Positions 1 through 29,884 of a DNA stretch of 29,884 nucleotides are shown in pieces. The position numbers and the translations under genes were made by a program. Origin of the DNA: a virus. Its lineage: Duplodnaviria; Caudoviricetes. The number at the start of each line of letters is the position of its first letter. Position 1 is the stretch's first letter. Under the pieces are notes generated by a model. That model was not told the origin of the DNA, did no database searches, and saw only the letters and a list, made by a program, of their open reading frames with translations. The DNA lies in the IMG/VR virus record IMGVR_UViG_3300025635_000118, positions 1 to 29,884 of that record; one strand, 5' to 3'.

Positions 1-12
1 GTTTGCATTCAA

Positions 13-1002
13 TCAACACTTTTTTCCACCCATTCTTTTCTTACCTGCTGCAGCCATAGCTTGAAATTTAGATTTACCATATTTCTTACGACCGATAGAA
101 GCAGCAATAGCTTTAGCAGAATCTTCAGACTTTCCTTCTTTCTTCAATCCTGAAACCATCTCAGCAAATCTTCCACCACCACCTGGCTCCATTGATTTGG
201 CTCCACCTGTTTTTTTATTAATAGGATGCCCATTTTTATCAAAGCCTGTTTTCCCTTTAAGCTGTTGTCTAAAACTATCAGAAGCAGCTTTACTTGCTTT
301 CTTCATATATACATCAGCGACATTTTTATTTCCAAATTTAGCATTAGTAGCAGCAAGATCGTAGAATAATTCTTTATCTCTATTAAAATAGTCTGTACTG
401 TCTGCAGTTGGCGGTCCGGGTCTTTTTGCATCTTCACCGATAAGTTTTGCACGGCTTCTCAGGTCAGCTAAAGCTTCTTCAGCTGTCAGCTTTTTAGCTT
501 CTTCAGCTGTCAGCTTTTTTTTAGGATCATTAGTTTTAAAACCAGCATTTTTGTACTTTTTCACTCCACCCATTTTCATTTGTGGAGCTCCGAATGATAG
601 TTCTTTGTTTTCTACCATGAAAGATTCACCTTCTTTTTTGGCCTCTTTCATTACTTTTTTCTTAGAGGGTTTACCCCCTTTTTTATACATTGATTTCATG
701 ATTTCTGATTTATTATTGTTAGCTCCTCCAAATTTTCTGAAAGATTTAGTTTTCTCTTTAATTCCTTTAGGCTGAGATACAAATTGCTTTCCTTTGCTGT
801 TACCTTTTGCTTTAGCTTCATTGGTAGCCGCTTTCTCTCCTGAACTTAATGAATCCCATGCTGCTTCTGGTAAATAACGTTTTTTACCATTAGCTTTAAC
901 TTCTTTGCTAGAACCACGTTTTTTATTTGCATGAGTTCCAGAGGTCATCCATTTCTGGTCTGTCCAATTCTTTAAACTCTGCTGTGATTTAGCTAATCCC
1001 AT
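13..1002 (-). CDS. Lys/Gly-rich basic protein; N-terminus resembles the C-terminal half of DUF5872, followed by several xxGG motifs (putative virion cargo)
   Basis: 329-aa ORF; QSLKNWTDQKW...KRYLPEAAWDSLS...KGKQFVSQP matches recalled DUF5872 pattern; KFGG, KKGG, KMGG, KTGG, RMGG motifs. Confidence 0.6.
   Translation of the reverse strand: MGLAKSQQSLKNWTDQKWMTSGTHANKKRGSSKEVKANGKKRYLPEAAWDSLSSGEKAATNEAKAKGNSKGKQFVSQPKGIKEKTKSFRKFGGANNNKSEIMKSMYKKGGKPSKKKVMKEAKKEGESFMVENKELSFGAPQMKMGGVKKYKNAGFKTNDPKKKLTAEEAKKLTAEEALADLRSRAKLIGEDAKRPGPPTADSTDYFNRDKELFYDLAATNAKFGNKNVADVYMKKASKAASDSFRQQLKGKTGFDKNGHPINKKTGGAKSMEPGGGGRFAEMVSGLKKEGKSEDSAKAIAASIGRKKYGKSKFQAMAAAGKKRMGGKKC
472..519. repeat. Exact 24-bp tandem duplication (2 copies) encoding KKLTAEEA x2
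   Basis: agcttcttcagctgtcagcttttt at 472-495 and 496-519. Confidence 0.95.
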
Positions 1003-1229
1003 TACTTATATCCTCCTCCGTTAGCTTTATATTGTTTGGCTAAAAGTTGAGCTTTTCTAGCACTCCACTCCCCAGGATCTCCACCTTTTGAACCAGCTTT
1101 AATTCTGTTAAACAAAGACTTTCTCATGCCTGGCTTTGTATAGTTGCCAGCTTGATTTACTTTGGATTTGGTACCTCCAAACTTTAACTCTTTACTTTCT
1201 TCAATAAAAGATTCTTTATTCTTCTTCAT
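1002..1229 (-). CDS. Small basic protein resembling the N-terminal half of DUF5872
   Basis: YTKPGMRK...KGGDPGEWSARKAQLLAKQYKANGGGYK; TAATG stop/start overlap with the next gene at 1000-1004. Confidence 0.65.
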   Translation of the reverse strand: MKKNKESFIEESKELKFGGTKSKVNQAGNYTKPGMRKSLFNRIKAGSKGGDPGEWSARKAQLLAKQYKANGGGYK

Positions 1230-1440
1230 TTTCCTTTGTTTTTAAAAGTTGCCTTTCTTTTCTAGCTTTTAAAGCTCTTTCAATGTTGAACCAAATTAGG
1301 GTACCTCCACCGACTATTCCTATAATCCAACTAATGCTGTTGGTAAGCATAGCCCATGAGAAAGTTCCCCATATTACATTTAGCCCTATCCATTCTCCGT
1401 ATTCAGTCAACTTATTTGTATCAATGTTAAAGTTTGTCAT
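1216..1440 (-). CDS. Small membrane protein (holin-like topology)
   Basis: 74 aa, two hydrophobic segments and a charged C-terminal tail. Confidence 0.5.
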   Translation of the reverse strand: MTNFNIDTNKLTEYGEWIGLNVIWGTFSWAMLTNSISWIIGIVGGGTLIWFNIERALKARKERQLLKTKENEEE

Positions 1441-1460
1441 TTCAGTTTAAATTAAAGCAA

Positions 1461-1724
1461 TTAACTCCAGTTACTACAACTGCCACAGTTCCAGACTCTT
1501 AGTGATTTATTAATCCTTGAGTTAGGATCGTTAGCTGTTTTAGCTGATGTAAGTCTTCTCTTCATACCACACATACGTGAGCAGAATGAGTTTCTCCTTT
1601 TACCACCTTTTGGTTGAGGGGCTTGTAGGTTAGATCCAGGGTTATCTCTTTCGTAAGATTTTCTCCCCTTTTCATTTAATCCACCTTTTGGGTTTTTACC
1701 TGCTTTATTTTGCCAAGCTGCCAT
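1461..1724 (-). CDS. DUF6321-like small basic phage protein
   Basis: GKNPKGGLNEKGRKSY...RRNSFCSRMCG...DPNSRINKSLRVWNC pattern; promoter box 5 nt upstream. Confidence 0.65.
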   Translation of the reverse strand: MAAWQNKAGKNPKGGLNEKGRKSYERDNPGSNLQAPQPKGGKRRNSFCSRMCGMKRRLTSAKTANDPNSRINKSLRVWNCGSCSNWS

Positions 1725-1729
1725 GAGTA

Positions 1730-1737
1730 CAAAGTTA
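1730..1737 (-). promoter_or_regulatory. Bacteroidota -7 promoter box TAACTTTG
   Basis: Matches TAnnTTTG; 5 nt before the ATG at 1724. Confidence 0.65.
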
Positions 1738-1742
1738 ATTAA

Positions 1743-2456
1743 TTATTGTTCGTTTCCTCCAGTTTGTTGAGCAATTTGTGGAATATTTCCTCCGATATCT
1801 TGTAAACGGTCTGTACTAATATCTGAGAAAGTTCCTGCTAATAATCTTAATTCTCCTGACATCATTCCTTGAGTTACTCCTTGAACCATATCCATAGGCA
1901 TTGGAAACTCTGAATTACCTGTATAACAAGGCTGTCCTCCACAGTCTATAAACTCTGATACTTTTTCAGGATCTTCGAATATTCCTCTTACATTAACATA
2001 TTTAGCTCCTTTTGGGTTAAGTACATATAAGTAATCTTCAATCATATATGCCTTAGTTTGATTCTTAGTATACTTATCATATGGTATATAAGCTACTTCA
2101 AAAGGCTTAATCATTTGTATCCGTCCTGTACCTGTTACATCTCCGACATAAGTAATAGCTTCTTCGAAGTTAAATCTTACAGTTCTTGGGATAGGTTTCT
2201 TACTACGATAGGCTGGACAGTCAATATCAATATTGCAACATTTAGATAAATCTACTTGCTCTAATTCTACACATCTTAAGTCTTGTTCTAAGTGACGAGT
2301 TACTAGGCCGTTACGAGCATAGTCTCTTCTGATAAACACTGCACGATAGTGTTTGATATTGAATTTGATTTGATCAATAGAAATGTTCTCATCTTGTGAG
2401 CTTCGTCCACCTCTAAATGAATTCAATAAGTTGTATGCAATTTCGTCTAAAGTCAT
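1743..2456 (-). CDS. crAss-like tail ring (neck/tail barrel) protein
   Basis: 237 aa; MTLDEIAY..S.D..IS..QIKF..YRA.FI and C-terminal VRGIFEDP...FPMP resemble crAss-like ring proteins; position in tail module. Confidence 0.55.
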   Translation of the reverse strand: MTLDEIAYNLLNSFRGGRSSQDENISIDQIKFNIKHYRAVFIRRDYARNGLVTRHLEQDLRCVELEQVDLSKCCNIDIDCPAYRSKKPIPRTVRFNFEEAITYVGDVTGTGRIQMIKPFEVAYIPYDKYTKNQTKAYMIEDYLYVLNPKGAKYVNVRGIFEDPEKVSEFIDCGGQPCYTGNSEFPMPMDMVQGVTQGMMSGELRLLAGTFSDISTDRLQDIGGNIPQIAQQTGGNEQ

Positions 2457-2458
2457 CT

Positions 2459-3637
2459 TTATTTAACGTTACTTTGTAAATATCCATCTAATCCTTCGTC
2501 GTAGTTATAAATAAAACCTTGTGCAGCTCTTAGTGATTCGTAACCCATCATTTTATGCCAATCATCTGAAGCACATATTGATGGTACAACTCTTACCTTT
2601 ACTCCTCTAAATTCGTTTACTTGTTCTTTATGAAAATGCCCAACATGAGCTTCTCTATATAGACATCTAGCAAACATCTCTGGCTGTTCTGTAGCCATTA
2701 TTAGTGGTAGGTCTGCAAATTTTTCTTTATCTCCATGAGTATATAAAATCATATTTTTACCATACTCAAAATACTTACGTGAGGCAGGAGTATTATCTAC
2801 AGTGACGTTATCATCATTTCTATACCATCCTGCAAGAACATCTCCTGCATAGAACATTCTCTCGAAATCATGATTTCCCGGTACAACAATAATTTGTACG
2901 GGTGCATACTGCTTTAAATAATCTACAGCTTTAACAATTAGCTGCCAGTAACCTCTAAAGGTTGATCTCCAATGAAGTGTATCTTGTTGTGGAGTTCCTT
3001 TAGTAGTTGCCATTCTCATACCCTCAGAGTTCATACCGTCATTCCCTATTGGGAGAATAATTTTTTGTATATTCAACCCCTGAGCTTTATCCATTAAATC
3101 TTGGATAGTTTCTAAAAACTGAGTCTCCATTGCTTCTACACTCATGTCTGTTAACTTCCCATAATGAATATCAGGAAGTGAGATTTCATAAGCAATGTGC
3201 CCCCATTTTGATTTAGTACTGTTGTGATAGCTGTGTATCCCTATATATGTAGTAGGACTATAAGATGCTGCAAACTCTTCAATTTCCTCTTTGATATCAT
3301 CTGCATTTCTATCACTTTTAGTTACTACGGAGAATCTTTGTTCCCCTTTCATATTCTGCCAGTACTTAACAGAATTAATATTTGCAGGGTCTATGCCGTT
3401 ATTCTTGATGTACTCCTCAAACTCTGTTATTGTATTAGAGTTTTCATTAGACATCTCTAATTTAATTAGACTATTAGCCCTAGTTGTGTCTACTTTCTTA
3501 AGGGTTATTTTAACTGCTCTGATTGCAGCTGTAGCAGTTTGTAATGAAACGTTAAACTTTTTAGATACACGAGCAGGCCCGGCTTTTAAGTATCCAGGCT
3601 TCTGCTCTAATATCGATATAAGTTTTTGAAGTTTCAT
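2459..3637 (-). CDS. Calcineurin-like metallophosphoesterase with possible N-terminal DNA-binding extension
   Basis: All five motifs present: DIH, GND, GNHD, HGD, GHFH. Confidence 0.85.
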   Translation of the reverse strand: MKLQKLISILEQKPGYLKAGPARVSKKFNVSLQTATAAIRAVKITLKKVDTTRANSLIKLEMSNENSNTITEFEEYIKNNGIDPANINSVKYWQNMKGEQRFSVVTKSDRNADDIKEEIEEFAASYSPTTYIGIHSYHNSTKSKWGHIAYEISLPDIHYGKLTDMSVEAMETQFLETIQDLMDKAQGLNIQKIILPIGNDGMNSEGMRMATTKGTPQQDTLHWRSTFRGYWQLIVKAVDYLKQYAPVQIIVVPGNHDFERMFYAGDVLAGWYRNDDNVTVDNTPASRKYFEYGKNMILYTHGDKEKFADLPLIMATEQPEMFARCLYREAHVGHFHKEQVNEFRGVKVRVVPSICASDDWHKMMGYESLRAAQGFIYNYDEGLDGYLQSNVK

Positions 3638-4098
3638 TATCCTTCAGTTATCCATAGATTAAAAGTTGCAGTTATGATAATTATATCACTTACTGATGTT
3701 CCAGCACTGCTAAATGTTGTACGAACGTCTAATTTTAAATCTAGTATTTCAACTACCCATTCTGAAATAGTTGTCCCAAATGCACTATCTATCTCTGTTA
3801 TAATGTCTGGGATAAGTACTGCTAAGTTATCTATACCATCTTTACTTGTAATAGTACGAGGAGCTGCTGCACTTTTAATTGTTTTATATGCAATAGTCAT
3901 AGTATCATAACTAGGAAAAATTCCATAATTACCTAAATTTGAAGGTTTGAAAAAACCATTATTTAGATTTCCATAATTATTATAAGTAATACTATTTGAG
4001 TCTAACCAAAATGTTTTTAAAGAAGTTTTTTCAGTATTAACTTCTAGGTTAGTATTTATATTATTTAGAAGTACTTCTTCGTTAGTTTGAAAAGCCAT
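3637..4098 (-). CDS. Hypothetical protein
   Basis: 153-aa ORF in operon; TAATG overlap with the next gene. Confidence 0.7.
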   Translation of the reverse strand: MAFQTNEEVLLNNINTNLEVNTEKTSLKTFWLDSNSITYNNYGNLNNGFFKPSNLGNYGIFPSYDTMTIAYKTIKSAAAPRTITSKDGIDNLAVLIPDIITEIDSAFGTTISEWVVEILDLKLDVRTTFSSAGTSVSDIIIITATFNLWITEG

Positions 4099-4102
4099 TA
4101 TT

Positions 4103-4534
4103 TTAAGGATTTATTAGTTTAAATATCATTTCTAGTTGTTCTGCACTTAAACTTTCAGGTAGAATTTTTTCATTAATCATCTTAAGTTCTAGTGTAGCTT
4201 CTAGATCTAATTCTGCATTTACTTCGTCGAGTTGCTTTTTTCTAGCTTCTACAAGTTCTTTATTCTCTTCTTCAAAAGCTTTTAATCCTGCTTCATCTTC
4301 AGATTCAATAAACTTTTTTGCTTCGATAGCAAGCTCTATGAATTCTTGTGAAGGGGCTGCTTTTGCTTCTAATGCATCTAAATGATTTTTAATTACTTCA
4401 CAGTTCTTAATAACAATTAGTGCATACTTTACTCCTTTCTCTCCACGAGTTTCATGTAAAACTTTGTACATGTTTAAAAACTCTCTGTTCGTCGCTGTTA
4501 CATGTACTCCGTACTTTTCTGGTTGGTTTTGCAT
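4103..4534 (-). CDS. Helical/coiled-coil hypothetical protein downstream of fibre gene
   Basis: 143 aa, E/K/L-rich helical composition. Confidence 0.7.
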   Translation of the reverse strand: MQNQPEKYGVHVTATNREFLNMYKVLHETRGEKGVKYALIVIKNCEVIKNHLDALEAKAAPSQEFIELAIEAKKFIESEDEAGLKAFEEENKELVEARKKQLDEVNAELDLEATLELKMINEKILPESLSAEQLEMIFKLINP

Positions 4535-4551
4535 ATATATTTATTTTTGGT

Positions 4552-5730
4552 TTACTCTCCTGAAGCATATACTCTAATCCAGGCATCTACTCCGTTAATC
4601 TGAATTCTAATTGCTCCTGTCTTAGCAGCTGCTGAGGCAGTAGAACTAGATACAGAATTTGCAGATGCTGCACCTGAGGTTCCTACAAAGTTAGCTAAAG
4701 GTCCAGCAGATCCAGTAGCATTAATAACTGTTTTACCACCAGTACCAGAACCACTTGTTCCTGGGTCAAGCACTATGTTACCTCCAGTTCCAGAACCTGC
4801 TGCATCTCCTCCTGCAATTGTAACTATACCACCAGCACCTGTACCTGATGCTCCTCCACCTTCAAGAGAAGCTGCACCACCTGCTACGTTTGATACGTTA
4901 GCTGTTGATGCTGCTATACCCAAAGATGCAGGGGTTGATGATGTAGTCATTTCAATTCTTTGAGCTAATGACCCATTAAGAGCTATGCTTTGGTTTACGT
5001 TTAAATCGTATGTGTAAAAAGCTGTTGGAGTTGAGCTACCAACAAACACTCTACCAGCACTATTTACTGCAATACCTTCATTAGCACCATCCCCACTTAA
5101 CCATGAGAATCTGTAAATGTTGTATGTTGCGGCATCTAGATTTGCAGTTAAAGTAGATAAGTTAGCAGCAACTGTAATAGATCCTGCCCCATTAGTAATA
5201 GTTACGTTAGTTCCTGCAGTTAAATTAGCAAGCACTGGACTAAGACCTGTTCTTCCAATTACTAACTGACCATTTGTAGCTACCCCTAATGCTGATAAAG
5301 CTGATGTACCATTACCTAATATTAAACTATTAGCTGTTAGAGTTGCAGCTCCTGTACCTCCATTTGCAACTGGGAGAATGCCTGTAACATCTGTGGTTAA
5401 GTCTACAGATGATAAAAATCCTGCAGTAGCATTATCACAGTTTGCTAGGTTTATCAAAGATTCATTAACTTGTAGTGTAATGTTATTACTTGCAGTGGCA
5501 ACTGTTAATAATGAGTTTAATGACTTAATACCTTTGAAATTCAAAGTATTTTTATTTGTCACACTTACAAATAGTGCCTCACTACTTGTACCTAAAGTAG
5601 TCATTGTTGGAAAGAAATCTGATGCTAAAAACTTATAGTTTGTAGGTACAGATGAATTTGCAATTAACAAATAGTCATTTGCTGATACACTTGTTTTTGC
5701 TAATGTTGATAATGAGGTAATAGTTGCCAT
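4552..5730 (-). CDS. Tail fibre/spike protein
   Basis: G/S/T/A-rich; VTGILPVANGGTGA fibre motif; C-terminal GG-turn repeats and IRIQINGVDAWIRVY end. Confidence 0.7.
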   Translation of the reverse strand: MATITSLSTLAKTSVSANDYLLIANSSVPTNYKFLASDFFPTMTTLGTSSEALFVSVTNKNTLNFKGIKSLNSLLTVATASNNITLQVNESLINLANCDNATAGFLSSVDLTTDVTGILPVANGGTGAATLTANSLILGNGTSALSALGVATNGQLVIGRTGLSPVLANLTAGTNVTITNGAGSITVAANLSTLTANLDAATYNIYRFSWLSGDGANEGIAVNSAGRVFVGSSTPTAFYTYDLNVNQSIALNGSLAQRIEMTTSSTPASLGIAASTANVSNVAGGAASLEGGGASGTGAGGIVTIAGGDAAGSGTGGNIVLDPGTSGSGTGGKTVINATGSAGPLANFVGTSGAASANSVSSSTASAAAKTGAIRIQINGVDAWIRVYASGE

Positions 5731-6165
5731 TTATTGTAAGTTTATGTGTCCTCCTGATTCTAAAGTTATTTCTGTTGTTCCGTCTTCCTTATATAGATAA
5801 TATGTTGCAGCAGCTGGAGTAACTGGTGCAGGAGGATCTGAAACAATACAATCTCTACAAAGTCTATTGACAAAGTCAGTATAAACTTGTAGATGTGTTG
5901 TAGTATCTGTAGGGTCTACTACTCTTGGGTATACAATCCCAGCCATAGTTTGACCAGAGTATATGCAATCTAATGATGAGCCTTTATCGTATCTATTAAG
6001 TAGATATACGATAAGATCGAGTTTAAGAAGTTCTAAATTAGAACATTGAACACCTCCAGATATTTTATTATAATATGAGGTGCCTTTAGTGGCATAGCAA
6101 AGTTCGATAGAGTTTACAAACTCCTCGAAGTCTTGTCCATATATTGTTTCTGGTAGTAATCCCAT
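5731..6165 (-). CDS. Putative tail hub protein
   Basis: 144 aa with Cys residues (CRDC); abuts both neighbours; recalled synteny with crAss-like tail hub genes. Confidence 0.4.
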   Translation of the reverse strand: MGLLPETIYGQDFEEFVNSIELCYATKGTSYYNKISGGVQCSNLELLKLDLIVYLLNRYDKGSSLDCIYSGQTMAGIVYPRVVDPTDTTTHLQVYTDFVNRLCRDCIVSDPPAPVTPAAATYYLYKEDGTTEITLESGGHINLQ

Positions 6166-6639
6166 TTAGCAGCCACATGCACAAGAAGCTGTGCAGAATT
6201 CTTTTGCTTTGTTATACTTATTGATAGCGTCAGTGACATTATTATTAATAGCACTGTATAAAGCAGATTGAGAAAGTAGTCTCACCTTCTCTGCTGTACG
6301 TAAATCATCGTCACATTTATCACACTCACAAGTACAGTTAATAGCAGATGTAACTAAGCCTGCAATGCAGCAATCTAATTCACACATCCCAACAGCATAT
6401 TTTTCTATTCCTGTTGTTGGATATGAGATTGTAATAACACCATTAAATGTTTCTCCTGCAGTTGCAGAAGTTAACACCCATGTTCCAGATCCACCACTGT
6501 TAGTAACTGTGGCTAATACTTCTGTTTCTGTAATATTGTTCAGAAACTCTACATCTATATTTCCAGTTAATCCTGAAAATACTGTAGTGATTGTTTTACA
6601 ATCTTGTGAGATAGTTATTGAATCTATTGCTACTGGCAT
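6166..6639 (-). CDS. Cys-rich putative tail hub protein
   Basis: CELDCC, CTCECDKC and terminal CTASCACGC; follows the putative auxiliary capsid gene. Confidence 0.45.
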   Translation of the reverse strand: MPVAIDSITISQDCKTITTVFSGLTGNIDVEFLNNITETEVLATVTNSGGSGTWVLTSATAGETFNGVITISYPTTGIEKYAVGMCELDCCIAGLVTSAINCTCECDKCDDDLRTAEKVRLLSQSALYSAINNNVTDAINKYNKAKEFCTASCACGC

Positions 6640-6656
6640 GTCTTAGTTATTGAATG

Positions 6657-6664
6657 TAAAGATA
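6657..6664 (-). promoter_or_regulatory. Variant -7 box TATCTTTA
   Basis: One mismatch to TAnnTTTG; lies just past a terminator and 17 nt before the ATG at 6639. Confidence 0.4.
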
Positions 6665-6666
6665 TT

Positions 6667-6697
6667 AAAAAGTAGGGGATTTGACTCCCCTACTTTT
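6667..6697 (-). terminator. Intrinsic terminator, possibly bidirectional
   Basis: AAAAGTAGGGGA (6668-6679)/TCCCCTACTTTT (6686-6697), 6-nt loop, T-tract on both strands. Confidence 0.85.
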
Positions 6698-6710
6698 AAA
6701 TTAATTAATC

Positions 6711-7736
6711 TTAGAATACTAATTCAGTGTTAGTTACTCCCCAGTTAGCAGCAGAACCACCTAAGAATACAGTATCAGCAACTGTGTTAGCAGCTACTGC
6801 AACTTTACTGTAAATCTTAATAGTGTTCAATTCACCTGCACGAGCAATTCCAGTATCAGCTGGGTGATTGTGAGCATACTGAATTTCAACTACTTCGTAA
6901 GTATTTCCACTTTGAGCAAACTCTGGGAATGCAGTTGGGAAGTACATACGGTTGAAGTTACCATAACGAGAACGTTGAGATTTCTCATCAGATAAAGCTT
7001 GCCAGTAGTTACCACAACCTGCATCAAAGCCTGTTACTGTGAAACTTTGACCAGCTATAACTGGACCAGAACCATCAGAATAGTTAACAGTCAAGTCAAA
7101 TACAACTCCTGCATGACGAGCAGTGATGTCTACTGTAGAAGTGTTGTCAGTTGTGCTAAATAAAGCATTTAAAGTTTTATTAGCAGCAATTTTAGCAACA
7201 ATTTGATCGTACAATGTAGCTTCTGTTGAGTTGTGCTCAGTAGCAGATACTTCAATGTTAAAGATCATACGGCCAGCTGCAAAGTTACCGATCAATGGGA
7301 ATTCATATCCACCTCCTGAAAGGTCAACAGAAGTTCCATTTTGATAGTAGTTAGCATAAGCAGTAGGAGCAGTACGAAGTGCAATACGAACCATTACAGC
7401 TTTAGCAGCAGGGTTACCGTTAGAGTCATAACGAATGTTGTGACGAGTAGATGCAACATACTGAGTGTACTTAATTCTTTTAATGTCTTTAACATCAATG
7501 ATAGGAGAAGCAATTGGGTTAGTACCAGAAGGCATAGTTTGAACAATCTGGATAGGACCAGCAGCGGCCATCATAGATGTTGTCAAGTATGCATTGGTAG
7601 CTACATTCCATACTCCAATCAAGCTAGCATTTGCAGCAGCATTTTGAAGAAAGGTAGAACCGTCTAAGATAGTTCCGTTAGTAGTATCGGTAATGTCGTT
7701 AGCAACAAATACCTGATTTAGATTTTGAGGTGCCAT
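6711..7736 (-). CDS. Putative auxiliary capsid/structural protein
   Basis: 341 aa, A/T/N-rich; followed by a terminator; third gene after MCP, as in crAss-like head modules. Confidence 0.5.
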   Translation of the reverse strand: MAPQNLNQVFVANDITDTTNGTILDGSTFLQNAAANASLIGVWNVATNAYLTTSMMAAAGPIQIVQTMPSGTNPIASPIIDVKDIKRIKYTQYVASTRHNIRYDSNGNPAAKAVMVRIALRTAPTAYANYYQNGTSVDLSGGGYEFPLIGNFAAGRMIFNIEVSATEHNSTEATLYDQIVAKIAANKTLNALFSTTDNTSTVDITARHAGVVFDLTVNYSDGSGPVIAGQSFTVTGFDAGCGNYWQALSDEKSQRSRYGNFNRMYFPTAFPEFAQSGNTYEVVEIQYAHNHPADTGIARAGELNTIKIYSKVAVAANTVADTVFLGGSAANWGVTNTELVF

Positions 7737-7774
7737 TTTAATTTAAGTTTTAGGCAGTTAAACATTTATTTATT

Positions 7775-8899
7775 TTATTCACTCTCGAATGTTTCCATTG
7801 TCTGAGTTTGATACCTAGGGTCTTGTATACCCTCAAGTATGCTTTTAATAGTCATCTCTACAATTTCATTGTGAGTGTGTTCTGGAAGTTCACATCCCAC
7901 TCCGTTAGTTATAGAGATACTATCGGGTCTACGAATATACTTAATAGTAACTTCGGGGACCACAAATTCTTCATCCGTATGTAAATCAATATAGTTTTCT
8001 TCTATTGTATACAATGGGGTTCTATAATCAGTTCTGTTAAATGGGTCATCTAACATAACTATAATATCATCATGCTGTGCAAATTTACACAAACTTATCT
8101 TATGTACAGTGTTTGTACCAGATCTATAGGTTTTATTTATTGATCTGATGTAATCTCTTTCAACGTATACAGCTGTAGCCATATTTCCAGGTTGACACCA
8201 TATCTCTCTTATATATGATGCAGTTGAACTTAGGCTCCACCCAGATGGACTGTTTAAGTACAAGTGGTTGCTATTCAATACTGGACTAATATGCACAGTT
8301 GTCCCTAAAGAAGCTTGATCAGGGAACGATGTTGCTGGAGTTATACCAAAGTTATACGTTTCTGAATTAATTAAAGATTCGTATACAATCTCTTCCCCTA
8401 AAGGATTATTAGTTACTAATTCCCATAAAGAAGATGTTGAATTCCATCTTTCTACTCCTGTTAAAACATATCCATCTACAGGAGGAGTTAACTCAACTCT
8501 TACCATATTATATGAGATAGTATTTGAATCATATGTAGCTACGTCATTACATGCATAGTCTACATTACCTCTAACTGATACTAAAAATAAGTAATCTAAT
8601 GGAAAGGTATATCTATCTATAAAAATATCAGAATAGTTAGAGTTAAATGCTAATCCTTCATAATTAGTAAATCCTGTATGCTCTACTACTAATGTTCTAA
8701 GATCGTCAATACGTTTTTGAGACTGTTCAAATCCTTTCCCAAGACGGTTAGATGTGGAATTGTATCTCTGTTTTATGAACCTAATCATAGACAGATTTAA
8801 CTCATGATCAATCTCTTGAGGTAATAAGTTATCAACCTGAAAGGATGCAATTTTTTGCACCCCCAGGTTGACAGCTATATGCATTTCGTTAACAGTCAT
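7775..8899 (-). CDS. crAss-like tail ring protein with central insertion
   Basis: GFEQSQKRIDDLRTLV and C-terminal YIRRP...CELPEHTHNEIVEM motifs typical of crAss-like ring proteins. Confidence 0.6.
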   Translation of the reverse strand: MTVNEMHIAVNLGVQKIASFQVDNLLPQEIDHELNLSMIRFIKQRYNSTSNRLGKGFEQSQKRIDDLRTLVVEHTGFTNYEGLAFNSNYSDIFIDRYTFPLDYLFLVSVRGNVDYACNDVATYDSNTISYNMVRVELTPPVDGYVLTGVERWNSTSSLWELVTNNPLGEEIVYESLINSETYNFGITPATSFPDQASLGTTVHISPVLNSNHLYLNSPSGWSLSSTASYIREIWCQPGNMATAVYVERDYIRSINKTYRSGTNTVHKISLCKFAQHDDIIVMLDDPFNRTDYRTPLYTIEENYIDLHTDEEFVVPEVTIKYIRRPDSISITNGVGCELPEHTHNEIVEMTIKSILEGIQDPRYQTQTMETFESE

Positions 8900-8910
8900 T
8901 AACAGTTAGT

Positions 8911-9714
8911 TTAGTATTGTAATTCTTTGAGCTTAGCTCTCATAACATTAACAGCACCAGAATTTTTCTTGTTCTTGAAGTAAACGATTGTGTCTTTGAT
9001 ATCTTCTCCGATTGTCTCATCTTCATGAATATGTTGATTTCCAATCTTACGAAGAACTCCTTTCTCAACCATTTCTTCAATTTCTGCACGGATTTCTAAA
9101 GTGTCGTCCTTACAGTATTTCAAAAAACGTTCTGCATTATTTTCTTTATAGTCGTATAATGTGTTTTCAAGTTCTAGATCAGATAGTCTGTCTGGATCAG
9201 AATTCATCAAAACTCGAACTAACATTTTCATTTTATCTTTATTATCCCCAAGCTTAATAAACTCTTTATCAGCTTCTTTCTTAATCTGAACTCTAGTGTT
9301 CTTTTTGATTAAGTCTTTTTGAGGATCATAAACATAGAATTTTTTGTTAGCATCTGTTTTCATCTCTTCTTCAGACATTGCTACTTGTCTATGCTTTTTA
9401 CACCATTGGTAATAGATATAATCCATTACATTATTCGGCATCCCATTTCCATCTTTGCTAATGTCAAGTTCTACTCCTTCAAAAGGAACTTTTAAACTTA
9501 AACTAGCCCAGAAGTCTTTGGTCTTCTCTGGCCACTTTTCATGTCCAGGTGGTACGTCAATAATTTTGGAGAGTACTTTGTTTTCCTCTTCCCCATCCAA
9601 TCCTTTGAGTGGCTGACGGTTCACATAAACTGAACCGATTTTTACCTTGGCTCCTGCACGGATTTCCTTAGGCAGGTGATTCATCACCTCTTTTCTTCTA
9701 ATAATTACTTTCAT
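8911..9714 (-). CDS. Conserved crAss-like protein downstream of MCP (start revised to 9714)
   Basis: Track start 9783 lies in the MCP terminator loop; ATG 9714 has an A-rich upstream context. Confidence 0.7.
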   Translation of the reverse strand: MKVIIRRKEVMNHLPKEIRAGAKVKIGSVYVNRQPLKGLDGEEENKVLSKIIDVPPGHEKWPEKTKDFWASLSLKVPFEGVELDISKDGNGMPNNVMDYIYYQWCKKHRQVAMSEEEMKTDANKKFYVYDPQKDLIKKNTRVQIKKEADKEFIKLGDNKDKMKMLVRVLMNSDPDRLSDLELENTLYDYKENNAERFLKYCKDDTLEIRAEIEEMVEKGVLRKIGNQHIHEDETIGEDIKDTIVYFKNKKNSGAVNVMRAKLKELQY

Positions 9715-9765
9715 TTTTTCGTTCTTTTTCTTATCCTCAGGAAGAATAACCTGAGTTTTATATTT

Positions 9766-9800
9766 AAAAAAGGGAGCAGGCATTAAACCTGCCCCTTTTT
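9766..9800 (-). terminator. Intrinsic terminator after major capsid gene
   Basis: Minus strand GGGGCAGG-TTTAATG-CCTGCTCCC-TTTTTT. Confidence 0.85.
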
Positions 9801-9821
9801 ATATGCAAACCAAAAACACAA

Positions 9822-11246
9822 TTACGATGCAACACATTGTAAATCCAAGCTTGTATCGAAACGACGAAGTAAGATACCAGCTGTCTTCAACATGTGAACA
9901 GATGCACCGTCGATATCACTTGCACGTGTGTCATTTCCAGTAAATCCTTTTGGAACTACTGAACCAGCAACACACCAACGAAGCATTTCACGACCTTTCT
10001 TGTTGATCATTTGAAGGTTGTTTTCCCCATCATAAGTAGATTGGTCAACAAATACCATACGGTATGATTCAAGTGGAAGACCAGATACTGGGTGCTTCTT
10101 AGAAGCTTGAGCAACTGGACCGTGATCAAACAAGTGAGATTTAACTACATTAACCTTGTGACCATCAACGTGCTCATAAGTAGTGAAGTAACCAGTGATT
10201 CCTAAGTTACGACCAGAACCAGTGATGAAGGTTGGTTGTGTAGTTTGTAAGTAAGTGTTTGCACCATAGTAAGACTTAAGAGCACGATCGAATTCACGAG
10301 CTCCACCTACACCAGTGTACAAAGTAACTTGCTTATCAGTAGCGTCAGTCATACCATAGAACAAGTCACCGATAGTTTCTTCAATCTTAGTTTGAGTAAG
10401 AGTTGAGTAAGTATCTTTATTGATGATTTGCTCAAGAAGTCCAGGACCTGAAATTACTGGTTGACCGTTCTCATCAAGCATGGTAGAAGTACCATTTGCA
10501 TCGTGAGTTTTTTGTCCATACCAGTAGTACATTTCACATTCTTCTTTGAACTTCAACATGTGACGGTACTCTTCGTAATCCATCCACAATTTAGTTTTGC
10601 TACCTTCTTTTAATGGAAGCTCGAATTGAGCAACATAGTCTTTAGCATTACCAGAGAAGTGGTAAGATTTACGGATAGTTCCGATTTTAGAACGAACTAG
10701 TCCAGGTGCAGTCCAGTTAGATGCATTACCACGAGAGAAGTCAATTCCCACGTTAGCATACAACATACCCCACAAGGCACCATCAGCTAAGTCACCACCT
10801 GCAGAAGCAGATAGAGCAGCAGCATCAGGAGAAACTAGTTTTAAGGTGTACTTCCATCCAGCTCCATCAGCAACTGGCTCAGTCATAATACGAGCTAAAA
10901 TACCAGATTGAGATACAAGAGTGTAAGGGAAAATAAACCATTTGTCTGGGAAAGTTACAGTGAATGCAGATCCACCTGCTCCAGTTCCAGAGCTTGCGAT
11001 AACAGGACGAACATTAATTTCGTGTGTTTTAACACGATATTCGTACTCATAACGATCGATAGATTTAGTGTTACCAACACCTTCAGTTAAGAAAGACAAT
11101 GGGAACTTCTTCTCTTCACGACCAGCCAAATGAGTGATGATAGGAGATAACTCCTCAGGACGTTCCATAAGTGCATTAACCAACGAGTTAGTGTCAGTCA
11201 TCTGAGCATCATTATAGTACGTTTTTAATACTTGCATTAGTGCCAT
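9822..11246 (-). CDS. Major capsid protein (crAss-like, HK97-type fold expected)
   Basis: 474 aa; TIRKSYHFSGNA, WMDYEEY, ISGPGLLEQI, LYTGVGG motifs; follows acidic scaffold-like gene and is followed by a terminator. Confidence 0.85.
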   Translation of the reverse strand: MALMQVLKTYYNDAQMTDTNSLVNALMERPEELSPIITHLAGREEKKFPLSFLTEGVGNTKSIDRYEYEYRVKTHEINVRPVIASSGTGAGGSAFTVTFPDKWFIFPYTLVSQSGILARIMTEPVADGAGWKYTLKLVSPDAAALSASAGGDLADGALWGMLYANVGIDFSRGNASNWTAPGLVRSKIGTIRKSYHFSGNAKDYVAQFELPLKEGSKTKLWMDYEEYRHMLKFKEECEMYYWYGQKTHDANGTSTMLDENGQPVISGPGLLEQIINKDTYSTLTQTKIEETIGDLFYGMTDATDKQVTLYTGVGGAREFDRALKSYYGANTYLQTTQPTFITGSGRNLGITGYFTTYEHVDGHKVNVVKSHLFDHGPVAQASKKHPVSGLPLESYRMVFVDQSTYDGENNLQMINKKGREMLRWCVAGSVVPKGFTGNDTRASDIDGASVHMLKTAGILLRRFDTSLDLQCVAS

Positions 11247-11278
11247 GATTCTTTATTTTTTAAAAGTTAAATTGCGTT

Positions 11279-12415
11279 TTATTCAAACAGCTTCTTCATG
11301 TCCAGTTGTTCTGGATCAAATTTTCTTATTCTTTTATCGGATTTACCGTAATTCTTTAATTTTTCTTGGTTAGACTGAATCTTATCTCTTAAGCTTTTAG
11401 CACTTTCAGTTCTAACTTTAGTTGTGATGATATCTTGCAAATTCATCTTCTTGTACATCAAGTAATCGATTGCAAGTTTTACATCTAACTCAGAGTTAGC
11501 ATAATCCATATCTCTACGAGTCTTTCCTGATTTATCTACAGGCTCAGAAATGTAGTCGAAGAATTTTGCTTTCTCTTTTTCTGGGATACGAATTCCTGCA
11601 AATTCACGACCTTCTTGAATAGTGTTAGCTACTCCTTCCCAAAATTCATCTTGCTTTTGCTTTGCTTCAAGCTGTTCTCGTCTTTGTCTTTCAACAATTT
11701 GTTCACGTTCTTTAGCTTGGATATTAGCAAGTTGTTTTTGAGCATTTATAGCTCTGTCGTATAATTTACCAGAATCTTCATAATCCTCTACCATATCTTT
11801 GATGAATTCATCATCATGACCTTTAGTTCTTAAGTATTCTACTACGAATCCTTTCTGAGTACGAGAGTCAGATTTATCAATTTCAATGTTTCCATAATCC
11901 AAAGATGGGTTATATGCTTCAAAGAATTTGTCTGGATCTCCACCAGCTAGAACAAAGTCAAGATGTTTCTGTACGGTAGGAAACTGATCAAATAATGATT
12001 GAAGTTGATCTTCAGCAATCTCTTTAGCTATGTCTTTAGTGAATTCAATTAAACCTTCTTCGGTATCAGCATATTCATTTTCTAGTTCATACCCAAGTTG
12101 TTTTGCAATTGTCTCAGCTATAGACGCTTCTGAGTCTTCACCTTCTTGCTCATCCCCTAAGTCATCGTCATCGTCATCATCGTTAGATTCAAATTTCTTC
12201 TTAGGAGTTTTTGCAGGAGGAGTATCATCATCTTCATCCTCTTCAATTTCATTTTCTACATCAGAATCATCTTCCAATTCATCATCGGTAAGTTCATCTT
12301 CGTTTTCAATGTTTTCAGCTGCTCCCTCTTTAGGGTTAGCTGTCTCAAGTCCATCTCCAATAAAGTCGTCGAAAGAGATGTCTGAGAAACTTAGTTTTGT
12401 GTCTTGTTTTGCCAT
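11279..12415 (-). CDS. Acidic scaffold-like head assembly protein
   Basis: D/E-rich N-terminus, helical C-terminus; directly upstream of MCP. Confidence 0.65.
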   Translation of the reverse strand: MAKQDTKLSFSDISFDDFIGDGLETANPKEGAAENIENEDELTDDELEDDSDVENEIEEDEDDDTPPAKTPKKKFESNDDDDDDDLGDEQEGEDSEASIAETIAKQLGYELENEYADTEEGLIEFTKDIAKEIAEDQLQSLFDQFPTVQKHLDFVLAGGDPDKFFEAYNPSLDYGNIEIDKSDSRTQKGFVVEYLRTKGHDDEFIKDMVEDYEDSGKLYDRAINAQKQLANIQAKEREQIVERQRREQLEAKQKQDEFWEGVANTIQEGREFAGIRIPEKEKAKFFDYISEPVDKSGKTRRDMDYANSELDVKLAIDYLMYKKMNLQDIITTKVRTESAKSLRDKIQSNQEKLKNYGKSDKRIRKFDPEQLDMKKLFE

Positions 12416-12420
12416 ATATA

Positions 12421-12428
12421 CAAAGGTA
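12421..12428 (-). promoter_or_regulatory. Bacteroidota -7 promoter box TACCTTTG
   Basis: TAnnTTTG, 5 nt before the ATG at 12415. Confidence 0.7.
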
Positions 12429-12462
12429 TTGGTTTACTTATATCAAAAAAGTATAAATTTAT

Positions 12463-12492
12463 TTTTTATATTCCTCTTTATTATATCACACT
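12463..12492 (-). promoter_or_regulatory. Conserved 30-bp upstream motif, copy 1 (AGTGTGATATAATAAAGAGGAATATAAAAA)
   Basis: 25/30 identical to 17774-17803; near-identical distance to the downstream start. Confidence 0.7.
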
Positions 12493-15113
12493 CGTCTTTT
12501 TAGTCCTCTACAAGTGTAACACTTAGCTCCCCCCATTTTCTTCTTTTTATCTTTCTTTATCTTCCTATCTTCTTCTTTAAAACCTCCTGTTGCAAACTTT
12601 ACTTTAACTGGCTTTCTTTCAGGGGTTCCTTCTTTAGAAGTTTTTTCAGCATTTTTATTAGTGTCTACTTCAACATCTTCAAAGCTTGGAAGATCATATT
12701 TTTTATCTTCAGGTATCCTTATATCTATATTTTTATTTTCTGTTATATCTTGTCCAAAGTCTAATGCATTTAGTATTTGTTGCCAAGGAATATATCTAGT
12801 TATAGGTTTTACAGCTTCTTGAACGTATCTAACTTTTCCAATCCTGCCTAAACCAGGAACAGCTCCAAACATATCTAAAGCTTCCGATGAGGTTGGTTTC
12901 TCTCTTCCAGATGCTTTCCAGCTTTCATATGCTCTTCTAGCATCATCGTGAGACAGAATTCCTGTTGGATCTAAAAATTCTAAAACGTTTTCAGTTATAT
13001 CATCCTTACCCCATTTTTTATAAAAATCAGGTACTTGATTCCAATATATTTCTTCTTCCAATGTAGACTTTCTTATTGGTCTAAAATTAGGTAGTGGTTG
13101 ATTAAGTCCTAAGTCTGGGTATTTACTTGGATCTATATTATAGTTAAATCTATTAGCTTTTACCTCTACCGGATTTACCGTATGAATTGGCATCCAGGCA
13201 GGAGGCGGTGTAGCTTTTGGATAATCTTTTGGTGGATCAGTTTTGAATCCCCCTTTAGCTTTTTTATCCATAGCGTTTTGTATTCCTATTCCTACTCCTG
13301 TTGCTGGAGCTGCTACCCACAGTCTATTAAATAATTCTGCTAATTTTTTTGGATCTTGTTTATCTATAGTTACTGCAAATGCTGGGTCTATTTTAGTATT
13401 ACCAGCTTTTACTTGCTGTAAAATATCATTGGCTCGTTCAGAAGTTATAATTTCACCTGGTTTTATTTCATGTGCTTTCCTTAACTCCATAATTCTAGCG
13501 TGAACTTCTGTAGGGTCTGCTAAGTATCCAGAGTAAGCATCCTCCATACTCATAAATTTAAATGGGTCTTTTCCTTCTTTTGTAAGTTCTTCCCATTTTA
13601 AAAAGTTTTCTTTACTTTTAGGATCTAAATTTTTTAAAATTATATTTCGTTGTCCTGATTTTTTTAATGCTTCTGCAGGTACCCAGTCGTGTGTTCCCTC
13701 ATGGACAGTCGTACTAGCTCTAAAGCCTTGAGGTATTTTAGGGTTTCTTGATATGAAACTTCCGTATTCATCGAAAGGACGGTATACTCCTCGTTTGTAA
13801 AGCTCTCTTGTAGCAGGTGAGACATTATGCATATAGCTTACTCCAAAGTTACCTTGATGCATAGGCCCATTAAATAGCTGAGATGCTAACCCATATTCTT
13901 TAGAACTAGGTTTAAAAGTTTTAGACTGCTCTTTAATTAAATTAATAAGTCTGCCAGGAGTACCAGATACATCTCTAAAATTATAGGCAGCGTTCATATC
14001 TGCATCTATTTTAGCTTGAGTTGATGGATGCTCTATCCAGTTTTTTAACCAAGTATTTCCCTCTTCAATAGCAGCTCTATTAGCTCTTCCTTGGGTCACT
14101 TCTCCTTTTACCTCATTTAAAAATGATTTTGCTCTATTTATTTGTGGTTTAAAAATTTTTCCTGCTAATGGAGCGGACATCAAAGCATCCATCCCCACTT
14201 TTCCTGCTCCACTCCAAGAAGGATTTAATGCAAACTCTCCTAAGTCAGGAGCAAAATTTACAGCTCCTTCCACAGCCCCAACTGCCATACCTACTGGAGT
14301 AAAGTAAGCCGCTGTTTTGAAAGCAGGATTATTAATTGCTAATTCATGACCTTTTATAATGTAGTCCTTCATTCTTCTATCCTCTAGAGCTTTCTCCTCA
14401 TCTGCTGTCATTTTACCAAAAGTTTCAGGATTAAGACCTGCATCTACAATAGACTTTTGGTAAGCTTGTTTATTTTCTCCCTCTGCTAATCTTCTTTTAG
14501 TTTCTGAAGAAATAGAAGTTCTTTGATTGATTGGTAATTTTTCTAAAACTCCTGTTACAGGATTGTACCCATAGTTACCACTATATACAGCACGTCTTAT
14601 CTGATCACTATATCTAGAATCATCTGAATAATTACTTCTACTATCAAACCAGTTTGGATCGTTTTTATATGTATACAACCTATTTTCTGCCCCCATTGAA
14701 GATAATCCTTGGTTTGGAGGATCTTTCTTAAACCCCCCTTTAGCAAATATTGCCTCCCCTTTGTATGACCCAGTTTGATTTGGTACTATCCCTACGTTAG
14801 TCGATCTAGATGAGTCTACTAATGGCTGTTGTTGTTCAGGCATTTGCACTGGAACATTAGCTTGTACTATTGGGGGAGATGATGGGAGTTGTTGTTGAGG
14901 TTGTTGTTGAGGTAACGGAGATGTTGGCTGAAGTGTTTGTGATGCAACAAAATCAGACATCTGCTGAGCTTGTTTAACTCTTTGTTCTTGTTGATACTCA
15001 GCAATTAAATCTCTCCCCTGCTCATATGCAGTAAAAACATCTAATATACTCCCAGGAAAGCCAGATTGTCTAGCTTTAGATAGTAATTCTTTTCTTTTAT
15101 TATTGTCTAACAT
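12486..15113 (-). CDS. Modular putative head-cargo protein with zincin-like metallopeptidase domain
   Basis: HEGTH (13689-13703) plus downstream YLADPTEVHARIMELR; Q/P-rich N-terminus; repeated xxGGFKxD motifs. Confidence 0.65.
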   Translation of the reverse strand: MLDNNKRKELLSKARQSGFPGSILDVFTAYEQGRDLIAEYQQEQRVKQAQQMSDFVASQTLQPTSPLPQQQPQQQLPSSPPIVQANVPVQMPEQQQPLVDSSRSTNVGIVPNQTGSYKGEAIFAKGGFKKDPPNQGLSSMGAENRLYTYKNDPNWFDSRSNYSDDSRYSDQIRRAVYSGNYGYNPVTGVLEKLPINQRTSISSETKRRLAEGENKQAYQKSIVDAGLNPETFGKMTADEEKALEDRRMKDYIIKGHELAINNPAFKTAAYFTPVGMAVGAVEGAVNFAPDLGEFALNPSWSGAGKVGMDALMSAPLAGKIFKPQINRAKSFLNEVKGEVTQGRANRAAIEEGNTWLKNWIEHPSTQAKIDADMNAAYNFRDVSGTPGRLINLIKEQSKTFKPSSKEYGLASQLFNGPMHQGNFGVSYMHNVSPATRELYKRGVYRPFDEYGSFISRNPKIPQGFRASTTVHEGTHDWVPAEALKKSGQRNIILKNLDPKSKENFLKWEELTKEGKDPFKFMSMEDAYSGYLADPTEVHARIMELRKAHEIKPGEIITSERANDILQQVKAGNTKIDPAFAVTIDKQDPKKLAELFNRLWVAAPATGVGIGIQNAMDKKAKGGFKTDPPKDYPKATPPPAWMPIHTVNPVEVKANRFNYNIDPSKYPDLGLNQPLPNFRPIRKSTLEEEIYWNQVPDFYKKWGKDDITENVLEFLDPTGILSHDDARRAYESWKASGREKPTSSEALDMFGAVPGLGRIGKVRYVQEAVKPITRYIPWQQILNALDFGQDITENKNIDIRIPEDKKYDLPSFEDVEVDTNKNAEKTSKEGTPERKPVKVKFATGGFKEEDRKIKKDKKKKMGGAKCYTCRGLKRRV

Positions 15114-15526
15114 TAGCTCAAGAATTTAAGCTTGTACTTAGCTGAGTTTAAAGTTGATTTAATAGCATCTAAATCATTTACAATTTCTGTGTAAGATATT
15201 GTTTCTTGAAGCTTAGTGATTTTATCATGCAATTCTTCAATGTAACTAATTGCTTCTTTTACAGATTTTAACTTAGGGGCTGATGTATCTGGGTAATCTA
15301 ATATCTCTCCAGTTACTCCTTGATATCCTTCGGCAATTGTATCTGCCAAACCTGGTAATGCCTCATATAGCTCATTAAGAGCTTTGTGAGCTGAGTAAGA
15401 TCCTGGTCCTGTTACAGTTAAATGAAGAATGTGAAACTTATTAGAAGCATCTAGCATTTCTACTACTAAACTTGGGACTGATACTTTACTTTTTATAGTC
15501 TGAGCTACTTTATCTAAATATTTCAT
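15113..15526 (-). CDS. Dps/ferritin-like protein (DUF5856-like)
   Basis: HILHLTV.G..SYSAHKALNELYE...DTIAE.YQG ferritin-like ligand pattern. Confidence 0.7.
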   Translation of the reverse strand: MKYLDKVAQTIKSKVSVPSLVVEMLDASNKFHILHLTVTGPGSYSAHKALNELYEALPGLADTIAEGYQGVTGEILDYPDTSAPKLKSVKEAISYIEELHDKITKLQETISYTEIVNDLDAIKSTLNSAKYKLKFLS

Positions 15527-17727
15527 TATTGATTATTTTGTGATGCTTTGATTTCAATCTCTCTTTCTTTCAAAGCTATTTGTTGTTGTTTTAATTGAAA
15601 ATCTTGCATCATCTTTTCTAGTGTAGCTGAAGAATTTTTATCTGAAGCTTCTGCTGCAATAAGGGCTTTTTCAATTTCTAATTGACGATCTTTTTCTTTT
15701 TCAATAGCAAGTTGTTGCATTTGCTGTTGTTGTAATTCAATCTTTTGTTGCTCTTGTTGCTGCATTGCTTGTTCTTGAGCTTTCTTAAGTTCTTCTGCAG
15801 ATTTTTCAGCTTGAACAATTTTATCTTTAATTTGAGACAAGCTATCTGTTTCAAACATTGCAATAGCTGAAGATAATGGCATTCCATTCTGAATAGCTGC
15901 TTGAGCAAGACTTTCGATCTTCATTTTCTTTTCAATGTCCTTACCAGAGTCTGATACGAATATACCATACTCACTTTCCATATGAGTAATTGGGTCAATG
16001 TCTACTTGGTCTAACGATCCGTCAGGCATTACATACATTGCTTTTTTCCCGTTTAACCAAGCCTCTTTCGAATAATCCAAAAGACCTTGTAATTCCCTTT
16101 GTTCAAAGTGTGAGAATTTACGGAATATATCTTCAGTAATATGAGAAGATTGAACAATGGATTGCTGTGATGTGGCTTTTCCTTCATATGTCCCCATTTG
16201 CCCTTGTCTCTGTCTAGTTACTCCACTAAGCTTTTCCCATTCTAACATGATTGATTCAAGGAGAGTTAAATATTGTGAGATTGTTTTAATAGACATATCT
16301 AATACAGACTGATGCTGTGGAGATAGTTGAATTCCCTCTTTATTGTAATCAACCCAAGCAATACCTGTACCTTCTACAAAGTACATAAACTTGTCCATGT
16401 CCCAGTTCTTTGGGATCATGTTAATATCGAACTGAGCTACAATATCTTTTGATCTAGCTATTGCTAGTTCAAGACGGTATTTGTAGATGTTATAGTTAAG
16501 CTGGTAAGGTATCCCTAATGATACCAATGAAACATTCTGAGAGTTGATATCAGAATATTTTCTTCCGTTAATTGGGAGTTTACAAATCGATGGGTTATCT
16601 AAACTATTTCTTTGATTTGGGAGGGGTTGCATTTTGATGTAGTATAGACCATCAATTCTTGTTCCTTCCCAAACTTCATTAACCCATTCCCATTCTATTT
16701 TAGCACTAAGCTCTTTTAATTCTGCAGGAAGTTTGTAAGACTCATCTATGTCGAACATTTCCTCCATACCTGTGTTAGGGTCTGTATACTTTACAAATCC
16801 AATACGTTTTCTAGATTTCCAATATACTGTTACAACTTCAATTAGTCTGTTACGATAGATATTATCATCAGCACCAGATGCTTCGGATCTATATAAGAGA
16901 TATGCTTCTGCAGATGTATGTGTTGGGTTTTCTAAGTTTAATATTTGTTCATCTGATAAGTACTCCCCATAAGCATCGATTATTGTAGATGCATGTGAAT
17001 ATTTACGAATGATGGCCCAGTCTGCATCTTCTACAAAGTCAATGTCTGGATCTTTGTCATAGTCTATGTCTAACGGATTAACTACTTCGTAGAATGGTTC
17101 GTTACGACGTACTCCTTTGTGTGAGTAACATTCCCCAGCAATAAGAAAGTGAAAGAATTGTTTTTGAAGTTTATCGTAAATTTCATTAAAGTACATTACA
17201 TATGTTAAGGCTGCTTGTCCTTTTATAGCTCTTGAGTCTACATATGTTCTATTAAATTCTTCTTTTACTTGTTTAGGGAGAGGGATTTCTTGCTGCTCAA
17301 TATCTATTTGTCCTTGCTTTGCAAGTTCATTTAAAAACTGACCTTTAATGTTTTGAAGCATTAAGTTTTTAAGAGCCTCTTCTTTTAAGCTAACGGAGTC
17401 TGCATTTTGTACAGTTACAGTATACTCTAATGGACGTTTTGATTTCTCCCCTAACAAAAGATCTATGATAGGTTTGATAATTGGGTAGTTACGTAACTTA
17501 GATGGGAAGTTTTTACGTGTCTTCCCATAAGGCTTAAGCACATAGTTATAATCTTCTTCATCAATTACTCCATTGTAATAATCATACAATGATTTTAAGT
17601 AACTTCTTCTTTCACTGATCCCAAACTTTGATAGATTAATAAATGCATCTACACATGTTTTTCTCCACTCTTCAGTTTTTTGAGTTGCAGGGATTCTTTG
17701 TTTTGGTATATGGGCTTGTCCGTACAT
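15526..17727 (-). CDS. Portal protein (crAss-like)
   Basis: 733 aa directly after TerL; NYPIIKPIIDLLLGE, LSGVTRQRQG, Q/E-rich coiled-coil tail. Confidence 0.88.
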   Translation of the reverse strand: MYGQAHIPKQRIPATQKTEEWRKTCVDAFINLSKFGISERRSYLKSLYDYYNGVIDEEDYNYVLKPYGKTRKNFPSKLRNYPIIKPIIDLLLGEKSKRPLEYTVTVQNADSVSLKEEALKNLMLQNIKGQFLNELAKQGQIDIEQQEIPLPKQVKEEFNRTYVDSRAIKGQAALTYVMYFNEIYDKLQKQFFHFLIAGECYSHKGVRRNEPFYEVVNPLDIDYDKDPDIDFVEDADWAIIRKYSHASTIIDAYGEYLSDEQILNLENPTHTSAEAYLLYRSEASGADDNIYRNRLIEVVTVYWKSRKRIGFVKYTDPNTGMEEMFDIDESYKLPAELKELSAKIEWEWVNEVWEGTRIDGLYYIKMQPLPNQRNSLDNPSICKLPINGRKYSDINSQNVSLVSLGIPYQLNYNIYKYRLELAIARSKDIVAQFDINMIPKNWDMDKFMYFVEGTGIAWVDYNKEGIQLSPQHQSVLDMSIKTISQYLTLLESIMLEWEKLSGVTRQRQGQMGTYEGKATSQQSIVQSSHITEDIFRKFSHFEQRELQGLLDYSKEAWLNGKKAMYVMPDGSLDQVDIDPITHMESEYGIFVSDSGKDIEKKMKIESLAQAAIQNGMPLSSAIAMFETDSLSQIKDKIVQAEKSAEELKKAQEQAMQQQEQQKIELQQQQMQQLAIEKEKDRQLEIEKALIAAEASDKNSSATLEKMMQDFQLKQQQIALKEREIEIKASQNNQ

Positions 17728-17732
17728 TAATA

Positions 17733-17740
17733 CAAAATTA
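17733..17740 (-). promoter_or_regulatory. Bacteroidota -7 promoter box TAATTTTG
   Basis: TAnnTTTG, 5 nt before the portal ATG at 17727. Confidence 0.7.
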
Positions 17741-17773
17741 GTTTTGATTTACCAGTGATCTGGAAAAATCTTG

Positions 17774-17803
17774 TTTTTATTAACTTCTTTATAATATCAC
17801 ACT
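17774..17803 (-). promoter_or_regulatory. Conserved 30-bp upstream motif, copy 2 (AGTGTGATATTATAAAGAAGTTAATAAAAA)
   Basis: 25/30 identical to 12463-12492. Confidence 0.7.
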
Positions 17804-19772
17804 AGTGATAGATCTTGTCAAACCAATCATTAGTGGAATTATCTGAGTCATCTAGCTTAAGTTCTTTATTGTACAACTCTCTTGTATGATACATCCCAAT
17901 CATTAAGGACATAGCTCGGTCAAAGTTGCCAGTTCTATTAAACTTAATCAACTCCAAAAGTAATGCAGGATCGTATATCTTGTGCATATTTAGTGTAACA
18001 TTTTCATCTTCGTCTACACCTCTACCACTAACTAACCAGTCTCTGATGTATAATTCCCCTTGAGCCTTACGTTGCTCAGTCATGTGCATACCGTACTGTC
18101 GTTTAACAGTCTTACTTCTAAGTTCACGTTTATCAAGCATTTCAAACTCTTCTTGCAATAAATGCATCTTTCGGAAACGTTTTGCATACGGAATTACTTC
18201 TCCTCTATCGTTCTCAAACCCTATCTTTGCATTGTAGTATTCTGCAAGCATGAATAGATTTCGGTTATATTCATCCTGAGATTGTGGACGGCCTACGTAA
18301 GAAGCAACTATAATATCATCTGGTTTAGAGATATTGTTAGGGACTTTTATAACATAGGCTGAACCAAGAGATGTGGCAGAGGCAGACTTACCTTGAGCAT
18401 ACGGGTCATGACAAATGATGTATAAGTTTTTAGGGGTAATTCCTTCTCTCTCAGTTTTGAATGGTGGTTCATAGACTACTACACAACCAGTTAAATCGTC
18501 GTCTTTTCTATGTGGGAATTTTGTAATAGGTTTAAGATTGGCATTAGGCCTGAAGTTAGTTTTGCCGTGGGTGTCATAATACATCTCACCACTAACTCCT
18601 ATAGCTTGGAGGTTGTTGGCAATTACTTTGTTGTACTGCTCTTTCAAAGAAGCTACGTCAAATACATTAGCAGTTACCTGCAAAGTAGCCTCTTGTGGGG
18701 TAAATGGGTGTTCGGCAATATACTGATCGAATGCCTTTGGATCATTACCTTTTTTCTTTTTTTCTCTTTGAGCTTCTTCATAGGACATAGCTTCTTCAAC
18801 GAGACTGTTCCCATTATTATCAATAAAGCCATCGAGATTTTTGTAAATTGGGACAAAGAATCCACAATAAGTTCCCATTGCTCCAGCATCCCAATCATTT
18901 TCAAAACCTAAACAATCGTAAGCTTCTGGGTGATAGAATAACTCTTCCATCCCATCAAATCCAGGACCTTCTTCTCCACCAGTTCCAAATGCAATCATTG
19001 TCCCAAGAGTCTTTGAACCCTGTCTCATTGTGGGCATTGCTACCTCCCAAGCTTTTAGCAACCCTGAGAATGACCCTGCCTCTTCGAAGAATATTAACTC
19101 ACCTGCTTTACCACGGATTTTATCTGGGTCATCTTTTAATGATACTCCGATAATCTGTGACTTAAACCCAAGAGTTACATCGGCTCCGTTTACGTTCTTT
19201 TTGTACCCAGACTGTTTATGCATTTCTCGGTCGATAAGACGTGGTTGAGTCCAAGCAGTATTATCGTCTACAAATGATACAATATCCCATGCTTTAGATA
19301 ACATCCCATCCCCAATCAAGTATTGCTTGTCAGAAGCAAATACAAAATTCTTAGAATTCCTAAGATGGAAATAGTTACGGCAAAGCATAGCTGCAGCTTT
19401 GTAGGAGAATCCTTTACGTCGTGCTTTAAGCACCACCATATGCTTGTTTTCTTTACGTGCTTTGTCAATTGCTGTAAAATATTCATAGTCTCCGTCATAA
19501 AATGCAGGGAAACTTCTATCACGTCGTGATATAATCTCCCCGTCAGGTTGTTCTTCATCTATAATCCTATCAATTGGACAATAGTTTAAGTAAAAGTAAT
19601 GAAATCCAGATATCTTAATCCCATTTATTTCATACCCATGTAGACATCTATTTTGCTCCTCATCCCAATACTCGTAGTACTGTTTTGTTCCTGGGAGTGC
19701 GTCTATATAGTGCCCAAACTCCTTGTAGTGGTTGGCAGCAGGACTAAATAAGTGAGTATCATTTAGTTTCAT
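17802..19772 (-). CDS. terL: Terminase large subunit
   Basis: Walker A LKARRKGFS, Walker B LIFFEEAG, FGTGG coupling motif, nuclease-domain ICHDPY and FDRAMS. Confidence 0.92.
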   Translation of the reverse strand: MKLNDTHLFSPAANHYKEFGHYIDALPGTKQYYEYWDEEQNRCLHGYEINGIKISGFHYFYLNYCPIDRIIDEEQPDGEIISRRDRSFPAFYDGDYEYFTAIDKARKENKHMVVLKARRKGFSYKAAAMLCRNYFHLRNSKNFVFASDKQYLIGDGMLSKAWDIVSFVDDNTAWTQPRLIDREMHKQSGYKKNVNGADVTLGFKSQIIGVSLKDDPDKIRGKAGELIFFEEAGSFSGLLKAWEVAMPTMRQGSKTLGTMIAFGTGGEEGPGFDGMEELFYHPEAYDCLGFENDWDAGAMGTYCGFFVPIYKNLDGFIDNNGNSLVEEAMSYEEAQREKKKKGNDPKAFDQYIAEHPFTPQEATLQVTANVFDVASLKEQYNKVIANNLQAIGVSGEMYYDTHGKTNFRPNANLKPITKFPHRKDDDLTGCVVVYEPPFKTEREGITPKNLYIICHDPYAQGKSASATSLGSAYVIKVPNNISKPDDIIVASYVGRPQSQDEYNRNLFMLAEYYNAKIGFENDRGEVIPYAKRFRKMHLLQEEFEMLDKRELRSKTVKRQYGMHMTEQRKAQGELYIRDWLVSGRGVDEDENVTLNMHKIYDPALLLELIKFNRTGNFDRAMSLMIGMYHTRELYNKELKLDDSDNSTNDWFDKIYH

Positions 19773-20023
19773 TTTTCATTAACTTGCTCTATTCTTTTTC
19801 TAACTTCAGTTAATTTCATTGGGCAATATAGTATCTTCCCATTTACCCATATCTCTGTTAAACCTAGGTCTATCCCTGATATTGCTATAGCATTAATGTT
19901 GTAAAAAACCATTTCTTCAGATGATTTAGTGTTAATCTCTGACTCTACCCCTAAAAGTCTGAGTTCAGATTCCTCTTTAGTCATCACTAGTATTGGAAGT
20001 ATTATTGCTTTCATTTTATTCAC
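19769..20023 (-). CDS. Hypothetical protein
   Basis: 84 aa; ATGA overlap with terL. Confidence 0.6.
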   Translation of the reverse strand: MNKMKAIILPILVMTKEESELRLLGVESEINTKSSEEMVFYNINAIAISGIDLGLTEIWVNGKILYCPMKLTEVRKRIEQVNEK

Positions 20024-20513
20024 TATATTTGTTTGTTTTTACTCCAGCCCTGTTTGGGTTGTCTTTGGCCTGTTGCTTTTGTACGAGTTCTTCGAGTCTG
20101 TCTAACCCTTCCACTACTTCCCCTATCTTAGATAGATTGGCAACCAGGTCTTTAGCTTGATAGAGTAGTTTACCGTTTTCATCCATAGCAGTTAAGTCTA
20201 TGTTTTCAAAGTATTTCTCAAGTTTGTTTACTGAAGATCGTGCAGATTTAAGAAGTTTAATAGCATGAGTTTCAGATAGTTCCATGTATTTATCGACTGC
20301 TGCCTTTAGATATGGGGTAATCTTAACCCCTAAATCTTTCATAAGAACTTCTTTTCTTTCTTCTTCCCCGTATGCTGAATAGCTAGATCTGTGATCTACA
20401 AAGAAGTAGACAAATGCAAGTTCTTTTACTTTGAGTTTTTCAAACTCAGGGATAGTCAGTGCATACGGTGATGGTATGACTACATTATTGTTTACTGTTA
20501 GCAAGTCTTTCAT
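20016..20513 (-). CDS. Conserved helical protein upstream of terL (terminase small subunit candidate)
   Basis: 165 aa; KELAFVYFFVDHRS.Y motif; position upstream of terL. Confidence 0.45.
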   Translation of the reverse strand: MKDLLTVNNNVVIPSPYALTIPEFEKLKVKELAFVYFFVDHRSSYSAYGEEERKEVLMKDLGVKITPYLKAAVDKYMELSETHAIKLLKSARSSVNKLEKYFENIDLTAMDENGKLLYQAKDLVANLSKIGEVVEGLDRLEELVQKQQAKDNPNRAGVKTNKYSE

Positions 20514-20724
20514 TTTTCTTTCTTTTTAGTTCGTTTAGATGAGCTATCCTAGATTTTTTTGCATGAAATTTTCCAAAATATGGTAGTCTAACTGTCTCAA
20601 AATCACCTAGTTTCATAATTTTTGTAACGTACTTAAATTGATAGTAGACAATATCTTCTATCTTATTTAGAGGCAAGTTATACTTCGTTGCTAACTTCTG
20701 TATTATTGCTTTCTCCGTCTTCAT
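20485..20724 (-). CDS. HU/IHF-like DNA-binding protein
   Basis: IQKLATKYNL...VRLPYFGKF is the HU/IHF V.L.gFG.F signature; lacks the long beta arm. Confidence 0.7.
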   Translation of the reverse strand: MKTEKAIIQKLATKYNLPLNKIEDIVYYQFKYVTKIMKLGDFETVRLPYFGKFHAKKSRIAHLNELKRKKNERLANSKQ

Positions 20725-20995
20725 TCTTTCTTAGATTTATTTTTCTTCCATTTCCCCCAACTTTGTACTTATCCCATTTTCCTTCAGGGCAGAATGCTGT
20801 AGCCCACCCACTCTTTTTTGGCATAAAACACCCACAATTATTGCAGGTATTATCTTCAGCAAGCAGTGGACAAGATGTGCAGATAGCCATTCTTTCGTTG
20901 TATACCTCTTCTGGTACAGGTGGCATACCTTCTTTTATAAATTCTGCAGATGCTTTTGCAAAATTCCAAGCTTTTTGTAATAGATTTGGCTTCAT
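20678..20995 (-). CDS. Cys-rich metal-binding protein (DUF6171-like)
   Basis: ERMAICTSCP...CNNCGCF...CPEGKW. Confidence 0.65.
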   Translation of the reverse strand: MKPNLLQKAWNFAKASAEFIKEGMPPVPEEVYNERMAICTSCPLLAEDNTCNNCGCFMPKKSGWATAFCPEGKWDKYKVGGNGRKINLRKNEDGESNNTEVSNEV

Positions 20996-21303
20996 GCTGG
21001 TATTATGTTAATCTGTACTGGTTCTTTTCTAAGAATTGGGGCAATATCATACCCATTCTTAGTTTGTACAATAGCATTTTTATCTTTCAATCTTTTAACG
21101 TAGTTGTTCAAAGTATTGTGATCTTTAATCTCCATCTTATCAGCCACCTTCTTTTTATTGGCTGGGGAGCATAGGTTTACTGTATCTCTTAAATCTATCA
21201 GGTTAGCTAGAACCTGTAACTCTGTGTCTGTTAATTCTAGTATCCCATTGAATACTTGTAGGAATTTTAGAGTTGTATCAGCTTTTATATTAATCTTCCT
21301 CAT
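20992..21303 (-). CDS. Winged-helix DNA-binding protein
   Basis: LTDTELQVL...VADKMEI...TLNNYVKRLKDKNAI pattern. Confidence 0.6.
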   Translation of the reverse strand: MRKINIKADTTLKFLQVFNGILELTDTELQVLANLIDLRDTVNLCSPANKKKVADKMEIKDHNTLNNYVKRLKDKNAIVQTKNGYDIAPILRKEPVQINIIPA

Positions 21304-21556
21304 CTTCGATAATTTTTCCGTTATCTATAAGTTCAATTTTAGCACGTCCATCTATTAGTCGTACTTTACAAGTTTTAGAATATGAGTTGAATTCGTTTAG
21401 ATGCTCTTCTATATTCTCTCTTGTGATTAAGAAAGTAAGGAATACCTCAAGTTCTTTAGCAGCTTTCAGTAATCCTTGTCTTTCTATCTTTACAGCAGAG
21501 GCACCTAGCTTCAATGTCTCATAATCATCTATGGTCATTGTTACTGTACCAGTCAT
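21290..21556 (-). CDS. Hypothetical protein
   Basis: 88-aa ORF in operon (GTVTMTIDDYETL start). Confidence 0.6.
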   Translation of the reverse strand: MTGTVTMTIDDYETLKLGASAVKIERQGLLKAAKELEVFLTFLITRENIEEHLNEFNSYSKTCKVRLIDGRAKIELIDNGKIIEDEED

Positions 21557-21571
21557 ATTTTAGTTACTTAC

Positions 21572-21850
21572 TTACTTAGTTACTACCCCAAGAACTGCCA
21601 TTGATTCGTTAATCATAACGTATTCGTTATCATCAATGTTAATAATAACTCCCTCACTTGCAGGGTGAATGTATACAACATCCCCGGTCTTGCATTTGCA
21701 ATCTGGTCCTGCAGCTAGTACTGGAAGTACGTTAGAACGTAATGCTGATGCTGATTTATCTGATAAGATAATTCCTGCATCTGTCACCTTTTTATCAGGT
21801 TTTGGGACAACTAGCCAATCTCTTGTTGGCTCAAAATTTAGATTTTCCAT
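21572..21850 (-). CDS. groES: GroES-like co-chaperonin
   Basis: FEPTRDWLVV, TDAGIIL mobile loop, VLAAGP, GDVV, EYVMINE..VLGVV. Confidence 0.85.
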   Translation of the reverse strand: MENLNFEPTRDWLVVPKPDKKVTDAGIILSDKSASALRSNVLPVLAAGPDCKCKTGDVVYIHPASEGVIINIDDNEYVMINESMAVLGVVTK

Positions 21851-21869
21851 TTGTTATTTAGTTTGCTTA
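21851..21869 (-). repeat. 19-bp exact repeat at a start codon, copy 1
   Basis: TTGTTATTTAGTTTGCTTA (+), also at 23437-23455. Confidence 0.9.
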
Positions 21870-21872
21870 ATG

Positions 21873-21905
21873 CAAATGTATAACAAAGACTATTATATAA
21901 CCAAA
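21873..21905 (-). promoter_or_regulatory. Full Bacteroidota promoter TTTG-N21-TACATTTG
   Basis: -33 TTTG at 21902-21905 and -7 box at 21873-21880. Confidence 0.7.
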
Positions 21906-21909
21906 TTTT

Positions 21910-22356
21910 TTATTTGATAATAGCTAATACTGTCGTAGTGATGAATAGTGTAGTAGTGACTACAAACACTCCTGTAGATATTTTATAGGTAGTTAGATCT
22001 TCTTTAGTTGTAGTTAACTCTGCATTTAAGTTTTCTACAGCAAGCTCTAAGCTCCCAATCTTTTCAAGATTTGCTTTACTCGATTCTTGACATTTAACAT
22101 AAGAATCATTTAACTTACTGATTGCCAGGTCTTTATCCCTTAATCTTATCTCGTAAGTATTAACATTCTGCTTAAGTATGAATTCACTTTTTTTGCATGC
22201 ATCAAATTCTACTAATGTTTTTAGTAGAATTTCCTCTTGCTTAGTTGTAAAGAATATACCAACTTGATTGTTGTAGTTAATTCTTTGGGGAGTAAGTTGT
22301 CCATAGCTGATCACGTTCATTGTTATCAGCACTAGAAATACGGCCAATGACTTCAT
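21910..22356 (-). CDS. Signal-peptide, coiled-coil, C-terminal hydrophobic protein (spanin-like partner)
   Basis: Overlaps the upstream gene by 80 nt; lies in lysis cassette. Confidence 0.5.
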   Translation of the reverse strand: MKSLAVFLVLITMNVISYGQLTPQRINYNNQVGIFFTTKQEEILLKTLVEFDACKKSEFILKQNVNTYEIRLRDKDLAISKLNDSYVKCQESSKANLEKIGSLELAVENLNAELTTTKEDLTTYKISTGVFVVTTTLFITTTVLAIIK

Positions 22357-22633
22357 CTCTATCTTTTTTTATGTTAATTATTAAGTTTGCATTTGCAAGT
22401 ATCTTGTACTTGTTGATACTATCTGTGTAGGATAAGCTATCTAAAAAGTATTGAGTCTTGATTGAGTCTATTTTCAACTGTGTCAAGTCATCATAAGTTT
22501 TTAGTTTTGCTTTGTAAGAGTCTATATCTTTCTTATAGTTATTTATAGAGTTAAATAAATATATAATTCCCCCTATAAGTCCTGCTATAACAATGATTAT
22601 AACTGCAATTGTATTAACCTTCAATTTGCTCAT
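22277..22633 (-). CDS. i-spanin-like protein
   Basis: N-terminal TM helix plus helical domain; follows holin. Confidence 0.5.
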   Translation of the reverse strand: MSKLKVNTIAVIIIVIAGLIGGIIYLFNSINNYKKDIDSYKAKLKTYDDLTQLKIDSIKTQYFLDSLSYTDSINKYKILANANLIINIKKDRDEVIGRISSADNNERDQLWTTYSPKN

Positions 22634-22889
22634 CTTGCTTTAGAGATTCTTTAGATATTTCTTTTTTGACTTCCATTTTCTGAGTAAACACCCCCTCTAA
22701 CATAGTCCCTACAAATACTCCACCACCTATAAACATAATGGTATTGTACATATACTCCGGGGTTTTGTACTCTGAGAATGTAGCTATCCATGCTAAGGCT
22801 GATCCTGTCAGTATGCAATACAGTCCAACAAGTCTTTTAGAACTTTGATCTCCGTCCTTGCTTAATATAGATAGTATCCACTTTTTCAT
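22614..22889 (-). CDS. Putative holin
   Basis: Two TM helices after SSKR, charged tail; coupled to the lysin gene by TAATG. Confidence 0.6.
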   Translation of the reverse strand: MKKWILSILSKDGDQSSKRLVGLYCILTGSALAWIATFSEYKTPEYMYNTIMFIGGGVFVGTMLEGVFTQKMEVKKEISKESLKQDEQIEG

Positions 22890-23437
22890 TAGAACTCTCT
22901 TAATAGGGTGTAAGTAAAGTCTTTAAGTCCTGACTCTTTGCAAAGCTTGATTAACTTAGCAAAGTCTTGTGGGTTATTCAGTACTTGACAACCTGCTGAC
23001 CACTTTTCAATGAATGTTGATATAGCAGATGGATTAGCTCGGTGAATGTTCACCCCAAATAAACCAGTATCTTCTATACCTTGTTCTTCAGCAGTCTCGT
23101 CTTTGTCAGTGTCACGGTAAACTGTAATAGGTTTACGTTGTACAAGTGCTTCATACTGACCTCTATGTAAACCTAATTTCCATGTGTCTACATACTGACC
23201 GGGCTTAAGTACTGCTGTACCTTTAGGGTTCATAAGGGTTAATAGCCAATGTCTACCTGGGTTAGTTGTACAGGTAAATGGACCATAAAACATTGGCCCT
23301 TGTATTATATAAAAGTGATCATCAAATTTGTTATTGACATTAGCTTTAGATCTTACCCCAATAAGGTGAAAGCTTGGCCATTGATATCCAAGTCTTTTGA
23401 GCTCTGTTTCCAGTTCTGTATAACTATATATTTTCAT
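22889..23437 (-). CDS. Putative endolysin with YkuD/L,D-transpeptidase-like motif
   Basis: NIH-x14-SAGCQV; precedes holin- and spanin-like genes. Confidence 0.6.
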   Translation of the reverse strand: MKIYSYTELETELKRLGYQWPSFHLIGVRSKANVNNKFDDHFYIIQGPMFYGPFTCTTNPGRHWLLTLMNPKGTAVLKPGQYVDTWKLGLHRGQYEALVQRKPITVYRDTDKDETAEEQGIEDTGLFGVNIHRANPSAISTFIEKWSAGCQVLNNPQDFAKLIKLCKESGLKDFTYTLLREF

Positions 23438-23633
23438 TGTTATTTAGTTTGCTTATAATTTCATCTGCTGTTTTGCAAATATCGTTATTTATTTTACATT
23501 CTGCTACTAGAGCATAAATTCCTTCGTCTAAAAATACATGAACACAAAGATCGTCTATTTTTTCATAGCCGTTTAGTGAGAAGTCTATCCCTCTATAATG
23601 CATAATGCTATTGCTTAGTGTTACTTCCTCCAT
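23424..23633 (-). CDS. Small protein after fibre gene (assembly chaperone candidate)
   Basis: 69 aa; starts 1 nt after the fibre stop. Confidence 0.5.
   Translation of the reverse strand: MEEVTLSNSIMHYRGIDFSLNGYEKIDDLCVHVFLDEGIYALVAECKINNDICKTADEIISKLNNNENI
23437..23455 (-). repeat. 19-bp exact repeat at a start codon, copy 2
   Basis: Identical to 21851-21869. Confidence 0.9.
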
Positions 23634-23634
23634 C

Positions 23635-25140
23635 TTATGCCTTGTTTACTTGTAAATGAACAAAAGAGCTTCTGGATGAGTCTGTTGCGTTTGAGTTCTG
23701 AATTGCAATAACAAGATACTGAGCAACAGTCCAATCTATGTTTGATGCTGTCACTGCTGTGCCTGTCACTCCTTCATCAATTGTTGCTCCCACCCCTGAT
23801 GGATAGCTCTCTGTGTTTGTTGTTGTCTTGACTGCAAATGTTCTTGACATCTGAACGAATAAAGATGTAGCTGCTGCTGTTGTGCTTGAAGCTACCAATG
23901 ATCCACCAATTACCGCAGTTGTGTTGAAATAAACACGAATGATAACTGTGCCAGCTGTTCCTGTTTTTCTCACTCTGACTTTGAAATTCAATACATCCCC
24001 AACTGCAACTGTATTGGCTGGTATTAAAACAGATGAAGTTGCTTGACTTGCTGTTGTTCCAGTTATAGCAGTTCCATCACTTGTACTTTGTTTATTTAAA
24101 GCAACCCCATTAGTAGTTATAGTAAAGTTGGGGTATGTACCAGATGTAACTATACCTGCACCTGCTGTTAAAGCTACAGTTTGGTCTGGGGCTGAGTTAG
24201 TAACTGTTACAGTCCCACTAGTTGTAATAGGGTTTGTACCAGATAAACTTATACCTGTGCCTGCAGCAAGCTGTACAGAAGTTACTGTACCGGTATTATT
24301 TGTGTAACCTGATGGATTAGTTGCATTATATGGTGTATACCCCAATGCTGTAATTACACTTTTATTTTTCCATAAACTTGTAGATGATTCATAAGTTAAA
24401 ACATCATTGTTAGATGGGGTTGGAACTAATACACCGTGCAATTCATCAAGTTCATAACCATTTTGAATTGCTAAAATTATTCTTCCCTGAGTTGGGTGTG
24501 CTCTAGCTACTGTCCCAATAAATACAGCATGATTAGGTTCTGCTGGAGGAGTAGTTGCAACCATTTCACCTGGGATGTTATTAAGCCATAGCCTATCCCC
24601 GTCAGCAAACATGTTTAATGCTAAATCATGCATTGTCCCTGATACAGTTACATACCCATCAGCATTGTTTGCAATGTCTGCAGATACTAACCCAATTGTT
24701 TTAGAACTAGTTGCCTCTGTTGATGCATCAGCTAACACTGCATTTGGACGATTACCTGTTGCACCACTTAAGTAAACTACTTGACCTTTGGTTAATGTAA
24801 CTCCAGTAGAATTTCGTACAATAATTTTTACACATTCTGCTTGATCTACAACACCGTCATTATCAGTATCATATGTAGATTTTAACATATCTCCACTTCC
24901 ACTAGAAGCTGATATTGTTAAAACTCCATTAACTTCTGTTATTGTAATCCCTGTCCCAGCTGTTACTATGTCTGATAAGTTCTTGAATCTGAATATTTTA
25001 GGTTGATATCTCCCATCATTTATAATGTGAGCCATCAATATCTGATTATGCCTAATGTTATCTTCCCTAATACGAGAACCGTTAGTAGTATCTATGTCTA
25101 CTAACTCTTTTAATGAGATATCTGTTTTTGTAATTTTCAA
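23635..25140 (-). CDS. Fibre protein (TTG start)
   Basis: AGTGITIT repeats, GDMLKSTYD.D.DG.VD, VRNSTGVTLTKGQVVY, LDELHGV, ALGYTP, GTVTSV fibre motifs; TTGA overlap with the upstream gene. Confidence 0.75.
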   Translation of the reverse strand: MKITKTDISLKELVDIDTTNGSRIREDNIRHNQILMAHIINDGRYQPKIFRFKNLSDIVTAGTGITITEVNGVLTISASSGSGDMLKSTYDTDNDGVVDQAECVKIIVRNSTGVTLTKGQVVYLSGATGNRPNAVLADASTEATSSKTIGLVSADIANNADGYVTVSGTMHDLALNMFADGDRLWLNNIPGEMVATTPPAEPNHAVFIGTVARAHPTQGRIILAIQNGYELDELHGVLVPTPSNNDVLTYESSTSLWKNKSVITALGYTPYNATNPSGYTNNTGTVTSVQLAAGTGISLSGTNPITTSGTVTVTNSAPDQTVALTAGAGIVTSGTYPNFTITTNGVALNKQSTSDGTAITGTTASQATSSVLIPANTVAVGDVLNFKVRVRKTGTAGTVIIRVYFNTTAVIGGSLVASSTTAAATSLFVQMSRTFAVKTTTNTESYPSGVGATIDEGVTGTAVTASNIDWTVAQYLVIAIQNSNATDSSRSSFVHLQVNKA

Positions 25141-25367
25141 TTGAGTTTAGTTCTAGCTTGAATCCACAAATGGCTTTTTTCTTGCTCTGCCGCCATTATA
25201 GCCATTATGCCTCTAAGTTCTTCGTATGTAAATTGAACAACAAGCTCATCTGAGTCGTTAAGTACTTGTATAATCTTGTCATCTATATATACTACAGCCT
25301 GTTCAGAGTCTTCCTCATCTTTTGTAAATGGGGGTTGATATACTCCAGTCTTAATATACGTAGGCAT
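25137..25367 (-). CDS. Hypothetical protein
   Basis: 76 aa; coupled to the fibre gene. Confidence 0.65.
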   Translation of the reverse strand: MPTYIKTGVYQPPFTKDEEDSEQAVVYIDDKIIQVLNDSDELVVQFTYEELRGIMAIMAAEQEKSHLWIQARTKLN

Positions 25368-25442
25368 TGAATTCTATTTTACTGCTAAAGTATGAAATTT
25401 CTCAATTGAGCACACCTCTCCCCTAGGAATTTTTACTGTTTA

Positions 25443-25650
25443 AAATTGAACTTTGAGTTACTGCCGTCTTTAGCCTTTGGAGGAACATTTCTATCAGCCC
25501 TTAGTTTTAACCCTCCCCAGTACTCTATATCAATTCTTTTTTTGCAACTATCGGGGACAACTTTTTCTAACTATGTCGATAGAAATAGAACCCGACTTCT
25601 GACCCCTTACTTGGTTACCTCAGGGGTGATCGTTATTGGTTAACGGTTGC
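25443..25650 (-). ncRNA. Candidate two-domain structured RNA
   Basis: Nested helices GCAAC/GUUGC, CGUUA/UAACG, ACCCCU/AGGGGU, GUCGGG/CCCGAU, GAAUUGA/UCAAUUU, GAGUACUG/CAGUAACUC, GGAGG/CCUCC; own promoter box. Confidence 0.6.
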
Positions 25651-25656
25651 TGTTTG

Positions 25657-25664
25657 CAAATATA
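25657..25664 (-). promoter_or_regulatory. Bacteroidota -7 box TATATTTG
   Basis: TAnnTTTG with TTG 21 nt upstream (25686-25688). Confidence 0.65.
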
Positions 25665-25674
25665 AGTAATTTGA

Positions 25675-25812
25675 TTACCCTTGTCCAACTGAAAGTTTGT
25701 GATAATGTTTAGAAGTTTTCAACTTAGAGTGTTTAGTTTTAGCATGAATACCTGGTCTCTTAACTTTAGGTTTAGCTTTAAATGTAGTCTGTGTTTGTTT
25801 AACCTTTGCCAT
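25675..25812 (-). CDS. 45-aa very basic peptide ending in GQG (not in ORF track)
   Basis: MAKVKQTQTTFKAKPKVKRPGIHAKTKHSKLKTSKHYHKLSVGQG; overlaps the upstream ORF end. Confidence 0.7.
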   Translation of the reverse strand: MAKVKQTQTTFKAKPKVKRPGIHAKTKHSKLKTSKHYHKLSVGQG

Positions 25813-25939
25813 TTCTATCAACAATTATGTTTAGAACAGTCCTAAAGAAATAGAACTTTACTCCCCAATGCTTTAAGCCTTTGTAAAAAGTAAATCCTAA
25901 TTTTTTAGTTCCGTAAGTTTTGTAAGTAAAAACGTTCAT
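25799..25939 (-). CDS. 46-aa aromatic/basic hypothetical protein (start revised)
   Basis: MNVFTYKTYG...; this start avoids overlap with the 25956-26105 ORF. Confidence 0.45.
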   Translation of the reverse strand: MNVFTYKTYGTKKLGFTFYKGLKHWGVKFYFFRTVLNIIVDRNGKG

Positions 25940-25955
25940 AACTGTAATTTTTGGG

Positions 25956-26105
25956 TTAGCTTCCACAATAGAGACAAGAGCTGTCATTTTCATTGTATTC
26001 ACCTGCTAAGATTTTTTTGCATTCTTCATTAACCTGTTCGTCGTTCCAGTCAGGGTGGAATGCCTTAACCTGTGCTCTTAAAAACATATATTGCTCTTGT
26101 TCCAT
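25956..26105 (-). CDS. 49-aa acidic microprotein ending CLYCGS (not in ORF track)
   Basis: MEQEQYMFLRAQVKAFHPDWNDEQVNEECKKILAGEYNENDSSCLYCGS; promoter box 6 nt upstream. Confidence 0.75.
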   Translation of the reverse strand: MEQEQYMFLRAQVKAFHPDWNDEQVNEECKKILAGEYNENDSSCLYCGS

Positions 26106-26111
26106 TCGTAA

Positions 26112-26119
26112 CAAATATA
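26112..26119 (-). promoter_or_regulatory. Bacteroidota -7 box TATATTTG, first promoter of the minus-strand module
   Basis: TAnnTTTG 6 nt before the ATG at 26105. Confidence 0.65.
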
Positions 26120-26500
26120 CATATAAAATTGTTACAAGGTTACAATGTGTTTTATAAAGGAAAAATGTTGTGATTTTTGTACCTGATAAGGTACATTATA
26201 GTATGATTATTCAGTCATTAGCTTAAAAAACTCCCGATAGGGTATGATAAATCATTCTTTTGTCGAAACTATAGTAAACTTTTGAGACAAACTAATGTGG
26301 ATAATTGTCACCATAATAAGGGTTATCGTTGATAATAATCCCCAATGGGTATCGGCAAATTATAGATTATCAAATTAAGTGAAATATGATAGACAAATAG
26401 ATTTGATGTTAAAGAATGAGAATCAAAGATGAAGTGTCAAGTTTTTTACACCATTTAGTTGACATCGACAAGATGGGGAGTAGAACTCACCAACTGGAAA

Positions 26501-26563
26501 AAAAATTTTTAGGGGGAAATTTTTTGAGGGTTAAAAATTTTTAGATGGGAAATTTTTGAGAGT
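26501..26563. repeat. Imperfect 31-bp direct repeat x2 (32-bp period) of AAATTTTT tracts and G-runs
   Basis: aaaaatttttagggggaaattttttgagggt / aaaaatttttagatgggaaatttttgagagt. Confidence 0.8.
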
Positions 26564-26638
26564 GATGTCCTACGTATTCAAAGACCCCGGCTAAGTATTG
26601 TGCATCGGAATGTCCCGGTCACATAATACCACAATCAT

Positions 26639-26800
26639 ATGCAACTGATTCAATCTTCAAAAGGTGCCGGTTTGGCTACCATCTCTTGGTCATTTCCAGA
26701 AGGAAAACCACCTGTACAAGACATGGACTTTATCTGCTGGGTTCGTCGTGACGATCCGCAGTATGATGCTGTTCTTGCCCATATGAAGGCGGCCCTGTAA
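26639..26800 (+). CDS. 53-aa hypothetical protein, first plus-strand gene (not in ORF track)
   Basis: MQLIQSSKGAGLATISWSFPEGKPPVQDMDFICWVRRDDPQYDAVLAHMKAAL; stop codon sits in a hairpin loop. Confidence 0.6.
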   Translation: MQLIQSSKGAGLATISWSFPEGKPPVQDMDFICWVRRDDPQYDAVLAHMKAAL

Positions 26801-26880
26801 GGGGTCCCTTCGGGGGTTGGGGAGTTCAGGGAATAATCATCACGATGTTAAGTGATTGATTACCAGGATCTCTCCAACTC
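26793..26880 (+). other. Hairpin cluster (GUAA and UUCG tetraloops plus a long irregular stem)
   Basis: CCCT-GTAA-GGGG; CCC-TTCG-GGG; GTTGGGGAG/CTCTCCAAC enclosing TAATCATCAC/GTGATTGATTA. Confidence 0.6.
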
Positions 26881-26940
26881 TTTAAAGGCAAATTGACTAA
26901 TGCCTACAAATTAGTCTATACAATGTTATAACACAATGTT

Positions 26941-27042
26941 ATGGAAAAGCAACAGCAACAAGGTTTCTTTATAGGTGCTTCAGTAGCAACAATCATATGG
27001 TTGTTTGTTATTCTCAGCATCCTATTAGGACCAGTTTTATAG
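26941..27042 (+). CDS. 33-aa single-TM peptide (not in ORF track)
   Basis: MEKQQQQGFFIGASVATIIWLFVILSILLGPVL. Confidence 0.55.
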   Translation: MEKQQQQGFFIGASVATIIWLFVILSILLGPVL

Positions 27043-27108
27043 ACATTACTACCAACAGCATTGAGGTCTGATTTGTAAACACAAGTCTTTCGACTGATAT
27101 GTTGTTGG

Positions 27109-27367
27109 TTTGTATTAATGCACCATTCCAACTTCACAAGGGTTGGCAGTTGTTACATATTATACTCTCATCTAATTGCAGGATATTTTTGCCATGTAAA
27201 CCCTTTTAATTAAGGTAACTTCGTCGCCCTCGGGATTGGGAGTAAGCAAAAATATAATTGTGGTCATGCTAATATAGGGAAAAGAACCATATTAGATAAT
27301 TCCACATTAAGGGTTGCAACCTTGTGAGAGTATGATTATGTAACAACTGAATGCAGAGTGGTACAAA
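27109..27367 (+). ncRNA. Twister ribozyme, type P1, with greatly extended P5
   Basis: P1 UUUGUAU/GUACAAA; U^AA; P2 UGCA/UGCA; P4 CCAAC/GUUGG with loop UUCACAAGG; pseudoknots CAC/GUG and CC/GG; conserved GA after P2; P5 of 24 bp. Confidence 0.8.
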
Positions 27368-27388
27368 TCATTAACTAAATTATCGAAC

Positions 27389-27604
27389 ATGGATAAAATC
27401 ATAATTCCAAACATTGACAGAAATAAATCTTATCATTCATTAGTTGGACATCTATTAAAACCAATTACTAAGTTCATTCCTGTATATCCTACTGGATGTT
27501 CTTGTCAATATGGATATCATTGCGATGATCCAGACTTTGATTGGAATCAACCTGTTCATTACGAAGAGGTTGATATCAATGACCCTAGAACTAGAATTAA
27601 CTAA
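27389..27604 (+). CDS. Hypothetical Cys/His protein
   Basis: 71 aa with CSCQYGYHC; starts 21 nt after the ribozyme. Confidence 0.6.
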   Translation: MDKIIIPNIDRNKSYHSLVGHLLKPITKFIPVYPTGCSCQYGYHCDDPDFDWNQPVHYEEVDINDPRTRIN

Positions 27605-27614
27605 ATCATTAATT

Positions 27615-27848
27615 ATGGATAACATAACAATGAACAAAGAAAGTATGCTGTGGTTCTTCGAAAGAATGCACGGCAGATTACCACAATCAGCTGAGGAATT
27701 TACAGAGTTCTGTAAACCACCAACACATAAACCAACTTTATGTGTAGATTGTGAAGTATGCACAGCATCAGTTGGTATTGATGTGTGTCCAACTTGTGAA
27801 TCAAATAGAACCATGAATGGTTACTATGATGATTATCACAGTGAATAG
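27615..27848 (+). CDS. Zn-ribbon protein (start revised to 27615)
   Basis: CVDCEVC...CPTC; this start avoids overlap with the previous ORF. Confidence 0.6.
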   Translation: MDNITMNKESMLWFFERMHGRLPQSAEEFTEFCKPPTHKPTLCVDCEVCTASVGIDVCPTCESNRTMNGYYDDYHSE

Positions 27849-27943
27849 ACAATAGAAAGGACGTGATATTCGTCGTATTCCTAGGCATGAAGACAAACTG
27901 CCTTATATTCTTTTGGATTTACATAAATCAACATATAAAAATC

Positions 27944-28528
27944 ATGAGTTACAACACTCTAAATTCTGGATCATTGCAGGGATTGCAAATGAATCAGACC
28001 TTGATGGTATCGGCTAGGAAAGTTGCTGGTAACAAAATTCAATTGGAATTTGCTGAGATTCTTCAAAAAGAATCTACTCAAGCAGTTAATCCACTTGCAT
28101 TATTCAACAAATCAGACTCTCGTTTCTCACAAGGAGGAGCTAGACGTGCATGGATGACTGTTGAACCATCAGATGCATCTGCTTTATTAGGCATTGATTT
28201 ATCTGATGCTAACCCATCGTGGACTACTGATGTTTTAGGACGTGAAGTTCTAGCATTAAACATCTTGAATCCACAAGTATTAATTGGTGATGAACTAATT
28301 AATCTAAAGGTTGAAGTTGTAGAAACAACTGAACCTTCTGAGTATCAATCTGCTAATCTTGACACGAGTGCTAAACGTCGTGGAAAAGATGGAGCCTTTT
28401 GTACTCATAAAGGTAAGTACATCTTTGCTAACACTCGTATTGCTTTCAACAAAGCAAATCATGTGTTCTTAGAGATGGATGCAGTTACTACAACAGCTTC
28501 TGTTACTTCTGACGGAATTTATAACTAA
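27944..28528 (+). CDS. 194-aa hypothetical early protein (start revised)
   Basis: ATG 27944 has an A-rich upstream context; followed by strong hairpins. Confidence 0.75.
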   Translation: MSYNTLNSGSLQGLQMNQTLMVSARKVAGNKIQLEFAEILQKESTQAVNPLALFNKSDSRFSQGGARRAWMTVEPSDASALLGIDLSDANPSWTTDVLGREVLALNILNPQVLIGDELINLKVEVVETTEPSEYQSANLDTSAKRRGKDGAFCTHKGKYIFANTRIAFNKANHVFLEMDAVTTTASVTSDGIYN

Positions 28529-28538
28529 TTCTGTCAAA

Positions 28539-28585
28539 ACTTGATAGAGTGTTAAGGGGGAAACCCCTTAACATTTTATTCAAGT
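28539..28585 (+). terminator. Long GAAA-capped hairpin (terminator or processing stem)
   Basis: ACTTGATAGAGTGTTAAGGGG-GAAA-CCCCTTAACATTTTATTCAAGT. Confidence 0.65.
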
Positions 28586-28625
28586 ATGTGTAAATGTGTT
28601 TGAATAAAATTAATCTCTAACTCAA

Positions 28626-28787
28626 ATGAAAAAGCATACCTTCTATGTATTACTGTACTTTGCAGTAATGATTGTTGTAGCATCATTAGTATCTTGTAGT
28701 TCAAAAACTATGAATGTGTATACTAAATGCTATGATAAAGACATCAACGTTAAAAATTATAACCCAAGACCAATTCCTGGTCGATAA
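28626..28787 (+). CDS. 53-aa lipoprotein (not in ORF track)
   Basis: MKKH, hydrophobic core, lipobox LVS-C24. Confidence 0.7.
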   Translation: MKKHTFYVLLYFAVMIVVASLVSCSSKTMNVYTKCYDKDINVKNYNPRPIPGR

Positions 28788-28799
28788 ATTCTAAAACAA

Positions 28800-28931
28800 A
28801 TGGAAGAATCATTCATTTATTTCTACAAATTAGCTGATGGTACTGAGTGTGCCACAACTAATGAAACCTTTGCTGTATTGAGGTCTCAGCAAGAAGGAAC
28901 AGACATTGTATTTGCACAACCAATATCGTAA
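28800..28931 (+). CDS. 43-aa hypothetical protein (not in ORF track)
   Basis: MEESFIYFYKLADGTECATTNETFAVLRSQQEGTDIVFAQPIS; packs tightly between neighbours. Confidence 0.6.
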   Translation: MEESFIYFYKLADGTECATTNETFAVLRSQQEGTDIVFAQPIS

Positions 28932-28935
28932 TAGT

Positions 28936-29103
28936 ATGAAAAAGCATTTACAAATCCACTTAGAATACGAAAAAGTATTCGTGTTCTTCCCCACAATTGC
29001 CTTTGGGGAATGTGAAGCTACTAACACTTATTGGACTGCATTTGTATTTGGTCCATTCAGATTGAAGTTTAAGTTAATTGCTAATATTATAGCACAAGAC
29101 TAG
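28936..29103 (+). CDS. 55-aa aromatic-rich hypothetical protein (start revised)
   Basis: ATG 4 nt after the previous stop. Confidence 0.55.
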   Translation: MKKHLQIHLEYEKVFVFFPTIAFGECEATNTYWTAFVFGPFRLKFKLIANIIAQD

Positions 29104-29115
29104 GGTTAGATAAGG

Positions 29116-29168
29116 ACAAGAAAATGCATTAGAGATTAGTGGTATTATCTCTTTTGCATTTGTCTTGT
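29116..29168 (+). other. Long imperfect hairpin (terminator/processing site)
   Basis: ACAAGA-AAATGCA-AGAGAT paired with ATCTCT-TGCATTT-TCTTGT. Confidence 0.6.
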
Positions 29169-29176
29169 TATATTTG
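29169..29176 (+). promoter_or_regulatory. Bacteroidota -7 box TATATTTG
   Basis: TAnnTTTG just after the hairpin and upstream of a structured region. Confidence 0.45.
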
Positions 29177-29196
29177 TTTAATAAAAGATATAAACT

Positions 29197-29314
29197 AATC
29201 ACGGTACCAGCTCGTGCACTGGCTAGCTACCACACCTTGGATGAACGATGTTAGATTGAGATGTACATATACTTCTAACTAATCACTAAACTCTAGTAAA
29301 CTGGTATCGTGATT
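29197..29314 (+). ncRNA. Candidate structured RNA closed by a 14-bp stem
   Basis: AATCACGGTACCAG/CTGGTATCGTGATT (one G-U); internal GTTAGA/TCTAAC. Confidence 0.5.
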
Positions 29315-29523
29315 TAACTTCTTAGCTCCGTTGATCAGGAGATCGTAAAACACAGAATGCCTCTTGAATCGTACCAGCTATACTATTATGGTATAGACGA
29401 ACTTAATGCACACTATCTGTTCTCATCGTATAGGAGATAGAGTTAGCTTTCTCGACGTCGTTTAAAAAGGTTGACAGCTTGGAAAGACAGCCACCTTCGG
29501 ATGTAACCTTAAAAATAAAAATT

Positions 29524-29793
29524 ATGAGTAAAAGAATTAAATGGTGGAAACTATTAATAGTTTTCTTTTCAGCTATTGTATTAGAGGCAAATAGTATTGC
29601 TGGATTCAGATTTCTTATGGATAAGAACTGGATAGGTATGGTGCTTATGGTAGGCATCAATCCATTCCTATGCTTGCCAATGAATCACTATACGATAGAA
29701 GTTAAAACTTTCAAAGAGAGGGCATTGATTGCTCTTGCATTCAGTTTGGGCTTTTCAGTTGGAGTGGCTACAATTAGACCGTTTTTTATTTAG
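29524..29793 (+). CDS. 89-aa three-TM membrane protein (start revised)
   Basis: Three hydrophobic segments; Glu within the first. Confidence 0.65.
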   Translation: MSKRIKWWKLLIVFFSAIVLEANSIAGFRFLMDKNWIGMVLMVGINPFLCLPMNHYTIEVKTFKERALIALAFSLGFSVGVATIRPFFI

Positions 29794-29884
29794 AAAATAA
29801 AATTAATTAACTATGGGTTATATGAAGTGGGTAAAAAGCCTGATGGATACAGGTCGGTGTGTACAGCTTAAACATAAGTATGTA

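Follow-up and report, generated by a model that had tools for sequence, protein, structure and literature searches.

The stretch of phage DNA analyzed here, 29,884 nt long and referred to as the window, carries on its plus strand, at positions 27109–27367, an RNA element with a twister-like fold whose two halves are separated by a long P5 arm. Covarying relatives of the element form a family in Crassvirales phages, the arm of the window copy contains a second conserved RNA module nested within the first, and the same cargo is found in another twister frame. The element looks like a type-P1 twister and probably works like one. The interpretation that we favor, and regard as reasonably probable, is that it would be an active ribozyme that punctuates a phage transcript while its arm holds a passenger.

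Each of the elements listed in the first-pass annotation was found where it had been placed, with the pairing described. P1 (27109–27115 with 27361–27367), assigned from this pairing and from the enrichment of P1 in the family, consists of six Watson-Crick pairs and one U·G pair. The predicted cleavage site, U27116^A27117, and the A that follows it (27116–27118) are placed by homology with twister. P2 pairs 27119–27122 with 27352–27355, and covariation adds to its 5’ strand a fifth P2 position, 27123, followed by the conserved C27124, which is likely to be the remaining T2 contact (27119–27124). The P4 hairpin (27128–27146, also assigned by covariation) pairs 27128–27132 with 27142–27146 and bears a loop, L4, of 9 nt (27133–27141), in which a U27133·G27141 pair is likely and would leave 7 nt. 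Within this loop, residues 27135–27137 are complementary to 27358–27360 and make up T1. The sequence CC at 27123–27124 is likewise complementary to GG at 27140–27141, but it is doubtful that both pairs form as drawn. The P5 arm (27147–27349, 203 nt) is followed by the 3’ half of the frame (27350–27367), which was placed by P5-anchored alignment and comprises A27351, the P2 3’ strand, G27356, A27357, and the T1 and P1 3’ strands. The helix at the base of the arm (27147–27170 with 27325–27349) contains one bulge and one U·G pair, as had been described, and encloses 154 nt, close to the earlier figure of about 155; its pair probabilities are 0.96–1.0 except at the bulge.

The region 27100–27375 has a folding z-score of -6.5, and none of 200 shuffles was equally stable. 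A descriptor built from the elements of the first-pass annotation matched the real window once and never matched in 150 dinucleotide-shuffled windows. A contig from another run (X2) reproduces 26962–27606 without a differing letter; thus, the element is no assembly error. Immediately upstream lies a conserved, P0-like hairpin (27051–27109, plus strand; pair probabilities 0.76–1.0) that overlaps the first base of P1. When it forms, pairing of 27110–27115 in P1 is still 0.5–0.6 probable. This hairpin is 85–95% identical in L121, L146, L186, L236, and L640; it directly precedes the twister frame in four of these loci, and in L186 about 65 nt are inserted.

The window represents part of a crAss-like phage genome, with a Crassvirus capsid gene matching PF23898; its best metagenome matches are freshwater or aquatic. 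The capsid, tail ring, portal and terminase genes are read leftward and extend to about 25.4 kb, whereas the ORFs read rightward, from 26.6 kb onward, are small and unannotated. The twister-like element is situated in the gene-poor start of the rightward region. The first downstream ORF (27389–27604, plus strand) encodes 71 amino acids without a family match, and its start codon lies 28 nt past the T1 strand. From this gene layout, and from background on crAss-like phages, the rightward transcript is probably early. A search of annotated phage genomes with 26400–29884 gave no match, and a scan for promoters and terminators gave no excess over shuffles. Among 22 RNA contig pieces from four of six matching RNA runs, none spans the twister-like element, starts at 27117 or covers the nested cargo. 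RNA contigs of two runs (X9 and X17) span the region of the 71-aa ORF, from 27382 and 27388 to 27583 and 27584, respectively; they have no loose ends and, being at best a weak hint, speak neither for nor against a cut at 27117.

Several other features of the window were noted. Where the leftward and rightward genes switch, two imperfect 31-nt repeats with alternating A/T and G runs (26501–26563) are a possible origin or packaging signal. An RNA-library contig (X14) covers 26666–26819, matches a 53-aa ORF (26639–26800) exactly, and ends in a G+C-rich hairpin behind that ORF. On the minus strand, a Dps/ferritin-like gene (15113–15526) adjoins the portal gene, and a GroES-like co-chaperonin (21572–21850) is found amid small late-region genes.

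A pattern for the 5’ half of the element retrieved 121 viral loci, from which about 340 such stretches are estimated for the viral collection. Among 132 matches in those loci, in five neighbors found through their proteins, and in the window, 124 have the 3’ half downstream. A reverse scan from the 3’ half added further family members. An earlier pattern scan had yielded 120 loci, mostly chance matches, with only L008, L099, L100, and L113 belonging to the family. Covariation was counted directly over 143 non-redundant rows, one of which is a duplicate artefact of L172 and was kept. These relatives bear out the twister-like fold, with its type-P1 order and halves split by a long P5, that had been read from the window alone. 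The middle pair of T1 is C-G in 122 rows and A-U in 21, without a mismatch, and all five P4 pairs covary, as does the base of P5. The residue before the predicted cut is U in 137/143 rows and was absent from the search patterns, while the two A residues after it are present in all 143 rows and were part of those patterns. In 116 members, the 3’ half could be sought with P5 pairing as the only guide; 104 of them had the expected tail, with the equivalent of G27356 in 103 and of A27357 in all 104, and the other 12 were anchored on other helices or shifted. The length of P1 reaches 4 bp in 43% of the 143 rows, compared with 8% when partners are shuffled, and does not exceed 2 bp in 67 rows. Such an enriched but often weak P1 is expected, since P1 proved dispensable in the twisters tested in PMC11662667.

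The Crassvirales capsid family was found in 38 of 48 carrier records and in all 16 of those that are at least 90% complete. In the bacterial genome collection, both halves were present in 10 of 19 matching loci, all of them on metagenome-assembled contigs, which may be binned phage DNA. In 101/141 members, the predicted site has the end of a hairpin no more than 10 nt away, as against 42% of 1590 control windows, and a start codon follows within 60 nt in 45/108, a modest enrichment over the 30% of controls. In 20 relatives, two hatchet ribozymes and one pistol ribozyme were found near the family, and in several of them hatchet, pistol or tRNA genes lie within 2.5 kb, which agrees with the clustering of ribozymes near phage genes reported in PMC10085705. 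The extra nucleotide that had been remarked in L4 is indeed there, and it is a family trait. The base before the L4 loop is U in 130/130 plain members and C in the 13/13 with an inserted arm. That arm defines a subfamily (L159, L197, L256, L259, L269, L272, L276, L286, L288, L303, L309, L315, L356, and L364), in which two helices occupy the entry to L4; the 14 listed inserts measure 67–244 nt and have a conserved internal loop and two variable tips.

Three further arrangements were observed among the relatives. In L267, L268, L278, L333, and L359, the P5 base and 3’ strand are kept and the catalytic 5’ half is lost, a pyrimidine-rich strand apparently pairing straight across instead; thus, the frame can persist without its catalytic core. 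Two tandem frames, 113–544 nt apart, are present in L134, L136, L155, L199, L236, and L639, and cleavage at both could release a unit whose ends might be joined into a circle. In L099, L100, and L113, a GOLLD-like RNA (positions 1–291 or equivalent; 64–70 bits, below the gathering score of 150) is followed, after a gap of about 10 nt, by the twister frame, as if the frame trimmed the 3’ end of that RNA. In the literature, we found no description of the twister-like family or of the nesting; the supplements of PMC11662667 and PMC10690425 could hold members, and the available text and six supplementary files of PMC10690425 mention neither twister nor ribozyme.

With its relatives, the element shares with type-P1 twister the order P1-P2-P4-P5, the U^A-A at the predicted cut, the G-A before the T1 strand, the 3-bp T1 from L4, the AA in L4, the dispensable P1, and the optional upstream hairpin. 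Optional P0 and P5 elements are described for type-P1 twister in PMC6154101, PMC11662667, and PMC5113685. In contrast to type-P1 twister, the family has no P3, a non-canonical T2 in place of G13-C31 and C14-G30, and, in the position of the essential G13, a pyrimidine, which pairs with the base before the P2 3’ strand. Its members also have an extra base or a two-helix arm at the entry to L4, and always possess a P5 of up to about 200 nt, which in the window holds another module; among annotated twisters, P5 is reported in 1% (PMC6154101).

RF03160 does not detect the family. The native sequence gave no twister hit, as the first-pass annotation had anticipated: Rfam at gathering score returned nothing for the window, a search with RF03160 returned nothing for its own record, and a search of 26900–27600 with E values up to 10 gave only two unrelated weak matches. 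The long insert had been suggested as the cause, an explanation that the relatives do not support. L130, with a P5 of 13 nt, reaches only 15.4 bits with RF03160 (gathering cut-off 67.2), although Rfam aligns its ends to twister-P1, and in 48 carrier records no variant copy was matched. Because short-armed members are missed too, the insert is not the sole reason; the missing P3 and the presence of any P5 also lower the score. The element was not filed in RF03160 since it lacks the canonical T2 and does not reach the Rfam threshold. The one RF03160 match in the 48 carrier records, at 59.5 bits, is to a canonical-type twister (G001:C1:4552–4617, L644), which lies at a different site in a phage with a member of the variant family as well.

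The core is where the family departs most clearly from the twister consensus. Position 27123 is C or U in 143/143 rows, where a canonical twister has a purine at position 13. Against 27351 it forms 115 C-G, 26 U-A, one U·G and one C·A combination, the C·A being that of the window copy; the mutual information of 27123 with 27351 is 0.60, and with its next partner 0.25. The CC/GG pseudoknot had been taken for a compensatory variant of the usual GC/GC, a view at odds with covariation of 27123 with 27351 and not with the nearly invariant G27141. It is also at odds with deep mutational data for the rice twister Osa-1-4, in which the equivalent change, G13C/C31G, has a relative activity of 0.06 (PMC5113685). 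The same source gives 0.02 for G13U/C31A, 0.03 for G13C/A40G, and 0.01–0.06 for pyrimidine-13 double mutants with changes at 31 or 40, as compared with 0.89 for G13A/C31U. These positions were mapped to the window by our own alignment. The CC/GG pseudoknot is therefore probably not plain compensation, and 27123–27351 is probably a fifth P2 pair. From the sequences we infer a remodelled core with a five-pair P2, a T2 cut down to a contact at C27124, and U27133·G27141 closing P4.

The C-G and U-A states of the fifth pair are each combined with both T1 types and have six P4 sequences in common, which descent as two simple clades would probably explain only in part. The C·A of the window would be explained both by a point change and by a crossover of a C-type 5’ end, as in L121, with an A-type body, as in L146 and L236. 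The authors of PMC5113685 guessed that extension of P2 disrupts T2, and their register-shift mutant U12G/G13C keeps an activity of 0.56, which suggests that the P2/T2 boundary is movable. In Osa-1-4, a pyrimidine at position 13 nearly abolishes activity, whether compensated or P2-extended, and any activity of the family would therefore have to be restored by the other changes to its core. Natural twisters tested in PMC11662667 tolerated a weak P1, defects in P2 and P5 arms, and were sensitive to defects in T2; all of the P5-bearing ones cleaved well, albeit in a small sample, and an upstream P0 hairpin lowered cleavage.

In the mechanism that we propose, the rightward, probably early, transcript would likely be cut between U27116 and A27117 by twister chemistry, with A27117 as the predicted general acid and G27356 as the predicted general base. 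The upstream product would be an RNA ending in the hairpin 27051–27109 with a cyclic phosphate, and the downstream product a 5’-OH RNA in which the folded arm precedes the 71-aa gene. The job of cleavage would likely be to separate and stabilize pieces of a long message. The P5 arm would serve as an insertion-tolerant slot, holding in this case a tRNA-half-like module that was likely acquired by recombination between short conserved frames and that is most likely a passenger, not a switch. Observations that count against this reading are the unique C·A of the window copy, the near-dead pyrimidine at position 13 in Osa-1-4, the core-less derivatives, the slowing effect of P0, the modest size of the start-codon enrichment, and the RNA contigs, none of which spans the element.

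Of the alternatives, the one that best withstands the evidence is that the frame is a stable, non-catalytic scaffold derived from a twister, acting as an exonuclease-resistant holder of variable arms and as a recombination handle, or else that the window copy has been weakened. The first three of the observations just listed are what this alternative would lead one to see, the core-less loci having retained the P5 base and 3’ strand, and it also fits the P1 of at most 2 bp in nearly half of the rows and the very high sequence identity of the frame, even in paired columns. We nevertheless consider it rather unlikely, since the near-invariant site U, both A residues, G27356 and A27357, together with a mismatch-free T1, are what a ribozyme needs. 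Moreover, the window copy has the longest P1 of the set, with 10 consecutive pairs (common to L121), and imperfections in P2 were tolerated in the twisters tested in PMC11662667.

Across the family, P5 measures 12–203 nt, with a median of 86. Clustering of 129 interiors by sequence gave 108 clusters; what is kept is the basal helix alone. These observations go against the first-pass suggestion that activity could depend on folding of the insert. A P5 of 312 nt in L172 is an artefact of a nearer 3’ half; once it is dropped, the P5 of the window is the longest of the 143-row set, and that of L640 is about as long and holds other cargo. The arm of the window is itself a second conserved RNA module, which had escaped the earlier annotation. 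This module (27163–27332, plus strand), defined by its own family and by folding, resembles the acceptor/T-arm half of a tRNA. It has a 7-bp stem (27164–27170 with 27325–27331), a junction ending in 27178–27182, and a 5-bp hairpin (27308–27312 with 27320–27324) with a 7-nt loop, and a pseudoknot is predicted between 27178–27181 and 27314–27317. Between these parts lies a variable inner arm of 125 nt (27183–27307, plus strand), delimited by BLAST and the predicted fold, with two helical branches. Because the closing stem of the module stacks on the P5 base of the twister itself, the two make up a 24-bp helix.

The ends of the module, 27163–27182 and 27309–27332, match many carrier loci outside any twister. 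A scan for the module returned 125 sites, of which 99 are non-redundant with both halves (46–203 nt in length); every copy combines the 7-bp closing stem and a variable arm with a 5-bp hairpin whose loop is 7 nt long. All but one of the 99 are free-standing, the window copy alone lying inside a twister frame. Among 93 copies, the loop and the 5’ junction change together in L521 and L571, and this is consistent with a small pseudoknot. The free-standing copies mostly have an A-C-N-A trailer. Counted over all 99 copies, +1 is A in 87, +2 is C in 88, and +4 is A in 71, positions that the search pattern left free; an exact CCA follows in 14. The nested copy has no C at +2 and no A-C-N-A, and both of its flanks are within the P5 helix. 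In 34 of the 99 copies, a twister frame follows shortly downstream within the available flank. Of 135 P5 interiors, 25 had a match outside any P5 span, many of them at cut locus edges, and only that of the window matched a widespread module, with 34 distinct hits.

Mimics of the top half of tRNA include the tRNA-like domain of tmRNA, mascRNA, and t-elements. Like tRNA and these mimics, the module is predicted to have a terminal stem of 7 bp and, 3’ of its variable part, a hairpin of 5 bp that closes a 7-nt loop; its free-standing copies share the A-C-N-A trailer. It differs in its non-canonical T loop, which apparently pairs with the 5’ junction, and in a variable multi-hairpin arm that replaces the D and anticodon arms. 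In the comparison with the tRNA top half, the stem lengths fit, there are a few compensatory changes, and the trailer is common in the free copies but absent from the nested one. The module was rejected as a tRNA, there being no cloverleaf with an anticodon arm or a canonical T loop; ARAGORN found no tRNA genes in the window, and Rfam, run with E values up to 10 on a short copy (L176, 80–210), returned nothing. By-eye readings of the arm as an antisense ribozyme, or as pistol, HDV or hammerhead, had no Rfam support and were dropped.

These likenesses to tRNA raise the alternative that the element is a release cassette, in which the 5’ end would be freed by self-cleavage and the nested module then excised by tRNA-trimming enzymes of the host, giving a stable small RNA whose variable arm would act on the host in trans. 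The trailer of the free-standing copies, the 34 modules with a twister frame downstream, and the three members that start just after a GOLLD-like RNA would all fit such a scheme. The preferences of RNase P and RNase Z, however, lead one to expect hindered trimming of the nested module, whose trailer lacks the C at +2 and whose flanks are locked in the P5 helix. The 7-nt loop is no canonical T loop, an exact CCA is uncommon even in the wider set, and the cargo is not covered by the RNA contigs. The nested form, moreover, was found in two metagenome stretches, one of them the window’s own DNA, and in no viral contig. We judge this alternative improbable.

The cargo itself points to exchange between frames. 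Among all loci compared, the inner arm occurs only in the window’s own DNA (L501) and, with 95% identity, in L502, the two stretches with the nested arrangement; a scan for its inner hairpin gave 10 loci, but BLAST showed no match to the inner arm in any of them. In L502, the 203-nt cargo of the window is set in a frame with a different P4 and with U-A as the fifth pair, and the flanks are unrelated. The few differences between the two cargos are located in a loop, create a wobble or introduce a bulge, so that the predicted fold is kept. The close relatives L121 and L122 carry other cargo at the equivalent locus. One contig (X4) follows the window to 27126 and then passes into another twister body, and two others (X3 and X6, from 2017 runs that may belong to one campaign) bridge the nested module into the 3’ half of a twister. 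The occurrence of one cargo in different frames with different flanks points to swapping of cassettes. One could extend this into a Crassvirales kit of RNA frames, including the remodelled twister and the tRNA-half mimic, nestable and shuffled by recombination. The nested unit of the window would then be a two-stage release cassette, with a variable arm that acts on the host, for example as a decoy for anti-phage nucleases; we mention this as speculation to which we attach little weight.

Finally, we regard as very improbable the reading of the first-pass annotation, a standard type-P1 twister whose T2 has two pairs restored by compensation (C27123-G27141 and C27124-G27140) and whose activity is switched by folding of the insert: both pairs are possible, 27123 could pair with G27141 in 142/143 rows, and in the window it cannot pair with A27351 and is thus free to do so, but it covaries with 27351, the compensated pair is nearly inactive in Osa-1-4, the probability that the insert (segment 27319–27327) sequesters L4 by competing pairing is 0.0, and the cargo is not conserved.

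A parallel to the favored reading, an active ribozyme that would punctuate the transcript, is provided by the theta ribozymes of gut phages, which are likewise phage self-cleaving RNAs (self-cleavage being predicted here) tied to tRNA-type RNAs and are proposed to process phage transcripts (PMC10879173). Theta ribozymes have an HDV-like fold and cut beside real tRNAs, whereas here a twister-like fold encloses a tRNA-half-like module without an anticodon arm.

If the family cleaves, it would provide an active twister with a pyrimidine where the canonical twister tolerates none, and the minimal requirements of the fold would have to be revised; several hundred phage stretches missed by Rfam (the 340 or so estimated for the viral collection) would be added. 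What self-cleaving ribozymes do in bacteria and phages has long been debated, and in this one phage order the same frames are met repeatedly at the boundaries of genes. The window copy is a direct case of one conserved RNA module nested in another and travelling between frames, a counterpart in nature to the insulator and carrier ribozymes of synthetic biology, and together with L502 it makes a natural pair for testing the fifth P2 pair. Even without cleavage, the family would remain a conserved set of scaffolds.

A third conserved RNA-like module is present in the window at 27850–27902. It consists of two hairpins with covarying stems and occurs in many carrier loci, often directly 3’ of the tRNA-half-like module or directly 5’ of a twister frame. 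This region has deep contig cover from other phages in lake metagenomes.
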